Positions 1 through 64,000 of a stretch of 64,000 bases of DNA are shown here, piece by piece (positions within the stretch are counted from its first letter, which is position 1; the number at the start of each line of letters is the position of its first letter). The position numbers were made by a program, and so were the translations under genes. Location of the stretch: contig JACPCX010000185.1 of assembly GCA_016184305.1 (NCBI GenBank), positions 16,046-80,045 on the forward strand, written 5' to 3'. The DNA comes from Candidatus Rokuibacteriota bacterium (GTDB taxonomy: Bacteria > Methylomirabilota > Methylomirabilia > Rokubacteriales > CSP1-6). The notes beneath the pieces are model-generated. The model was given only the letters and a program-made list of their open reading frames with translations, did not search any database and was not told the origin of the DNA.

Positions 1-1
1 C

Positions 2-790
2 ACGGCCGCCGACTGCGCCCTGATGCTGGGGGCCATGGCGGGCTATGACCCGCGCGATCCGACCACGAGCGTGCTTCCCGTGCCGGACTACACGGCGGCC
101 TTGACGGGGCAGGTCAAGGGGCTCCGTGTCGGGGTGCTCCGCTCGTTCTTCCTCGAGTCCACGGGGGTGGCGCTGCGCCACGCGGTGGAGGAGGCCGTGA
201 AGGTGCTCGAGGGGCTGGGGGCGACCATCCAGGACGTGAACCTGGAGACAGCACAGTTCACGCCCGGCGCTTCCTACGCGGTGCTCTCCTCGGAGGCGTA
301 CGCCTACCACGAGGCCTGGCTCAGGGAGCGACCGGCGGACTATGGTGACGACGTGCGCCAGCGGCTGCGCGTCGGCGCCTTCATCTCGGCAGCCGAGTAT
401 CTGAAGGGCCAGCAGGCCCGCGCACTGATCCGCCGCGAGGTGGATGGCGCTCTCGCGAAGGCGGATGTGCTGGTCTGTGCCACGACGCCGATCGTGGCGA
501 CGGCGGTGGGCCAGAGCGAGGTCACGGTGGAGCACGAGAAGCTGGCCGTGCGCGCGAGCCTGATCCGGTTCACGCGCCCGTTCAACCTGACCGGCCACCC
601 CGCGGCCTCCATCCCGTGCGGCTTCACCGCGGCGGGGCTGCCGGTGGGACTGCAGATCATCGGGCGGCCCTTCGACGAGGCGACGGTGCTCCGGGTGGCC
701 GACGCCTATCAGCGCGCGACGGACTGGCACACGCGCCGCCCCCCGGTGGATCAGCCGCGGCCTGCCGCGCCCGAGGGGCGGCCAGCGTGA
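2..790 (+). CDS. Amidase family protein, C-terminal portion (5' end outside window)
   Basis: Frame of track ORF 23..790 stays open to the window edge. C-terminal amidase-family region (...FNLTGHPAASIPCGF...GLPVGLQIIGRPFDEATVLRVA...). Confidence 0.85.
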   Translation, partial: TAADCALMLGAMAGYDPRDPTTSVLPVPDYTAALTGQVKGLRVGVLRSFFLESTGVALRHAVEEAVKVLEGLGATIQDVNLETAQFTPGASYAVLSSEAYAYHEAWLRERPADYGDDVRQRLRVGAFISAAEYLKGQQARALIRREVDGALAKADVLVCATTPIVATAVGQSEVTVEHEKLAVRASLIRFTRPFNLTGHPAASIPCGFTAAGLPVGLQIIGRPFDEATVLRVADAYQRATDWHTRRPPVDQPRPAAPEGRPA

Positions 791-837
791 CGACGGGGCC
801 CGACGTCCTCCCGGGGACGGCTGTGCCTTGCACTGCC

Positions 838-1113
838 ATGGATGACGAAGACCCAACCGTCGTTCCGATCGAGGATGCGCTCGACCTCCACACCTTCGCT
901 CCTCGCGATATCCCCTCCGTCGTCGAGGCCTATCTCGAGGAGGCGGTGACGCGCGGCTTCGCGGAGGTGCGGCTCATCCACGGGAAGGGCAAGGGCGTGC
1001 AGCGTGCAGTGGTCCAGCGGCTCCTGGACAGGCATCCGCTGGTGCTGCGCTTCTTCGATGCCCCCGAGGAACGTGGCGGCTGGGGGGCGACGGTGGTGGT
1101 GCTGCGCCGCTAG
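838..1113 (+). CDS. Smr domain protein (small MutS-related nuclease domain)
   Basis: Last 91 aa of track ORF 616..1113: LDLHTF...VRLIHGKGKGVQRAVV...GGWGATVVVL. ATG at 838; an in-frame GTG at 787 overlapping the amidase stop is an alternative start. Confidence 0.8.
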   Translation: MDDEDPTVVPIEDALDLHTFAPRDIPSVVEAYLEEAVTRGFAEVRLIHGKGKGVQRAVVQRLLDRHPLVLRFFDAPEERGGWGATVVVLRR

Positions 1114-1282
1114 CGGGCTGCTGAACAAGGCCCATCTGCGGAGGTACGGCGCCCTCGGCCGCGCGCTCAACGTGGCTCGCTCACGCTCGCCCGGATTGAG
1201 TACGCCTCGCGTGCGGCCGTCGGGCGCCGCCTCGCATCTGGGCCTTTTTGAGCAGCCCGCAAGGTTTTTCCGCATCCTGCTA
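1114..1282. repeat. ~170-bp intergenic mosaic repeat element (copy A) with 19-nt imperfect terminal inverted repeats
   Basis: GGGCTGCTGAACAAGGCCC (1115..1133) versus GGGCCTTTTTGAGCAGCCC (1240..1258) are 17/19 complementary. The reverse complement aligns block-wise with 39552..39699. Core GGCTCGCTCACGCTCGCCCGGAT is shared with 47917..47940. Confidence 0.7.
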
Positions 1283-2056
1283 GCCCTTGCCGGCGCGGAT
1301 CAGCATCATCCGGTCGGCGAAGGACCGGATCCTCCCGTCCTCCACGGTGAAGCTGAACGCCTCGCGGCATCGCGCCGGCGCGTCCAGGACGAAGCGGTCG
1401 AGGTGGGCCCTGGCCTCGGCGCTCATGCGCATGCGGCCGGTCCACTCCTCCCACGGCCGCCCCTTGGTGACGATGGCCTCCTCGATGACCGTGAAGCCGG
1501 CCACGGTGAGACAGTCCGTCCATTCCCGCTGGCTGAGGGAGCGCACATGGGAGGGGTCGCGGCGCTTCTCCACCTCGAGGATGAAGCCCGCCAGCTCCGG
1601 ATCGTCGTGGCCCAGGATGTCCTGCAGGAGGAACGACCCGCCGGGACGCAGCACGCGAGCCACCTGCTGGAGCGCCAGCGGGACGGCGGGGAAGTGATGA
1701 GCCGCGATGCGGCAGGTGACCACGCCGAAGCTCGCGTCCCGGAATGGCAGCGCATCCGCGTCGGCGCCGAGGAAGCGGATGGTCGTCATGCCCTGCGAGG
1801 CGGCGAAGGCGCGCGCCGCCAGCAGCATCGGCTCGGTGAGGTCGGTGGCCACCACGGTCGGGGTGAAGGCCGAGAAGGCCAGCGCCGTATGGCCGCCGCC
1901 CGTGGCGACGTCGAGCACGCGGGTCTGCCCGGTGGCGCGCCCCCACGCCAGGAGGCGCTCGAGGTCGGGGCCGCCCGCGTGCCCGGCGCTCCGGACATAG
2001 GCCTCGGCGGTGGCGCCGAACCGGGCCTGCACCTGCCCCTTGTGCGGGTCGGGCAC
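1280..2056 (-). CDS. Class I SAM-dependent methyltransferase (UbiE/Methyltransf_11-like)
   Basis: 258-aa track ORF. SAM motif I VLDVATGGGHTA, then ...VLRPGGSFLLQD... Confidence 0.85.
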   Translation of the reverse strand: MPDPHKGQVQARFGATAEAYVRSAGHAGGPDLERLLAWGRATGQTRVLDVATGGGHTALAFSAFTPTVVATDLTEPMLLAARAFAASQGMTTIRFLGADADALPFRDASFGVVTCRIAAHHFPAVPLALQQVARVLRPGGSFLLQDILGHDDPELAGFILEVEKRRDPSHVRSLSQREWTDCLTVAGFTVIEEAIVTKGRPWEEWTGRMRMSAEARAHLDRFVLDAPARCREAFSFTVEDGRIRSFADRMMLIRAGKG

Positions 2057-2060
2057 GGTA

Positions 2061-2237
2061 TCAGGCTTTCGGCCGGCCGGCGAGGTGGCGGAGGAGGAAG
2101 TCGGCGTCGAGGGGAGTCAGATCGAAGCGGCGGCTCGCCTCATCGAGGAGCTTGACCCGGTCCGCCGCCGGATTGTCGCGCACCTGCTCGTCGATCCACG
2201 TGATGGCCTGCTTGATCGGGGCCTCGCCTGCGGCCAT
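2061..2237 (-). CDS. Hypothetical small protein (58 aa)
   Basis: Below the track length cutoff. ATG 2235..2237 to TGA 2061..2063: MAAGEAPIKQAITWIDEQVRDNPAADRVKLLDEASRRFDLTPLDADFLLRHLAGRPKA. Strong G/C third-position bias. Exactly fills the gap between the Zn-ribbon stop and the methyltransferase start. Confidence 0.45.
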   Translation of the reverse strand: MAAGEAPIKQAITWIDEQVRDNPAADRVKLLDEASRRFDLTPLDADFLLRHLAGRPKA

Positions 2238-2244
2238 TCAGCGC

Positions 2245-2553
2245 CTACCCGAAGATCTTCTTGAGCCCGCCGAGGAAACCGCTTCCCTCTCCTTGCGCGA
2301 GCACCTGGTCCAGCTCGCCGTAATCGAACCAGAGCCCCCCGCAGGCCGAGCACTTGTCCAGCTCCACCTTGCGGTACGTGATGGTCACCAGCGGCGCGGC
2401 GCACTTGGGGCAGCGGTTACGGGCCACCGCGAGCACGCGCTGCCGCTCCGCCGCCTCGGTGCTGCTCTCGGCATCGGCCAGCACCTTCTTCCGCCGCTCG
2501 AACTCGAGCCGCGCGAAGTACTCCTCTTCCTGCTCGCTGGGTGTGACGGGCAT
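2245..2553 (-). CDS. Zinc-ribbon domain protein (TFIIB-type zf / COG3809-like)
   Basis: 102 aa. Four-Cys ribbon CPKC...CSACGGLWFDYGELD. GAGGGAGGG Shine-Dalgarno upstream. Confidence 0.75.
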   Translation of the reverse strand: MPVTPSEQEEEYFARLEFERRKKVLADAESSTEAAERQRVLAVARNRCPKCAAPLVTITYRKVELDKCSACGGLWFDYGELDQVLAQGEGSGFLGGLKKIFG

Positions 2554-2633
2554 GGCGGTTCCCTCCCTCGCTTACGGCGCGCCCCGGGCCCGCGGATGGG
2601 CGCACCGGAGGCGCGCCATCGGATCGAGTCTGG

Positions 2634-2930
2634 CTACGTGCCGGTCTCGCGCTCGTACTTCGTCTTCCAGTCCTTGTTGAGATCCTCGACGCCCGGGATG
2701 ACCTTGATGGTGCTCCACGCGGCGCGGGCCGCGCCGCGCATGGCGTAGTAGAGGGTCTCGCTCAGCTCGTCGTCGGTGGCTCCGGCTTGCTTCGCGGCCG
2801 CGAAGCGTCCGGGCACTCAGGACGTGCAGCCGGCCGCCGCCATGGCGGCCAGCGCCACGAGCTGCATGGTCTTGGGGTCGAGGGCCCCCTCCCGGTAATA
2901 CAGACTCGCGAACTCCTTCATCTCGGCCAT
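2634..2930 (-). CDS. AhpD-like / carboxymuconolactone decarboxylase family protein with in-frame TGA (candidate selenocysteine, C-T-S-U motif)
   Basis: Track ORFs 2634..2816 and the tail of 2817..3686 share one frame and are separated only by TGA 2817..2819. The joined 98 codons follow the family pattern LDPKT..L..A...AAGCxx[C/U]....A...GATDDEL. ATG 2928..2930 has AGGAGGG 5 nt upstream. Confidence 0.65.
2782..2812 (-). promoter_or_regulatory. SECIS-like hairpin immediately 3' of the in-frame UGA
   Basis: mRNA reads UGA GUG CCGG-ACG-CUUCGC-GGCC-GCGAAG-CAAG-CCGG: 4-bp lower stem, internal loop, 6-7-bp upper stem, G-containing tetraloop about 18 nt after the UGA. Confidence 0.5.
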
Positions 2931-2980
2931 TGGTCCCTCCTGGGTGTGGGTGGTGGCATGCCGGGTCAGTATACCCCGCG

Positions 2981-3715
2981 CTACAGGTCTCGGACGAGGC
3001 GGCGGGCGCGATCCAGGTTCTTCCGGTAGGCGTCGAAGGAGTTCTCGAGCTGCGGCGGTCGGCCCGATCGGCGGTCGAGCGTGAAGCACGAGAAGGTGAT
3101 GTCGTGGGCCAGCGGGAAATCCCGGTAGAGATGGCCGGAGACCTTCTGCGGGTTCTCGGAGCGGGTGATCTCGAAGTCCTCGTGCTCCCGGAGCGGGGGG
3201 ATGCGCTCCCCGTGCTTGGTCCGCACCCACTTCATCGTGCCCCCGAGGAGGTAGGAGAGGAACAGGCAGTCCACGAGCATGGACTCCGTCCAGGGGATGG
3301 CCTTCTGGTATCCGGCAACGAAGCGGGCGCCGGTGCGGACGAGGAAGTCGCGGGCCGTGTCCGGCGTCACGAAGTCGCAGGCCCCGAAGATGTAGCCGAT
3401 GCGGCGACTGAGCCGGCAATGCTCGACGAGGGCGGAGAGCCGGATGACACGGTTGCCGATGCCCATCAGGGTGCGCCGCTTCCCATGGGAGGCGATGTAG
3501 CAAACCTGGAAGGAGGATCGCCGCCGGCGCACCTCCTCCAGGAGCAGGCCCAGGTCGTAGTTGCTGTAGAAGCGGCGATAGACGAGGTTGACGCGGATGC
3601 CCTCCCAGGCGAGTGACTGCTTGATGGCCTTGAGGTAGGGCAGCACCGAGGGCTCGTCCTCGAGGAGCTGCCCCTGCCGATTCCACATGGACTCCAGCAC
3701 GACGAGACCGGGCAT
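2981..3715 (-). CDS. Hypothetical protein with caspase-fold/CHAT-like His-Cys dyad
   Basis: C-terminal 244 aa of track ORF 2981..5446, from ATG 3713..3715. ...FQVCYIASHGKRR... (His77-Gly) and ...IGYIFGACDFV... (Cys113), then GARFVAGYQKAIPW. Visibly lower GC than its neighbours. Confidence 0.6.
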   Translation of the reverse strand: MPGLVVLESMWNRQGQLLEDEPSVLPYLKAIKQSLAWEGIRVNLVYRRFYSNYDLGLLLEEVRRRRSSFQVCYIASHGKRRTLMGIGNRVIRLSALVEHCRLSRRIGYIFGACDFVTPDTARDFLVRTGARFVAGYQKAIPWTESMLVDCLFLSYLLGGTMKWVRTKHGERIPPLREHEDFEITRSENPQKVSGHLYRDFPLAHDITFSCFTLDRRSGRPPQLENSFDAYRKNLDRARRLVRDL

Positions 3716-3770
3716 GGGAGGGTCATGGTACCACGCCGAGAATGGGGGCCCATTGGATGATCGGAGATAC

Positions 3771-3782
3771 AGCCAATTGGCT
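3771..3782. promoter_or_regulatory. Perfect 12-nt palindrome AGCCAATTGGCT in a divergent AT-richer intergenic region (candidate operator)
   Basis: Lies between the divergent CHAT-like gene (start 3715) and the MocR regulator (start 3830). Flanked by TACAG/CTGTA arms and repeated ATTGG/AATGG/TATGG motifs. Confidence 0.35.
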
Positions 3783-3829
3783 CTGTACTTTCGTTGAGAG
3801 CTGACGAGAATGGCTGGTATGGTGGGGCC

Positions 3830-5365
3830 ATGAGGATTCCTCTCGAACGGGGAGCAGTCGGGGGTGGGCGAGTCCCGCTGTCCCGCCAGATCCAGAGCCA
3901 CCTCGAGCGGCTGATCAAGGAAGGGAAGCTGGCCCCCGGCGTCAAGCTGCTGGCCACCCGGGAACTGGCGCACGATCTCGGGGTCAACCGGACCACCGTG
4001 GCCACGGCCTACGAGGAGCTGATCGCCGCGGGCTGGGCCCGAGCGCATGTGGGGCAGGGCACCTTCGTCGCGGAGCGGGTGCCGGCCTTCGGGGAGCCGG
4101 CCCCCATCAGCGCGCAGAAGCTCGATTGGTCCGGGTTCCTGTCCAAGCGGGCGCAGGTCGTGGCCGCCGACATGCACCGGCGACGGGCCTACGGCCAGCT
4201 CGCCCGGCCGGCCCCCGGCACCATCTCCTTCGCCGGCGGCATGCCCGACAGCACACTGTTCCCGACTGACGCGTTCCGCCGGGTCCTCAACCGGGTCATC
4301 ACCCAGGAGGGGCGAGAGCTGCTCCAGTACTACGCTCCCGGAGGCTACCCGCCGCTGCGCCGATACCTGGCGGGCTATCTCCTGCGCTTCGGGGTCGAGG
4401 CGCGCCCGGAGGAGATCCTCATCGTCAATGGCTCGCAGCAGGGCTTTGATCTCGTCGCCCGCACCCTGCTCGATCCCGGTGATCTGGTGGCCATCGAGCA
4501 GCCGTCCTACCCGCGCGCCATGCAGGTGTTCCGCTCGTTCGGGGCAGCGCTCGTGCCGGTCCCGCTGACGGAGGCGGGGCTCTCTGTGCCCCATCTGGAG
4601 CGTCTGCTGGAGCGCCAGACTCCCAAGCTCCTGTACTGCCAGCCGAGTGCCCACAACCCCACCGGGCTCACCATGAGCCTGGCCGTGCGGCAGCGCCTCC
4701 TCGAGGTGGCGGCCAGGCACCGGTTGCCCATCGTCGAGGATGGCTTCGATGGGACTCTCTTCTATGGCGAGCGCCCCCCGGGCCCGCTCAAGGCCATGGA
4801 CATGGCGGGACTCGTGGTCTATATCGGGACCTTCTCCAAGATCCTCTTCCCCGGGCTCCGGCTGGGCTGGATCGTCGCCCCGCCGGCGCTGATCGAGCGG
4901 CTCGAGATGGCCAAGCAGCTGGCCGACATCCACACGAGCCCGCTGCTGCAGGCGGCCGTCTACCATTTCTGCGAGAGGCGGCACCTGGAGCGGCACCAGG
5001 CGCGAGCGCTCCGGGAATACGCGCGGCGCCGGGAGACGCTCCTGGACGGGCTTCGCCGCCTCATGCCGCCCGGGGTCACATGGACCGAGACCGCGGGAGG
5101 ATTCTCGCTGCTGCTGACACTTCCCGAGGGCCTGGAGACGGCCGCCCTGCTCCCGCGAGCGCAGGCGCGCGGGGTGACCTTCACGCCTGGCGATGCCTTC
5201 TTCATCGACGGCGGGGGCGAACGCTCGCTCCGGCTCTCCTTCTCGGCCGTGCCGGTGTCGCAGATCGACGACGGGATGAAGCGGCTCGGGGACGCGATCC
5301 GGGATCTCGGGCGTCACCCCGACCACGCGGCGCGCGAGCCCGAGCTCTCCGTGCCCCTCGTGTGA
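3830..5365 (+). CDS. MocR/PdxR-type GntR family regulator with aminotransferase-like domain
   Basis: N-terminal wHTH ...LLATRELAHDLGVNRTTVATAYEELIAAGW... plus a fold-type-I PLP domain (...TFSKILFPGLRLGWIVAP...). ATG 3830 preferred over the track start at 3794. Confidence 0.85.
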   Translation: MRIPLERGAVGGGRVPLSRQIQSHLERLIKEGKLAPGVKLLATRELAHDLGVNRTTVATAYEELIAAGWARAHVGQGTFVAERVPAFGEPAPISAQKLDWSGFLSKRAQVVAADMHRRRAYGQLARPAPGTISFAGGMPDSTLFPTDAFRRVLNRVITQEGRELLQYYAPGGYPPLRRYLAGYLLRFGVEARPEEILIVNGSQQGFDLVARTLLDPGDLVAIEQPSYPRAMQVFRSFGAALVPVPLTEAGLSVPHLERLLERQTPKLLYCQPSAHNPTGLTMSLAVRQRLLEVAARHRLPIVEDGFDGTLFYGERPPGPLKAMDMAGLVVYIGTFSKILFPGLRLGWIVAPPALIERLEMAKQLADIHTSPLLQAAVYHFCERRHLERHQARALREYARRRETLLDGLRRLMPPGVTWTETAGGFSLLLTLPEGLETAALLPRAQARGVTFTPGDAFFIDGGGERSLRLSFSAVPVSQIDDGMKRLGDAIRDLGRHPDHAAREPELSVPLV

Positions 5366-5385
5366 GAGCGACAGGAGGATCCCAG

Positions 5386-6549
5386 GTGAACTTCCACACT
5401 CTGGCAGCCCGCGGCGGGCGCGACGTGCCCTCGGCCAGCCGCCCACTCACCGCGCCGATCTACCAGACCAACGTCTACGCCTTCGAGGACATGGAGACGG
5501 TGGAGTCAGTGTGGGAAGGCAAGATCTCGGGGTACGTCTACGGGCGCTACGGCACCGGCAACCACAGCATGATCGAGGATCTGGTGGCAGGGCTCGAGGG
5601 GGCCGAGGCCGCCGTGGCCTGCGCCTCCGGGATGGGGGCGACGACGGCGCTGCTCCTGGGTCTCTTCGCGGCGGGCGACCACCTGGTGGCGGCGCGGGAT
5701 CTGTACGGGACCACGGCCTCCTTCCTCACGTCCGAGGGCAGGCGGCTCGGGATCGAGACGACGTTCGTGGACGCGACCGACGCGGAACGAGTCCTCGGAG
5801 CCCTGCGGCCCAACACCAAGGCCGTTTTCGTCGAGGCCCTGTCGAACCCGCTGCTCCGGCTCGCTGACCTGCCCGTCCTGGCGCCTCTGCTCGAGCGGAG
5901 AGGTGTCGAGCTGATCGTCGATGCGTCCATGGCCTCACCGGCCGTCTGCCGTCCCATCGAGCACGGCGCCACCGTGGTCATGCACAGCCTGACCAAGTTC
6001 ATCTCCGGCCACGGCGACGTGACGGGCGGGATGGTGCTGGGCCGCAAGGAGGCCATGGGCCGCTGTCGCGAGGCGATGATTCGCGCGGGGACCAATCTCG
6101 GGCCCTTCGACGCGTGGCTCGCGGTGCGCGGGGCGCGGACGCTCGGGGTGCGGCTCGAGCGGCAGTCGGCGACGGCGCTGTCGCTGGCGCAGTTCCTCGA
6201 GCCACATCCCGCCGTGGCGCGCGCCCACTACCCAGGGCTCGCGACCCATCCGCAGCAGGCGCTCGCCAGGCGGCTGATGCCGGGGCCCATGGGCGCCATC
6301 CTGTCCTTCGACCTGCGGGGTGGGGCTCTCGCCGTCGGGCGCTTCATGGCGCGGGCGCGGCTCATGGAGTTCGCGCCGAGCTTCGGAGATGTGGCGACGA
6401 CCTGGACCTATCCGGCGCGCACGTCCCATCGCCGCGTCTCCGACGAGGACAAGGCGGCCATGGGGATCGGCCCCGGCCTCGTACGCCTCTCCGTCGGCCT
6501 CGAGGACCCCACCGACCTGATCGAGGACCTCACCCAAGCCCTCGAATAG
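5386..6549 (+). CDS. Cys/Met-metabolism PLP-dependent enzyme (cystathionine gamma-synthase/lyase family)
   Basis: Latter part of track ORF 5080..6549. ...APIYQTNVYAF..., PLP-lysine context MHSLTKFISGHGDV. GTG 5386 with AGGAGGA upstream. Confidence 0.85.
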   Translation: MNFHTLAARGGRDVPSASRPLTAPIYQTNVYAFEDMETVESVWEGKISGYVYGRYGTGNHSMIEDLVAGLEGAEAAVACASGMGATTALLLGLFAAGDHLVAARDLYGTTASFLTSEGRRLGIETTFVDATDAERVLGALRPNTKAVFVEALSNPLLRLADLPVLAPLLERRGVELIVDASMASPAVCRPIEHGATVVMHSLTKFISGHGDVTGGMVLGRKEAMGRCREAMIRAGTNLGPFDAWLAVRGARTLGVRLERQSATALSLAQFLEPHPAVARAHYPGLATHPQQALARRLMPGPMGAILSFDLRGGALAVGRFMARARLMEFAPSFGDVATTWTYPARTSHRRVSDEDKAAMGIGPGLVRLSVGLEDPTDLIEDLTQALE

Positions 6550-6575
6550 CCGTCCCGGTTGACAGGACGCCCCGA

Positions 6576-6633
6576 TGAGCGCCAGAGGCGCGAAGAGGCC
6601 CAACGGCCAAACCGAAGTCATCCACATTCAGGC
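6576..6633 (+). repeat. Class I 62-nt-family repeat, single copy
   Basis: ATGAGCGCCAGAGGCGCGAAGAGGCCCAACGGCCAAACCGAAGTCATCCACATTCAGGC. Same family as 37889.., 48572.. and 54271.. Sits between the CGS-like gene and pdxS. Confidence 0.75.
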
Positions 6634-6654
6634 AAGATAAAGGAGAACCAAGAC

Positions 6655-7536
6655 ATGGAAATCGGGACACTGAGGCTCAAGGTAGGACTGGCCGAGATGC
6701 TCAAGGGCGGCGTCATCATGGACGTCACCAACGCCGAGCAGGCGAAGATCGCCGAGGACGCGGGCGCCGTGGCCGTGATGGCGCTCGAGCGGGTGCCGTC
6801 CGATATCCGCCGCGACGGCGGGGTGGCGCGCATGTCACCGGTGAAGAAGATCAGAGAGATCCAGGCGGCGGTCTCCATCCCCGTCATGGCCAAGTGCCGT
6901 ATCGGGCACTTCGTGGAAGCGCAGATCCTGGAGGCGCTGGGCGTGGACTACATCGACGAGTCCGAGGTCCTCACCCCGGCCGACGAGCACTTCCACGTGG
7001 ACAAGTTCGCCTTCAAGGTGCCGTTCGTGTGCGGCTGCCGCGATCTCGGGGAGGCGCTCAGGCGCATCGGCGAGGGCGCCGCGATGATCCGCACCAAGGG
7101 GGAGGCCGGCTCCGGGAACATCGTCGAGGCGGTGCGCCACATGCGGGCCGTGGTGTCCGGCATCAAGCGGCTCACGACCCTCGGCCAGGAGGAGCTCATG
7201 ACGGAGGCGAAGAACCTGGGCGCTCCCTACGAGCTCGTGCGCTGGATTTCCCAGCACGGCATGCTGCCGGTGCCGAACTTCTCGGCCGGCGGCATCGCGA
7301 CGCCCGCGGACGCCGCCCTCATGATGCAGCTCGGCGCCCAGGCAGTGTTCGTGGGGTCGGGCATTTTCAAGTCCGCGGATCCGGCCGTGCGGGCCCGCGC
7401 CATTGTCCAGGCCACGACCCACTTCAAGGATCCTGACATGCTGGCCAAGGTCTCGGAGGATCTCGGCGAGGCCATGCCGGGCATCGAGACCTCCAAGCTC
7501 AAGGAGTCCGAGCTTCTTCAAACCCGGGGATGGTAG
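6655..7536 (+). CDS. pdxS: Pyridoxal 5'-phosphate synthase lyase subunit PdxS
   Basis: ...[35 protein letters not shown]...[16 protein letters not shown]... ATG 6655 with AAGGAG upstream. The track start at 6559 lies inside the repeat. Confidence 0.95.
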
Positions 7537-7668
7537 GGCGAGCCGAGGCGTGCCGCACGACGAGGCGAGCGGACATGGCAATCTCCCCGAGCGGAGCGAG
7601 GGGGCGAGCCGAGGCGTGCCGCACGACGAGGCGAGCGGAGAGGGAAATCCCCCGAGCGGAGCGAGGAG
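7537..7668 (+). repeat. Class II repeat, 2 x 66 bp tandem between pdxS and pdxT
   Basis: GGCGAGCCGAGGCGTGCCGCACGACGAGGCGAGCGGA(C/G)A(T/G)GG(C/A)AATC(T/C)CCCCGAGCGGAGCGAGG occurs twice (starts 7537 and 7603). Confidence 0.85.
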
Positions 7669-7675
7669 GCGAGAC

Positions 7676-8263
7676 GTGGACGTGACGATCGGGGTGCTCG
7701 CGCTGCAGGGTGACTTCGACCTCCACCGGCAGGTCCTCGGGCGCATCGGGGTCGCCTCGGTGGAGGTGCGCAAGCCCGAGCAGCTCGACGAGGTGTCGGG
7801 CCTCATCATGCCCGGCGGCGAGAGCACGACACTCCTCAAGCTCATGCGGGCGTGGGATTTCGTCCCGGCGCTGGAGAAGTTCCACGCGGCGGGCAAGCCG
7901 ATCTTCGGCACCTGCGCCGGGCTCATCCTCCTCGCCCGTGAAGTGGAGCACCCGTCGCAGCTCTCGCTCGGCTTCATCGACATCACGGCCGAGCGCAACG
8001 CCTACGGACGGCAGAGGGAGTCCTTCGAGACGGAGATCGAGGCCGACCTGGGCCAGGGGAAGGCGGAGATCAAGGCCATCTTCATCCGCGCCCCCAGGAT
8101 CCGGCGTCTCGGTCCCGGAGTCACGCGGCTCGCCGAATTCCGCGGCGAGTGCGTGATGGCGCGCGAGGGCACCGTTCTGGTCGCCGCGTTCCATCCCGAG
8201 CTCACGGACGATGCCTCCGCCCACCAATACTTCGCCGGGATGGTTCGCTCCGCGACGACCTGA
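7676..8263 (+). CDS. pdxT: Pyridoxal 5'-phosphate synthase glutaminase subunit PdxT
   Basis: VDVTIGVLALQGDF...MPGGESTT...FGTCAGLILL...AAFHPELT. GTG 7676 with GAGGAGG upstream. The track start at 7403 runs through pdxS and the repeat. Confidence 0.92.
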   Translation: MDVTIGVLALQGDFDLHRQVLGRIGVASVEVRKPEQLDEVSGLIMPGGESTTLLKLMRAWDFVPALEKFHAAGKPIFGTCAGLILLAREVEHPSQLSLGFIDITAERNAYGRQRESFETEIEADLGQGKAEIKAIFIRAPRIRRLGPGVTRLAEFRGECVMAREGTVLVAAFHPELTDDASAHQYFAGMVRSATT

Positions 8264-8473
8264 GCGCGTGGCGCGGGGTCCGCCCGGCCGAGCGCGGACC
8301 TCGGGTCACATTCCCGGCCAGCCATAACACCCCGTTTTTCCAACCGCAGTACCCTCTTGACAACCTTGGGGGCATCCGAGGCATAGTGTGGTCGGACCAC
8401 CCGACCAATGAACGCCCCGTACCAGACCCGCCGGAACCCCGTTCCGGCCTTGGAACCCGCCTAGGAGGCCAGC

Positions 8474-9682
8474 ATGGCGCATTTCACGTGTGAGGTCGTC
8501 TACAGGGGCATCTTCCAGAAGAACCTGGCCTCCCGCATCTGCCGCGGCATCGTCCTGTCCGCGCGCAAGGCGGGCCGCTGGGGCATCGCCTTCGGCCGCT
8601 ACGGCGACAGCCCGCAGCGCAACGGCATCCCGGCCAAGGACTTCGCCATCGTGGCGGACAGCCAGGAAGAGCTCGAGCAGAACATGGCGCGCTACGAGCC
8701 CAAGGAGGTGGACGTCACCATCTGCGTGGATGACACGCTCTCGAAGGGCGTGGAGTCCTGGGCGTGGTACGGGCTGCAGCCGATCAACCGGCTGACCCTG
8801 CCCAACGGCACGCTCCTGATGACCTCGCTCCAGCCGGCGGACGACCTCCTCAGGGACATCCACAAGAAGGACGCGCCCTATGTCTTGACGCTGCTCCGGG
8901 CCAAGGCGTCCTTCTCGGGGCTCTGGGTATACCGGGAAGACCACACCGAGGCGCGGATCCTGGGGGCGCTCTCCAGGATCAAGCCCGACTTCCTGTCCCT
9001 CGACGCCGTCTGCCAGGCCATCAAGGACGCGGAGTGGGGCTCCGATCTCAAGGTGGCCTCCGCCCGCAAGGCCCACGAGCGCCTCGAGACCCGGCCCGTC
9101 AACATCACGGAGGGCAATCCGGAAACCCCATTCTCCTTCGAGAAGCCGAAGTGGTGGGAGATGCGGGAGGGCGCGAGCATCCCGGCGATCCCGGTCGGCA
9201 AGCCCATGGAAGGCGGCAAGGGCTACATGCCGGAGCGCAATCCGTACTTCAAGAAGTTCACGACTCGCACCATGCGACCGGTGATCGATTTCGACAAGTG
9301 CGTCAAGTGCACGCTGTGCTGGCTCCAGTGCCCGGACTCCTGCTTCGACGTCACCCCTGACGACCTCTACGACGCCAACATGGAAGCCTGCTGCGGCTGC
9401 GGGGTCTGCGAGGCCGTGTGCCCGGCCAAGGAGTGCATCACCATGGTGAGCGAGGCCGCCTTCGACGACAACGCCAGCCAGTGGGAGATGTGGCGGAAGG
9501 GCAAGGACAAGTACCGGACATGGCTCACCGCGAAGGTGAGCGACAAGGCACACGTGGCGCGCTCGCACGGCTTCCGCTTCCGCGGGCAGTACGAGCAGGA
9601 GCTGAAGCAGGATCTGGACACAGGTGGCATCGCGATCACCTCGGGCATCCCCGGCGAGAACGCCGCGGCGAAGAAGGCGTAG
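8474..9682 (+). CDS. 2-oxoacid:ferredoxin oxidoreductase gamma-like/delta (2x[4Fe-4S] ferredoxin) fusion subunit
   Basis: 402 aa. Divergent gamma-type N-terminal domain, then CVKCTLCWLQCP and CCGCGVCEAVCP cluster motifs. Followed by alpha and beta subunits. Confidence 0.8.
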   Translation: MAHFTCEVVYRGIFQKNLASRICRGIVLSARKAGRWGIAFGRYGDSPQRNGIPAKDFAIVADSQEELEQNMARYEPKEVDVTICVDDTLSKGVESWAWYGLQPINRLTLPNGTLLMTSLQPADDLLRDIHKKDAPYVLTLLRAKASFSGLWVYREDHTEARILGALSRIKPDFLSLDAVCQAIKDAEWGSDLKVASARKAHERLETRPVNITEGNPETPFSFEKPKWWEMREGASIPAIPVGKPMEGGKGYMPERNPYFKKFTTRTMRPVIDFDKCVKCTLCWLQCPDSCFDVTPDDLYDANMEACCGCGVCEAVCPAKECITMVSEAAFDDNASQWEMWRKGKDKYRTWLTAKVSDKAHVARSHGFRFRGQYEQELKQDLDTGGIAITSGIPGENAAAKKA

Positions 9683-9802
9683 GGACGAGCGAAGCGAGCC
9701 GCGAGGCGCGGGCGGGCGACAGCCCGGGCGCCCGCGGCGCAGGGGACAGACGAGCGAAGCGAGCCGCGAGGCGCTGGCGGGCGACAGCCCGGGTGCCCGC
9801 GC
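9683..9802 (+). repeat. Class III repeat, about 2 x 65 bp tandem, each unit with a GC hairpin
   Basis: ACGAGCGAAGCGAGCCGCGAGGCGC(G/T)GGCGGGCGACAGCCCGGG(C/T)GCCCGCG at 9685 and 9750. Hairpin is GCGGGCG-N10-CGCCCGC. Confidence 0.85.
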
Positions 9803-9823
9803 CATGGTGACAAGGAGACCACG

Positions 9824-10988
9824 ATGGCTGTCGAGACCAAGACGATCGCAGCGGCACCCGGCGACACGGAGATGCTCATCTCCGGGAGCGAGGCCTGCGC
9901 GGAGGCGCTGGCGCTGGCGGACATCGACGTCGTCACTGCCTATCCCATCCGCCCGTATGACACGGTCATGCAGGCCATCGCCAAGAAGATCGCCAACGGC
10001 AAGCTCGTGGCCGAGTACATCGTGGCCGAGGGCGAGCACAGCCAGTTCGAGATCGTCCATGGAGTGCCTGACGGTCACCCCGCCGCTCCGCGTGCCCATG
10101 GTCGCCATGGTGGGCAACCGCGCCCTGGACGATCCAGGCGCCTTCGGCGTCGAGCACAACGACGCCCTCGTGGTGCGCGACCTCGGGTGGATGCTCATCT
10201 GGGTGGATACGGCCCAGGAGATGCTCGACACGGCGCTCCTGGCCTATCGGATCGCCGAGGACCGGCGGGTGTTCCTGCCCATCGCCATCTCGGCCGATGG
10301 CGCCTTCCTCACGCATTCCCAGGCGCTCGTCCAGGTGCCCACCAAGGCCAAGGTGGACCGCTTCCTGCCGAAGTACGACCGGGGCGACCTGCAGCTTCAT
10401 CCGGACAACCCCATCACCGTGGCGCCGCAGGCCAACGAGGACTGGGTCATCGAGATCCGACGGCAGAACAACGAGGCCATGACCCGCGCCTATACCGTCA
10501 TCGAGGAGGCCTACGCCGACTTCCGGAAGGTCTTCGGCCGCGGCCCCGCCGACCCCTGGTTCGAGGAGTACATGACGGCGGACGCCGAGGTCATCCTGAT
10601 GGGCATGGGGACCATCTCGCTGCCCTTGAAGGTCGGGATCCGCAACATGCGGGCGCAAGGCAAGAAGGTGGGGCTGATCCGGCCGCGGTGGTTCCGGCCC
10701 TTCCCCACGGAGAAGATGGCGGCGGCGCTGTCGCGGGCCGGCGCCATCGGGGTCATCGATCGCGATTACTCGTTCGGCTCGCCCTTCGGCTCGGGCGTGG
10801 TCGCCAACGAGATCCGGGCCGCCCTCTACAACGCCGACAAACGGCCGCCGCTCCTCTCCTTCATCGGGGGGCTCGGCGGGCGGGAGGTCACGCTCGAGGA
10901 CGTCTACAAGACCGCGGACATGTGCTTCGCCGCCGCCACGGCCGGCAAGTCCGACCTCAAGACCCACTGGCTCGGCGTGCGCGAGTAA
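9824..10988 (+). pseudogene. 2-oxoacid:ferredoxin oxidoreductase alpha subunit, disrupted by an out-of-frame internal deletion near 10056..10066
   Basis: First 78 aa (MAVETKT...AEGEHSQFEIV) are in the frame of 9824. The rest (MECLTVTPPLRVPMVAMVGNRALD...THWLGVRE) is in the frame of track ORF 9624..10988. About 20 aa of the conserved GA..AGAR..TATS..G block are missing. Confidence 0.7.
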
Positions 10989-11000
10989 GGAGGCCTATCC

Positions 11001-12020
11001 ATGGCTGAGGTGTTCACCAACGCGACGCAGGTCCTGCAGGGCTTCAAGGGCGTGAAGAAGGTGTCCGTGGAGGAGTATTTCACTTCCGGGCACCGCACCT
11101 GCCAGGGGTGCGAGTCCGCCCTGGTCATGCGGCTGATGATCAAGGCGGCGGGGCCGCGGACCATCGTGCTCGGCGCCACGGGCTGCATGTACGTGGCGAA
11201 CACCACCTACTACACGACGCCCTGGGTGGTGCCGTGGATGCACACCCAGCTCGGCTCGTCGGGCTCGGCGGCGTTGGGCACCGCCGCCGGCCTGAAGGCG
11301 CTGATGAAGAAGGGGAGAATGAAGGCCGAGCCGATCAACGTCATCGCCTTCTGCGGCGACGGCGGCGGAGCCGACATGGGGCTCGGCGCCATCTCGGCGA
11401 CGCTCACGCACAAGGAGTACAACTGCCTGATCCTCCTCTACGACAACGAGTCCTACGCCAACACGGACATCCAGGCCTCGGGCTCGACGCCCTACGGGGC
11501 CAACACCACCTTCAGCCCCCCTGGCTCGGTGAAGCGCATCATGCACAACCGCTGGAAGAAGAACACCGCCGGCATGCTCGCAGCGGGCCACCCGGAGTGC
11601 CGGTACGTGGCGACGGTGGACGCCTCCTACGCCGTGGACATGATGAACAAGGTGCGGCGGGCGCTGTCCATCGGCGGGCCCACCTTCATCCACTCCTTCG
11701 ATCCGTGCCCGAAGGGGTGGGACTTCGACCCGATGCTCTCGCACGAGCTCGGCGAGCTGGCCGTGGAGACGGGCATCTTCCCGCTCTACGAGGTCGAGGA
11801 CGGCGTGGTGCGCCACTACGGTAAGACCAAGGCCATCGCCGAGGGGCGCCCGCGGAAGCCGGTGCGCGAGTACCTGCTCAAGCAGGGGCGCTTCGCCCAC
11901 TTCACCGAGGAGGACCTGGACTACTTCCAGGCGAAGGTTGACGAGATGTGGGAAAAGTGGGAGATTCCCGGCGTGATCCCGTTCTGGAGGGAGAAGAGAC
12001 CGGCAGTGCCGATGCCCTAG
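11001..12020 (+). CDS. 2-oxoacid:ferredoxin oxidoreductase beta (TPP-binding) subunit
   Basis: 339 aa. ...SGHRTCQGCE..., TPP motif ...FCGDGGGADMGLG...YDNESYANT... Confidence 0.9.
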   Translation: MAEVFTNATQVLQGFKGVKKVSVEEYFTSGHRTCQGCESALVMRLMIKAAGPRTIVLGATGCMYVANTTYYTTPWVVPWMHTQLGSSGSAALGTAAGLKALMKKGRMKAEPINVIAFCGDGGGADMGLGAISATLTHKEYNCLILLYDNESYANTDIQASGSTPYGANTTFSPPGSVKRIMHNRWKKNTAGMLAAGHPECRYVATVDASYAVDMMNKVRRALSIGGPTFIHSFDPCPKGWDFDPMLSHELGELAVETGIFPLYEVEDGVVRHYGKTKAIAEGRPRKPVREYLLKQGRFAHFTEEDLDYFQAKVDEMWEKWEIPGVIPFWREKRPAVPMP

Positions 12021-12189
12021 GTCGATCCGTCAGGACCATCCGCAGGGTCGGGCGCCCGGATCCCCCGGAGCCCGGCCCTGCCGCCGTACGCAGCACAAGC
12101 CCCGTCGCCCACCCCCCCGTCCCGCCGTGCCCGACCTCGGTCGGGGACCTGGCCTTCAACCCGTAGCGCGACAGCGAGGAGGATCCGGC

Positions 12190-13176
12190 ATGAGACCGAC
12201 ACGGGGACACCTGGCATGGCTGATCACCGCCCTCACCCTGTGGGCGCTGCTGCCTCCGGCGGCCCACGCCGCCTGGGAGCCCACCAAGCCCATCGAGCTC
12301 GTCATCCCCGCCGGCACCGGCGGCGGTGCGGACCAGATGGCCCGGCTCATCGCGGGGATCGCCGAGAAGCACAAACTCTCTCCGCGGCCCATCATCGTGG
12401 TCAACAAGTCCGGGGGCGCCGGCGCCGAGGGGTTCCTGCACGTCAAGGGCAAGAAGGGTGACGCCCACACGATCATCATCACCCTGTCGAACCTGTTCAC
12501 GACGCCGCTTCACACCGGTGTGCCGTTCAGCTGGAAGGACCTCACACCCGTGAGCCGCATGGCGCTCGACCAGTTCATCCTGTGGGTGAACGCCGAGACG
12601 CCCTACAAGACCGCCAAGGAGTACCTCGCGGCGGTGAAGGAGAAGGGCGGCACCATGAAGATGGGCGGGACCGGCTCGGCCCAGGAGGACCAGATCATCA
12701 CCATCCTCCTCGAGCAGTCGCAGGGGGTGAAGTTCATCTACGTTCCCTTCAAGGGCGGCGGCGAGGTCTGCGTGAATCTCGTGGGCAAGCACGTGGACTC
12801 GACGCTGAACAACCCCATCGAGTGCGTGAGCCACTGGAAGGCGGAGAGGGTTCGACCCCTGGCGGTGTTCGACACCGCGCGCATCCCCGACGCCGACTGG
12901 AAGGAGATCCCGACGGTCAAGGACGCTCTCGGCGCCGACATCAACTACCTGATGCTGCGCGGGATTTTCGGCGCTCCGGACATGCCGAAGGAGGCCGTGG
13001 AGTGGTACCAGGGCTTCCTCCGGAAGGTCTATGACTCGGTGGAGTTCAAGGACTACCTGTCGAAGGGCGCGCTCAAGCCCTCATGGCTCACCGGCCCCGA
13101 CTACGTCAAGTGGCTCGAGGGGGCCGAGCAGCTCCACAAGGACCTCATGACCAAGGGCGGGCTCCTGAAGAAGTAG
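12190..13176 (+). CDS. tctC: Tripartite tricarboxylate transporter substrate-binding protein (Bug/TctC family)
   Basis: Signal peptide MRPTRGHLAWLITALTLWALLPPAAHA, then a TctC-like body. ATG 12190 with GAGGAGGA upstream. Followed by tctB and tctA. Confidence 0.88.
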   Translation: MRPTRGHLAWLITALTLWALLPPAAHAAWEPTKPIELVIPAGTGGGADQMARLIAGIAEKHKLSPRPIIVVNKSGGAGAEGFLHVKGKKGDAHTIIITLSNLFTTPLHTGVPFSWKDLTPVSRMALDQFILWVNAETPYKTAKEYLAAVKEKGGTMKMGGTGSAQEDQIITILLEQSQGVKFIYVPFKGGGEVCVNLVGKHVDSTLNNPIECVSHWKAERVRPLAVFDTARIPDADWKEIPTVKDALGADINYLMLRGIFGAPDMPKEAVEWYQGFLRKVYDSVEFKDYLSKGALKPSWLTGPDYVKWLEGAEQLHKDLMTKGGLLKK

Positions 13177-13215
13177 GCGGGCCGGGCGCGCGAGCGTCCG
13201 GTACCCCACAGCCCG

Positions 13216-13677
13216 ATGCGTATCGCCAACCTGATCACCGCGGCGATCCTCGCCGCGGCGGGCGCGCTCGTCCTGGTGGACGCCGTGCGCCTGGGGACCG
13301 GTTGGGGGACGGACGGGCCTCAGAGCGGCTTCTTTCCGTTCTGGCTCGCCGTCCTCCTGATCGGGTGTTGCCTGGCCATCGCGGCCCAGGCAGTCAGGCT
13401 CACCCTGCCCGTACCCTTCGTGACGCGCAAGGCGCTGGGCCCGGTGCTCGCGGTACTGGGCCCGGCGGCCGGTTTCGTCGTGCTCACCCAGGCCATCGGC
13501 CTCTACGTGGCCTCGGCGCTCTACATGGGCTTCTACATGCGGTGGATCGGCCGGCACTCATGGACAGCCGTCGTGGCGCTCGCCATCGGGTTCCCCGTGA
13601 TCACGTTCCTCGTCTTCGAGAAGTGGTTCCTCGTGCCCATGCCCAAGGGCCCGCTCGAGACCTGGCTGGGGTACTGA
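13216..13677 (+). CDS. tctB: Tripartite tricarboxylate transporter small membrane subunit TctB
   Basis: 153-aa hydrophobic four-helix protein between tctC and tctA. Confidence 0.85.
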   Translation: MRIANLITAAILAAAGALVLVDAVRLGTGWGTDGPQSGFFPFWLAVLLIGCCLAIAAQAVRLTLPVPFVTRKALGPVLAVLGPAAGFVVLTQAIGLYVASALYMGFYMRWIGRHSWTAVVALAIGFPVITFLVFEKWFLVPMPKGPLETWLGY

Positions 13678-13680
13678 CGC

Positions 13681-15198
13681 ATGGGCTTCGAGAACCTCCT
13701 GCTCGGCTTCCAGGTGGCCCTGCAACCCTACAACCTGATGGTGGCGGTGGTCGGCATCGCGCTCGGCACCGTGATCGGTGTGCTCCCCGGTCTCGGCGGG
13801 GCCAACGGGGTCGCCATCCTGCTGCCGCTGACCTTCACCATGCCCCCGACGTCCGCCATCATCCTGCTGACGAGCCTGTACTGGGGCGCGCTGTTCGGCG
13901 GCGCCATCACCTCCATTCTCTTCAACATCCCGGGCGAGCCCTGGTCCGTGGCCACCACCTTCGACGGCTTCCCCATGGCCCGGCGCGGGGAAGGGGGACA
14001 GGCGCTGACCGCGGCCTTCACGTCGTCCTTCGTCGGCGCGCTCTTCTCCGTGGTCCTCATCACCCTCTTCGCGCCGCTCCTGGCGGAGGTGGCCCTCAAG
14101 TTCGGGCCCCCCGAGTTCTTCGCCATCCAGCTCCTGACCTTCTCGGCGTTCATCGGCCTGGGGGGCGGCAACCCCATCAAGTCCCTCGTCTCCATCCTCC
14201 TCGGCTTCATCCTGGCTTCCGTCGGCCTCGACATCGTCACCGGCGCGCTGCGCCTCACGTTCGGGGTCACGGAGCTCATGAAGGGCTTCGACTTCATCGT
14301 GGCCGTCATCGGGCTGTTCGGGATCGGCGAGATCCTGCTCACCATGGAAGAGGGCCTCTCCTTCAAGGGCGCGAGCGCCCGGATCAACCCGCGCGTGGTG
14401 TGGGAGACCTGGAAAACGCTGCCGCGCTACTGGCGCACGTTCGTCCGCGGCTCCATGATCGGGTTCTGGATGGGCTTCAAGCCCGGCGGCGCCACCCCGG
14501 CCTCGTTCATGAGTTACGCCTTTGCCAAGCGCTTCTCCCGGCACCCCGAGCGCTTCGGCAAGGGCGAGATCGAGGGCGTGGTGGCGCCGGAGACGGCGGC
14601 GCACGCGGCCGGCGTCGCCGCGATCCTGCCCATGATCACGCTCGGCATCCCCGGCTCGCCCACGGCAGCGGTCATGCTCGGCGGGCTCATCATCTGGGGC
14701 CTCCAGCCGGGCCCCATGCTGTTCAAGGAGAGCCCCGACTTCGTCTGGGGTCTCATCGCCAGCATGTACACCGGCAACGTCATCGGCATTGTGATGGTGC
14801 TGCTGTTCGTGCCGTTCTTCGCGGCGATCCTGCGCATCCCCTTCGCGATCCTGACTCCACTCATCGTCGCCGTGTGCGCCGTCGGGGCCTACTCCGTGCA
14901 CGGCAGCATGATCGACATCTGGTATATGCTGGTGTTCGGCGTGATCGGCTACGTGTTCAAGAAGCTCGACTACCCGCTGGCTCCGCTGGTGCTCGCCCTC
15001 GTGCTGGGAGACCTGGCCGAGAACGCGCTCCGGCAGAGCCTCATCATGTCGCAGGGATCGCTGCTCATCTTCCTGAACCGGCCCATCTCTGGCGCCATCA
15101 CGGCGGTGGCGCTGTTCTTCTTCGCGCTGCCGCTGATCACGCCCTACTGGCGCCGCCTCCGCGGCCGCGCGGTCGCGCCGGCTCCCAGCGGCCACTGA
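13681..15198 (+). CDS. tctA: Tripartite tricarboxylate transporter large permease TctA
   Basis: 505-aa polytopic membrane protein with the typical TctA N-terminus (...LQPYNLMVAVVGIALGTVIGVLPGLGG...). Confidence 0.9.
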   Translation: MGFENLLLGFQVALQPYNLMVAVVGIALGTVIGVLPGLGGANGVAILLPLTFTMPPTSAIILLTSLYWGALFGGAITSILFNIPGEPWSVATTFDGFPMARRGEGGQALTAAFTSSFVGALFSVVLITLFAPLLAEVALKFGPPEFFAIQLLTFSAFIGLGGGNPIKSLVSILLGFILASVGLDIVTGALRLTFGVTELMKGFDFIVAVIGLFGIGEILLTMEEGLSFKGASARINPRVVWETWKTLPRYWRTFVRGSMIGFWMGFKPGGATPASFMSYAFAKRFSRHPERFGKGEIEGVVAPETAAHAAGVAAILPMITLGIPGSPTAAVMLGGLIIWGLQPGPMLFKESPDFVWGLIASMYTGNVIGIVMVLLFVPFFAAILRIPFAILTPLIVAVCAVGAYSVHGSMIDIWYMLVFGVIGYVFKKLDYPLAPLVLALVLGDLAENALRQSLIMSQGSLLIFLNRPISGAITAVALFFFALPLITPYWRRLRGRAVAPAPSGH

Positions 15199-15220
15199 TG
15201 CCGGATCACCCGGGGGACCC

Positions 15221-15916
15221 GTGAGCGTCGATTTCATCGTCGGTGTCCTGAAGATCGTCCTGATCGATCTGGCCCTGGCGGGCGACAACGCGCTCGTCAT
15301 CGCGCTGGCCGTCCGCACCCTGCCGAAGCGGCAGCAGCTCCAGGGGCGGATCTGGGGGGCGGCGGGGGCCGTGGGCCTGCGCCTGATCTTCATCACGATC
15401 ATCACGTATCTGCTCCGCATCCCCCTGCTGCAAGTCGTCGGCGGGCTCGCGCTCGTCTGGATCGCCATCAAGCTCGTGCGCCAGTCGGATGGGAGCGGCG
15501 GGGAGGGGCATGTCCGGCACGGCACGACGCTGATCGAGGCCATCTGGATCATCATCGTGGCCGACGTGGTGATGAGTCTCGACAACGTCATCGGCGTCGC
15601 GGGCGCCGCCGGAGGGAATCTGACGCTGGTGGTCTTCGGAATCGGGCTCTCCATCCCCATCGTGGTCTGGGGGAGCGGGGTCCTGGCGACCCTCATGAAC
15701 CGGTATGCGTGGATCATCCTGATCGCGGGGGGGATCCTGGGCGAGGTGGCCGGGAAGATGATCGTCCACGACGAGTTCGTGGTGCGGCGTGTCGGAGGTG
15801 TCCCGGAGCCCGTCGAGTGGGCGCTGCGCCTGGTGCTGGCGGGCGGGATCATGCTCATCGGGTGGATCGCGGCCCGGCGCCGGGCCGTGGCTCCTGACGC
15901 GGGGGCGGCGGGGTGA
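15221..15916 (+). CDS. TerC/YjbE family integral membrane protein
   Basis: 231 aa. Duplicated motifs ...DLALAGDNALVIALA... and ...MSLDNVIGVAGAA... Confidence 0.85.
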   Translation: MSVDFIVGVLKIVLIDLALAGDNALVIALAVRTLPKRQQLQGRIWGAAGAVGLRLIFITIITYLLRIPLLQVVGGLALVWIAIKLVRQSDGSGGEGHVRHGTTLIEAIWIIIVADVVMSLDNVIGVAGAAGGNLTLVVFGIGLSIPIVVWGSGVLATLMNRYAWIILIAGGILGEVAGKMIVHDEFVVRRVGGVPEPVEWALRLVLAGGIMLIGWIAARRRAVAPDAGAAG

Positions 15917-16692
15917 CTGGCGCCGGACGGCCCGCCGACTGGCCCGGCGTCGAGCCCATCAAGTCCGCGCGGATCTACGAGGAGATCGTCCGCCAGGTCA
16001 AGCAGCTCATCGCCGCGGGGAAGCTCAAGTCCGGGGACCGGCTGCCCCCGGAGCGCGACCTCGCCGAGAAGTTCGTGGTGAGCCGCACCTCGGTGCGGGA
16101 GGCCCTCAGGGCGCTCGAGAGCCGGGGCCTCATCGAGATCCGCGCCGGGGACGGCGCCTTCGTCCGGGACATCTCGGTGGAAACCCTCATCGAGCCCCTG
16201 GCTCTCGTGATCCTGCCGCACCGGGAGGCGGTGGGGGAGCTCTTCGAGGCTCGTCGCCTGCTGGAGCCGGCCATCGCGACGCTGGCCGCGCGCCGCGCCA
16301 CCCTCGCGGAGATCGCCGAGATGGAGCGAATCCTGGACGCCCAGGGGAAGGAGGTGGCCGAGGGGCGCACTGGCGTCGCCCAGGACGCGGCCTTCCACGC
16401 CGCGCTGGCCGGCAGCGCCCACAACCGCGCCATCAGCCGGATCGTCAACGCCCTCATGGATCTGCTGACCCAGAGCCGCGAGGAGTCACTGCAGGCGCCA
16501 GGGCGCCCGGCCCGCTCCCATCAGGATCACCTGCGAATCCTGGAGGCGATCCGGCGCCGGGACGAGATGGCCGCCCATCGGACCGTGCTGGACCACCTCA
16601 TCGCGGTCGAGGGCCTGGTCATGGAAGCGCAAGGCGCCGTCGCGCGGGCGGGCGACGAGCCCAGCCCCGGGAGGAAAACACCCGCGCGCTGA
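15913..16692 (+). CDS. GntR family transcriptional regulator, FadR subfamily (FCD domain)
   Basis: wHTH ...LPPERDLAEKFVVSRTSVREALRALESRGLIEIR... plus a C-terminal FCD-type helical domain. GTG start overlaps the TerC stop. Confidence 0.88.
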   Translation: MTGAGRPADWPGVEPIKSARIYEEIVRQVKQLIAAGKLKSGDRLPPERDLAEKFVVSRTSVREALRALESRGLIEIRAGDGAFVRDISVETLIEPLALVILPHREAVGELFEARRLLEPAIATLAARRATLAEIAEMERILDAQGKEVAEGRTGVAQDAAFHAALAGSAHNRAISRIVNALMDLLTQSREESLQAPGRPARSHQDHLRILEAIRRRDEMAAHRTVLDHLIAVEGLVMEAQGAVARAGDEPSPGRKTPAR

Positions 16693-16735
16693 CCCCGCCA
16701 AGCCCCTGTAAGTGCCTGTAGCGGAAGAATAATCG

Positions 16736-16764
16736 TTGACATCCCCACTCCCCTCCCTTAGCAT
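16736..16764 (+). promoter_or_regulatory. Candidate sigma-70 promoter (TTGACA-17 nt-TAGCAT) upstream of ppdK
   Basis: TTGACA at 16736..16741, 17-nt spacer, TAGCAT at 16759..16764. AT-rich GAAGAATAATCG just upstream. Confidence 0.45.
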
Positions 16765-16789
16765 TGACCTTTGCCATCGGAGTCGGGTT

Positions 16790-16818
16790 CAGGCCCTTCA
16801 TGGGCCTGTCTTTTTCTT
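16790..16818 (+). terminator. Rho-independent terminator-like hairpin plus T-tract
   Basis: CAGGCCC-TTCAT-GGGCCTG (7-bp stem) followed by TCTTTTTCTT. It lies downstream of the candidate promoter and 33 nt before the ppdK ATG. Confidence 0.55.
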
Positions 16819-16850
16819 CCGTCATGGGCAGCGAGCAGAGGGAGCGTTGA

Positions 16851-19592
16851 ATGGCGCAGGCCAGGGCACGCGGACAATCCCGGGCGAAGGGTCCGAAGCG
16901 TAGCGCGCGCACGCCAAAGTACGTGTACGGCTTCGCCAACGGGAAGGCGGAGGGCTCGAGCGCCCTGCGCGATCTCCTGGGCGGCAAGGGGTGCGAGATT
17001 GCCGAGATGACCAACCTCGGTATCCCCGTGCCTCCAGGATTCACGATCACGACACAGGCATGGGCGTCCTACCGGTCGGGGGGGAAGAAGCAGCCCCCGG
17101 GACTCTGGGCCCAGGTCCTCGACGGGCTCGCGCGACTCGAGGCGGCGGTGGGACTGAAGCTCGGAGACCCCGAGCGCCCCCTGCTGGTGTCCGTGCGCTC
17201 CGGGGCGCGGGCGTCCATGCCCGGGATGATGGACACGGTGCTCAACCTCGGTCTCAACGACAAGACGGTGGACGGGCTTGCGCGCTGGACGAAGAACGAG
17301 CGCTTCGCGTGGGACTGCTACCGCCGGTTCATCACGATCTTCGGCGACGTGGTGCTCGGCATGGACCGGCGGGCCTTCGACCGGCTGCTGGACGAGGCCA
17401 AGAGCCGTACCGGCGCCAGGACGGACGCCGACGTGCCGGCCGAGGCGCTCAAGGGGCTGGTGGCCGATGCCAAGCGGCTCGTGAAGGACACGACCGGCCA
17501 GCCCTTCCCTCAGGATCCCTCGGAGCAGCTGGGGCTCGCCATCAACGCCGTCTTCGATTCCTGGTTCGCCAAGAAGGCGGTGGACTACCGGCGCATCAAC
17601 CGGCTGTCCGATGACTGGGGCACGGCGGTGACCGTGATGGCCATGGTCTTCGGCAACCTGGGCGACACCTCCGGCACCGGGGTCTGCTTCACCCGCGACC
17701 CCTCGACGGGCGAGAGGCGCTTCTTCGGCGAGTTCCTGTTCAATGCGCAGGGGGAGGATGTCGTGGCGGGCATCCGCAACCCGGAGCCCGTCAGCGCGCT
17801 CGAGCGCCGCATGCCCAAGGTCTATGGCCAGCTGATCACGTTCAAGGACCGGCTGGAGAAGCATTACCGGGACATGCAAGACATCGAGTTCACCATCCAG
17901 GAGGGGCGGCTGTTCATCCTGCAGACGCGATCGGGCAAGCGGGCGGCCGCCGCGGCCGTCCGGATCGCCGTCGAGATGGTCAAGGAGGGGCTGATCAAGA
18001 AGCGGACCGACGCCCTTCTGCGGGTGGAGCCCGCCTCCCTTCACCAGCTCCTGCACCCCACCGTGGACCCGGGAGCCACGTACACGGCCATTGCCCGGGG
18101 CCTGCCGGCGGCGCCCGGGGCGGCGTCCGGCAAGGTCGTGTTCGATCCGGAGCAGGCGGTGGAGATGGCGCTCCGCGACGAGAAGGTCATCCTCGTCCGG
18201 ACCGAGACCTCTCCCGAGGACGTGGCGGGCATGCACGCCGCCCAGGGCATTCTCACCTCTCGCGGCGGCCTCACCTCTCACGCCGCCGTCGTCGCTCGCG
18301 GAATGGGAAAATGCTGCGTCGTCGGCGCGGGCGACGTGGTGGTGGACGAGGAGAAGCGCCTCTTCCGGGCCGGCCGCACCGTGGTGCGCGAGGGGCAGGT
18401 GATCACGCTCAACGGGTCCACCGGCGAGGTGATCGCCGGCACCGTCCCGCTCGTGGAGCCCACGCTCTCCAGGGAGTTCAAGCAGCTCCTCGGGTGGGCG
18501 CGGGAGGTGAGCACCACCCGGGTCCGGGCCAACGCCGACACGCCGCACGACGCGCGGGCCGCTCGCGAGTTCGAGGCCGAGGGCATCGGCCTCGTCCGCA
18601 CCGAGCACATGTTCTTCGGCGAGGAGCGCCTTCCCATCGTCCGCGAGATGATCATGGCGCGGGACACCGAGGCGCGGACAGCCGCGGTGGAGCGGTTGCT
18701 GCCCCTCCAGCGCGAGGACTTCGCCGGGATCTTCACCGCCATGGCGGGTTTCCCGGTGACGATCCGGCTGCTGGACCCGCCGCTCCACGAGTTCCTCCCG
18801 AAGTACAAGGACGTGCTCGAGGAGTACACGAAGCTGGACGCGCTCGGGATCAACCCCGCGCGCTACGAGGAGCTCGGCGCCATCAAGGCGCGGCTGGAGG
18901 CGCTGATGGAGTCCAACCCGATGCTCGGGCACCGCGGCTGCCGGCTCGGGATCACGTTCCCCGAGATCTACGAGATGCAGGTGCGCGCCATCATGGAGGC
19001 GGCCTGCAGCGTCGCGAAGCGGCGCGTGAAGGTGGAGCCCGAGATCATGATCCCGCTCACGGGGACCGTGGCCGAGATGAAGGTCGCGGAGGAGATGACC
19101 CGGCGGGTGGCGGCCGAAGTGGAAGGCGAGATGGGGGCGCGCATCCCCTACACCGTGGGCACGATGATCGAGCTGCCGCGCGCGGCCCTCATCGCCGATC
19201 AGATGGCGCACTACGCCGAGTTCTTCTCCTTCGGCACCAACGACCTGACCCAGATGACGTTCGGCTACAGCCGGGACGACATCGGCAAGTTCCTGCCGTA
19301 CTACCTCGAGAAGAAGCTGCTGCCCGCCGACCCCTTCGAGGTGCTGGACCAGGAGGGCGTCGGGGAGCTGATCACGATCGGCATCGAGCGCGGGCGCCGG
19401 ACGCGTCCGAAGCTGAAGGTGGGGATCTGCGGCGAGCACGGCGGCGAGCCGTCGTCCGTGGCATTCTGTCACCGCGTGGGCATGACGTACGTGTCCTGTT
19501 CCCCCTTCATGGTCCCCATCGCCTGGCTCGCGGCGGCCCAGGCGCAGATCAAGGAGCCCCGAGCCGTCCGCGGAGGGAAGCGACATGCGTGA
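16851..19592 (+). CDS. ppdK: Pyruvate, phosphate dikinase
   Basis: 913 aa. ...GGKGCEIAEMTNLGIPVPPGFTIT..., phospho-His motif GGLTSHAAVVARGMG, C-terminal PEP-utilising TIM barrel ...FFSFGTNDLTQ... Confidence 0.97.
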   Translation: MAQARARGQSRAKGPKRSARTPKYVYGFANGKAEGSSALRDLLGGKGCEIAEMTNLGIPVPPGFTITTQAWASYRSGGKKQPPGLWAQVLDGLARLEAAVGLKLGDPERPLLVSVRSGARASMPGMMDTVLNLGLNDKTVDGLARWTKNERFAWDCYRRFITIFGDVVLGMDRRAFDRLLDEAKSRTGARTDADVPAEALKGLVADAKRLVKDTTGQPFPQDPSEQLGLAINAVFDSWFAKKAVDYRRINRLSDDWGTAVTVMAMVFGNLGDTSGTGVCFTRDPSTGERRFFGEFLFNAQGEDVVAGIRNPEPVSALERRMPKVYGQLITFKDRLEKHYRDMQDIEFTIQEGRLFILQTRSGKRAAAAAVRIAVEMVKEGLIKKRTDALLRVEPASLHQLLHPTVDPGATYTAIARGLPAAPGAASGKVVFDPEQAVEMALRDEKVILVRTETSPEDVAGMHAAQGILTSRGGLTSHAAVVARGMGKCCVVGAGDVVVDEEKRLFRAGRTVVREGQVITLNGSTGEVIAGTVPLVEPTLSREFKQLLGWAREVSTTRVRANADTPHDARAAREFEAEGIGLVRTEHMFFGEERLPIVREMIMARDTEARTAAVERLLPLQREDFAGIFTAMAGFPVTIRLLDPPLHEFLPKYKDVLEEYTKLDALGINPARYEELGAIKARLEALMESNPMLGHRGCRLGITFPEIYEMQVRAIMEAACSVAKRRVKVEPEIMIPLTGTVAEMKVAEEMTRRVAAEVEGEMGARIPYTVGTMIELPRAALIADQMAHYAEFFSFGTNDLTQMTFGYSRDDIGKFLPYYLEKKLLPADPFEVLDQEGVGELITIGIERGRRTRPKLKVGICGEHGGEPSSVAFCHRVGMTYVSCSPFMVPIAWLAAAQAQIKEPRAVRGGKRHA

Positions 19593-20472
19593 GTACGCGG
19601 GCGTCTACATCCCGGTGCCGACCCCGTACAGGGGGGACGCCGTGGCGACGGAGCGGCTCCGGGGCAACCTCGAGCGCTGGAACGCGACGCCGCTCGACGG
19701 CTACGTGTTCCTGGGCTCCACGGGCGAGTTCCCCCTGCTCTCGGACGCGGAGCGGGACGCGGTCCTGGTGGCCGCGCGCGAGGCGACGCCCCGCGACAAG
19801 GCGATGATCGCGGGCACGGGGAGTCACTCGACGCTCCTGACCATCCGCCAGACGAAGCGGGCGGCCGAGATCGGCGCGGATGCAGCCATCGTGATCACCC
19901 CGCACTACTTCACCAAGGCCTTCGCCCAGGCGACCGCCCAGATCCGGCACTACCTGGCCGTGGCCGAGGCCTCCCCGATCCCGATTCTGCTCTACAACTT
20001 CCCGGTCAACACGGGGATCAACCTGGAGCCCGACACCGTGGCGCGCATCGCGGAGCACCCGAACGTATGCGGGATCAAGGACTCTTCCGGGAACATCCCG
20101 CAGGCGGCGCAGATCATCCACCTGACGCCCAAGAGCTTCCACGTGCTGGTCGGGGCGGCCGCGGCGCTCCTGCCGTCACTCGCCATCGGCTCGTCGGGCG
20201 GCATCCTGGCGCTGGCGGTGATCGCGCCCCGGGAGTTCTGCGAGGTCTACGCGCTGGCGCGGCAGGGGCGCTGGGAGGACGCGAAGGAGCTCGCGGCGCG
20301 CATGATGCTGGCCGACCGGGGCGTGCCCGGCCGCTACGGCATCGGCGGGCTCAAGGCGGCGCTGGATCTGCAGGGCTTTTTCGGCGGCCCGTGCCGGGCG
20401 CCCCTCGGCACGCCGGACGGCGATGCGATCGACGAGATCAAGGACGTCCTCGCCTCGGCGGGGCTCCTCTAG
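19585..20472 (+). CDS. Dihydrodipicolinate synthase/N-acetylneuraminate lyase family protein (DapA-like)
   Basis: 295 aa. ...FLGSTGEFPLLS..., Schiff-base lysine context ...VCGIKDSSGN... Confidence 0.85.
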   Translation: MREYAGVYIPVPTPYRGDAVATERLRGNLERWNATPLDGYVFLGSTGEFPLLSDAERDAVLVAAREATPRDKAMIAGTGSHSTLLTIRQTKRAAEIGADAAIVITPHYFTKAFAQATAQIRHYLAVAEASPIPILLYNFPVNTGINLEPDTVARIAEHPNVCGIKDSSGNIPQAAQIIHLTPKSFHVLVGAAAALLPSLAIGSSGGILALAVIAPREFCEVYALARQGRWEDAKELAARMMLADRGVPGRYGIGGLKAALDLQGFFGGPCRAPLGTPDGDAIDEIKDVLASAGLL

Positions 20473-20484
20473 GAGGACACGGTA

Positions 20485-22239
20485 GTGAAGCTTTCAGGTG
20501 CGCGGATCGTGCTGGAGTGCTTGAAGCGTGAGGGGGTGGACGTCATCTTCGGGCTCCCCGGAGGGGCGGTGCTCCCGATCTACGACGTGCTCTACGACTT
20601 CAAGGGGCTCCGGCACATCCTGGTCCGCCAGGAGGCCGCCGCCGGGCATGCCGCGGAGGGGTACTCGAGGACCACGGGCAAGATCGGGGTCTGCCTCGTG
20701 ACCTCGGGGCCGGCGGCCACCAACCTGGTGACCGCGCTCCAGGACGCGCTCATGGACTCGATCCCGCTCGTGGCCTTCACCGGCCAGGTGCCGACCCACC
20801 TCATCGGCAACGACGCCTTCCAGGAGGCGGACAACGTGGGCATCACGCGGTCCGCCACCAAGCACAACTTCCTCGTGAAGGACGGCAACGACCTCGGCGC
20901 CATCATCAAGGAGGCGTTCCACATCGCCGGGACCGGGCGCCCGGGGCCCGTGCACGTGGACCTGCCCAAGGACGTCCTGGTCAAGGAGTGGACGTTCGAG
21001 TACCCCGAGACCGTGCACCTCCGATCCTACAACCCCACCTACGAGGGGCATCCGGGACAGATCAAGAAGGCCGCGCGGGCCATCGTCCGGGCCAAGCGCC
21101 CGGTGCTCTACGTGGGCGGCGGCATCATCTCCTCGGATGCCTCGCCGGAGCTGCGCGAGCTGGTGGAGCTGACCCAGACCCCCGTGACGCAGACGCTCAT
21201 GGGGCTGGGCGCCTTTCCGATGGCCGATCCCCTGTCGCTGGACATGCTGGGCATGCACGGCACCTACTATGCGAACATGGCCGTCCATCACGCCGACGTG
21301 CTGGTGGCCGTGGGCGCCCGCTTCGACGACCGCGTCACCGGACGCGTGGACGCCTTCGCGCCCGATGCCGAGATCATCCACGTCGACATCGACCCTTCCT
21401 CGATCTCGAAGAACATCAAGGTCCACATCCCCATCGTGGGGGACTGCAAGCGGGTGCTGTCCAGGCTCGTGGAGGCGGTGCGGGAGGAGATGCGCACGTA
21501 CCCGCCGAGCGGTGTCCGCGAGGCCCGCAAGCAGTGGATGAGCCAGATCGCGGACTGGAAGCGCGACTTCCCCCTGCGCTACGAGTGGAGCGACGAGGTC
21601 GTCAAGCCCCAGCACGTGATCCAGGAGATCTCCACCCTGACGAACGGGGAGGCGCTCATCGTCACCGGGGTCGGCCAGCACCAGATGTGGGCGGCGCAGT
21701 ACTACCGCGTCAAGCACCCGCGCGCGTGGTGCACATCGGGGGGTCTCGGCACCATGGGGTACGGGCTGCCCACCGCCATGGGCGTGCAGGCCGGGAACCC
21801 CGGCAGGCTCGTGATCAACATCGACGGCGACGGCTCGTTCCAGATGAACAGCCAGGAGCTGGCGACCTGCTTCGAGGAGAAGCTGCCGGTCAAGACGGTC
21901 ATCATCAACAACGGCGGTCACGGCATGGTGCGGCAGTGGCAGCGGATCATCTACAAGGAGCGCTACTGCGCCAGCGATCTCGGCGGCAGCCCCGACTTCG
22001 TGCGGCTGGCGGAGGCCTACGGATGCACCGGGATCCGGGTGACGACGCCCAGCGAGGTGGAGCCGGCGCTGGAGAAGATGATCTCGACGCCCGGTCCCGT
22101 GGTGCTCGACGTGTGGGTGGACAAGCACGAGTGCGTCTTCCCCATGGTGCCGGCGGGCGGCGCCAACATCGACATGATCCTGGCGCCGCCGAGCGTGGAC
22201 GTCCGCGACAAGGCCGCCAAGTCGCAGACGGGGTTCTAG
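20485..22239 (+). CDS. ilvB: Acetolactate synthase large subunit
   Basis: 584-aa TPP enzyme: ...[13 protein letters not shown]...[15 protein letters not shown]...[15 protein letters not shown]...DGDGSFQMN... Confidence 0.95.
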
Positions 22240-22240
22240 C

Positions 22241-22831
22241 GTGAGCACCGACGACGCCAGGAAGCACACGATCGCGGTGCTGGTGGAGAACAAGTTCGGC
22301 GTCCTGTCGCGCGTGGCCGGGCTGTTCTCGGCCCGGGGCTACAACATCGAGAGCCTCTCGGTGGGCGAGACGCTGGACCCGACCGTCTCTCGCATGACGC
22401 TTGTCGTCCGCGGCGACGCCTTTATCATCGAGCAGGTGATCAAGCAGCTGCACAAGCTGATCGACGTCATCAAGGTCACGGACCTCAGCGAGGAGGACCA
22501 TGTCGAGCGGGAGATGCTGCTGATCCGGGTGAACGCCGAGCCGGCCGCCCGCGCGGAGATCCTGAGAGTGGGCGACATCTTCCGCGCCAAGGTGGTGGAC
22601 GTGACCGCCACCAGTTACACCCTGGAGGTCACCGGCGAGGAGACGAAGATCGACGCGATCACCGAGCTCCTGAGGCCGTTCGGCATCCAGGAGCTGGTGC
22701 GCACGGGCAAGGTGGCCATCGCCAGGGGGCCGAAGACGCGGCTCCGCAAGGTGGAAGAGAAGCTGGGCAAGCCGAAGTCGGCCGCCCCTCCGCAGCCCCA
22801 GGACCCCCGGGTCGTGGGGTTCGCGGACTAA
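22241..22831 (+). CDS. ilvN: Acetolactate synthase small (regulatory, ACT-domain) subunit
   Basis: ...[34 protein letters not shown]... Immediately follows ilvB. Confidence 0.93.
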
Positions 22832-22853
22832 CCCTTCAAGGAGACCCACAGTC

Positions 22854-23858
22854 ATGCCGGCGAGGATCTACTACGACCAGGACGCCGATCTCGGGCTGCT
22901 CCGCGCAAAGACGATCGGGATCATCGGGTACGGCAGCCAGGGCCACGCCCACGCCCTCAACCTGAAGGATTCCGGTCAGGACGTGGTCGTGGGCCTCTAC
23001 AAGGGCTCCAAGAGCTGGGCCAAGGCCGAGGCCGAGGGGCTCAAGGTGATGACCGTGAACGAGGCCGCCCAGGCGGCGCAGATCATCATGATCCTCCTGC
23101 CGGACCAGAGCCAGCGCCAGGTCTACGAGGAGTCCATCAAGGGAGCCCTCGGCAAGGGCAAGACCCTGATGTTCGCCCACGGCTTCAACATCCACTTCAA
23201 CCAGGTGGTGCCGTCCCCCGACGTGGACGTGTCCATGATCGCCCCCAAGGCGCCGGGCCACGTGATGCGCGACCTCTTCACGCAGGGGCCCGGCGTGCCG
23301 GCGCTGGTGGCCGTGTACCAGGACGTGTCGGGCAAGGCGCGGGACCTGGCCCTGGCCTACGGCAAGGGCGTCGGCTGCACGCGCGCCGGAGTCATCGAGA
23401 CCACGTTCAAGGAAGAGACGGAGACCGACCTCTTCGGCGAGCAGACCACCCTCTGCGGCGGCGTCTCGCACCTGATCAAGAACGCCTTCGAGACCCTCGT
23501 GGAGGCGGGATATCAGCCGGAGGTCGCCTACTTCGAGTGCATGCACGAGATGAAGCTGATCGTGGACCTGTTCTACCAGGGCGGGCTGGCGTACATGCGG
23601 TACTCGGTCTCGGACACGGCGGAGTACGGCGACTACACCCGCGGCCCGCGGATCATCAACGAGCAGACCAAGGTCGAGATGAAGAAGATCCTCGGGGAGA
23701 TTCAGTCCGGCCAGTTCGCGCGCGAGTGGGTGCTGGAGAACCAGGCGAACCGCGCGGGCTTCCTCGCCATGCGCAGGCGCGACGCCGAGCACCCCATCGA
23801 GGAGGTCGGGTCCCGGCTGCGGAAGATGATGTCCTGGATCAAGCCCCCGCGGATGTAG
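22854..23858 (+). CDS. ilvC: Ketol-acid reductoisomerase
   Basis: 334 aa. ...[21 protein letters not shown]...[11 protein letters not shown]... Confidence 0.97.
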
Positions 23859-23861
23859 GTT

Positions 23862-23922
23862 GGCGAGGCGCAGCCGAAGGCGAGCCGAGCGGATATGGAG
23901 ATCCCCCGAGCGGAGCGAGGCG
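23862..23922 (+). repeat. Class II repeat, single copy at the ilvC-psd junction
   Basis: ...GGCGAGCCGAGCGGATATGGAGATCCCCCGAGCGGAGCGAGGCGG matches the 3' half of the 7537..7668 units. Confidence 0.7.
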
Positions 23923-23930
23923 GCAGCGGC

Positions 23931-24557
23931 GTGCGCATTCCAGTGGCGGCCGAGGGGTGGCCCTTCATCGTCCCGCCGATCGCGGCCTCGTGTATCCTGG
24001 CCCTGATGGGCTGGCGCGGGGCGGCCGCCGCGGTGGCGGTGCCGGGGGTCCTCTCGCTGGGGTTCTTCCGTGATCCCGAGCGGGCGGTGCCCGGCGTGCC
24101 GGGGGCCGTGCTGGCGCCCGCCGACGGCAAGGTGATGGGCATCGCGGAGGTCGACGACCCGTTCGTCGGGCCCGCCGTGCGGATGTCCATCTTCCTGTCG
24201 CCGCTGGACGTGCATGTCAACCGCGCGCCCATCGCGGGCGTGGTGCGGGGCGTGGAGTATGTGCCGGGACGGTTCCTGGCGGCGTATCGCCCGGAGGCGT
24301 CCGAGGTGAACGAGCGCTGCACCGTGACGCTCGAGGGCGATCCGGCCCGGGTCGCGGTGAGCCAGATCTCGGGAGTGCTCGCGCGACGCATCGTGTGCCG
24401 GGCCCGCCCGGGCGATACGCTCGGGGCGGGGGAGCGGTACGGCCTGATCCGCTTCGGGTCCCGCACCGACCTGGTCGTGCCGCGGGGCACGGAGATCCGG
24501 GTCCGGGTCGGGGATCGAGCGAGAGGCGGCGAGTCGATCATGGGGGTGCTCGGATGA
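23931..24557 (+). CDS. psd: Phosphatidylserine decarboxylase (short, archaetidylserine-decarboxylase-like form)
   Basis: ...FFRDPER...PADGKV...SIFLSPLDVHVNR...RFGSRTDL (self-cleavage-type GS motif). GTG 23931 preferred. The track ATG at 23895 lies inside the repeat. Confidence 0.88.
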   Translation: MRIPVAAEGWPFIVPPIAASCILALMGWRGAAAAVAVPGVLSLGFFRDPERAVPGVPGAVLAPADGKVMGIAEVDDPFVGPAVRMSIFLSPLDVHVNRAPIAGVVRGVEYVPGRFLAAYRPEASEVNERCTVTLEGDPARVAVSQISGVLARRIVCRARPGDTLGAGERYGLIRFGSRTDLVVPRGTEIRVRVGDRARGGESIMGVLG

Positions 24558-25363
24558 GGCGACGGCATCTGCCGGGCGAGGGTGGACGCGGCGCGCGCCG
24601 GCGACGCTGGTCGGAGCTGCGCGAGCAGCGGCGGCGCGGCATTTTCCTGCTGCCGAGCCTCCTCACCACGGGGAACCTCTTCTGCGGCTTCCTGGCCCTG
24701 ATCATGACCGCCCAGGGGCGGGCGGTGGAGGCCGCGATCGCCATCTTCGTGGCCATGGTGCTCGACATCCTGGACGGCAAGGTGGCGCGGCTCACCAAGA
24801 CCACGACGCAGTTCGGCGTGGAGTTCGACTCGCTGGCGGACGTGGTCTCCTTCTGCGTGGCCCCGGCCTTCATGCTCTACGCGCTCGTCCTGTCGCGGCT
24901 CGGGCGCGCGGCCTGGCTGGGGGCCTTCCTGTTCGTGGTCTGCGGCGCGCTTCGGCTCGCGCGGTTCAACGTGTACACGGGCGTGGCGGACCGGCGCTAC
25001 TTCGTGGGGCTGCCGACGCCGGCCGCCGCGGGCATCGTCGGCGCCGCGTTCTTGCTCCTCGACGGGGACGCCGTCGGGCGGTGGCAGGCCATCGCCATCA
25101 GCGTGGGGACCTACCTGGTGGCGCTCCTCATGGTGTCCACCTTCCGCTACTACAGCTTCAAGGAGATCGACTTCGCCCGGCGGCGCCCCGTCGGGCTGCT
25201 GCTGCTCGTCGTGCTCGCGGTGCTGATCGTCGCCACCCATCCGCAGTGGTTCCTCTTCGTGCTCTTCTCGGCCTATGTCCTGAGTGGCCCCTCGCGCCCC
25301 GTGTGGGCGCGCCGCTGGGATGGGGCCGTGTCGGCCGAGAAAGCACCTCGAGACTCACACTAG
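24554..25363 (+). CDS. pssA: CDP-diacylglycerol--serine O-phosphatidyltransferase
   Basis: CDP-alcohol transferase motif ...DILDGKVARL....G.EFDSLADVV... ATG 24554 overlaps the psd stop (ATGA). Confidence 0.9.
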   Translation: MRRRHLPGEGGRGARRRRWSELREQRRRGIFLLPSLLTTGNLFCGFLALIMTAQGRAVEAAIAIFVAMVLDILDGKVARLTKTTTQFGVEFDSLADVVSFCVAPAFMLYALVLSRLGRAAWLGAFLFVVCGALRLARFNVYTGVADRRYFVGLPTPAAAGIVGAAFLLLDGDAVGRWQAIAISVGTYLVALLMVSTFRYYSFKEIDFARRRPVGLLLLVVLAVLIVATHPQWFLFVLFSAYVLSGPSRPVWARRWDGAVSAEKAPRDSH

Positions 25364-25385
25364 ACGCACAGCGGAGGACGCCACC

Positions 25386-26939
25386 ATGGATCGCGTGATC
25401 ATCTTCGACACCACTCTCAGGGACGGCGAGCAGGCTCCCGGCTTTTCCATGAACAGGCAGGAGAAGCTGGAGATGGCGCGCCAGCTGGCCCGGCTGAACG
25501 TGGACGTCATCGAGGCCGGCTTCCCGATCTCGTCCGATGAGGACTTCGAGGCCGTGCGCGAGGTCGCCAAGCAGGTGGGAGCGCTCGCCGGGGGGCCCAT
25601 CATCTGCGGGCTCAGCCGCGTCGGACTCATGGACATCGACCGTGCGTGGGAGGCCGTCAAGTACGCCCGGCAGCCGCGGATCCACACCTTCGTGGCGACC
25701 TCGGACATTCACCTGAAGTACAAGCTCCGCAAGAGCCGCGCGGAGGTGCTCAAGGCCGCGGTGGAGGCGGTGACGCACGCGCGCGGCTACTGCGAGGACG
25801 TGGAGTTCTCGCCCGAGGACGCCTCCCGCACGGACTTCGACTACATGTGCGACGTGCTCGAGGCGGTCATCGACGCGGGCGCCCGGACCGTCAACATCCC
25901 CGACACGGTGGGCTATGCCATCCCCAGGGAGTGGGGCGAGCGCATCGCCCGGATCCGCGAGCAGGTCAAGAACAGTGCCCAGGCGGTCCTCTCGGTGCAC
26001 TGCCACAACGACCTGGGCCAGGCGGTGGCAAACTCGCTGGTGGCGATCCAGAACGGGGCCCGGCAGATCGAGTGCACCATCAACGGCATCGGGGAGCGGG
26101 CGGGCAACGCCTCCCTCGAGGAGATCGTGATGGCGCTCAAGACACGGAAGGACTACTTCGGAGTGGAAACCCGGGTCCGGACCGAGGAGATCTTCCGGTC
26201 CTCACGGCTCCTCTCCCACGTCACCGGAGTTCACGTGCAGCCCAACAAGGCCATCGTCGGCGAGAACGCGTTCGCCCACGAGGCGGGCATCCACCAGGAC
26301 GGGGTGCTCAAGGAGAAGCTCACGTACGAGATCATGCGGCCGGAGGACATCGGCCGCGCGGCCAACAAGCTCGTGATGGGCAAGCACTCCGGGCGCGCCG
26401 CCCTCGCGGCCCGGCTCAAGGACCTGGGGTTCGAGCTGGACCAGGCCGAGCTCGGCAAGGCCTTCAAGAAGTTCAAGGAGCTCGCGGACAAGAAGAAGGA
26501 GATCTTCGACGAGGACCTCATGGCGATCGTGCAGGACGAGATGACCCAGGTGCCCGAGACCTACGCGCTGGAGTACCTGCACACGATCAGCGGCACCGGC
26601 GTGATCCCGTCGGCGACGATCAAGCTCCGGAAGGAGCAGGAGGTCTTCCAGGATTCGGGCGTGGGGGACGGCCCGGTGGACGCCGTGCTCAACGCCATCG
26701 ACGCCATCACGGGGCTCAAGGGACGGCTGCAGGACTATCAGCTCCGGGCCATCACGGGCGGCAAGGATGCCATCGGGGAGGTATCGGTGAAGGTGGACTT
26801 CGATGGAACGCTGGTGACCGGCAAGGGCAACTCGACGGACGTCATCGAGGCCAGCGCCCGGGCCTATGTGAACGCGCTGAACCGGCTGGTGCACCCGGCT
26901 GGTGGCCAGAAGCTGAAGCTGAAGGAGGTCGGCCCCTAG
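25386..26939 (+). CDS. leuA: 2-isopropylmalate synthase
   Basis: MDRVIIFDTTLRDGEQAPG...HCHNDLGQAVANS... plus a C-terminal LeuA dimerisation/regulatory domain. Confidence 0.96.
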   Translation: MDRVIIFDTTLRDGEQAPGFSMNRQEKLEMARQLARLNVDVIEAGFPISSDEDFEAVREVAKQVGALAGGPIICGLSRVGLMDIDRAWEAVKYARQPRIHTFVATSDIHLKYKLRKSRAEVLKAAVEAVTHARGYCEDVEFSPEDASRTDFDYMCDVLEAVIDAGARTVNIPDTVGYAIPREWGERIARIREQVKNSAQAVLSVHCHNDLGQAVANSLVAIQNGARQIECTINGIGERAGNASLEEIVMALKTRKDYFGVETRVRTEEIFRSSRLLSHVTGVHVQPNKAIVGENAFAHEAGIHQDGVLKEKLTYEIMRPEDIGRAANKLVMGKHSGRAALAARLKDLGFELDQAELGKAFKKFKELADKKKEIFDEDLMAIVQDEMTQVPETYALEYLHTISGTGVIPSATIKLRKEQEVFQDSGVGDGPVDAVLNAIDAITGLKGRLQDYQLRAITGGKDAIGEVSVKVDFDGTLVTGKGNSTDVIEASARAYVNALNRLVHPAGGQKLKLKEVGP

Positions 26940-26958
26940 GGGCCGCAGGAACAACTCC

Positions 26959-27084
26959 ATGGCCATGACGATCACCAACGACGGGAACTCCCAGGCCCAG
27001 CCGCGTCCGGCCTTCGCCCAGGAGATCAGGGCGGCGGGTGGCCTGATGAACGACGTGGCGAAGACGAAGGGGCGGGTCGCCTAG
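26959..27084 (+). CDS. Hypothetical small ORF (41 aa) between leuA and leuB
   Basis: Below the track cutoff. ATG 26959 to TAG 27082..27084: [43 protein letters not shown] third-position bias. No recognisable family. Confidence 0.3.
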
Positions 27085-27086
27085 CC

Positions 27087-28172
27087 ATGCCCACCTACAG
27101 GATCGCGGTGCTGGCCGGTGATGGCATCGGCCAGGAGGTCACACCGGAGGCCCAGCGTGTCCTCGATGTGATCGGCAAGGCCACGGGAGCAAGTTTCGAG
27201 TTCGAGACGGGCCTGGTGGGCGGGGTGGCCATCGATGCCACGGGCGGACCGCTGCCGGAGTCCTCGCTCCGTCTCTGCGAGCAGAGCGATGCGATCCTGT
27301 TCGGCGCCGTGGGCGGGCCCAAGTGGGACTCGCTGCCGCACGAAACCCGCCCCGAGCGCGGGCTGCTCCGGATCCGCAAGGAGCTGGACCTGTTCGCGAA
27401 CCTGAGGCCCGCCAGGTGCTTCCCCATGCTGGTGGATGCCTCCCCCCTCAAGCGGTCGGTGGTCGAGGGGACGGATCTCATGGTCGTCCGCGAGCTGACG
27501 GGCGGGCTCTACTTCGGCGAGCCGCGGGGGCGCGAGGCCTTCGCCGACGGCAGCGAGCGGGCGGTGAACACCATGGCCTATACCTCTCGAGAGATCGAGC
27601 GGGTCGTCCGGGCGGCGTTCGACGTGGCCATGAAGCGGAAGAAACGGCTCACCTCCGTGGACAAGGCCAATGTGCTGGTGGTGTCCCAGCTCTGGCGCGA
27701 GGTGGTGATCCGCGTGGCGAAGGAGTACCCCCAGGTGACCGTGGAGCACGTCCTGGTGGACAATTGCGCCATGGCGCTCGTCAACCGGCCCACCCAGTTC
27801 GACACGATCGTGACGGAGAACACCTTCGGCGACATCCTCTCGGACGAGGCGGCGATCCTGGCGGGCTCCATGGGGATGCTGCCCTCGGCGAGCCTCGGCG
27901 GGCGCGTGGGCTTGTATGAGCCCGTGCACGGCACGGCGCCGGACATCGCCGGCAAGGGCCTGGCGAACCCCATCGCGGCCATCCTCTCGGCCGCCATGCT
28001 GCTTCGCTACTCGCTGGACCGCGGCCCGGACGCCGACCGCGTCGAGGCCGCCGTGCTCCGCGTGCTCGAGCAGGGCCACAGGACAGGGGACATCGCCGCG
28101 CCCGGCGGCACGACGGCGGGGACGCGCGAGATGGGCGACCTCATCGCCCGCGAGCTCGAGCGATCGTACTGA
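27087..28172 (+). CDS. leuB: 3-isopropylmalate dehydrogenase
   Basis: 361 aa. ...[13 protein letters not shown]...[11 protein letters not shown]...[12 protein letters not shown]... Confidence 0.97.
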
Positions 28173-28191
28173 GAGAAAGGATCCTACGGAT

Positions 28192-29193
28192 ATGAACGGG
28201 GTGCGGGTGGCGGTGGTCGGTGTCACGGGGGCGGTGGGGCAGACGACGCTCAGGATCCTGGAGGAGCGGAAGTTCCCGGTGCGGGAGTTGCGGGCTTTTG
28301 CCTCGGAGCGGTCGGTGGGCAAGACCGTCACGTTCCAGGGGGAGCGTGTCCGCGTGGAGAAGGTGGCGCCCGGGGCCTTCACGGGAGTGGACATCGCCTT
28401 CTTCTCCGCCGGCTCCGCCCAGTCCAGGGAGTTTGCGCCGCAGGCCGTCAAGGCGGGCGCCGTCGTGGTGGACAAGTCCAGCGCCTTCCGCATGGATCCC
28501 ACCGTGCCCCTGGTCGTCCCCGAGATCAACGCCCACGCCGTCAAGGGGCACCGCGGGATCGTCGCCTGCCCGAACTGCACGACCATCGTCACCGTGATGC
28601 CGCTCAAGCCGCTCCATGACACTGGCCGCCTGCTCCGGGTGATCGCCACCAGCTTCCAGGCCGTCTCGGGCGCCGGGGTCAACGGGGTCGAGGAGCTGCG
28701 CAGCCAGACGCTGGCCTGGGCGCGCGGCGAGGCCCTGACGCCGAAGTACTTCCTCCACCAGATCGCCTTCAACGTGATCCCGCACATCGACACGTTCGGC
28801 GAGAGCGGGTACACGGGGGAGGAGATGAAGCTGGTGCACGAGGTGCGGAAGATCCTCGAGCTGCCCGACCTCGCGGTCTCGCCCACGACCGTCCGGGTGC
28901 CCGTGTTCACCGCGCACTCGATCGCGGTCAACGCCGAGACGGCGACCAAGGTGAGCGCGGCCAGCGCGCGCGAGGCCTTCGCCCGGTTTCCGGGACTCCG
29001 GCTCTGGGACGATCCGGCGGAGAATCGCTACCCGATGCCGGTGGCCGTGGAGGGCCAGGACGACTGTTTCGTGGGACGCATCCGCGAGGACCTGTCCCTG
29101 GCCAACGGCCTCAATTTCTGGGTCGTGGGCGACCAGCTGCGCAAGGGCGCCGCGCTGAACGGGATCCAGATCGCCGAGCTCCTGATCCGCTGA
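28192..29193 (+). CDS. asd: Aspartate-semialdehyde dehydrogenase
   Basis: MNGVRVAVVGVTGAVGQ...ACPNCTTI... (active-site Cys) ...RVPVFTAHS... Confidence 0.95.
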   Translation: MNGVRVAVVGVTGAVGQTTLRILEERKFPVRELRAFASERSVGKTVTFQGERVRVEKVAPGAFTGVDIAFFSAGSAQSREFAPQAVKAGAVVVDKSSAFRMDPTVPLVVPEINAHAVKGHRGIVACPNCTTIVTVMPLKPLHDTGRLLRVIATSFQAVSGAGVNGVEELRSQTLAWARGEALTPKYFLHQIAFNVIPHIDTFGESGYTGEEMKLVHEVRKILELPDLAVSPTTVRVPVFTAHSIAVNAETATKVSAASAREAFARFPGLRLWDDPAENRYPMPVAVEGQDDCFVGRIREDLSLANGLNFWVVGDQLRKGAALNGIQIAELLIR

Positions 29194-29225
29194 GTGAGGC
29201 CGTTCCCGGCGCCGGGGCGGGGGGC

Positions 29226-29969
29226 ATGACTCGCACGCTTCGCCTCACCCTGGCCTACGATGGCACGGACCTCTCCGGCTGGCAGTCCCAGCCCGACCGC
29301 CCGACGGTCCAGGGACTCCTGATGCAGTCCTGCGAGCGCATCCTGGGCGAGCGCGTGAAGGTCGTGGGGGCGAGCCGGACCGATGCCGGCGTCCACGCCC
29401 TCCGGCAGGTGGCGAGCCTGGCCATCGCCTCGCCCATGGCCCCGGCGGCGCTGGGGCGCGCGCTCAACGCCCTGCTCCCCGCCACGATCCGCGTCCTCGA
29501 GGCCCGCGAGGCGCCGCCGGGATTCGACGCCCGGCGCTGGGCCCGGGGCAAGCGCTACTGCTACCTGATCGACCGGGGGCGTCCGGCCGATCCGTTCCTC
29601 CGCCGCTACGCGTGGCATGCGCCGTACGTCCTCGAGGCGGAGGCCATGGCGCGCGCGCTCCGGCTCCTCCTGGGCACGCATGACTTCTCCGCCTTCTGCG
29701 CCGCGGCCGGCCGCGGGCGGACTCCGATGTGCACGATCCGCTCGGCCCGCCTCGTGCTGAGGAAGCGCCGGCTCGGGATCCTGCTGTCGGCCGACAGCTT
29801 CCTCCATCACATGGTGCGTAACATCGCGGGCAGCCTCGTGGAGGTCGGGCGCGGGGCGCGGGAGCCGGACTGGCTCGGGCGGGTGCTGGTGGCGCGCGAC
29901 CGGAGCCTTGCCGGTGCCACGGCGCCCCCCGAGGGGCTCTCGCTCGTACGCGTGCTCTATCCCACGTGA
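29226..29969 (+). CDS. truA: tRNA pseudouridine(38-40) synthase
   Basis: ...LAYDGTDLSGWQSQ...GASRTDAGVHAL... (catalytic Asp motif) ...SFLHHMVRNI... Confidence 0.93.
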   Translation: MTRTLRLTLAYDGTDLSGWQSQPDRPTVQGLLMQSCERILGERVKVVGASRTDAGVHALRQVASLAIASPMAPAALGRALNALLPATIRVLEAREAPPGFDARRWARGKRYCYLIDRGRPADPFLRRYAWHAPYVLEAEAMARALRLLLGTHDFSAFCAAAGRGRTPMCTIRSARLVLRKRRLGILLSADSFLHHMVRNIAGSLVEVGRGAREPDWLGRVLVARDRSLAGATAPPEGLSLVRVLYPT

Positions 29970-30029
29970 GCCACGAGCTCCGCCGGCGAGCGGCTTGCCT
30001 TTGCCGCGGGGCATCGGCAGGATAAGGCC

Positions 30030-30788
30030 ATGCGGACCTACCTGCGGGTGAGCCGCGGCCGGCTCGAGGAGGTCAAGGCCGAGGTTGTGCGCGAGCAGCT
30101 GCTCGCGATCTACGTCAACGGCAGTCGCTTCCTCACCCTCCTCTGCTCCCCCTTCCAGCTCGAGGCGCTCGTCGTCGGCTACCTGTGGATGGAGAAAGTG
30201 ATCGCGGGCCTCGAGGACATCGTCTCGCTGGACGTGTCCGACGTGGACGGTCGGGCGGACGTCACCCTGACGCAACCCGTGGAGCTGCCCACGGCGCGGA
30301 TCCTCACCTCCGGGTGTGGCGGCGGCATCACCTTCCGCATCGACCCGCGACTGTTCACGCGCGTCGAGTCCTCGCTGCGCGTCCGGCCGGCGCAGCTCGC
30401 GGCGCGGCTCAAGGATCTCTTCGTCGAGGCCATCCACTACCGCGCCTCGCGGGGCATCCACGGCGCGGCGCTCACCGACGGAGAGCGCCTGCTGGTGGTG
30501 GCGGAGGACGTGGGACGGCACAACGCCGTGGACAAGCTCAAGGGGGAGGCGCTGTTCCGGGGTGTCCCCACCACTGACCGCGTCCTGCTGTCCACGGGCC
30601 GGATCTCCTCCGAGATGCTCCTGAAGGCCGCCCGCATGGGCGTGCCGGTGGTGGCCTCTCGCACCTCGCCGACCGAGATGGCCGTGGGGCTCGCCGAGCA
30701 GCTCGGGGTCACGGTGGTCGGCTATCTGCGGCCCGACACGCTCAACCTGTACACCGGTGACGCGCTGGACCTCGGCGAGCTGTCCTGA
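30030..30788 (+). CDS. fdhD: Formate dehydrogenase accessory sulfurtransferase FdhD
   Basis: 252 aa. ...SGCGGG... ...EDVGRHNAVDKL... ...SGRISSEMLLKAARMGVPVVASRTSPT... Confidence 0.9.
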   Translation: MRTYLRVSRGRLEEVKAEVVREQLLAIYVNGSRFLTLLCSPFQLEALVVGYLWMEKVIAGLEDIVSLDVSDVDGRADVTLTQPVELPTARILTSGCGGGITFRIDPRLFTRVESSLRVRPAQLAARLKDLFVEAIHYRASRGIHGAALTDGERLLVVAEDVGRHNAVDKLKGEALFRGVPTTDRVLLSTGRISSEMLLKAARMGVPVVASRTSPTEMAVGLAEQLGVTVVGYLRPDTLNLYTGDALDLGELS

Positions 30789-30802
30789 CCCTCCCGGCGT
30801 GT

Positions 30803-30831
30803 TTGCCTGGCCCCGGACGACCTGATAAACT
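30803..30831 (+). promoter_or_regulatory. Candidate promoter TTGCCT-17 nt-(TGa)TAAACT upstream of the hem operon
   Basis: TTGCCT at 30803..30808; extended -10 TGATAAACT at 30823..30831. The AT-rich patch is unusual for this sequence. Confidence 0.4.
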
Positions 30832-30850
30832 TTCCCCGTGATTTATCAGG
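30821..30850. promoter_or_regulatory. 9-bp perfect inverted repeat CCTGATAAA-N12-TTTATCAGG overlapping the candidate -10 (operator/hairpin candidate)
   Basis: CCTGATAAA at 30821..30829 and TTTATCAGG at 30842..30850, 40 nt upstream of the ccsA-like GTG start. Confidence 0.45.
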
Positions 30851-30890
30851 GAGTTCCGTTCTCGCGCCGGCGACAGGGGCGGCCTGAGCC

Positions 30891-31697
30891 GTGAACGCGG
30901 TCTTGTATGACGTGGCGCTCACGGGTTACATCATCGCCACCGCCTCGGCGCTCGGCTACCTGCTCGGCCGCCGGGAGGGGCTCTGGCGATTCACCATCCT
31001 CGTGACGCAGGCCGGCTGGATGGTCCACACACTGGCCCTGGTCGTGCGTGGGGTCGAGCTCCGCCGCTTCCCTCTCACGACGCTCGCCGAGACCGTCTCC
31101 GTGGTGATCTGGCTGGCCGTGCTCCTCGAGGTGTGGGCCGAACGCGCCTATCGCGTGAAGGTGCTGGGCGCCTTCGTTCTGCCCGTGGTGCTCGTGCTGG
31201 GCCTGGCGCTGCCCACGGGGTTGCGCGTCCTGGTGCTGGCGCCCGCCATCTCCAGCGTCTGGATCAAGGTACACGTGGCGCTGGCGCTCATCGGGCTGGC
31301 CGCGCTCGTGCTGAATTTCTCCGGTGCCGTGATGTACCTCCTGCAGGAGCGGCAGCTCAAGGCGAAGCGGCCGGGAAACGTCTACTACCGGCTGCCGTCC
31401 CTCGAGACCCTCGACCGCCTGAGCTACCGCACCCTCACGCTGGGCTTCCCCTTCCTCACCGCGGGCCTGCTCCTGGGCGTGTTCTCGGCGGGCAAGGCGT
31501 GGGGCAGCCCCTTTGCGTTCGACCCGCTGGCCCTCTTCTCCAGCTTCATGTGGGTCGTCTACGCGGCGACCCTGTCGGGCCGGGCAGTGGGCCGCTGGCG
31601 CGGCCGGCGCGCCGCCTACTTCGCCATCGCGGGCTTCTGCGCCCTGCTCCTGATGCTGGGAGCGGGCGTGATGCTCCAGGGGCGGCACGGCTCCTGA
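30891..31697 (+). CDS. Cytochrome c assembly family membrane protein (CcsA/HemX-like), hemA-associated
   Basis: 268-aa polytopic protein. Stop overlaps the hemA ATG. This arrangement is typical upstream of hemA. Confidence 0.8.
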   Translation: MNAVLYDVALTGYIIATASALGYLLGRREGLWRFTILVTQAGWMVHTLALVVRGVELRRFPLTTLAETVSVVIWLAVLLEVWAERAYRVKVLGAFVLPVVLVLGLALPTGLRVLVLAPAISSVWIKVHVALALIGLAALVLNFSGAVMYLLQERQLKAKRPGNVYYRLPSLETLDRLSYRTLTLGFPFLTAGLLLGVFSAGKAWGSPFAFDPLALFSSFMWVVYAATLSGRAVGRWRGRRAAYFAIAGFCALLLMLGAGVMLQGRHGS

Positions 31698-32986
31698 TGG
31701 GCACGGTCTTCGTCGCCGGCATGAACCACCGGAGCGCGCCGATCGAGGTGCGCGAGCAGCTCGCCCTCGAGGAGGACAAGCTGCGCGGGATTCTGGCGGA
31801 CCTCACCGACCGGGGGCTGTGCGCCGAGGTCATGATCCTCTCCACCTGCAACCGCGTCGAGGTCTACGGCCTGGCGGACGTGCCGGGCGAGGCCCGGGCG
31901 GCGGCGTTCCGGGGGCTGGGCGCCGCGCGCGGTGTCAGTCTCCAGCAGATCGAGACGCTGCTGTACAGCAAGACGGAAGACGAGGCGGTCCTCCACGCGT
32001 TCCGCGTGGCGGCGAGCCTGGACTCCATGATTCTCGGCGAGCCGCAGATCCTCGGGCAGGTCAAGGACGCCTTCGCCCTGGCCCAGTCCTGCCGCACGGT
32101 GGGCCCCACGCTGCACGCCCTGATGACGCAGGCCTTCAGCGTGGCCAAGCGGATCCGCACCGACACCGAGGTCGGGCGCCACGCGGTCTCGGCCTCCTAC
32201 GCGGCGGTGGAGCTGGCGCGGAAGATCTTCGGCTCCCTCGAGAGCAAGGCGGTGCTCCTGGTCGGGGCGGGAGAGATGGGGGAGCTGGCCGCGCGGCACC
32301 TTCAGGAGCACGGGGCCATGCCCGTGTACGTGGCCAACCGCACGTGGAGCCGCGCGCAGGATCTTGCCCACACGCTCTCCGGCACGGCCGTGCCCTACGA
32401 GCATTTCGCCGCGACCATGGCGGAGGTGGACGTGGTCATCACCTCCACGGCGGCGCCCGAGCCCATCGTCCGCGCGCAAGACGTCGAGCGCGCGCTGCAC
32501 TCCCGTCGCCACCGGCCGCTGTTCTTCATCGACCTCGCCGTGCCGCGCAACGTGGAGCCGGCGGTGAACGACCTGGAAGACGCCTTCTGCTACGACGTGG
32601 ACGATCTCCGGCTCGTGGTGGAGGCCAATCTGCGAGAGCGCCAGAAGGAGGCGCAGCGGGCCGAGGCTCTGGTGGAGCGCGAGGTGGCGAAGTTCGTGGT
32701 CCGCCTCCGTGATGTCGAGGTCGTGCCGACCATCGTGTCCCTCCGGGACAAGCTCGAAGCGATCCGCCGCGGCGAGCTGGACAAGGCGCTGTCCCGGCTG
32801 CCCGCCGCCAGCGACGAGACGAGGAAAGTGATGGAGGCGCTGTCCCAGGCCATCGTCAACAAGGTTCTTCACGCCCCCATCGTGAAGCTGAAGAACTCCT
32901 CGCGCGAAGGCCACCACGCGCGCTTCACGGAGCTGATCTCCGAGCTGTTCGGGCTGAAGCGCTCCCCGCGGGAGCGCGAGCCGTGA
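31697..32986 (+). CDS. hemA: Glutamyl-tRNA reductase
   Basis: MGTVFVAGMNHRSAPIEVRE...LSTCNRVEVY...VLLVGAGEMGE... In frame within track ORF 31133..32986. Confidence 0.95.
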   Translation: MGTVFVAGMNHRSAPIEVREQLALEEDKLRGILADLTDRGLCAEVMILSTCNRVEVYGLADVPGEARAAAFRGLGAARGVSLQQIETLLYSKTEDEAVLHAFRVAASLDSMILGEPQILGQVKDAFALAQSCRTVGPTLHALMTQAFSVAKRIRTDTEVGRHAVSASYAAVELARKIFGSLESKAVLLVGAGEMGELAARHLQEHGAMPVYVANRTWSRAQDLAHTLSGTAVPYEHFAATMAEVDVVITSTAAPEPIVRAQDVERALHSRRHRPLFFIDLAVPRNVEPAVNDLEDAFCYDVDDLRLVVEANLRERQKEAQRAEALVEREVAKFVVRLRDVEVVPTIVSLRDKLEAIRRGELDKALSRLPAASDETRKVMEALSQAIVNKVLHAPIVKLKNSSREGHHARFTELISELFGLKRSPREREP

Positions 32987-33891
32987 AGATCCGGCTCGGG
33001 ACGCGGGGCAGCCGGCTGGCCCGCGTCCAGTCGGAAGGCGTCGCGGCGGCCCTCCGCGCCCTTGGCGCCGACGTCGAGCTCCTGGCGATCAAGACGTCGG
33101 GGGACCGCCTGGCCCAGGTGGCGCTGGCCGACTTCGGCGGCAAGGCGCTCTTCGTCAAGGAGATCGAGGAGGCGCTCCTCGGCGGGCGCGCGGACATGGG
33201 GGTGCACAGCCTCAAGGACATGCCCGCCATCCTGCCCGCGGGGCTCTGTCTGGCCGCCTATCCCCGCCGCGAGGATCCCCGCGACGTGCTGCTGACCCGG
33301 GGTGGGGAGACGCTCCGCGACCTGCGCCACGGCGCCGTGGTGGGCACGTCCAGCCTGCGCCGGCGCGTCATGCTCCTGAGCCACCGCCCGGATCTTCGGA
33401 TCGAGCCCATCCGCGGCAATGTGGACACGCGGCTCCGCAAGCTCGCCGCCGGCGATTACGATGCCCTCGTCATGGCGCGCGCGGGGCTCCGCCGGCTGGG
33501 GATCGAGCCCGTGAGCGCTTGGCCGCTCCCCGCCCACGACTTCCTTCCAGCCGTGGGGCAGGGGATCCTTGGGATCGAGGCGCGGGAGTCGGACCGGGCG
33601 CTGCTTGAACTTCTCTCGGGGCTCGATCACACTGAGACGCGGGTGCAGGCGGAGGCGGAGCGTGCCTTCCTGGCGCGGCTGGGCGCCGGCTGCCACACCG
33701 CGGTGGCGGGACTGGCGCGGCTCGACGGTGATGCGCTCACGGTGGACGGCTGGGTGGCGAGCGTGGATGGGCGCACCGTCCTGTCGGCCGCGGTGAGCGG
33801 GCCCAGCGCCACGGCCCGCCTGCTGGGGGAGAAGCTGGCCGACGAGCTCCTCGCGCGGGGCGCGCGCGGGGTGCTGGAGGAAACGCGGTGA
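32983..33891 (+). CDS. hemC: Hydroxymethylbilane synthase (porphobilinogen deaminase)
   Basis: MKIRLGTRGSRLA..Q......IKTSGD...GGKALFVKEIE... Confidence 0.95.
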   Translation: MKIRLGTRGSRLARVQSEGVAAALRALGADVELLAIKTSGDRLAQVALADFGGKALFVKEIEEALLGGRADMGVHSLKDMPAILPAGLCLAAYPRREDPRDVLLTRGGETLRDLRHGAVVGTSSLRRRVMLLSHRPDLRIEPIRGNVDTRLRKLAAGDYDALVMARAGLRRLGIEPVSAWPLPAHDFLPAVGQGILGIEARESDRALLELLSGLDHTETRVQAEAERAFLARLGAGCHTAVAGLARLDGDALTVDGWVASVDGRTVLSAAVSGPSATARLLGEKLADELLARGARGVLEETR

Positions 33892-34736
33892 CGGCGAGGA
33901 CCGAAGTCGGGGCGGCGAGGCCGCTCAGCGGCCGGGTGATCGTCGTCACGCGCGCGCTCGAGCAGGCGGGGCGCTTCGGCGCGCTCCTCGAGGAGGCCGG
34001 CGCCCGGGTGCTGTCCGTGCCGACCATTGCCATCGAGCCGCCTCCGTCGTGGGCGGCGCTCGACGCCGCGCTCGCCGCGGCGGGCGCCTGCCAGTGGGTG
34101 ATCTTCACGAGCGTCAACGGCGTGGAGATGGTGCGGCGCCGGCTCGCCGAGACGGGCCGCGGCGCCGGGGCGCTCCGCGGTCCCCGCGTCGCCGCCATCG
34201 GACCGGCCACGGCCGAGGCCATCCGCCGATGGGGCCTCGCCCCGGAGATCGTGCCGGACGAGTACGTGGCCGAGGGACTCGTGGAGCGCCTGCGGGCGCT
34301 GGTGCGTTCCGGAGACCGGGTGCTGCTGCCGCGCGCCGCGGGGGCGCGGGACGTGCTGGTCCGCGAGCTCTCCGCCATGGGCGCGGCCGTGAACGAGGTG
34401 GCGGTCTACCGGACACGGCCCGCGGTCGAAGGGGCCGCCGCGCTCACGGCCGCCCTCGAGGCCGGCAGCGTGGACGTCGTGACCTTCACCAGCTCTTCCA
34501 CCGTGCGGCACTTCGCGGCGCTGTTCGCGGCGGGCGAGCTCCCCCGGCTCATGCAGGGCGTGCTCGTGGCGTGCATCGGCCCCGTCACCGCCTCCACCGC
34601 GGCCGAGCACGGGCTCAGGACCGCCATCGCGCCCGCGGAGTACACGATCCCCGCCCTGGCCCGGGCCATCGCGCTCCACTTCGCCAATGCGCCGGCGGCG
34701 AGGTCCGGAGGCGCCGGGCTGCCGCAGCCAGACTGA
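33888..34736 (+). CDS. hemD: Uroporphyrinogen-III synthase
   Basis: 282 aa. ...PLSGRVIVVTRA...FTSVNGV...FTSSSTV... Position between hemC and hemB. Confidence 0.85.
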   Translation: MTARTEVGAARPLSGRVIVVTRALEQAGRFGALLEEAGARVLSVPTIAIEPPPSWAALDAALAAAGACQWVIFTSVNGVEMVRRRLAETGRGAGALRGPRVAAIGPATAEAIRRWGLAPEIVPDEYVAEGLVERLRALVRSGDRVLLPRAAGARDVLVRELSAMGAAVNEVAVYRTRPAVEGAAALTAALEAGSVDVVTFTSSSTVRHFAALFAAGELPRLMQGVLVACIGPVTASTAAEHGLRTAIAPAEYTIPALARAIALHFANAPAARSGGAGLPQPD

Positions 34737-34794
34737 CCCACGGTCAACATGCCGGCAGGCGTGTTGCGGATGACAGGATGAAAGGAGCTGAACC

Positions 34795-35778
34795 ATGCCG
34801 TACCCTTTCTATCGCCCTCGACGGCTCCGCAAGTCCGCCCTCTTGCGGAAGATGGTCCGGGAGACGGTGCTGCGGACCGATGATCTCGTCCTGCCGCTCT
34901 TCGCCGTCCACGGCCGAGGGGTCCGCGAGCCCATCTCCTCCATGCCGGGGCAGGCGCGCCTGTCCATCGACGAGCTGCTCAGGGAGTGCAAGGACGCGGC
35001 CTCCATGGGCATCCCGGCGGTGCTCCTCTTCGGGTTGCCGCAGGAGAAGGATCCACGGGGCAGCGAGGCCTACGCCGAGGACGGCATCATCCAGCAGGCC
35101 GTGCGCGCCGTGAAGGAGACGATCCCGGACCTGCTGGTCATCACGGATGTGTGCCTCTGCGAGTACACGAGCCACGGCCACTGCGGGATCGTCGAGGATG
35201 GGCGGGTGAGGAACGATCCCACCGTCGACCTCATCGCGCGGACCGCGGTGTCCCACGCCGAGGCCGGTGCCGACATGGTGGCGCCCTCGGACATGATGGA
35301 CGGCCGCGTCGGCGCCATCCGGGAGTCGCTCGACGAGGCCGGCTACGAGGAGACGCCGATCATGGCGTACTCGGCGAAGTACGCCTCGGCCTTCTACGGG
35401 CCTTTCCGCGAGGCCGCCGGCTCCACGCCGCAGTTCGGCGACCGGCGCGCCTACCAGATGGATCCGGCCAATGGGCTCGAGGCCATGCGCGAGGTGGCGC
35501 TGGACGTGGACGAAGGGGCCGACATCGTCATGGTCAAGCCCGCGCTGCCGTACCTGGACATCATCTCGCGCGTGAAGAGCGACTTCGGCCTGCCGGTGGC
35601 CGCGTACTCGGTGTCCGGCGAGTACGCCATGATCCGCGCCGCGGGCCAGCTCGGGTGGCTCGACGAGGAGCGGACGATCATGGAGGCCCTCACGAGCATC
35701 CGGCGGGCGGGGGCCGACATCATCATCACCTACTTCGCGAAGGACGCCGCGCGGCTCATCGAGCAGGGGCGCCAGTGA
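34795..35778 (+). CDS. hemB: Porphobilinogen synthase (delta-aminolevulinate dehydratase)
   Basis: ...RPRRLR...[14 protein letters not shown]... ...[12 protein letters not shown]... Confidence 0.96.
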
Positions 35779-35791
35779 GGATGCCGGCCTC

Positions 35792-36238
35792 GTGAGGATC
35801 TCGGCCAAGGGGGAGTACGCCATCAAGGCCATGCTCGACCTGGCCCTGTCGGACAGCGAGGGGCTGCGTCCCATCCAGGAGATCGCATCGCGCCAGGACA
35901 TCCCGCAGCGCTACCTCGAGCAGGTGCTTCTCCAGCTCAAGCGGTCCGGGTTTCTCGTCTCGCGCCGCGGCTCTTCCGGCGGGTACCGGCTGAGCCGGCC
36001 TCCCGACCAGATCACGGTGGGCAGCGTGCTGCGGGCGGTGGAGGGCTCCCTCGCGGGGATCGAGCCGCCTCGCCGGACGGGGCGCGGCCGGCCGGGCGAT
36101 CAGGCGGGCGATCTGTCCGAGCTGTGGCAGGAGGTGGCCGAGGCCGTGTCGTCGGTCGTGGACAGGACGACGCTGGCCGACCTCAAGCGCCGGGCCGCGG
36201 AGCGGCAGGGCGCGCGACGACCCATGTACCACATCTAG
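35792..36238 (+). CDS. Rrf2 family transcriptional regulator (CymR/IscR-like)
   Basis: MRISAKGEYAIKAMLDLAL...IASRQDIPQRYLEQVLLQLKRSGFLVSRRGSSGGYRLSR... Directly upstream of cysK. Confidence 0.88.
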   Translation: MRISAKGEYAIKAMLDLALSDSEGLRPIQEIASRQDIPQRYLEQVLLQLKRSGFLVSRRGSSGGYRLSRPPDQITVGSVLRAVEGSLAGIEPPRRTGRGRPGDQAGDLSELWQEVAEAVSSVVDRTTLADLKRRAAERQGARRPMYHI

Positions 36239-36240
36239 AC

Positions 36241-37194
36241 ATGGGAGCCATGGGGCAGAGGCGGCAGAGCAGCGGAGGCCGGCCGCGCATCGCGGGGTCG
36301 GTACTCGAGGTAGTGGGGGGCACGCCGCTGGTGAGGCTCAACCGCCTCCCCCGGCCCGATGGGGCCACGGTGCTGGCGAAGATGGAGTCGCTCAATCCCG
36401 GGGGCAGCGTCAAGGACCGGATCGCGGTGGCCATGGTCGAGGACGCTGAGCGCCGGGGACTCCTCCAGCCCGGCGCCACCGTGGTGGAGCCGACCAGCGG
36501 GAACACGGGCATCGGGCTGGCCATGGTCTGCGCCGTCCGCGGGTATCGCCTCATCCTCACCATGCCCGATGACATGAGCGTCGAGCGGCAGCGGCTGCTG
36601 GCGCGCTACGGGGCGGAGCTTCGCCTCACGCCGGCCCTCGAAGGCATGACGGGCGCCGTGTTCGCCGCCCAGGAGATCCTGCGCGAGCACCCGGAGTACT
36701 TCATGCCGCTGCAGTTCGAGAACCCGGCGAACCCGGAGATCCACCGCCGCACGACGGCGCTCGAGATCCTCGAGGCCACCGAGGAGCGGATCCACGTCTT
36801 CCTGGCCGGCATCGGCACGGGCGGCACGGTGACGGGGGTCGGCGAGGTGCTCAAGCAGCGGGTCCCGGGCGTACGGGTCGTCGGCGTGGAGCCGGCGCGC
36901 TCGCCAGTGCTCTCCGGTGGCAAGGCGCGCCCCCACGCGATCCAGGGCATCGGCGCCTCCTTCGTGCCCGCGGTGTTGAACCGCGCGATCCTCGACGAGA
37001 TCGTGCACGTGCGCGACGAGGATGCCATCACCACGGCGCGCCGCCTCGCGCAGGAAGAAGGGCTCCTCGTGGGGATCTCGGCCGGGGCCAATGTCTGGGC
37101 CGCCTGCCAGCTGGCCGGGCGCTTGCCGCAGGATCGCGTCGTGGTCACGGTGCTGTGCGATACTGGCGAGCGCTATCTCAGCGTGCCGTTCTGA
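36241..37194 (+). CDS. cysK: Cysteine synthase (O-acetyl/O-phosphoserine sulfhydrylase; CysK/CysM type)
   Basis: ...GGTPLVRLNRL...ESLNPGGSVKDR (PLP Lys)...EPTSGNTGIGLA...GTGGT...TGERYLSVPF. Complete C-terminus. Confidence 0.93.
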   Translation: MGAMGQRRQSSGGRPRIAGSVLEVVGGTPLVRLNRLPRPDGATVLAKMESLNPGGSVKDRIAVAMVEDAERRGLLQPGATVVEPTSGNTGIGLAMVCAVRGYRLILTMPDDMSVERQRLLARYGAELRLTPALEGMTGAVFAAQEILREHPEYFMPLQFENPANPEIHRRTTALEILEATEERIHVFLAGIGTGGTVTGVGEVLKQRVPGVRVVGVEPARSPVLSGGKARPHAIQGIGASFVPAVLNRAILDEIVHVRDEDAITTARRLAQEEGLLVGISAGANVWAACQLAGRLPQDRVVVTVLCDTGERYLSVPF

Positions 37195-37195
37195 A

Positions 37196-37408
37196 GGGAG
37201 GCGATTCGAGGGCCTGCGGGGCCTCGTCAGGAATGAGCAGGGCGAGGTGCACCACCACGTGAATATCTACGTGAACAGCGAAGCCATCGAGTCCCTCGCG
37301 GGGCTCGCGACGTCGCTCAAGGACGGCGACGAGGTCTCCATCATTCCGGCCCTTGCCGGGGGCGGGCCGGCCCTCGCCGGGGGCGGCACGCCCTCGACGA
37401 GGGACTGA
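37196..37408 (+). pseudogene. cysO: CysO/MoaD/ThiS-family sulfur-carrier gene, 5'-truncated, with duplicated GG terminus and a C-terminal extension
   Basis: ...[67 protein letters not shown]. Only about 56 codons fit after the cysK stop, with no ATG. The N-terminal ~38 aa of the beta-grasp fold are absent. Confidence 0.65.
37346..37387 (+). repeat. 21-bp tandem duplication (19/21 identical) spanning the sulfur-carrier GG terminus
   Basis: CCGGCCCTTGCCGGGGGCGGG (37346..37366) and CCGGCCCTCGCCGGGGGCGGC (37367..37387), translating as [14 protein letters not shown]. Confidence 0.9.
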
Positions 37409-37892
37409 GCTGAGCCGCGTCATCCTGACGCCGGAGGAGCTCACCCAGGTCCAGGCGCAGGCGCTTGCCGAGTACCCGGCCGAGTGCTGTGGCGTCCTCC
37501 TGATCCGGCCCTCGCGACCCGAGGATCGCTTGCTCCTGCCGTGCCGCAACATCCAGGACGAGCTGCACACGAAGGACCCGGCCCGGCACCCTCGTGATGC
37601 CCGGACCGCCTACTACATCGACCCGAGAGATCTCCTCACCATTGGACGCCGAGAGGCGGGGGGGTACCGCGTGGCCACCATCTACCACTCCCACATCGAC
37701 ACGGGCGCGTACTTCTCCGACACCGACAAGCGCAACGCGCTGATCAACGGGGAGCCGGCCTACCCGGACGCCGTCTACGTGGTCCTTTCCGTCGTGGAGG
37801 GGAAGGCGGCGGGCGCCGGCGCCTTCGCCTGGGAGCCCACCCGCCGCGACTTCGTCCCGGCCGACTTCCCAGCCCAGGTGAGTGCCCGATGA
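37353..37892 (+). CDS. mec: JAMM/MPN+ metalloprotease (Mec/QbsD-like)
   Basis: ...[12 protein letters not shown]... and JAMM motif [16 protein letters not shown]. Start uncertain: TTG 37353 (inside duplication unit 1) or CTG 37410. No ATG or GTG is available. Confidence 0.85.
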
Positions 37893-37975
37893 GCGCCGCA
37901 GGCGCGAAGAGGCCGAACCGCAACCCGAAATCCTCCACAGTCAGGCGACCCGAACAGACCGCCGCAGGCGCGAAG
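37889..37975 (+). repeat. Class I repeat copy plus a partial second unit, forming the 5' end of hemL
   Basis: ATGAGCGCCGCAGGCGCGAAGAGGCCGAACCGCAACCCGAAATCCTCCACAGTCAGGCGACCCG, then the partial unit GCCGCAGGCGCGAAG at 37961..37975. Confidence 0.75.
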
Positions 37976-39247
37976 TCGGATAAACTGTTCGAGAGCGCGC
38001 AGCGGGTGATCCCCGGAGGAGTCAACAGCCCCGTGCGGGCCTTCCGCGGCGTCGGCGGTTCGCCCTTCTTCGTGGCGCGCGCCGAGGGCGCACGGATCGT
38101 GGACGTGGACGGCCGCGGCTACATCGACTTCCTCGGCTCCTGGGGTCCGCTGATCCTCGGCCACGCCGCGCCCGCGGTTGTCGAGGCGCTGGCGGTCGCC
38201 GGGCGCCGGGGCACGAGTTACGGAGCTCCCACGGGCGCCGAGGTGGAGATGGCGGAGTGCCTCAGCCGCGCCGTGCCCTCCATGGAGATGGTGCGGCTCG
38301 TCTCCTCGGGGACGGAAGCCGCCATGAGCGCCATTCGCCTGGCCCGCGGGGTCACCGGGCGGGACGTGATCATCAAGTTCGACGGCTGCTATCACGGCCA
38401 CGCCGACAGCCTCCTCGTCAAGGCGGGGTCCGGCGGCGCCACCTTCGGCGTGCCGGATTCGCTGGGTGTGCCGCAGGCGCTGGCGGCGCTCACGGTCGCG
38501 CTACCGTTCAACGATCTCCCGGCCGTCGAGCGGGTGATGACGGAGCGGGGCCGCGAGGTGGCGGCGGTCGTGGTGGAGCCTGTGGCCGGCAACATGGGCG
38601 TGGTCCCGCCAGCGCCCGGCTACCTCCAGGGGCTTCGCGAGATCTGCACCCGGCACGGCGCCCTCCTCCTCTTCGACGAGGTCATCACGGGCTTCCGGGT
38701 GGCGTACGGCGGGGCCCAGGCGCGCTACGGGGTGCGTCCCGACCTCACCTGCCTCGGCAAGATCATCGGCGGCGGGCTGCCCGTGGGCGCCTATGGCGGA
38801 TCGCGCGAGCTGATGAGCCGGGTGTCGCCGCTGGGCGGCGTGTACCAGGCAGGCACGCTCTCGGGCAACCCGCTGGCGGTGGCGGCCGGGCTCGCGACGC
38901 TGCGAGCGCTCCAGGACCCGTCGGTGTACGAGCGGCTCGATCGGCTCGGCGCGCGGCTCGAGCGGGGAATCAGGGAAGCCGCGGCCGCCTCGCGGGTGCC
39001 GGTCACGGTGAACCGCGTCGGCTCCATGCTCACCGGCTTCTTCACCGAGGGCCCCGTGACGGATTACGCCTCCGCCAAGCGCGCGGACACGGCGCGCTAC
39101 GCCCGCTACTTCCACGCCATGCTCGATCGCGGCGTCTTCCTCGCCCCTTCGCAGTTCGAGGCGGCCTTCGTCTCGCTGGCGCACACCGAGGAGGATCTGG
39201 CTCAGGTGGAGCAGGCCTGCCGTGAGGCCATGGCGTTCCTCGTCTGA
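37889..39247 (+). CDS. hemL: Glutamate-1-semialdehyde 2,1-aminomutase
   Basis: ...[20 protein letters not shown]...[11 protein letters not shown]...[15 protein letters not shown]... The only available start is ATG 37889 (ATGA overlap with the mec stop), giving a repeat-derived extension of about 30 aa. Confidence 0.93.
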
Positions 39248-39260
39248 CGCTCGAAGCGTA

Positions 39261-39290
39261 TTGACACTAAGTTTTCCCGCGTGATAGGGT
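39261..39290 (+). promoter_or_regulatory. Candidate promoter TTGACA-18 nt-(TGa)TAGGGT upstream of the ACIII cluster
   Basis: TTGACA at 39261..39266; TGATAGGGT at 39282..39290. Locally AT-richer sequence right after the hemL stop. Confidence 0.4.
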
Positions 39291-39314
39291 TCGCAAGGTT
39301 GCCTGGGCGAGTGA

Positions 39315-39551
39315 CCGCGTAAGCCGGTCGTCCGGAGTTCCAGATGCACATACATGGTGCCGGAGCACGTCAGCGTCCCCCACAAGACCCGGATCCAGGC
39401 AGGAGCGACGTGCCAGACATGCCATGGCCCTGTTGAGACGATGGCCGTGGTCGTCGCCAGGACCGGGCAGCGCCCGGTCGACGATCTCGCGAGCCTCGCG
39501 CCCGCGCCTCGTGCGCTGACCCAGGGGCTGGCGTGTGGGCTGTCACCACGA
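39315..39551 (+). pseudogene. actA: Remnant of alternative complex III multihaem cytochrome c subunit ActA (C-terminal fragment, frameshifted)
   Basis: The frame opens after TGA 39312..39314: ...VPEHVSVPHKTRIQAGATCQTCHGPVETMAVVVARTGQ (one CxxCH at 39411..39425). A second motif is degenerate and in the +1 frame (GWRVGCHH, 39529..39549). No room for the ~150 N-terminal residues. Confidence 0.6.
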
Positions 39552-39699
39552 GCAGGATGCGGAAAAACTCCGCAGGGCGCTCAAAAAGGTCCAGGTGCGA
39601 GGCGGCGAGGGATGCGACGAGCGAGGCGTACTCCGCTTGGCGAGCCGAGCCGGAGGCGAGGTGAGCGGATCCGGAGATCCGGGCGAGCGTGAGCGAGCC
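39552..39699. repeat. Mosaic repeat element (copy B; inverted relative to copy A at 1114..1282)
   Basis: GCAGGATGCGGAAAAACTCCGCAGGGCGCTCAAAAAGGTCCAGGTGCGAGGCGGCG...GCGAGGCGTACTC...GGATCCGGAGATCCGGGCGAGCGTGAGCGAGCC. Contains the actB GTG start. Confidence 0.75.
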
Positions 39700-42598
39700 G
39701 GAAACGCTCCTGCCGTACGTCTCGCCCCCGGAGAACATCGTCCCCGGGATCGCCGCCTACTTCTCGACCGTCTGCCGCGAGTGCCCCGCCGGCTGCGGCG
39801 TCGTCGCCAAGAACCGGGACGGCCGCGTGATCAAGCTCGAGGGCAACCCCGATCACCCCGTCAATGCCGGCGCCCTCTGCATCCGCGGGCATGCGGCGCT
39901 GCAGGGGCTCTACCATCCCGACCGTTTCCGCGGCGCCCTCGTGGGAGGCAAGGCCGCCAGGTGGGAGGACGCCGAGAAGCCGGTCGTGGACAAGCTCTCG
40001 GCGCTCGCCAAGGCGCGCCAGGGGAGCAGGATCGCCGTCGTGAGCGGGCTTGAGGCGGGCAGCCTCGCCCGGCTCATGGACGAGTGGACCCGGGCGCTGG
40101 GCGCGCGCGCCCGCGTCGCCTACGAGCCCATCGGCTACGAGGCCCTCCGCGCCGGGAACCGGATCGCCTTCGGGCGAGACGCGATCCCGGACTACGCCAT
40201 CGGAGACGCCACCTATCTCGTCTCCTTCGGCGCCGACTTCCTCGAGACGTGGCTCTCGCCGGTGGGCCATGCGTCGGACTTCTCGCGGATGCACGCCTTC
40301 GCGCACGGACGGGCGGGCACGTTCGTCCACGTGGAGCCGCGGCTGTCCATGACGGGCGCCAATGCCGACCGGTGGGTGCGGAACACCCCCGGGACGGAAG
40401 CGCTCCTCGCGCTCGGCATGCTCAAGGTGATCCTGATGGAAGGGCTCCAGGTGCCGGGGGCCGACGCGAAGACGCTGGGCGCCGCAGTGCAAGGGGTGGA
40501 AGTGGCCGCCATTGCCGCGGCGTCCGGGGTGGAGGCCGCCACCATCAAGCAGATCGCCCACGACTTCGCGGCCTCCAGGGGGGGCTTGGCCATCGGCGGC
40601 GGGATCGGCGTCTCGGGCGGCAACGCCACCGACACCCAGGTCGCGATCAACCTGCTCAACGCCGCCGTCGGGGCCGTCGGCACGCGCATCCGGTTCGGCA
40701 GCGATTCCGTCGCCGGCACGGCGAGCCCGTATGCCGACATGGTCGCGCTCACCCAGGCCATGGCGAAGGGCGAGATCGAGGTTCTGGTGCTCGGGGACGT
40801 GAACCCCGTCTACAGCATGCCCGCCAAGTCCGGATTTGCCGAGGCCCTGGCCAAGGTGCCGCTGGTGGTGAGCCTGGCCGGCCGCCCCACCGAGACGACC
40901 GCAAAGGCGCATGTCGTGCTGCCCGTGCTGCACTGGCTCGAGTCGTGGGGCGATTACGCCGCCGAGGAGGGCGTGGTCGGGCTCATGCAGCCGACCATGG
41001 GCCCCGTGGAGATCGATGGGAAGCCGGTGGAGGGCAAGAGCACGGGCGACATCCTCTTGTCACTGGGCCGCCAGGCCCTCGGCAGCGAGCAGGGCAAGGG
41101 TCCCCTCCCCTGGGCGAGCGTCGAGGATCTCGTCAAGGAACAGTGGAAGGCGCTGGCCAAGCAGGCCGGCCGCGACAAGGACGTCGCCTCCTTCTGGGAG
41201 CAGTCGCTCCGCAAGGGCGGGGTCTTCAGGCAGGCGCCGCCGCCAGCGGTGGCGCTCAGACCGGAGGCCGCGCGCCTCAAGGCCGAGCCCGCGAAACTCG
41301 AGGGCTCGGGATCGCATGCGCTGCTCGTGTACCCGTCCCATCGCTTCTTCGATGGGCGCGGCGCCGACAGCCCGTGGCTGCAGGAGGCGCCTGACAGCAT
41401 GACGCAGGTCACCTGGGACGGCTGGGTGGAGATCCCGGCCGAGACCGCCAGGACGCTGGGGGTGAGTCGGGGTGATCTGGTGGCGCTCACGTCGCCCCAC
41501 GGGAAGATCGAGCTGCCCGCGTACCCATCGGAGTCGCTCCATCCGGGCGCCGTGGCGGTCGCCATGGGGCAGGGGCACGAGTACGGCGGCCGTTACGCGA
41601 AGCAGCGCGGCCTCAATGCCGGCGCCAACCCGATGCGGCTCCTGGGCGGGACGCCGGAGGCCGCCTCCGGAGGCCTGCCCCACCTGGCCGTGATGGTGGA
41701 CCTCGCCAGGACGGGCGCGCGCCGCGCGCTGGCGATCCCGCAGTCCACGCACGACCAGGACGACCGCGAGATCGCCCAGCACGTGTTCCTCGCCGCGGCC
41801 AAGGAGATGGAATTGCGCGGGCGGCCCCCGGAGCAGGCGAGCCACCCGAGCATGTACCCGCCCGTCAAGTACCCCGAGCACCGCTGGGGGATGACGGTGG
41901 ACCTCGACACGTGCATCGGCTGCCAGGCCTGCGTCGTCGCCTGCGTGGCCGAGAACAACGTGCCGGTGGTCGGCAAGGAGCAGGTGGCCTACGGCCGCGA
42001 CCAGCACTGGCTGCGGCTCGAGCGCTGGGAGGAAGGCCAGGCGAGCCACCCCGAGAACATCTTCCTCCCGATGTTCTGCCAGCACTGCGGCGTGGCGCCC
42101 TGCGAGCCGGTTTGCCCGGTCTACGCGGCCTACCACACCCAGGAGGGGCTCAACGGGCAGATCTACAACCGCTGCGTCGGCACCCGCTACTGCGGCAACA
42201 ACTGCCCGTACCACGTGCGGCGCTTCAACTGGTTCTACTACACGTTCCCGTCGCCGCTGGATCTGCAGCTCAACCCCGAGGTCACGGTGAGGCAGCTGGG
42301 CGTCATGGAGAAGTGCACCATGTGCGTCCAGCGCATCATCCACGGGAAGGACGCGGCCAGGGACGCGGGCCGGCCGGTCCGGGACGGCGACATCCGGACG
42401 GCTTGCCAGGAGACCTGCCCGACCCAGGCCATCACCTTCGGCGATCTCAAGGACGACCGCGCGGCGGTATCCAGACTCTCCCGGTCGCCGCGGGGCTACC
42501 ACGTGCTGGAGGAGCTCGGCACGCAGCCGGCGGTGACGTACCTGAGAAAGGTCGTCCGGGAGTCCGGGCTACCGCCGGCGAAGGGCCACAAGGCATGA
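39689..42598 (+). CDS. actB: Alternative complex III subunit ActB (molybdopterin-oxidoreductase-like domain fused to a 4Fe-4S protein)
   Basis: 969 aa. N-terminal Cys cluster ...CRECPAGCG...C.. plus MopB-like body. C-terminal ferredoxin part CIGCQACVVACVAENN...CQHCGVAPCEPVCP...CVGTRYCGNNCPY...CTMCVQR. Followed by NrfD-like ActC. Confidence 0.88.
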   Translation: MSEPETLLPYVSPPENIVPGIAAYFSTVCRECPAGCGVVAKNRDGRVIKLEGNPDHPVNAGALCIRGHAALQGLYHPDRFRGALVGGKAARWEDAEKPVVDKLSALAKARQGSRIAVVSGLEAGSLARLMDEWTRALGARARVAYEPIGYEALRAGNRIAFGRDAIPDYAIGDATYLVSFGADFLETWLSPVGHASDFSRMHAFAHGRAGTFVHVEPRLSMTGANADRWVRNTPGTEALLALGMLKVILMEGLQVPGADAKTLGAAVQGVEVAAIAAASGVEAATIKQIAHDFAASRGGLAIGGGIGVSGGNATDTQVAINLLNAAVGAVGTRIRFGSDSVAGTASPYADMVALTQAMAKGEIEVLVLGDVNPVYSMPAKSGFAEALAKVPLVVSLAGRPTETTAKAHVVLPVLHWLESWGDYAAEEGVVGLMQPTMGPVEIDGKPVEGKSTGDILLSLGRQALGSEQGKGPLPWASVEDLVKEQWKALAKQAGRDKDVASFWEQSLRKGGVFRQAPPPAVALRPEAARLKAEPAKLEGSGSHALLVYPSHRFFDGRGADSPWLQEAPDSMTQVTWDGWVEIPAETARTLGVSRGDLVALTSPHGKIELPAYPSESLHPGAVAVAMGQGHEYGGRYAKQRGLNAGANPMRLLGGTPEAASGGLPHLAVMVDLARTGARRALAIPQSTHDQDDREIAQHVFLAAAKEMELRGRPPEQASHPSMYPPVKYPEHRWGMTVDLDTCIGCQACVVACVAENNVPVVGKEQVAYGRDQHWLRLERWEEGQASHPENIFLPMFCQHCGVAPCEPVCPVYAAYHTQEGLNGQIYNRCVGTRYCGNNCPYHVRRFNWFYYTFPSPLDLQLNPEVTVRQLGVMEKCTMCVQRIIHGKDAARDAGRPVRDGDIRTACQETCPTQAITFGDLKDDRAAVSRLSRSPRGYHVLEELGTQPAVTYLRKVVRESGLPPAKGHKA

Positions 42599-43944
42599 GC
42601 CTCCAGACTCGGACCTCGGATCCCACCTGGGCCGACGTCAACCGCGACGTCATCCGCACCGTCGGCATGCCCGGCAACACGTACTTCGCCTGGATGTGCC
42701 TGGTGGGGCTCACGCTGGCGGCGGGCTTCGCCGCGTGGACGTGGCAGATCTACGTGGGCATGGGCGCCGCCGGCAAGCGGTCCCCCCAGATGTGGGCCAT
42801 GTACATCACCACCTTTGTGTTCTGGATCGGTATCGGGCACGCCGGCACGCTGATCTCGGCCGTCCTGTACCTCTTTCGCGCGAAGTGGCGGACCTCGATC
42901 TACCGCGCCGCGGAGGCCATGACGATCTTCGCCGTCATGACCGCGGGCCTCTTCCCGCTCATCCACGCCGGGCGCATGTGGTTCGCCTACTGGCTGATGC
43001 CCTACCCGAACCAGCGCTACCTCTGGCCCAACTTCAAGTCGCCGCTGGTCTGGGACGTCTTCGCGATCTCGACTTACCTGACCATCAGCCTGGTGTTCTT
43101 CATCATCGGGCTCGTGCCCGACCTCGCCGCCCTGCGCGACAGCGCCACGGGGGTCAAGAAGCGGATCTATGCGGTGCTCTCCCTCGGCTGGGAGGGATCG
43201 GACTCCCAGTGGCGGCACTACCGCCGCGCCTACGGCCTCTTCGCCGCCCTGGCGACGCCGCTGGTGCTGTCGGTGCACAGCGTGGTGTCCTTCGACTTCG
43301 CCATGGCGCTGGTGCCGGGCTGGCACTCGACGCTCTTCGCCCCCTTCTTCGTGGACGGGGCCATCTTCTCCGGCTTCGCCATGGTGCTGATCCTGATCCT
43401 GCCCATGCGCTACGTCTTCGACTGGTACACCTACATCACGGACAAGCACCTGGACGCCATGGCCAAGCTCATCCTGGTCACGAGCCTCGTGCTGACGTAC
43501 TTCTACGCCTGCGAGGTCTTCACCGCCTGGTACAGCGGCGACCACTTCGAGCGGGCCTCGGTGTTCGCCAAGGCCACCAAGCAGTACGCCTGGGCCTACT
43601 GGCTCATGTACTTCTGCAACAGCGTGGTCCCCCTGATCTTCTTCTGGAAGAAGGCGCGCACCCACGTGGGCATCCTCTATGTGGCGTCCATCTTCGTGCT
43701 GATCGGGATGTGGTTCGAGCGCTTCAACATCATCGTTCCGGGGCTGGCCCACGACTTCTACCCGTACACGTGGGGCACCTACGTGCCGACCGTGACCGAC
43801 TCGGCGATCATCGTGGGCTCCTTCGCCTGGTTCTTCCTCCTCTTCCTCGGGTTCATCCGGGTCATGCCGTCGCTCTCCATCGTGGAGGTGAAGGAGGTGC
43901 TCCCGCATCCCCTGAAGCACGGCGCCCACGGGGGAGGGGACTAG
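42595..43944 (+). CDS. actC: Alternative complex III membrane subunit ActC (NrfD/PsrC-like)
   Basis: 449-aa polytopic protein starting MSLQTRTSDPTWADVNRDV... ATG overlaps the actB stop. In frame within track ORF 41911..43944. Confidence 0.88.
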   Translation: MSLQTRTSDPTWADVNRDVIRTVGMPGNTYFAWMCLVGLTLAAGFAAWTWQIYVGMGAAGKRSPQMWAMYITTFVFWIGIGHAGTLISAVLYLFRAKWRTSIYRAAEAMTIFAVMTAGLFPLIHAGRMWFAYWLMPYPNQRYLWPNFKSPLVWDVFAISTYLTISLVFFIIGLVPDLAALRDSATGVKKRIYAVLSLGWEGSDSQWRHYRRAYGLFAALATPLVLSVHSVVSFDFAMALVPGWHSTLFAPFFVDGAIFSGFAMVLILILPMRYVFDWYTYITDKHLDAMAKLILVTSLVLTYFYACEVFTAWYSGDHFERASVFAKATKQYAWAYWLMYFCNSVVPLIFFWKKARTHVGILYVASIFVLIGMWFERFNIIVPGLAHDFYPYTWGTYVPTVTDSAIIVGSFAWFFLLFLGFIRVMPSLSIVEVKEVLPHPLKHGAHGGGD

Positions 43945-43945
43945 G

Positions 43946-44458
43946 ATGGCGGCGGCGAGCGCGAACGTGCTGGGCGTCTTCGCCCACGTGGACACCACGC
44001 TGCACGCCATCCGCGCGCTGCGGCAGCAGGGCTTCTCGGAGCTGACCGTCTACACGCCGGTGCCGGTGGAGGAGATCGAGGAGGAGGTGGAGCAGGGCCG
44101 GCCCTTGAGCCGGGTGCGTCTGTTCACCCTGATCGGCGGGCTCACGGGCACCGTCACGGGCTTCTTCCTCACCATCTGGTCGTCGCTCAAGTGGGACCTC
44201 GTGACCGGCGGCAAGCACCCGGTCTCGATCCCGCCCTTCGTCATCATCGGTTTCGAACTGACGATCCTGTTCGGGGGGCTGTCGACCCTGCTGGCCCTGC
44301 TGATCCTGGGCCGCCTGCCGAGGCTCCGGCCGTCGCCGACCTACGACCCGCGCTTCACGCTGGACCGCTTCGGTGTCGCGGTGGCGTGCCCGCCCGACAG
44401 GGCCGCGGCGGTCGGGTCGCTGCTGACGGCATCCGGGGCGGAGGAGGTCCGGCGATGA
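43946..44458 (+). CDS. actD: Alternative complex III subunit ActD (DUF3341-like)
   Basis: 170 aa. ...VLGVFAHVDTTLHAIRALRQQGF... plus two TM helices. Position between actC and actE. Confidence 0.8.
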   Translation: MAAASANVLGVFAHVDTTLHAIRALRQQGFSELTVYTPVPVEEIEEEVEQGRPLSRVRLFTLIGGLTGTVTGFFLTIWSSLKWDLVTGGKHPVSIPPFVIIGFELTILFGGLSTLLALLILGRLPRLRPSPTYDPRFTLDRFGVAVACPPDRAAAVGSLLTASGAEEVRR

Positions 44459-44961
44459 TGAAGTACGTGTTCGGCCTGGTGTTGCTGGTGGTGGGCGGCG
44501 TCGTGGCCGTGCAGGGCGGGGTCCTCGTGATGCGCTGGAACGACAACATGACGCAGACGGCGCGGGTCATGCCGGGCGAGCGGGCCTTCGCGATGCCCGC
44601 GAGCAGCGTGCCGCGCTCAGGCGGCGAGCTGTACTACCCCAAGGAAGAGCGGGAGGCGGCCGCTGCGCGGAAGAACCCGGTCCCGGCCACCCTCGAGTCG
44701 GTGAACAAGGGGGGCGCGCTCTACGTCGTCTACTGCACCCCGTGCCACGGCGCCGCGGGCAAGGGCGACGGGCTGGTGACGCCCAGGTTCGTGCCGCCGC
44801 CAGATCTCACCAACGCGGACCTTCAGAAGGGCCGCACCGACGGCTACTGGCAGAGCTATCTCGGCGTGGGCGGCGCGATCATGCCCTCCTACGGCGAGGC
44901 GCTCTCGCCCGAGGAGCGCTGGCACGTGGTGAACTACGTGAGGAGCCTGGCGCAGAAATGA
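44455..44961 (+). CDS. actE: Alternative complex III monohaem cytochrome c subunit ActE
   Basis: N-terminal TM/signal segment; single CTPCHG haem motif; distal Met region ...GGAIMPSYG... Confidence 0.85.
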   Translation: MMKYVFGLVLLVVGGVVAVQGGVLVMRWNDNMTQTARVMPGERAFAMPASSVPRSGGELYYPKEEREAAAARKNPVPATLESVNKGGALYVVYCTPCHGAAGKGDGLVTPRFVPPPDLTNADLQKGRTDGYWQSYLGVGGAIMPSYGEALSPEERWHVVNYVRSLAQK

Positions 44962-46088
44962 CCCCGACAGCCTCGACCGCACAACCGCCGCAGGGGTCGC
45001 AGGCGGTCCTCGTCGCGCTCGCCGTGGCGGGCGCCGCCGCCTTCGTCTACGGCATCATGCAGCCTCAGCCGACCCGCGCCTGGGGGATGTACCTGGTCAA
45101 CCTCCTCTTCTGGTCGAGCCTGGCCATCACGGGACCGGCGCTGGCCGGGATGATGCAGCTCACCGAGGCGCGCTGGTCCCCGAGCGTGAAGCGGATCGCG
45201 CTGACCACGGCCGGCTTCCTGCCGATCTCGTTCGTCCTCTTCCTGATCCTCTTCGCCGGTCGGTCGGTGCTCTACCCGTGGGTGACGACGCCTGTGCCGG
45301 TGAAGGCGGCGTGGCTCAACGTGCCCTTCATGTCGCTCCGCATCGGTCTCGGCGTGGCGCTGCTCTACTGGGTGGCGCTTCGCTTCTCCCGGGCGGTGTT
45401 CGACGAGCAGACGGGCGCCGCCGACAGCGCCGAGGCCCGCAACCGCCGCAACCGGCTGGCCACCGCGCTCCTGGTCCTCTTCGTGGTGGTGCTGTCGCTC
45501 TGGGGCTTCGACCTGGTGATGTCCCTGGATCCCAGGTGGTTCAGCGGCCTCCTGGGCGGCTACTACGTGGTCAGCACGCTCTACACGGGCTTCGGCCTCG
45601 TGACGTTCCTCACCATCCGCGCCAACGCCCGCGGGCTCACCAGCGTCTCGCCGTCCGCCATCCAGGATGTGGCGAAGCTCACCTTCGCCATGTGCGTCAT
45701 GTGGATGTACTTCTTCTTCTCGCAGTACCTCGTGATCTGGTACGGCAACGTGCCCGTGGAGACCAAGTTCTTCCTGCGGCGCTTCTTCAATGACCCGTGG
45801 CGGACGATGGCCTTTGTCATCTTCATCGTGGGCTGGCTCGTCCCCTTCGGCTACCTGCTCAAGCGGCTCACGGGACGGCCGCCCACGGCCCACAAGCCGC
45901 TGGTCGTGATCCTCTTCATGGGATGGGCGGCCATCTTCCTCGAGCGGATCCTGCTGGTCTTCCCGGCGCTCGCGCCGGACGACGTCTTCCCGTTCGGCCT
46001 GATGGAGATCCTCATCACGGCGGGGTTCTTCGCGCTCTTCGCGCTCGGCCGCAACCGCTTCCTGTCCCGCTACGGGCCCCTCCTGTAG
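44958..46088 (+). CDS. actF: Alternative complex III membrane subunit ActF (NrfD-like)
   Basis: 376-aa polytopic protein starting MTPTASTAQPP... ATGA overlap with actE. Confidence 0.82.
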   Translation: MTPTASTAQPPQGSQAVLVALAVAGAAAFVYGIMQPQPTRAWGMYLVNLLFWSSLAITGPALAGMMQLTEARWSPSVKRIALTTAGFLPISFVLFLILFAGRSVLYPWVTTPVPVKAAWLNVPFMSLRIGLGVALLYWVALRFSRAVFDEQTGAADSAEARNRRNRLATALLVLFVVVLSLWGFDLVMSLDPRWFSGLLGGYYVVSTLYTGFGLVTFLTIRANARGLTSVSPSAIQDVAKLTFAMCVMWMYFFFSQYLVIWYGNVPVETKFFLRRFFNDPWRTMAFVIFIVGWLVPFGYLLKRLTGRPPTAHKPLVVILFMGWAAIFLERILLVFPALAPDDVFPFGLMEILITAGFFALFALGRNRFLSRYGPLL

Positions 46089-46227
46089 GGGTCAGGTCTT
46101 GCATTCCGACATCGGCAGGCGTACGGCCTTGCCTTGGGATGTGGGCGGGGCACTGGTCATCCTGTACCGCTGCGAGCGCAACAGCGATGGAGCCGGGGCT
46201 AGGTGTCGGAATGCAAGACCTGACCCC
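46088..46227. repeat. 140-bp element closed by a perfect 24-bp inverted repeat
   Basis: GGGGTCAGGTCTTGCATTCCGACA (46088..46111) and its exact reverse complement TGTCGGAATGCAAGACCTGACCCC (46204..46227), enclosing 92 nt. Lies between the actF stop and the moeA start. Confidence 0.85.
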
Positions 46228-46253
46228 CTCGCGCCCGGTGCTACACTGGGCGC

Positions 46254-47477
46254 GTGATCTCCGTCGAAGAGGCCCTCGATCGCATCCTCTCGCGCGTCTC
46301 CGTCCTCGGAGACGAGCGCGTGCCGCTGCTCGCAGCCCTCCACAGGGTCCTCGGCGAGCCGGTGACGGCGGGCCTCGACATCCCGCCCTGGCCCAACTCG
46401 TCCATGGACGGCTACGCCGTGCGCAGCGCCGACACGGTGGGGGCGACCTCCGAGCGTCCCGCGCGGCTCACGCTCGGGGGGCGCGTGCCGGCGGGAGGCG
46501 TGGCCGAGCGGGCGCTCCGGGCCGGCGAGGCCTTCCGCATCTTCACCGGCGCGCCGCTTCCCGAGGGCGCCGACAGCATCATCCCGCAGGAGGACGTGAC
46601 GGCGGATGGCGGCACGGTCGGGATCGGCCGTCTCGTGCCGCCCGGGGAGTGCGTGAGGCCCCGGGGCGAGGACATGCGAGCCGGTGACATCGTGCTCGAG
46701 CGCGGGCGCGTGCTGGGGCCGGCCGAGATCGGCCTGCTCGCCACGCTCGGGCATCAGCCGGTGCGGGTGGTGCGGCGGCCCGTCGTGGGCATCCTCTCCA
46801 CGGGCGACGAGCTCGTGGATCTGCCGGGCGCACTCGGCCCGGGCCAGATTCCGAACTCGAACACCTACGCGCTGATGGCGCAGGTGCTCGAGGCCGGCGG
46901 CGAGCCCGTGAGCCTGGGAATTGCGCGCGATCGGCTGGACGACATCGTCGAGCGGCTCTCCTGGGGGCTCGGCTGCGATCTCCTCATCTCGTCCGCGGGC
47001 GTGTCCGTGGGCGAGCACGATCTCGTCAAGGCGGCGCTCGGGCGGCTCGGGGCCGAGCAGCACCTGTGGCTGGTCAACATGAGGCCGGGGAAGCCCGTGA
47101 CGTTCGGGACCATCCCCGCGGGAGCCAAGGGCGCCTTGCCGGTGTTCGGCCTGCCGGGCAACCCGGTGTCCGCCATGGTCACCTTCGAGCTCTTCGTCCG
47201 TCCGGCCATCCTGCGGGTGGGTGGTCACGCGCGTCTGTCGCGTCCCGTGATCTCCTCGCGCGCGCTCCTGCCGATCCCCAATCCGGGGCGCCGCCGCGGC
47301 TATCTGCGGGTGACGGTGACGCGAGGGGACGGCGGATACGGCGCGCGGCTCACGGGCGACCAGGGCTCGGGGATCCTGCGCTCCATGGTCGCCGCCGACG
47401 GTCTGGCCATCGTCCCCGGGGATACGACGGTGGGGCGGGGCGAGGACGTCCAGGTCATGCTGCTCAGGGAGCTCTGA
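46254..47477 (+). CDS. moeA: Molybdopterin molybdenumtransferase MoeA
   Basis: 407 aa. ...SVEEALDRIL...PPWPNSSMDGYAV...IFTGAPLPEGAD...GDELV...IPNSN...SAGVSVGEHD...PGNPVSAMVTF... Confidence 0.94.
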   Translation: MISVEEALDRILSRVSVLGDERVPLLAALHRVLGEPVTAGLDIPPWPNSSMDGYAVRSADTVGATSERPARLTLGGRVPAGGVAERALRAGEAFRIFTGAPLPEGADSIIPQEDVTADGGTVGIGRLVPPGECVRPRGEDMRAGDIVLERGRVLGPAEIGLLATLGHQPVRVVRRPVVGILSTGDELVDLPGALGPGQIPNSNTYALMAQVLEAGGEPVSLGIARDRLDDIVERLSWGLGCDLLISSAGVSVGEHDLVKAALGRLGAEQHLWLVNMRPGKPVTFGTIPAGAKGALPVFGLPGNPVSAMVTFELFVRPAILRVGGHARLSRPVISSRALLPIPNPGRRRGYLRVTVTRGDGGYGARLTGDQGSGILRSMVAADGLAIVPGDTTVGRGEDVQVMLLREL

Positions 47478-48528
47478 GGAAGAGCGCCCAGAGGGCCAGC
47501 CAGGCGCCGAGCGCCATCGAGGCGAAGGTGACGAGGCTGCCGACGCTGAGCGTGGCGGAGTTGGTCAGTCCCTGATTGATATTGCACCCCTCGGCGAGAA
47601 GGGCCGCGCCGCCCATCAAGAGCCCTCCCCCGAAGATCTTCAGGAGGCTCCACCCCGGAGGCAGCTTCAAGCGGAAGTCGCCCGCCCGCCAGGCTCCCGC
47701 GAAGGCGCCCACAGGCACGCCGAGCAGCATCACCATGCTCCAGGTGACCTGGGTCGGGTATCCGACGAGCGGGTAGGTGAGCAGGTAACCCGTGTTGGAC
47801 GCGAACGTGATGCCGGCGGGACGGCTCCCGAAGCCGGACGCCCACCAGCCCGCTGCGATCATCACCCCGACCGCGATCCCCGTCATCGGCCACGACCACT
47901 TGCCGTGCTCGGGTTGGGCTCGCTCACGCTCGCCCGGATTCCCATATCCGCCCGCCTCGCCGCGGCGGCCGCCGCTCAGCTGGCCAGGCAGTGGCCGCGC
48001 CAGCCAGACGGCGGCGGAGGCTGCGAGCACCGCGATGACGACCCACGGCGAGACGCCGACGAGCCCGTGGAGCGTCGGCGCCGCACCGCCGAGGGTGACG
48101 GCCGGCGCTTGCAGCCACGTCCGCACCGGGGCCAGCACGCCGACGCTGACGGTGGTCGCGCCCATGGCGAAGCCGAGGAGCACGACGCAGGCTCCGATGG
48201 CGCCCTCGCCGACGCGATACCACGTGCTCCCCGAGCAGCCGCCGGAGAGGATCATGCCCACGCCGAAGAGCCCCCCGCCCAGGATGTTGGCGACCCAGCG
48301 GAACGGCCGGATGGGCACCTCGATGAGTCCGAGCGCCATGAGCGTGTGCACGCCGATCATGGCGACCAGGAGCGCCAGCACGTAGGCGCGGAGGATCGTG
48401 GTGTCTCCCATGAGGACGGCGTTGGACAGCGCGCGCGTGAGACAGAAGCCGCCTCGCTGGAGCACGTACCCGAAGAGGAGGCCGGTGAGCAGCGCCGAGA
48501 CGTACAGGGCCCAGTTGAAGTCGTCCAT
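47464..48528 (-). CDS. yeeE: YeeE/YedE family sulfur-compound (thiosulfate-type) transporter
   Basis: 354 aa, two homologous halves, each with ...GGFC.../...GGCSGS.../...AEGCN... type motifs. The linker contains a repeat-derived segment. Confidence 0.88.
   Translation of the reverse strand: MDDFNWALYVSALLTGLLFGYVLQRGGFCLTRALSNAVLMGDTTILRAYVLALLVAMIGVHTLMALGLIEVPIRPFRWVANILGGGLFGVGMILSGGCSGSTWYRVGEGAIGACVVLLGFAMGATTVSVGVLAPVRTWLQAPAVTLGGAAPTLHGLVGVSPWVVIAVLAASAAVWLARPLPGQLSGGRRGEAGGYGNPGERERAQPEHGKWSWPMTGIAVGVMIAAGWWASGFGSRPAGITFASNTGYLLTYPLVGYPTQVTWSMVMLLGVPVGAFAGAWRAGDFRLKLPPGWSLLKIFGGGLLMGGAALLAEGCNINQGLTNSATLSVGSLVTFASMALGAWLALWALFLRAP
47917..47960 (-). repeat. Class II repeat unit embedded in-frame in the yeeE inter-domain linker
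   Basis: GGCTCGCTCACGCTCGCCCGGATTCCCATATCCGCCCGCCTCGC closely matches the reverse complement of the 23876..23922 unit. Translates within yeeE as ...RRGEAGGYGNPGERERAQP... Confidence 0.7.
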
Positions 48529-48571
48529 GGGCGCATGCTAGCCCGCGCCCGCCGGGGTGTAAAGCAGTCCG

Positions 48572-48632
48572 ATGAGCGCTTGCGCGAAGAGGCCCAACCG
48601 CGACGCGAGGTCCTCCACAGTCAGGCGACCCC
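48572..48632 (+). repeat. Class I repeat, single copy
   Basis: ATGAGCGCTTGCGCGAAGAGGCCCAACCGCGACGCGAGGTCCTCCACAGTCAGGCGACCCC, upstream of the YbgF-like gene. Confidence 0.75.
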
Positions 48633-48676
48633 GAAGTTTGACTTGTCTTCGGGGCGGGTGCTACCGTCCGGCTGTC

Positions 48677-49471
48677 ATGCCGCGCGTCCTCTTCCATCCC
48701 AAGTTCCGCCGGCTCGCCGGTTGCGCGCTCGTCGCGGGAGCGACGTGGGGCTGCGCGTCGGACGAGAGCGCGCGCCGCGCCGTCGCCGAGATCGCCTCTG
48801 TGCAGAGAGAGCTCGCGGAGATGCGGACGATGCACCAGGGGAACACGCGGGAGCTCGCCGAGCTCGGGTCGCGGATGCGCGGGCTCGAGAGCGAGGTGGC
48901 GGGCCTGGCGACGGAGATCAGGAGCGCGGCTCCCGAGCTGACCCGGGCGCGCGCGGCGCTGGAGGAGGCCGACGCGGCCCTGCGGGCCCGCGTGACCCGG
49001 AGCGCTCCTCCCGAGCCGGCGCCTGCGCAAGCGCCGGGGGTGGCGTCCGCCGCGAGAGCCGCGCCCGCCACCGAGCCGACCCCCGAGCGGCTCCACGCCA
49101 GCGCGATGGCGAATGTCCGGGCGCGCGAGCCCGGACAGGCTGTGCTGGAGCTCACCGATCTCATCGCGCGGTTCCCGCGACATCCGCTGGCCGCTGCGGC
49201 ACAGCTCGGGATCGGCGAAGCGTACTACCAGCAAGGCGATTGTCGCCAGGCGCTCGTGGAGCTGGGGAAAGTGGTGGAGGGCTACCCCGGGAGCGCCCAG
49301 GTCCCGGACGCGCTCCTCAAGATCGGGCTCTGCCGCCGCTCGCTCGGAGAACCGGGTGGCGCCACCGCCGCGTGGCGCCGGCTCGTGAGCGAGCATCCGC
49401 GGACGGATGCCGCCGCCCGCGCGCGCGCCCTGCTTGACGTGCGAAGCGGCGCCGCGCGCCGTTCGCGCTGA
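48677..49471 (+). CDS. YbgF/CpoB-like TPR lipoprotein (Tol-Pal associated family)
   Basis: MPRVLFHPKFRRLAGCALVAG (lipobox-like), coiled-coil segment, then TPR region ...EAYYQQGDCRQALVELGKVVEGYPGSAQVPDALLKIG... ATG 48677 preferred over the repeat-borne 48572. Confidence 0.75.
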   Translation: MPRVLFHPKFRRLAGCALVAGATWGCASDESARRAVAEIASVQRELAEMRTMHQGNTRELAELGSRMRGLESEVAGLATEIRSAAPELTRARAALEEADAALRARVTRSAPPEPAPAQAPGVASAARAAPATEPTPERLHASAMANVRAREPGQAVLELTDLIARFPRHPLAAAAQLGIGEAYYQQGDCRQALVELGKVVEGYPGSAQVPDALLKIGLCRRSLGEPGGATAAWRRLVSEHPRTDAAARARALLDVRSGAARRSR

Positions 49472-49501
49472 TCCCACCGACGGGTCGCGCGCGTCCATTT
49501 C

Positions 49502-49529
49502 TTGACGCCCCTCGTCACGAAGGTATACT
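49502..49529 (+). promoter_or_regulatory. Candidate sigma-70 promoter TTGACG-16 nt-TATACT upstream of dprA-topA
   Basis: TTGACG at 49502..49507; TATACT at 49524..49529. 27 nt before the dprA ATG. Confidence 0.5.
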
Positions 49530-49555
49530 GAAGCGCGTTCTTTCATGAGCCAGCG

Positions 49556-50542
49556 ATGATGACGACGACACGTATCTATGCAGAGACACTGAGCGATGCG
49601 CGGCATCGCGCGTCCGCGTGGCGCGAGAAGATCGCCCGCGCCCAGGCGGTGCCCTCGGTGCGCGTCGTGAGCCCCGGGAACGCCGCGTTCCCGAGGCTCC
49701 TCGGCGAGATCCCGGATCCGCCGGCGTGCCTGCACGTCTGGGGACGCATCCTCGCCGAGGATGCGCTGGCGGTGGCCGTGGTGGGCTCGCGCCAGGCGAC
49801 CCCCTACGGGATCGAGGTGGCCGAGCGGCTGGGCTTCGATCTTGCGACGCGCGGCGTGACGGTGGTGAGCGGGCTCGCGCGCGGGATCGACAGCGCGGCC
49901 CACCGCGGCGCGCTCGAGGCGGGCGGGCGGACCATCGCCGTGCTGGGCTCGGGGCTCGACGCGATTTACCCGCCCGAGAACCGGCGGCTGGCGGCGCGGA
50001 TCGCGCAGCGCGGGGCGGTGGTCTCGCAGTTCGCGCGGAATGCGCGCGCGCTGCCACACCATTTTCCCGAGCGGAACCGGGTGATCGCGGGCCTGGCGCT
50101 GGGCGTGGTCGTGGTGGAAGCGGCAGAGCGGAGCGGCGCGCTGATCACGGCCGGGCACGCCGCGGAGCTGGGGCGCGAGGTCATGGCGGTGCCGGGCCGG
50201 GTCACCTCCCCCACGAGCCGGGGCGCGCACCGCCTGCTCAAGGACGGCGCGGCGCCGGTGGAGGGCTGGGAGGACGTGATCGCCCAGCTGCCGGCGCGCT
50301 TCCGTGATTGCGTCAAGGTGGTGGCCGCGAGCGGCGCCTCCGCGGACTCCGGCGCGGCGCCAGGGGACGATGAGCGGCGGCTCCTCGCGCTCCTGGGAGA
50401 GGAGCCGGCGGGCATGGACGACCTGATCATGCGCAGTGGGCTGCCGGCAGGCCGCGCGGCGGCACTGCTGCAGTCACTCGCACTCGATGGCTGGGTGCGG
50501 CAATTGCCCGGCGCGCGGTTCATCCGGGCGGGCCGATCGTGA
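49556..50542 (+). CDS. dprA: DNA-processing protein DprA (Smf)
   Basis: ...VAVVGSRQATPYG...VVSGLARGIDSAAHRGAL...TIAVLGSGLD..YP.EN... plus a C-terminal winged-helix region. Confidence 0.93.
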   Translation: MMTTTRIYAETLSDARHRASAWREKIARAQAVPSVRVVSPGNAAFPRLLGEIPDPPACLHVWGRILAEDALAVAVVGSRQATPYGIEVAERLGFDLATRGVTVVSGLARGIDSAAHRGALEAGGRTIAVLGSGLDAIYPPENRRLAARIAQRGAVVSQFARNARALPHHFPERNRVIAGLALGVVVVEAAERSGALITAGHAAELGREVMAVPGRVTSPTSRGAHRLLKDGAAPVEGWEDVIAQLPARFRDCVKVVAASGASADSGAAPGDDERRLLALLGEEPAGMDDLIMRSGLPAGRAAALLQSLALDGWVRQLPGARFIRAGRS

Positions 50543-52818
50543 AAGGACGAGGGGAGAGCGTGGCGAAGCGCGCCCTGGTGGTGGTGGAGTCGCCCACCAA
50601 GGTCAAGACGATCCAGAAGTACCTGGACTCGACGTACATCGTCAAGGCCTCCATGGGCCACATCCGCGATCTGCCCAAGTCGAAGCTGGGCGTGGACGAG
50701 AAGAAGGGCTTCAAGCCGGACTACAAGGTCCTGCCGGCGAAGAAGAAGGTCCTGGACGAGCTGAAGAAGGCCGCGGAGAAGGCGGATGCGCTCTACATCG
50801 CGACCGACCCGGACCGCGAGGGCGAGGCCATCGGCTGGCACCTCGCCGCCGAGCTCGGGATCGGCAAGACCAAGACCTACCGGATCATGTTCAACGAGAT
50901 CACCGAGCGCGCGGTCAAGGCGGCCTTCCAGCATCCGGGCAAGATCGACATGAACAAGGTGAACGCGCAGCAGGCGCGCCGGATCCTGGACCGCCTGGTG
51001 GGCTACAAGCTCTCCCCGCTTCTCTGGGAGAAGATCCGCCGCGGGCTCTCGGCCGGACGCGTCCAGTCCGTGGCGGTGCGGCTCCTCACCGAGCGCGAGC
51101 GCGAGATCCAGGCCTTCGTGGCGGTGGAGTACTGGTCGCTGCACGCACGCCTCCTGGGCACGCACCCGCCGGAGTTCACGGCCACGCTCCGGGAGGTCCG
51201 CGGGGAGAAGGCGAGCCTGCCGTCCGAGCGGGAGACGATGGCGGTGATGACGGCGCTCCACGGCTGCGAGTGGCGGGTCAAGTCGGTCACGCGGGGCGAG
51301 CGGAGGCGGAACCCGGCGGCGCCCTTCACGACCTCCACGCTCCAGCAGGAGGCCGGCCGCAAGCTGCACTTCACGGCGAAGAAGACCATGATGCTCGCCC
51401 AGCAGCTCTACGAGGGCATCGAGCTCGGGGCCGAGGGCAGCGTGGGTCTCATCACCTACATGCGCACCGATGCCGTGCGCGTCTCGCAGGAGGCGCAGGC
51501 GGAGGCGCGCGACTGGGTGGGGCGCCGGCTCGGGCGCGAGTATCTCCCGGACGCGCCGCCGGTGTACCGGGCGAGGAAGAGCGCGCAGGAGGCCCACGAG
51601 GCCATCCGCCCGGCGTTCGTCGAGCAGGAGCCCAAGGCCGTGGCGCGCTTCCTCAGCCGAGACCAGCTGGCGCTCTACCGGCTGATCTGGGAGCGCTTCC
51701 TCGCGAGCCAGATGCTGCCGGCGGTGTACGACACGGTGGCGGCGGACATCCGGGCCAACGACTGCCTCTTCCGCGCCCAGGGCTCGACGCTGAAGTTCCA
51801 GGGCTTCATGGCCGTGTACGTGGAGTCGCGGGAGGAGGTCCCCGAGACGCAGGAGGACGAGGTCGAGACGGAGGCCGTGGTGCCCCCGCTCGTCGAGGGC
51901 GAGCGGCTCCGTCTCCGCGCGCTGGATCCCAAGCAGCACTTCACGCAGCCGCCGCCGCGCTACACGGAGGCCTCGCTGGTCAAGACCCTCGAGGAGCGCG
52001 GCATCGGCCGGCCGTCCACGTATGCGCAGATCCTCTCCACCATTCAGGAGCGGGAGTACGCGAGGCGGGAGAAGGGGACACTCTTCCCGAGCGAGCTCGG
52101 CATGCTGGTCACCGACTCGCTGGTGCCGCATTTCCCTGAAGTCATGGACGTGGAGTTCACGGCCGGGCTCGAGGAGTCGCTGGACAAGATCGAGGAGGGG
52201 GAGGCCGACTGGGTGGAGACGGTCGCCGCCTTCTACAAGCAGTTCTCCAAGGACCTCGCTCGCGCCGGCAAGAAGATGGACGACGTCAAGAAGGGCACGG
52301 AGACGGGCGACGCCTGCCCCCACTGCGGCAAGCCCATCGTGGAGAAGTGGGGGCGCTTCGGCAAGTTCCTCGCGTGCTCCGCCTATCCCGAGTGCAAGTA
52401 CACGAAGGATCTCGGCGGCGGGCGGGTGAAGGTGGCCGACGAGCCCACGGAGGAGATCTGCCCCACCTGCAGCAAGCCCATGGTCATCAAGCATGGGCGC
52501 TTCGGGAAATTCATCGCGTGCTCCGGCTATCCCGGTTGCAAGACCACCAAGCCCGTGCCGCTCGGGATCGGCTGTCCCCAGCCGGCCTGCGGCGGTCAGC
52601 TCGTGGAGCGGCGGACCCGGAAGGGCCGGACCTTCTACGCGTGCACCAACTACCCGCAATGCACCTTCTCGGTGTGGACCCGGCCCATCCCGGAGCCCTG
52701 TCCTAAATGCGCCGCGCCCTTCCTGACCGAACGGATTGCCCGGGGCGGCAAGACCACGCGCGCCTGTGTTCGCGACGAGTGCGGGTACAAGCAGGAGGTC
52801 GGCCCCGCTGTCGCCTGA
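50539..52818 (+). CDS. topA: DNA topoisomerase I
   Basis: 759 aa. Toprim ...LVVVESPTKVKTIQKYL...; catalytic region ...ITYMRTD...; C-terminal repeated Cys4 zinc ribbons (CPHCG..C, CPTCS..C, CPQPACGG..C, CPKCAAP..C). Confidence 0.97.
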   Translation: MKGRGESVAKRALVVVESPTKVKTIQKYLDSTYIVKASMGHIRDLPKSKLGVDEKKGFKPDYKVLPAKKKVLDELKKAAEKADALYIATDPDREGEAIGWHLAAELGIGKTKTYRIMFNEITERAVKAAFQHPGKIDMNKVNAQQARRILDRLVGYKLSPLLWEKIRRGLSAGRVQSVAVRLLTEREREIQAFVAVEYWSLHARLLGTHPPEFTATLREVRGEKASLPSERETMAVMTALHGCEWRVKSVTRGERRRNPAAPFTTSTLQQEAGRKLHFTAKKTMMLAQQLYEGIELGAEGSVGLITYMRTDAVRVSQEAQAEARDWVGRRLGREYLPDAPPVYRARKSAQEAHEAIRPAFVEQEPKAVARFLSRDQLALYRLIWERFLASQMLPAVYDTVAADIRANDCLFRAQGSTLKFQGFMAVYVESREEVPETQEDEVETEAVVPPLVEGERLRLRALDPKQHFTQPPPRYTEASLVKTLEERGIGRPSTYAQILSTIQEREYARREKGTLFPSELGMLVTDSLVPHFPEVMDVEFTAGLEESLDKIEEGEADWVETVAAFYKQFSKDLARAGKKMDDVKKGTETGDACPHCGKPIVEKWGRFGKFLACSAYPECKYTKDLGGGRVKVADEPTEEICPTCSKPMVIKHGRFGKFIACSGYPGCKTTKPVPLGIGCPQPACGGQLVERRTRKGRTFYACTNYPQCTFSVWTRPIPEPCPKCAAPFLTERIARGGKTTRACVRDECGYKQEVGPAVA

Positions 52819-52838
52819 CGGGCCGCGCGCCAGTCACC

Positions 52839-53723
52839 GTGAGCCAGCAGGTATCCGATTCCGTCGCGGCCTTCCTCGCCTATCTGGAGGCCGAGCGGGG
52901 CGCCTCGCCCCACACCCTCAGGGGCTACGCGGCCGACCTCGCGGAGTTCCAGCACTTCCTCCGGGAGCAGGGCGTCCGCGGGCTCACGGAGGTGGACGCG
53001 CGGCTCCTGCGGGCGTATCTGGTGCGGCTGTATCAGCGGCGGCTCGCCAAGAGCAGCATCGCGCGCAAGCTCGCCTCGGTGAGGAGCTGCTTCCGGTTCC
53101 TCACGCGCCGCGGGCTCCTCGAGAGCAACCCCGCCCGACAGGTGCGGACGCCGAGCGCGCCGCGCCGGCTGCCGTCCTTCCTCCCCAAGGACGAGTCGAA
53201 GGAGCTGCTGGACCGGCCCGTGGACGCCTCCGGGGCCGGACGCCGGGACCACGCGCTCCTGGAACTGCTCTACGCGAGCGGACTGCGCGTCGCCGAGTGC
53301 TGCGGTCTCGATCTCGATGACCTGGATCGGCACCGCGCGACGGTCCGGGTCCTCGGCAAGGGAGACAAGGAGCGGGTGGTGCCCGTCGGCGATGAGGCGC
53401 TCGCCGCGCTCGACGCCTACCTGGCCCTTCGCGGGGAGGGGCGGGGGGCGCTGTTCCGGAACCACAGGGGAGGCCGGCTCACGACGCGCAGCGTCCACCG
53501 GATCGTGAAGCGGCTGGCCCGCGCCGCCGGGATCACCCGGCGCGTGTCGCCTCACACCTTGCGCCACACCTTCGCCACCCACATGCTGGGCGAGGGGGCC
53601 GACCTGCGGCTCATCCAGGAGCTCCTGGGGCATCGCCGCCTGTCCACCACCCAGCGGTACACCCATGTGAGCCCCGAACATCTGATGAAGGTGTACGACA
53701 GGGCGCATCCGAGGGCGACATGA
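52839..53723 (+). CDS. xerC: Tyrosine recombinase XerC
   Basis: ...[19 protein letters not shown]...[12 protein letters not shown]...[34 protein letters not shown]. Conserved dprA-topA-xerC-hslVU context. GTG 52839. Confidence 0.9.
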
Positions 53724-54274
53724 GGGACCTCGACGGGCTCTCGCGCTTCCACGCCACGACGGTGCTCTGCGTCCGCCACCGGGGCCATGTGGCCATCGGC
53801 GGAGACGGGCAGGTGTCCATCGGGCAGACGGTGGTCAAGGCCGCGGCGCGGAAGGTCCGGAAGATCCACCACGGCCGGGTGCTCGCCGGCTTCGCCGGCG
53901 CGGCGGCGGACGCCTTCACGCTCTTCGGCAAGTTCGAGTCCAAGCTCGAGGAGCATCGCGGGAACCTGCCGCGGGCGGCCGTGGAGCTGGCCAAGGACTG
54001 GCGACTCGACCGCGTGCTGCGCCGCCTCGAGGCCTTGCTGGCGGTGGCGGACGCCGAGTCGTCCTTCATCATCTCGGGCACGGGCGACGTCATCGAGCCC
54101 GACGACGGGCTGATCGGCATCGGCTCCGGCGGGCCCTATGCGCTGGCCGCCGCGCGCGCTCTCTGCGCGCACTCCGAGCTGGATGCCACGGCCATCGCCG
54201 AGCAGGCCCTCCGCATCGCGGCGGAGATCTGCGTCTACACCAACGACCACATCACGGTCGAGGTGCTCGAATGA
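53720..54274 (+). CDS. hslV: ATP-dependent protease subunit HslV
   Basis: ...[23 protein letters not shown]... (N-terminal Thr after processing) ...[14 protein letters not shown]... Confidence 0.95.
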
Positions 54275-54456
54275 GCGCTTGCGCGAAGAAGCCCAGCCGC
54301 AAGGTGAAGTCATCCACATTCAGGCGACCCGGATGAGCGCTTGCGCGAAGAAGCCCAGCCGCAAGGTGAAGTCATCCACATTCAGGCGACCCGGATGAGC
54401 GCTTGCGCGAAGAAGCCCAGCCGCGAGGTGAAGTCATCCACATTCAGGCGACCCGG
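54271..54456 (+). repeat. Class I repeat, 3 x 62 bp near-perfect tandem array between hslV and hslU
   Basis: ATGAGCGCTTGCGCGAAGAAGCCCAGCCGC(A/G)AGGTGAAGTCATCCACATTCAGGCGACCCGG starts at 54271, 54333 and 54395. The hslU ATG (54457) sits where a fourth unit would start. Confidence 0.95.
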
Positions 54457-55809
54457 ATGAACGCGCTCACGCCCGCCCAGATCGTCACCGAGCTGGACCG
54501 GTACATCGTGGGCCAGGAGCGGGCCAAGCGCGCCGTGGCCATCGCGCTCAGGAACCGCTGGCGCCGCCAGAACCTGCCGCCGGGGCTGCGGGACGAGGTG
54601 GCGCCGAAGAACATCATCATGATCGGGCCCACGGGCGTCGGGAAGACGGAGATCGCCCGGCGGCTCGCCAAGCTCTCCCAGGCGCCCTTCCTCAAGGTCG
54701 AGGCCTCCAAGTACACCGAGGTGGGTTACGTGGGCCGGGACGTGGAGTCCATGATCCGCGACCTGACGGAGCTCTCGGTGACCATGGTGAAGGCCGAGAT
54801 GGCGGCGGCGGTGCGGGAAAAAGCCGAGGCCCAGGCCGAGGAGCGGCTGCTGGACCTCCTGCTGCCGCGCCGGCCCGGCGAGGCCTTCACGAGTAGCACC
54901 CTCGAGGAGGTGTCCCAGGACGCCTCCCGGGACGCCACGCGGGAGAAGCTCCGGGCCCAGCTGCGGGCAGGCAAGCTCGACGATCGCGCCATCGAGATGG
55001 ACGTGTCCGACCAGTCGAACCCGATGCTCCAGGTCTTCTCGGGGCAGGGGATGGAGGAGGTCGGCATCAACCTCAAGGACATGCTGTCCCAGATCCTCCC
55101 CGGCCGGACCCGGCGGCGCCGGCTCAAGATCGGGGAGGCCCGCCGGCTCCTCGAGCAGGAGGAGGCCCAGAAGCTCGTGGACGCGGAGGAGGCCGTGGCG
55201 CAGGCCATCGTGCGCGTGGAGAACTCCGGGATCATCTTCCTGGACGAGCTGGACAAGATCGCGGGGCGCGAGGGCGGGCACGGGCCGGAGGTCTCCCGGC
55301 AGGGGGTGCAGCGGGATCTCCTGCCCATCGTGGAGGGCTCCACGGTGACGACCAAGTACGGGATGGTGCGCACGGACCACATCCTGTTCATCGCCGCGGG
55401 CGCCTTCCACGTGGCGAAGCCCTCCGACCTCATCCCGGAGCTGCAGGGCCGCTTCCCCATCCGGGTGGAGCTTGAGCCCTTGACGCGCGGGGACTTTGTC
55501 CGCATTCTGAGCGAGCCGGAGAACGCCCTGACCCGCCAGTACGTGGAGCTGCTGAAGACGGAGGGCGTCTCGCTCCAGTTCAAGCCCGACGCCGTGGAGG
55601 CCGTGGCCGAGATCGCCTCCCTGGTAAACCAGCGGACGGAGAACATCGGGGCGCGGCGGCTCTACACGATCATGGAGAAGGTCCTGGACGAGATCTCGTT
55701 CTCGGCTCCGGACATGGCAGGCAAGGAGATCGTCATCGACGCGGACTACGTGCAGGCGCGGCTGGCCGAGGTCCTCCAGGACGAGGACCTGTCGCGCTAC
55801 ATCCTCTAG
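54457..55809 (+). CDS. hslU: ATP-dependent protease ATPase subunit HslU
   Basis: [31 protein letters not shown]...[16 protein letters not shown]...IIFLDELDK... The track start at 54403 lies in the repeat. Confidence 0.96.
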
Positions 55810-55817
55810 GCACAACC

Positions 55818-56699
55818 ATGCCCATGCACGAGATGGCCGGCATCATCCAGCGGGCCGAGATCCTCCTCGAGGCCCTGCCCTATATCCGCGAGTTCCAGGG
55901 CAAGAGCGTCGTCATCAAGTACGGCGGGGCGGCCATGGAGCAGGGGCCCCTCAAGGAGCACTTCGCCCGGGACGTGCTGCTGCTGCGCCTGGTCGGCATC
56001 CGGCCCGTGATCGTGCACGGCGGCGGGCCGCAGATCGGGGCGTTCATGAAGCGGCTCGGCAAGGAGCCCCGGTTCGTGGGCGGCATGCGCGTCACGGACG
56101 CCGAGACCGTCGAGATCGTCGAGATGGTGCTCGTCGGCAAGATCAACAAGGAGATCGTGGGGCTCATCAACCTGCACGGCGGCCGGGCGGTGGGGCTGTC
56201 GGGCAAGGACGGGAACCTGATCCGCGCGCGGAAGCGGATGCACCGCGCCCCCGACGGCAGCCTGGTGGACATCGGGCTCGTGGGCGAGGTGGAGGCGATC
56301 AACCCGGAGGTGATCGCGCTGCTCGAGGACAACGGCCTCATCCCGGTGATCGCGCCCGTGGGCGTCGGCGCCGAGGGCGAGACCTACAACATCAACGCAG
56401 ACCTCGTGGCCGGCGAGGTGGCGGCGGCACTGCGGGCCGAGAAGCTGGTGCACCTGACGGACGTGAAGGGGATCGCGGGCGAGGACGGCCAGCTCATCTC
56501 GACGCTCACCCGCGAGGACGCCGCGCGGCTGATCAAGGCCAGCGTCATCGACGGGGGCATGCTGCCCAAGGTGGAGTCGGCGCTGCGCGCGCTGGAAGGC
56601 GGGGCGGCGAAGGCGCACATCATCGACGGCCGCGTGCCGCATGCCCTCCTGCTCGAGATCTTCACCCGCGAAGGCGTCGGCACCGAAATCACCCTTTAG
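55818..56699 (+). CDS. argB: Acetylglutamate kinase
   Basis: ...[21 protein letters not shown]...VHGGGPQI...YNINAD... Confidence 0.95.
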
Positions 56700-56714
56700 G
56701 AGCAGGAGCGTCGC

Positions 56715-57914
56715 GTGGACACCAAACAGCTGCTGGAGTGGTCGGACAAGTACCTGATGGCGTTCGCCAAGCGGTACCCCGTGGCGCTGGTGCGCGGCGA
56801 GGGCGTGCGCGTCTGGGACACCGACGGCAAGGAGTATCTCGACTTCACCGGCGGCATCGCCGTGACGGCGCTCGGGCACTCGCACCCCAGGGTCGTCGGG
56901 ACCATGCGGGAACAGGCGACGGCGCTGCTCCACGTCTCCAACTACTTCCACATCCCGCAGCAGATCCACCTCGCGAAGCTCCTCTGCGACCACTCCTTCG
57001 CCGACCGCGTCTTCTTCTCCAACTCCGGCGCCGAGGCCAACGAGACCGCCATCAAGCTCTGCCGCAAGTGGGCCAAGGAGCATGGCAGCAGCGACCGGGG
57101 CGACATCATCAGCATGCGCGGGGGTTTCCACGGGCGCACGCTCGCCACGGTGACGGCCACGGCCCAGGACAAGTACCACCACGGCTTCGAGCCGCTCCCC
57201 GCGGGCTTCAAGTACGTCGCCTTCAACGACCTCACGGCGCTGGAGCGGGCCATCGACAGCCGGACCGCCGGCGTGCTGGTGGAGCCCATCCAGGGCGAGG
57301 GCGGGGTGAACATTCCCGACGACGGCTATCTGCCCGGGCTCCGGAAGCTCTGCGACGAGGCCGGCATCGCGCTGATTCTCGACGAGATCCAGACCGGCAT
57401 GGGCCGGACGGGCCGGCTCTGGTGCTACGAGCACGCGGGGATCACCCCGGACATCATGACGGTGGCCAAGGCCCTCGCCAACGGCGTGCCCATCGGCGCC
57501 ACGCTGGCGACGGAAGAGGTGGCGCGCGTCTTCACTCCCGGCAGCCACGGGACCACCTTCGGGGGCAACCCGCTGGCGACGGCCGTGGGGCTGACCGTGC
57601 TGACGACGCTCCTGGAGGAGAACCTCCCCGACAAAGCGGGCCGCATGGGACGCCTCTTGCTGGAGCGTCTGGAGGTGGTGCGGACCCGTGCCCCCGGCCT
57701 GGTCAAGGAGGTCCGCGGCCGGGGTCTCCTCATCGGGATGGATATGGTGCCGCCGATCGGCGACGTGGTCACGGCGTGCCGCGAGCGGGGTCTCCTCGTG
57801 CTGACCGCGGGGGACAACATGATGCGGCTCGCGCCGCCGCTCATCGTCAGCGAGGCCGAGGTGAACCGGGCGGTGGGGATTGTCGGGGACGCGCTGGGGG
57901 GCCTCGCGCGGTGA
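56715..57914 (+). CDS. argD: Acetylornithine aminotransferase
   Basis: ...DFTGGIAVTALGHSHP...FFSNSGAEANE...LDEIQTGMGRTG...TVAKALANG... Confidence 0.94.
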   Translation: MDTKQLLEWSDKYLMAFAKRYPVALVRGEGVRVWDTDGKEYLDFTGGIAVTALGHSHPRVVGTMREQATALLHVSNYFHIPQQIHLAKLLCDHSFADRVFFSNSGAEANETAIKLCRKWAKEHGSSDRGDIISMRGGFHGRTLATVTATAQDKYHHGFEPLPAGFKYVAFNDLTALERAIDSRTAGVLVEPIQGEGGVNIPDDGYLPGLRKLCDEAGIALILDEIQTGMGRTGRLWCYEHAGITPDIMTVAKALANGVPIGATLATEEVARVFTPGSHGTTFGGNPLATAVGLTVLTTLLEENLPDKAGRMGRLLLERLEVVRTRAPGLVKEVRGRGLLIGMDMVPPIGDVVTACRERGLLVLTAGDNMMRLAPPLIVSEAEVNRAVGIVGDALGGLAR

Positions 57915-58822
57915 AGCACTTCCTGTCCATCCGCGATCTCGAGGGGGACGAGGTGCAGCGCCTCTTCCGCCTCACCGCCGAGCTCAAGGCTCGCCAGAAG
58001 GCGCGCGAGGGAGGGGCGGCGCTCGCGGGCCGCACCATGGCCCTCATCTTCGAGAAGCCGTCGCTCAGGACGCGCGTCACCTTCGAGGTCGGCATGGTGC
58101 AGCTGGGCGGATCATGCGTGTACCTGGCCGCTCAGGAGATCGGCTTCGGCAAGCGGGAGTCGGTGCCCGACATCGCCCGGAACCTCTCGCGCTGGGTGGA
58201 CATCGTGACCGCGCGCGTCTTCTCCCACCGGACCGTTGAGGAGCTGGCGCGCCACGCCTCCGTCCCCGTGATCAACGGCTTATCGGACCTCGAGCATCCC
58301 TGCCAGGCCATGGCCGACTTCTTCACCCTGTGGGAGCGGGGGCTCGATCTGTCGCGCACGCGGCTGGCCTGGGTGGGCGACGGCAACAATGTCTGCCACT
58401 CGGTGCTGCTTCTGGCCGCCCTCACCGGCACCACCGTGGTGGTGGCCACGCCGCCGGGGTACGAGCCGAGCCCGGCCGTGCTGGACGCCTGCCGGGCCCT
58501 CGGCGGGCGGGTCCGCCTCACGGTGGAGGCCCGGGAGGCCGTCGAGGGCGCCGACGTCATCTACACCGATGTCTGGATCAGCATGGGGCAGGAGGCCGAG
58601 CGCGAGCGGCGGCAGGAGGCCTTCCAGCGCTACCAGGTCAACGACTCGCTGCTCCGCTTCGCCGGTGGGAAGGCGCTCGTCATGCACTGCCTGCCGGCGC
58701 ATCGCGGGGAGGAGATCACGGATGCGGTCCTCGACGGGCCGCAGAGCGTGGTGTTCGATCAGGCGGAGAACCGGCTCCACGCGCAGAAGGGCATCATCCT
58801 GCACCTCCTGGGAGGCGGATAG
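57911..58822 (+). CDS. argF: Ornithine carbamoyltransferase
   Basis: [10 protein letters not shown]...[13 protein letters not shown]...HPCQAMAD...[12 protein letters not shown]... GTGA overlap with argD. In frame within track ORF 56738..58822. Confidence 0.95.
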
Positions 58823-58829
58823 AGGACGC

Positions 58830-60038
<1,209 letters not shown>

Positions 60039-60058
60039 GGCGGGACTCCGCTCCCGCC

Positions 60059-60823
60059 ATGCGTCTCCATGTCGCGCTCAGCCCGGCCGAGTTCGCGGGG
60101 CTGGGCCTGTCCGGACGCACGGCCGTCGTCGTGGACGTGATGCGGGCGACGACCACCGTGGTCGCGGCCTGCGCCGCCGGCTGCCGGCGCGTGATTCCCG
60201 TGGCCGACGCGGCCGCCGCACGGGCGCACCTGCGGGCGAGTGGCCTTCCTCCGGGGGAGATGCTGCTGGCAGGCGAGCGTGGAGGCGATCCCATCTCCGG
60301 CTTCGACCTCGGCAACTCGCCGCTGGAGTACACGCCCGAGCGCGTGCGCGGCCGCACCCTCCTGCTCACCACCACCAACGGCACCGCCGCCATGTTCGCC
60401 GCCCGGGGTGCCGCCGCGACCGCCGTGGCCGCGCTCACCAACGTGGACGCGGTGGCGCGCTGGGTGCGCGCGCACGGGCAGGACGCCACCGTGCTCTGCG
60501 CCGGCGCGCAGGGCGGGTTCTCCCTGGAGGATGCGGTGTGCGCGGGGATCCTGGTGGAGCGGATCGTGGCAGGGGCGGGTCGGGACGGCCGATCGGTGGA
60601 GGTCTCCGATGCCGCCGTGGCCGCCCGGCGCCTGGGGGCGCACTACGCGGGTCGGCTCGGCCTCCTCCTCGAGGACTCGACGTGGGCGCGGACGCTGGCC
60701 CGCGCCGGCCGCGCGGCGGACCTGGCGGCCTGCCTCGCCCTGTCCACGGTGGACGAGGTACCGGTATTCGACGACGGCGCCATCGTGCCTGGCCGGGTGA
60801 CGAGCCGCGCGGACGGCCTCTGA
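60059..60823 (+). CDS. comB: 2-phosphosulfolactate phosphatase family protein (ComB-like)
   Basis: ...AVVVDVMRATTT...GERGG..I.GFDLGNSP....TTTNGT... Family-typical motifs. Confidence 0.8.
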   Translation: MRLHVALSPAEFAGLGLSGRTAVVVDVMRATTTVVAACAAGCRRVIPVADAAAARAHLRASGLPPGEMLLAGERGGDPISGFDLGNSPLEYTPERVRGRTLLLTTTNGTAAMFAARGAAATAVAALTNVDAVARWVRAHGQDATVLCAGAQGGFSLEDAVCAGILVERIVAGAGRDGRSVEVSDAAVAARRLGAHYAGRLGLLLEDSTWARTLARAGRAADLAACLALSTVDEVPVFDDGAIVPGRVTSRADGL

Positions 60824-61398
60824 TGAACGTCCCCATCGCGCTGACCCTCGTCCGCATCGTGCTCGTCCCGCTGCTCATCGTCTTCCTCATCTCCTCCGAG
60901 CGGGTCAGCGTGCTGATCGCGGCGGTGATCTTCGTGCTGGCCTCGCTCACCGACTGGCTGGATGGGAGCATCGCGCGCCGGTGGAACCAGGTGACTCGGC
61001 TCGGCACGCTGCTGGATCCGGTGGCCGACAAGCTCCTCGTCGCGGCCGCCCTGGTGTCGCTCGTGCAGGTGGAGATGGTGGCCGCCTGGGTGGCCGTGGT
61101 GATCATCGGACGCGAGCTGGCGGTGACCGGGCTGCGCGGGGTCGCGCTCTCCATGGGCGTCGTCGTTCCGGCCTCCAGGATCGGGAAGTGGAAGACCGTC
61201 ACCCAGTACGTGGCCATCACGATCCTGATCCTCGAGAAGGGCGTGCCGGCCGATCTGGTCCCGTTCCACCGCATCTCGACGGCGGCGCTCTGGCTGGCGC
61301 TGGCCGTGACGGTCATCTCCGGCGGCCACTACTTCTATGCCTTCTTCCTCAAGACGGGCTCGGGCGCTCTCGTCAAGGACCGGGAGCGCTGGCCGTGA
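60823..61398 (+). CDS. pgsA: CDP-diacylglycerol--glycerol-3-phosphate 3-phosphatidyltransferase
   Basis: MNVPIALTLVRI...SLTDWLDGSIARRWNQVTRLGTLLDPVADKLL... (CDP-alcohol transferase motif). ATG overlaps the comB stop. Confidence 0.92.
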   Translation: MNVPIALTLVRIVLVPLLIVFLISSERVSVLIAAVIFVLASLTDWLDGSIARRWNQVTRLGTLLDPVADKLLVAAALVSLVQVEMVAAWVAVVIIGRELAVTGLRGVALSMGVVVPASRIGKWKTVTQYVAITILILEKGVPADLVPFHRISTAALWLALAVTVISGGHYFYAFFLKTGSGALVKDRERWP

Positions 61399-61991
61399 GG
61401 GGTCTCGGCGCGCTCCTCGCCTACCTGATCGGCGCCATTCCCGTGGGGTGGCTCGTGGCGCGGGCGGCGGGCGGCGTGGACATCCGCCGCCGGGGCAGCG
61501 GCAATATCGGCGCCACCAACGTGCTCCGCACCCTGGGCCCGCTCCCGGGGATTGTCACCCTCCTCGGGGATGTGGCCAAGGGCTACGGGGCGGTCACGGT
61601 CGCTGGCTGGCTCGGCGCCGGACCCGCCTGGGCGGCGCTCGGCGCGCTTCTGGCCGTCGTGGGCAATTGCTGGTCCATCTTCCTGCGCTTGCACGGCGGC
61701 AAGGGCGTCGCCACGGGGCTCGGAGCCTTCCTGGCGCTGGCCCCCTGGGCGATTGCCCCCTCGGCGGTAGTCTGGATCGCGCTCGCCGCGTCCTTTCGCT
61801 ACGTGTCTCTGGCCTCGGTGCTGGCCTGCCTCGGCCTGCCAGTCGGCGTTGCGCTGCTCGGCTACCCGTGGCAGTCGGCCGTTGCTGCCGGCGCGGCCGC
61901 GGCCATCATCGTCCTGCGGCACCGCGAGAACCTGGAACGCCTGATGAATGGCACGGAGCGCAAGTTCGGCGAGCGGGCACCCTCGCCATGA
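61395..61991 (+). CDS. plsY: Glycerol-3-phosphate acyltransferase PlsY
   Basis: ...YLIGAIPVGWLVAR....DIRR.GSGNIGATNV...HGGKGVATGLG... GTGA overlap with pgsA. Confidence 0.92.
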   Translation: MRGLGALLAYLIGAIPVGWLVARAAGGVDIRRRGSGNIGATNVLRTLGPLPGIVTLLGDVAKGYGAVTVAGWLGAGPAWAALGALLAVVGNCWSIFLRLHGGKGVATGLGAFLALAPWAIAPSAVVWIALAASFRYVSLASVLACLGLPVGVALLGYPWQSAVAAGAAAAIIVLRHRENLERLMNGTERKFGERAPSP

Positions 61992-62004
61992 GCGGCGGGA
62001 GGGC

Positions 62005-63036
62005 ATGAGCCGCGCGAGCGGCCACCCGGCCGCGGCCGTCGCCCTCATCGGCGCCGGGGCCTGGGGGACGGCGCTCGCCGTCCACCTCGCCCGCCGTGGC
62101 GGGCGCGCGAGGCTCTGGGCTCGCGACCCGGCGCTGGCGGCAGAGATGCGCAAGACCGGCCAGAACGCCCGCTACCTCGCCGGGCTCGCGATCCCCCCCG
62201 GCGTCGAGGTGACCTCGGAGCCCGCGCCGGCGCTTGCGGGCACCAGGATCGTCATCGTGGCCGTTCCGTCCGAGTTCGTGAGGGCGGTGGTGGGCACCCT
62301 TGCGCACGCGGTTCCGCCGGGGGCGATCATCGTCTCCGCCACCAAGGGCCTCGAGCCCGAGCGGGGTGGGCGCATCTCCTGCCTCCTGTCCGAGCTCCTG
62401 CCCGGGCACCCCGTGGCCGTGCTGTCGGGCCCCTCCTTCGCCCGCGAGGTGGCGCTGGGGCTCCCCACGGCGCTCGTGGTGGCCTCGGAGGACGGGGAGG
62501 TCGCGCGCCTGGTCCAGCAGGCACTTACCGCCCCCGCGTTCAGGCTCTACACCAGCCGGGATGTCATCGGCGTCGAGATCGCCGGCGCACTCAAGAACGT
62601 GGTGGCGATCGCGGCCGGGCTCTCGGACAGCCTGCATCTCGGCGAGAACGCCCGGGCCGCCCTCGTCACCCGCGGGCTGGCGGAGATGGTGAGGCTCGGC
62701 GTGGCGCTGGGCGCCTCGGCGCGGACCTTTCTTGGCCTGGCGGGCGTCGGCGACCTCGTCCTCACCGCCACGGGCTCGCTCAGTCGGAACCGGGCGCTGG
62801 GGCTCGCGGTGGGGCAGGGCAGGAGTCTCGCTGACGCCGAGGGCGCCAACCGCACGGTGGCCGAGGGCGCGCGCACGGTTGACTCGGCACTGCGCGTGGC
62901 TGCCGCCGCCTCCGTCAGCATGCCGATCTGCGAGGCCGTGGCCTCCGTGCTCCATGGCGGCACCCCGGCGGCCCAGGCCCTCGCGGCGCTCCTGGCGCGA
63001 CCGCTTCAACCGGAGGACGAGGGCGGCGATGGCTGA
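62005..63036 (+). CDS. gpsA: NAD(P)H-dependent glycerol-3-phosphate dehydrogenase
   Basis: ...VALIGAGAWGTALA...SATKGLE...LSGPSFAREVA...GALKNVVAIAAG...GDLVLT..S..SRN... Confidence 0.94.
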   Translation: MSRASGHPAAAVALIGAGAWGTALAVHLARRGGRARLWARDPALAAEMRKTGQNARYLAGLAIPPGVEVTSEPAPALAGTRIVIVAVPSEFVRAVVGTLAHAVPPGAIIVSATKGLEPERGGRISCLLSELLPGHPVAVLSGPSFAREVALGLPTALVVASEDGEVARLVQQALTAPAFRLYTSRDVIGVEIAGALKNVVAIAAGLSDSLHLGENARAALVTRGLAEMVRLGVALGASARTFLGLAGVGDLVLTATGSLSRNRALGLAVGQGRSLADAEGANRTVAEGARTVDSALRVAAAASVSMPICEAVASVLHGGTPAAQALAALLARPLQPEDEGGDG

Positions 63037-64000
63037 GCTGCGCAAGGACCCCGTGGTCGGACGCTGGGTGATCATCTCCACCGAGCGGGCGCGCCGCCCC
63101 TCGGACTTCTCCCCCCAGCCCGTCCTGCGCGCCGGCGGGGATTGCGTATTCTGTCCCGGGCAGGAGTCGCACACACCCGACGAGATCCTCGCGGTGCGCA
63201 GCCCGGAGAGCCAGGCCAATGCCCCCGGGTGGACCCTGCGGGTCGTCCCCAACAAGTTCCCGGCCCTGCGCATCGAGGGGGAGATGGAGCCCTCGGGGGA
63301 GGGGCTCTATGACCGGATGAGCGGCGTCGGGGCCCACGAGGTGATCGTCGAGACGCCCGACCACGCAGGCACCCTCGCCACGCTCAGCGAGGCCGCCGTC
63401 GCGGACATCCTGTGGGCCTATCGCGAGCGGATGGCGGATCTCGGCAAGGACCGCCGCTTCCAGTACGTGATGGTGTTCAAGAACCACGGCGAGGCCGCCG
63501 GGGCCTCCCTCGAGCATCCGCACTCGCAGCTCATCGCGACCCCCATCGTGCCCATCATGCTGACCGAGGAGATCGAGGGGGGCGAGCGGCACTACCGGCT
63601 CAAGAAGCGCTGCATCTGGTGCGACATCATCCGCCAGGAGCGCCGTCGCGGCGGGCGAATCATCCTCGAAGGCGACGGCTTCGTGGCCCTGGCCCCCTTC
63701 GCCCCGCGCTTTCCCTTCGAGACCTGGATCCTCCCCAGCGGCCATCGTTCCGCCTACGAGGAGACGGAAGCGCGGGAGCTCGCCCCGCTGGCGCGGCTTC
63801 TTGGCGAGATCCTGCGGCGCATGGGGCGGGTCCTCGGCGATCCGCCATTCAACTACATGCTCCACAGCGCACCGCTCCGCAGCGGGACCCTCGACCACTT
63901 CCACTGGCACCTGGAGATCATCCCCAAGCTCACCCGCGTGGCGGGCTTCGAGTGGGGAACCGGGTTCTTCATCAACCCGATCCCTCCGGAGGAGGCCGTC
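63029..64000 (+). CDS. galT: Galactose-1-phosphate uridylyltransferase family protein (GalT / HIT-like nucleotidyltransferase), 3' end outside window
   Basis: Not in the track (no stop before the window end). ATG 63029 overlaps the gpsA stop. MAELRKDPVVGRWVIISTERARRP...CVFCPG...NKFPAL...HPHSQLIATP... Open in frame to 64000. Confidence 0.85.
   Translation, partial: MAELRKDPVVGRWVIISTERARRPSDFSPQPVLRAGGDCVFCPGQESHTPDEILAVRSPESQANAPGWTLRVVPNKFPALRIEGEMEPSGEGLYDRMSGVGAHEVIVETPDHAGTLATLSEAAVADILWAYRERMADLGKDRRFQYVMVFKNHGEAAGASLEHPHSQLIATPIVPIMLTEEIEGGERHYRLKKRCIWCDIIRQERRRGGRIILEGDGFVALAPFAPRFPFETWILPSGHRSAYEETEARELAPLARLLGEILRRMGRVLGDPPFNYMLHSAPLRSGTLDHFHWHLEIIPKLTRVAGFEWGTGFFINPIPPEEAV

Follow-up and report, generated by a model that had tools for sequence, protein, structure and literature searches.

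A probable CMD/AhpD-like selenoprotein gene with an in-frame TGA codon followed by a SECIS-like hairpin in Rokubacteria

In a 64,000-nucleotide stretch of Rokubacteria DNA (the whole of it is called the window below), minus-strand positions 2634..2930 were found very probably to be one gene, encoding a 98-residue selenoprotein of the CMD/AhpD-like fold that gene callers mis-split. An in-frame TGA in the middle of this gene almost certainly encodes selenocysteine (Sec). At ~97% identity to MGBT01000109.1, a contig from Candidatus Rokubacteria GWA2_70_23, the window represents a strain of that species.

Gene structure, protein family and active site

The complete coding sequence (2634..2930, minus strand) consisted of 98 codons plus TAG and contained one CMD/AhpD-like domain. 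On the minus strand, the frame ran from an ATG (2930..2928) through 37 sense codons to a TGA (2819..2817), and then through 60 sense codons to the true stop, TAG (2636..2634), as read from both the sequence and its translation. The TGA was codon 38 and in frame, and the read-through product was MAEMKEFASLYYREGALDPKTMQLVALAAMAAAGCTS-[TGA]-VPGRFAAAKQAGATDDELSETLYYAMRGAARAAWSTIKVIPGVEDLNKDWKTKYERETGT. Re-reading of the sequence bore out the positions of the ATG, TGA and TAG given in a preliminary description of this DNA, and the peptide given there matched the new translation exactly. An AGGAGGG reported ahead of the ATG was also present, as a Shine-Dalgarno-like sequence at 2941..2935 (minus strand) with a 4-nt spacer to the ATG. 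The redox motif C-T-S-U was opened by TGC (2828..2826, minus strand), encoding Cys35, which was invariant in the orthologues (TGC in 63 and TGT in 2 of 65 orthologue sequences).

The same description had joined the tail of an open reading frame at 2817..3686 to the piece downstream of the TGA. The shared frame across the TGA held, but the portion of 2817..3686 lying upstream of 2930 was non-coding in that frame. It was judged so because a 244-aa gene (2981..3715, minus strand) occupied another frame there and because the residues preceding the Met were unconserved among orthologues; two orthologues had a stop just ahead of the start Met. Scanning of the minus strand for promoters and terminators revealed none.

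With Cys put in for the stop, the Pfam CMD domain (PF02627) spanned the TGA, covering residues 10-63 and scoring 51.7 bits (cutoff 23), in agreement with the CMD/AhpD pattern that had been traced across the stop in the preliminary description. The AhpD core domain TIGR00778 also passed, with 29.6 against 27.8 bits. The best three NCBIfam matches were all selenoprotein families (the GSU3128 family, the ArsM/AhpD UU selenoprotein and MduS), and all scored below their cutoffs. Membership of the GSU3128 equivalog (NF041047) was rejected at 52.3 bits, the curated cutoff being 110, as was identity with the 4-carboxymuconolactone decarboxylase PcaC (TIGR02425) at 18.7 bits against 155.7.

Sequence relatives in the PDB were small hexameric CMD/AhpD-like proteins (7y4r, 1vke/1p8c, 2ouw, 5dik and 2cwq), and their CxxC aligned residue for residue with C35-T-S-[TGA]38. 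An AlphaFold model of an 87%-identical Cys form (pLDDT 86) contained five helices, with site 38 capping the helix formed by residues 39-48. When the Cys-form model was compared with the PDB by Foldseek, the top 47 matches were all of the CMD/AhpD fold (TM 0.5-0.58, probability 1.0, E 0.02-3), weak E-values being expected for a helical domain of 98 residues.

The motif Cys35-Thr-Ser-Sec38 would cap the N-terminus of a helix, at the CxxC place of AhpD-like proteins, with Sec38 occupying the nucleophilic second-cysteine position. The earlier placing of the TGA on the second redox Cys (C-T-S-U) was confirmed by alignment with the CxxC of both Cys homologues and PDB relatives. In MtAhpD, the nucleophilic second Cys is Cys133, activated by Glu118 and His137. 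The AhpD Glu, which precedes the first Cys by 12 residues, was replaced by Gln in 95% of the orthologues, including the window protein, and was retained in one; the AhpD His, four residues after the second Cys, was replaced by Arg in 100% of them. Cys-type relatives carried the same Gln and Arg substitutions, and both the Glu and the His relay positions were present in all of the aligned PDB relatives. The proposed AhpD-like assignment therefore stood as regards fold and family but not as regards the Glu/His relay of a true AhpD, and with this relay missing the protein is AhpD-like rather than a canonical AhpD.

At neutral pH, selenols exist mostly in the ionised form, and the absence of the Glu/His relay would therefore be mechanistically plausible in a protein whose nucleophile is Sec. 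The protein likely functions as a small thiol/selenol oxidoreductase via a selenenylsulfide: Sec38 and Cys35 would cycle between the selenol/thiol and selenenylsulfide forms, most likely in a small thiol-dependent oxidoreductase or a peroxide-detoxifying protein. A Sec at the nucleophile together with a lost Glu/His pair would offer a small and tractable case of Sec relaxing the requirements of an active site.

Conservation of the TGA codon

Orthologues were scanned with one genome per GTDB species, which gave 73 loci, nearly all from MAGs of Rokubacteria/Methylomirabilota/NC10. Removal of one broken copy and one unrelated RidA-like protein left 71 orthologous loci. In 71/71 of these, from different species-level genomes, TGA stood at the codon after C-T-S (or C-T-T), and it was replaced by a Cys codon in 0/71. 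After the TGA, the orthologues shared VPGRFAAAKQAGA(T/S).(D/E)E..., and downstream the amino acids were kept and the synonymous sites were free; for example, Ala+25 was GCG in 33 and GCC in 32 sequences, and Arg+27 was encoded by four codons. Conserved amino acids with varying synonymous sites indicated that the stretch after the TGA was translated in frame and under purifying selection. Homologues ending at ...GCTS, the finding that the preliminary description had named as contrary to its proposal, were not seen among the 71 loci, all of which continued in frame and remained conserved past the TGA.

Two MAGs assigned to other phyla, L011 (labelled Candidatus Binatia) and L066 (labelled Nitrospinota), carried nearly identical versions of the gene in which both TGA and hairpin were unchanged. 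These copies in other phyla could be due to mis-binning or to horizontal transfer.

Cys codons were aligned to the TGA in full-length database homologues: P0001 (87% identical, CTSC) had TGT, and P0004 and P0011 (both CADC) had TGC. The alignment of Cys to the TGA, put forward earlier as a check, was thus seen in three homologues as well as in the CxxC of the PDB relatives. The Cys-type homologues were single chains of 98-109 aa. P0004 (109 aa) was located on L075 (1..3457, a Logan SRR22388054 contig), at the end of a phage-like string of genes for Phage_lysozyme, DUF1353, HTH proteins and many small ORFs, and the CMD/AhpD-like gene on this contig may be carried by a phage or prophage.

Four more database homologues showed W, R, G or L at the site, the L being in P0002. 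Some of these residues could be taken to mean that the TGA is an artefact, owing to decay into a pseudogene, to faulty sequencing or assembly, or to reassignment of the codon to Trp or Gly: W and G appear in database translations (P0010 and P0008, respectively), and two singleton contigs have CGA or GGA. The W of P0010, however, is a TGA translated under another code, P0010 standing for a Sec-type member that has diverged further. The R (CGA) and the G (GGA, P0008) were each confined to a single metagenome contig (L083 301..609 and L085 301..534), were one nucleotide away from TGA and were followed by a fully intact SECIS sequence; either uncommon alleles (null or missense) or errors of assembly may explain them. 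TGA terminated ~30 of 52 crude gene calls in the window and thus most of its genes, indicating a standard code. The TGA moreover recurred across 71 assemblies that were independent and came from different studies, and the sequence to either side of it was under purifying selection; we regard an artefact as extremely improbable.

A second alternative is that the TGA is a real stop, with a 37-aa peptide ending there and a 60-aa protein beginning at the GTG that follows, by termination-reinitiation at UGAGUG. GTG did follow the TGA in 68/71 orthologues, and annotation pipelines call a 60/61-aa ORF from it. But the next codon was GTA or GCG, neither of them a start, in 3/71 species in which the remainder was still conserved, and the GTG had no ribosome-binding site, the preceding stretch encoding the conserved AAGCTS. 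Two separate products would also split the CMD domain and the CxxC motif through the active site, whereas the Cys-type homologues were single proteins of 98-109 aa, and would leave the frozen synonymous sites described below unexplained. Reinitiation at this place is therefore highly unlikely.

The hairpin downstream of the TGA

Directly after the TGA, the minus strand folded into a SECIS-like stem-loop (2779..2816; 38 nt, -19.8 kcal/mol), which was also obtained as a consensus fold over 44 sequences. A lower stem, CC.GG/CCGG (2816..2810 with 2785..2779, minus strand), was separated by an internal loop from a 7-bp upper stem, GCUUCGC/GCGAAGC (2806..2800 with 2795..2789, minus strand), capped by the apical loop GGCC (2799..2796, minus strand), which was GGCU in most species. 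The stems and the GGCC loop were as first described, and the distance from the UGA to the loop was 17 nt, close to the ~18 nt given there.

The published bSECIS model has a loop of 3-9 nt, an upper stem of 4-16 bp, G in the first two loop positions, a distance of 16-37 nt from the UGA and an MFE of -7.5 kcal/mol or lower (PMC13188914). The hairpin agreed with all of these, having a 4-nt GGCY loop starting with GG, a 7-bp stem, a distance of 17 nt and -19.8 kcal/mol. Comparison with SECIS models, suggested in the preliminary description, thus came out in favour of the hairpin by the published bSECIS model but not by the Rfam SECIS covariance models, which gave no match at the gathering score in the whole window or at E <= 10 in 2700..2900. 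Bacterial SECIS elements are reportedly dissimilar between genes (PMC13188914), so that an Rfam match is not a strict requirement.

Compared with chance in DNA of 70% G+C, the stability of the fold was modest, with z = -2.0 for the 38 nt, -2.6 for a 22-nt core and -0.6 for a 63-nt context. Stability alone was thus unremarkable for the G+C content, and the case for the hairpin rested on comparative data.

In the orthologues, the wobble positions that fall in the upper stem or at the first G of the loop were frozen: CGC in 65/65 sequences (a six-fold Arg codon), TTC in 65/65, GCG in 65/65, GCG in 64/65 and AAG in 65/65. Unpaired wobble positions in the same stretch (CCN, GGN, GCY and GGN) were variable, and in the rest of the gene Arg and Ala codons had an entropy of 0.6-1.6 bits. 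Among 33 columns, entropy was lowest in the three stem codons with four- or six-fold degeneracy (exact p = 1.8e-4; Mann-Whitney p = 0.003). Compensatory changes in the stem numbered 0 among 44 aligned sequences; the stem being invariant, covariation was absent, and support for specific pairing came from the frozen synonymous sites alone.

Three further sequences bear on the same constraint. In L074, a close Cys form, synonymous drift had occurred at the frozen bases (GCG to GCC and AAG to AAA) and the hairpin was lost (z = +0.5). In L084, a divergent Sec-type sequence, a C-G pair was changed to U-G, which is compatible with pairing. The more distant Cys-type L075 folded into a stable but different hairpin, which leaves the close sequence L074 as the main Cys-form control. 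Remnants resembling a SECIS have been reported elsewhere in Cys-type relatives (PMC13582414).

By analogy with the established bacterial mechanism, a ribosome beginning at ATG 2930 would reach the UGA at codon 38, where SelB, with GTP and Sec-tRNA(Sec), would bind the mRNA hairpin directly after it. Selenocysteine would then be inserted instead of termination, and translation would go on to the TAG at 2634.

The same UGA and hairpin might also be used to insert cysteine, by a SelC*/tRNA-ReC acting via SECIS/SelB, in which case the finished protein would carry a plain CxxC motif. In some Sec-using genomes, tRNAs of this type read UGA as Cys if a SECIS lies downstream (Vargas-Rodriguez 2018, as cited in PMC13582414), and DNA alone cannot tell the insertion of Sec from that of Cys. 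They were, however, reported in only ~2% of non-UXXU Sec-type genomes, and, among genomes with UXXU-type hydrogenases, in Armatimonadota, Desulfobacterota and JAPLJL01, Methylomirabilota not being listed (PMC13582414). Moreover, 71/71 species kept both the TGA and a costly hairpin; if Cys were the product, a change from TGA to TGY would be neutral and should be common. We consider cysteine insertion very unlikely, and selenocysteine remains the preferred reading of the UGA.

Genomic setting, annotation and relation to known selenoproteins

No tRNA-Sec was detected by ARAGORN in the window or in 60 related loci, no sel gene was found by Pfam annotation of ~40 window genes, and tblastn of approximate E. 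coli SelA, SelB and SelD queries against ~750 kb of related loci gave no matches, a result of little weight because the queries were approximate and a small part of each genome was covered. For Methylomirabilota, a MAG with 63 predicted selenoproteins has been reported (Deng et al. 2026, as cited in PMC13188914), and Sec-type group 4 hydrogenases occur in this phylum; selABCD were detected in ~90% of Sec-type genomes overall (PMC13582414).

Other candidates for read-through of an in-frame TGA were sought, and none was convincing in the window or the related loci. One, TctB/TctA at 13675..13677 (plus strand), was rejected as two adjacent genes, TctA resuming in the same frame two codons later. 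The window also contained, in this order, genes for FdhD/NarQ (30030..30788), a molybdopterin oxidoreductase (39689..42598), MoeA (46254..47477) and a YeeE/YedE-type "sulphur transport" membrane protein (47464..48528). The molybdopterin oxidoreductase (969 aa, fused to 4Fe-4S domains) was encoded by an uninterrupted ORF without an in-frame TGA. Selenium transport has been proposed for some YedE-family proteins. Two further long ORFs with coding-like GC3, at 27081..28949 (minus strand, 622 aa) and 44742..46088 (plus strand, 448 aa), had no Pfam match at E <= 1e-5.

The 244-aa gene upstream, present in both NCBI and ENA records, ended 50 nt from the selenoprotein gene and may be co-transcribed with it. 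Neither Pfam nor PADLOC gave a significant match for it, DUF6642 at E = 0.016 being the only one. With its place beside the selenoprotein gene shared by only 8/71 loci, it is no conserved partner and looked like a lineage-specific insertion separating that gene from the divergent MocR-like regulator. Downstream, a gene for a Zn-ribbon (TFIIB-type) protein (2245..2553, minus strand; PF13453, 58.8 bits) was adjacent in 2/71 loci by tblastn. The most conserved neighbour was the MocR/PdxR-type regulator (3794..5365, plus strand; Pfam GntR and Aminotran_1_2, i.e. an HTH and an aminotransferase fold), which is followed by pdxS/pdxT; it was divergent from the selenoprotein gene in 49/71 loci, with PdxS next in 40/71. 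This adjacency could reflect either regulation or mere lineage synteny. That the orthologues make up a distinct, phylum-wide subfamily of minimal CMD-fold proteins, obligately Sec-dependent, without the Glu/His relay and maybe MocR/PdxR-controlled, seems to us doubtful; if such a relay-free, Sec-dependent subfamily did exist, its chemistry or its partner would differ from that of the AhpC/lipoamide system.

Gene callers split or truncated the gene, as had been anticipated, giving pieces of 37 aa and 60/61 aa or the 60-aa piece alone, and NCBI records for the Rokubacteria species of the window left out the N-terminal part. The score below the NF041047 cutoff is probably why the NCBI pipeline fails to rescue the gene. 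In the protein database, more than 500 clusters (90% identity) of 57-61-aa proteins were C-terminal fragments of the selenoprotein, named "hypothetical protein" or "alkylhydroperoxidase/CMD family protein YurZ" (matches P0005-P0120), and some of these clusters stood for hundreds of member sequences. The gene is thus systematically mis-annotated, the fragments being the C-terminal two-thirds of the selenoprotein. Correcting the annotation would add a conserved selenoprotein to a phylum of soil and groundwater that is reported to have the largest predicted bacterial selenoproteomes, and the 71-species alignment provides a clean, lineage-specific SECIS example that could be used for training predictors.

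The protein is well supported as a CMD/AhpD-like selenoprotein and a further member of a catalogued CxxU class, and the gene brings to light no novel type of system. As the preliminary description had noted, AhpD-like CxxU selenoproteins are already described (PMC2398784, PMC13188914). The GOS catalogue includes "AhpD-like 1" and "AhpD-like 2 (pfam02627, CxxU)" (PMC2398784), CMD-like/AhpD-like 2 selenoproteins (PF02627, CxxU) are known from Sargasso Sea and GOS metagenomes (PMC2398784, PMC13188914), and a 2026 review of the prokaryotic selenoproteome listed four AhpD/CMD-type families (PMC13188914). A literature search found no paper naming a Methylomirabilota/Rokubacteria clade of minimal CMD selenoproteins.

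The CMD-like/"AhpD-like 2" class (catalogue representative MBW1767730.1) likewise has PF02627 above the gathering score, a CxxU in which Sec takes the place of the second Cys, and a SECIS hairpin that follows the UGA directly. The proteins described here differ in forming a clade of Methylomirabilota/Rokubacteria and in being minimal, with 97-102 residues. The GSU3128 family (NF041047, "distant AhpD homolog"), the best NCBIfam match, also has CxxU and a similar length (an 84-position model), but the window protein fell below the equivalog cutoff and is thus a non-member. Like the SECIS of Escherichia coli fdhF, the hairpin lies within the coding sequence, just 3' of the UGA, and has a small apical loop starting with G, but the two have no sequence similarity. 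The same helical fold is found in MtAhpD (1knc) and the small hexameric CMD proteins 7y4r (RclX), 1vke/1p8c (TM1620), 2cwq (TTHA0727) and 5dik. Compared with 7y4r, the window protein is ~25 residues shorter at the N-terminus and has Sec in place of Cys; compared with MtAhpD, it lacks the E-x11-CxxC-x3-H relay but retains a redox pair, C35-T-S-U38, at the CxxC position.

Follow-up and report, generated by a model that had tools for sequence, protein, structure and literature searches.

MIRUs have long served, for decades now, as typing markers, and to our knowledge it is still not known how these repeats move or whether their coupled mini-ORFs matter. MIRUs (Supply et al. 1997) are described as units of 40-100 bp, about 40-50 per genome, carrying ORFs that overlap the neighbouring genes (PMC12548453, PMC3184786). 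Their insertion is thought to take place at start codons, with the MIRU ORF coupled at -4, and filled sites show tetranucleotide direct repeats (PMC12548453, PMC3184786). The array of three 62-bp units described here, which lies between hslV and hslU, is probably an allele, with three copies, of an interspersed repeat family that resembles MIRUs and belongs to Rokubacteria (Methylomirabilota). The features that mark the MIRU type were found in this family, namely unit size with dispersed direct arrays (40-100-bp units in direct tandem at tens of loci, co-oriented with the genes in the intercistronic gaps of operons), a -4 overlap at the gene junction (internal ORFs overlapping the stop or start of the neighbour), tetranucleotide repeats in filled as against empty sites, and VNTR behaviour, with copy number variable among strains; both groups also have GC-rich internal inverted repeats. 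The likeness described here is one of design; MIRUs are found in Actinomycetota and the present family in Methylomirabilota, an unrelated phylum. The Rokubacteria family is further set apart by a sharply defined head, GATGA-hairpin-GAAGAGGCC, with compensatory covariation, by GTGA sites that become ATGA on both sides, and by some arrays that are read through as protein extensions. We regard it as a new family, analogous to MIRU and not MIRU proper, for which homology appears unlikely given the phylum.

Other described repeats share part of this design. Like REP/BIME and REPIN + RAYT elements, the family combines a short GC hairpin of variable sequence and conserved structure with a conserved motif beside it, lies outside genes and is present in tens to hundreds of copies; REPs, however, form inverted pairs or mosaics and are frame-independent, whereas the Rokubacteria units are strictly direct, gene-oriented and codon-registered, and do not lie beside the Y1 transposase gene of this genome. 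Rickettsia palindromic elements (RPE) are short palindromic repeats that insert in-frame within genes and can be tolerated there. The ispD extension and the in-frame unit of hemL described below are comparable, although the Rokubacteria family, unlike RPE, typically sits at gene junctions. The REP2 repeats of Neisseria and the intergenic repeats of Borrelia differ from the Rokubacteria family in that they carry promoters too, and they are not described on stop/start overlaps or as frame-chained tandem arrays (PMC3184786).

The array at the hslV/hslU junction

The window, a stretch of 64,000 nt that was analysed as a whole, belongs to a 3.2-Mb MAG (70% GC, 89% complete), and the nearest relatives of its HslU are encoded in Candidatus Methylomirabilota/Rokubacteria MAGs. 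The features of the junction are as follows.

53720-54274, + strand: hslV, 184 aa (ORF list, PF00227 Proteasome, orthologs)
54271-54332, + strand: repeat unit 1, 62 bp (direct reading, TRF, unit alignment), composed of ATGA, the hairpin GCGC-TT-GCGC (54275-54284), GAAGAAGCC (54285-54293), the conserved tail GTCATCCACATTCAGGCGA (54309-54327) and CCCGG
54333-54394, + strand: repeat unit 2, the same as unit 1, hairpin at 54337-54346
54395-54456, + strand: repeat unit 3, with G at 54425 (Lys>Glu in the mini-ORF), hairpin at 54399-54408
54271-54336, + strand: mini-ORF 1, 21 codons and TGA, from the ATGA of the hslV stop to the next ATGA
54333-54398 and 54395-54460, + strand: mini-ORFs 2 and 3, with the same ATGA-to-ATGA layout as mini-ORF 1
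54434-54460, + strand: predicted start-masking helix, UCAUCC (54434-54439) with GGAUGA (54455-54460)
54457-55809, + strand: hslU, 450 aa, its ATG being the ATG of the terminal ATGA

TRF placed the array at 54271-54464, with a period of 62, 3.1 copies, 98% matches and a score of 374, and detected no other high-scoring array in the window. The array itself spans 54271-54456 and consists of three head-to-tail 62-bp units starting at 54271, 54333 and 54395; units 1 and 2 are identical, and unit 3 differs by A>G at unit position 31 (54425). A 58-nt core of the unit had 0 matches in 100 shuffles. The TGA stop of hslV (54272-54274) lies inside the ATGA that opens unit 1, and the ATG of hslU (54457) stands where a fourth unit would open, leaving 182 nt between the two genes. 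The first-pass annotation, made from the sequence alone, had described three near-identical 62-bp units between the hslV stop and the hslU start, a single A/G substitution at unit position 31 and a separation of 182 nt between the protease subunit genes, and TRF, the unit alignment and our measurement of the gap agree with it on each point. The ATG-led frame that it saw in every unit is likewise real, with frames of 21 codons chained by -4 overlaps. A CRISPR array, which that annotation had already discounted, was ruled out, since the units abut head to tail with zero spacer between them.

The copy number at this junction was read from two short-read MAG assemblies. The second, an independent MAG contig (GCA_016177555.1, JACOVB010000457.1), aligns over 2817 nt at 99.89% identity, gap-free and with 3 mismatches; it too has three units between hslV and hslU, the A/G difference of unit 3 included. 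This match between independent assemblies argues against an artefactual three-unit copy number.

History of the locus

Two congeners carry a shorter version of the junction. In G037, whose HslV is 99% identical and whose flanks are 99% identical, there is exactly one 62-bp unit, which reads ...CTCGGATGA-GCGCTTGCGC-GAAGAAGCC...GGCGACCTGGATGAACGCG, and there is also exactly one in G114, whose HslV is 89% identical; in both genomes the single unit has xATGA on both flanks. No unit is present at the junction in six genomes of two other genera and in the 18 closest public loci (L031-L048), where hslV and hslU meet in ATGA (G200, CCATGAACGGG), in GTGA (L032, L035), in overlaps of the TGATG type or across short unrelated spacers. 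An ancestral ATGA stop/start overlap had been proposed from the window alone, and it is upheld by these relatives, the outgroup junctions being ATGA, GTGA or TGATG and the congeners having one unit. The accompanying idea that each unit regenerates the ATGA also holds, with ATGA at both unit boundaries, such that hslV keeps its stop and hslU gets a start.

The congeners have one unit, and the junctions of the other genera hold either a bare overlap or a short spacer. This comparison shows that one 62-bp unit entered an ancestral (A/G)TGA overlap between hslV and hslU in the ancestor of the genus and that it was tripled later. On the same comparison, the three-unit array is specific to the lineage of the window. 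The window unit differs from its G037 ortholog at 6 of 62 positions, about ten times the divergence of the flanks, and these differences are concentrated in the variable core. Since the three units are near-identical to one another against 6/62 differences to the G037 ortholog, the amplification of the array is recent; slipped-strand or unequal recombination may have produced it, with the microhomology ATGA(G/A)CGC between the unit start and the hslU start as the seed. The version of the variable core seen in the window, CAAGGTGAAGTCATCC, is found again at other loci, and this recurrence suggests conversion between family copies.

Census and anatomy of the repeat family

An iterated nhmmer search of the MAG recovered 62 units, which form 32 clusters spread over about 24 contigs, in arrays of 1-4 units with periods of 61-111 nt; with the copies in other genomes described below, this census shows that the family is not confined to the contig of the window. 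Besides the array, the window holds three solo copies.

6575-6633, + strand: solo copy, hairpin GCGCC-AGA-GGCGC, then AAGGAG, with an ATG 22 nt downstream
37889-37960, + strand: solo copy at the hemL start, a 66-nt unit that is extra relative to G037, between direct repeats CGCCGCAGGCGCGAAG
48572-48628, + strand: solo copy in a divergent intergenic region, missing from G114 and not at an NTGA overlap

The first-pass annotation had listed single copies at 37889, 48572 and 6576; the first two positions are correct, with ATGA there, but at the third the ATGA begins at 6575.

The head of the family consists of (CCC)C-GATGA, a GC hairpin of 3-5 bp and GAAGAGGCC, the last being invariant across genera regardless of reading frame. 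It may be followed by a long tail, nAACCGCnAnnnGAnGTCATCCACATTCAGGCGA, and then by either a linker of 4-9 nt and an ATG or a purine-rich linker of 12 nt and the next hairpin, while an alternative short tail, CCGGTGATGCGGACGCCCC, runs directly into the next head. We searched for this head across genomes as CGATGAG-N8-14-GAAGAGGCC. The pattern occurs 48 times in the genome of the window; the two congeners have 77 and 61 occurrences, genomes of g7, g13, g36 and g11, genera of the same family, have 3-18, and most of the other genera, families and classes in the phylum have 0-2. The reversed pattern, used as a control, gave zero matches in every genome but one, which had 1 match. A stricter pattern of head and tail was scanned against GTDB species, and among the matches listed (the first 110 loci) there were almost only Rokubacteria/Methylomirabilota MAGs, with a small number of soil MAGs that bear the names of other phyla and may be mis-binned. 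A literature search for repeats in Rokubacteria found no paper.

The hairpin

Our analysis of 38 distinct 13-nt stem-loops revealed strong compensatory covariation: 93.7% of cells pair, compared with 71.2% in shuffles, and the covariation score reaches 0.419 against 0.085 in shuffles, with 0 of 500 shuffles as high. Sliding the register by 1-3 columns lowers the score to at most 0.087, and three of the five hairpin pairs show swaps from G-C to C-G. A set of 233 units, drawn from several genomes, contains 80 different stem-loops, and stem-loop lengths of 10, 11, 12, 13 and 14 nt occur in the family. An all-against-all scan of columns on either strand found no covarying pair beyond the hairpin, which is the only supported structure of the unit. 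A strand test of G.U against A.C pairs gave no asymmetry, and because the stems are almost purely G-C this test does not distinguish selection on RNA from selection on single-stranded DNA.

Pairing between the CAGGCG of one unit and the CGCUUG of the next had also been noted in the array. As a feature of the family it was rejected, since the covariation scan finds no pairing outside the hairpin, and the tail CAGGCG is constant while the hairpins vary (GCCC.., GGGCC.., GCGCC..). The folding energy of the array shows no stability beyond that of shuffles (MFE z = +0.88 in sense and +0.26 in antisense), and scans of the array for terminator-like and promoter-like sites found none.

Gene context and orthologous loci

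The units run in the direction of the flanking genes and of transcription, and about 24 of the 32 arrays terminate at most 28 nt before a start codon on their own strand. Of 22 such starts, 15 read ATGA, whereas the genome-wide frequency of A after ATG is 0.24 (binomial p = 1.5e-5; units within one array are not independent, which inflates this and the other family statistics). On the upstream side, the TGA of the first GATGA provides the stop for at least eight genes. The same boundary rule is followed in two genomes of other genera, G184 and G195, where three 62-nt units lie between hydantoinase-type genes. Some arrays continue a reading frame and extend the protein at its C or N terminus, as in the extension of ispD and the in-frame unit of hemL.

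For comparison between close relatives, the downstream flanks of 31 arrays were located in G037 and G114, and the upstream 650 nt were compared. The genes that flank these arrays are 95-99% identical at most loci, and the numbers of units are unequal at most of the 31. Given as genome of the window/G037/G114, the counts are for example 3/1/1 at hslVU, 3/1/3 at guaA, 1/4/2 at C168:49634, 1/0/4 at hemL and 1/4/0 at C71. The copy number of the family behaves like that of a VNTR or minisatellite between close relatives.

Eleven pairs of filled and empty alleles were evaluated, and in nine of them stop and start overlap by the 4 nt NTGA at the empty site, its filled counterpart being an array bracketed by xATGA on either side. 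These nine are hslVU, loci 13, 21, 22, 12 and 27 in comparison with G037, and loci 2, 10 and 26 in comparison with G114. Empty ATGA overlaps are seen at locus 13 (TCATGAGGCAG), at hom/thrC (GGCATGACATCC) and at C71 in comparison with G114, and empty GTGA overlaps at ispD/ispF, at coaE/ksgA and at loci 21, 2 and 10. The two exceptions that do not involve NTGA are the solo copy at 48572, in a divergent promoter region, and the gain of an internal 66-nt unit at hemL. At loci with an empty GTGA site, ATGA stands on both sides of the filled allele, and the element therefore supplies its own ATG. At the filled hom/thrC site about 10 nt are duplicated, the RBS region included. Because of this duplication at one locus and of the change from GTGA to ATGA, insertion would not be a simple 4-bp target duplication. 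The direction of change is polarised by outgroups only at hslVU, and at the other loci it may be read as insertion or as precise deletion between ATGA repeats.

Possible mini-ORF relay and predicted start masking

From hslV through the three mini-ORFs to hslU, each link of the chain is a -4 overlap in which a TGA lies on the next ATG, and the change in unit 3 alters the mini-ORF peptide by K11E. Each unit forms a 21-codon ORF with its TGA on the next ATG because 62 is 3n+2, and for the same reason a path of termination and reinitiation would be kept at any copy number. Ribosomes that end hslV could terminate and reinitiate through the three mini-ORFs, a possible relay that would carry them on into hslU. 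The native SD of hslU (GAGGTG, in the 3' end of hslV) would now serve mini-ORF 1, hslU being left with AGGCGA-N6-ATG. In this way the element might be translationally 'transparent' and hence tolerated.

In the family as a whole, support for the relay is partial. NTGA closes the ORF that starts at the head ATG in 144 of 232 distinct units, compared with 50 of 179 ATGA sites chosen at random (Fisher p = 4.5e-12); in about 38% of units the ORF does not end on NTGA. Head-to-head periods avoid 3n+1: modulo 3 they give 2 in 28 cases, 0 in 29 and 1 in 10 (chi-square p = 0.006). Periods in multiples of 3 are as frequent as those of 3n+2, so that the relay is not universal in the family. In an ORF-chain test 17 of 29 arrays "reach" a long upstream ORF, a count on which no weight is placed, since at the 70% GC of the genome long open frames often arise by chance. 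The 16S 3' end was sought in the MAG for comparison with the anti-SD and was not found.

Predicted folding places the hslU AUG in a helix, with a probability of being unpaired of about 0-0.03 (0 of 100 shuffles as low), in which the SD-like AGGCGA lies in the loop and the pairing UCAUCC lies within mini-ORF 3. Relay translation through mini-ORF 3 would unmask the hslU AUG from UCAUCC. Start masking by UCAUC as a trait of the family was rejected (mean probability of being unpaired 0.42 against 0.52 in shuffles, Wilcoxon p = 0.22), and it is limited to hslU and three or four other loci.

Alternative explanations

Several other readings of the array were weighed against a MIRU-like family with variable copy number. 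Tentatively, the units could be an active, site-specific mobile cassette of an uncharacterised kind, for which putative dedicated machinery would recognise GATGA-hairpin-GAAGAGGCC and paste units onto the NTGA overlaps of coupled genes, turning GTG into ATG and bringing an SD-like tail of its own, while the relay and the masking helix would re-create the obligatory coupling. If so, operon stoichiometry, here HslV:HslU, would be tunable by copy number. It is unlikely that the units are elements of the REP/PATE type, moved via single-stranded DNA by an HUH Y1 (IS200/RAYT-like) transposase that cleaves beside (G)ATGA, with NTGA as target tetranucleotide and arrays arising by insertion after an identical right end. 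Such movement would fit the conserved pentanucleotide directly 5' of a structure-selected, sequence-variable hairpin, as in REPs, the ATGA at both element boundaries, the lack of asymmetry between G.U and A.C, which makes selection at the level of single-stranded DNA possible, and the one Y1_Tnp protein of the genome (PF01797, 49 bits). Although GATGA with a covarying hairpin matches the REP form, the GATGA is equally explained by stop and start codons. The Y1 gene, moreover, is not flanked by the family and has a different 25-nt repeat upstream; the units are all direct, with one hairpin each, and never form inverted REPIN/BIME pairs; one filled site carries a duplication of about 10 nt; and GTGA sites turn into ATGA on both sides. 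The 25-nt repeat from the flank of the Y1 gene also forms an inverted pair in the window, at 46088-46228. A MITE was rejected on the alignment of 45 units, which has no terminal inverted repeats, the only candidate being GATGA/TCATC, with TCATC about 20 nt inside the 3' end.

We consider it improbable that the unit is a functional cis-acting RNA, either a self-cleaving or nuclease-targeted motif derived from a hammerhead or a REP-like stabiliser of mRNA, which would act on the polycistronic message by processing or stabilising it, and that the triple array was selected to tune HslV:HslU. The hammerhead core comprises C3-U4-G5-A6-N7-G8-A9 and G12-A13-A14 flanking stem II, with helices I and III and a cleavable NUH site. 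The CCGAUGA head, the covarying stem and GAA mimic this core and stem II, including the potential for tandem G.A pairs (xCGAUGA-stem-GAA, as against CUGAUGA-stem II-GAA in Rfam RF00163, RF00008 and RF02275-7), and an RNA function would also fit the invariance of GAAGAGGCC whatever the frame and the strict co-orientation of the units with transcription. The hammerhead itself was nevertheless rejected, since the consensus is C-C-G-A-U-G-A (GGAUGA or GAAUGA at hslVU), with C in place of U4 and, after GAA, G in place of A15.1, and the unit is devoid of helices I and III and of a cleavage triplet; searches of the hslVU locus and 10 canonical loci gave no Rfam covariance-model match at E<=10 other than chance hits. 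The stop and start codons that sit there account for the GAUGA of the head. Against any cis-acting RNA also stand the folding energy of the array, no better than that of shuffles, the lack of terminator-like or promoter-like sites in it, and a copy number that varies freely in near-identical strains, with one unit in the congeners. There is little likelihood that the copy number is an assembly artefact, in which a repeat truly present as one or two units in the population was expanded or mis-resolved. The 186-bp array is longer than a typical short read and the congeners have one unit each, but the second independent contig (3 SNPs in 2.8 kb) has the same three units and the substitution that anchors unit 3, and arrays of three 62-nt units recur at other loci in other genomes. 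An expansion would also be unusual, tandem repeats being mostly collapsed by assemblers, and this counts against an artefact. That the units encode a functional, basic peptide of 21 residues in three copies is very hard to credit: each does hold an ATG-led ORF with an SD-like AGGCGA upstream, but stem-loops of 10-14 nt shift the frame, no peptide is conserved, and it is nucleotides (GAAGAGGCC and the tail) and not codons that are kept. Because the length of the stem-loop shifts the frame, these ORFs would at best be relay frames and not peptide genes.

Significance of the family

The interest of a MIRU-like family in Rokubacteria lies in its convergent design, clean target rule and mobility, the single hslVU locus being ordinary. 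An independent family of MIRU design in a deeply branching uncultured phylum would point to convergent evolution of repeats that settle in stop/start overlaps and are "translationally transparent". This family may also offer a cleaner handle on such repeats than MIRUs do, with its invariant head and covarying hairpin, its clear filled and empty alleles in genomes with 95-99% identity of the flanking genes and its conversion of GTGA to ATGA. For annotation, the arrays would explain odd gaps of 60-200 nt, spurious small ORFs and N- or C-terminal extensions (ispD, hemL) in Rokubacteria MAGs, and they are likely to be hotspots of assembly error and of strain-level variation. The hslVU array, which parts the two subunits of one protease, provides a natural test case for copy number against subunit ratio.

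Divergence of repeat units and junctions

At the hslV/hslU junction (window 54271-54456), the unit of the GATGA-hairpin family, a MIRU-like repeat, differs from its counterpart in the congener G037 (G037:C153, L124) at 6 of 62 positions despite 99% identity of the flanks, and its variable core was found again at C63:7646 and in G037:C228. This divergence within near-identical flanks and the recurrence of the core suggest that dispersed copies have undergone gene conversion or replaced one another. At locus 21, a filled/empty array comparison between the window's own genome (G000:C3:3693-3770) and G037, the filled allele is also strongly diverged for about 20 nt on either side of the junction, and the first codons of its downstream gene are AT-richer (ACTCCAAAGTACTCCTTG vs ACCCCGCGCTACGCGCTC); outside these stretches the DNA at this locus is 98-100% identical.

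Arrays read into proteins

Outside the window, a two-unit array between ispD and ispF (G000:C181:30900-31100) is read through in frame, giving IspD a C-terminal extension of about 57 aa, the end of which, AAATGACC, is the ispF start; the G037 junction is a plain GTGA overlap. The HemL N-terminus of G037 (MSAAGAK...) is encoded by the repeat head ATGAGCGCCGCAGGCGCGAAG. Relative to G037, the window genome carries at the hemL start (window 37889-37960) one additional in-frame 66-nt unit, flanked by 16-nt direct repeats, and its HemL may therefore contain 22 additional N-terminal residues or be translated from a start further downstream.

Other repeat families

A 25-nt motif that is present on at least seven contigs lies 60-90 nt upstream of the start of the genome's sole Y1_Tnp gene (IS200/RAYT-like; G000:C13:34222-35127, 302-aa ORF). 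Gene and motif are a candidate RAYT/REPIN system, separate from the GATGA-hairpin family. At least one further family, unrelated to the latter and with the core ...GAGCGGA..ATCCCCCGAGCGGAGCGAGG..., also occupies short intercistronic gaps, for example as 2 x 66 bp 3' of pdxS, and was seen in both orientations within the window.

Copies of the two motifs in the window
46088-46111 and 46204-46228, perfect inverted pair of the 25-nt motif, between actF and moeA
7537-7668, GAGCGGA family
23864-23924, GAGCGGA family copy
39655-39699, GAGCGGA family copy
47917-47961, GAGCGGA family copy
1225-1281/39551-39607, GAGCGGA family copies

Matches under other taxonomic labels

Among the matches listed from the pattern scan over GTDB species, exact head-plus-tail matches to the GATGA-hairpin family occur in soil MAGs (L213, L226, L231, L251, L252, L258, L270, L278, L279) labelled Limnocylindria, Dormiibacterota, Deferrimicrobiaceae, Acidoferrum and Vicinamibacterales; either these are contigs of Rokubacteria that were mis-binned, or the element has been transferred.
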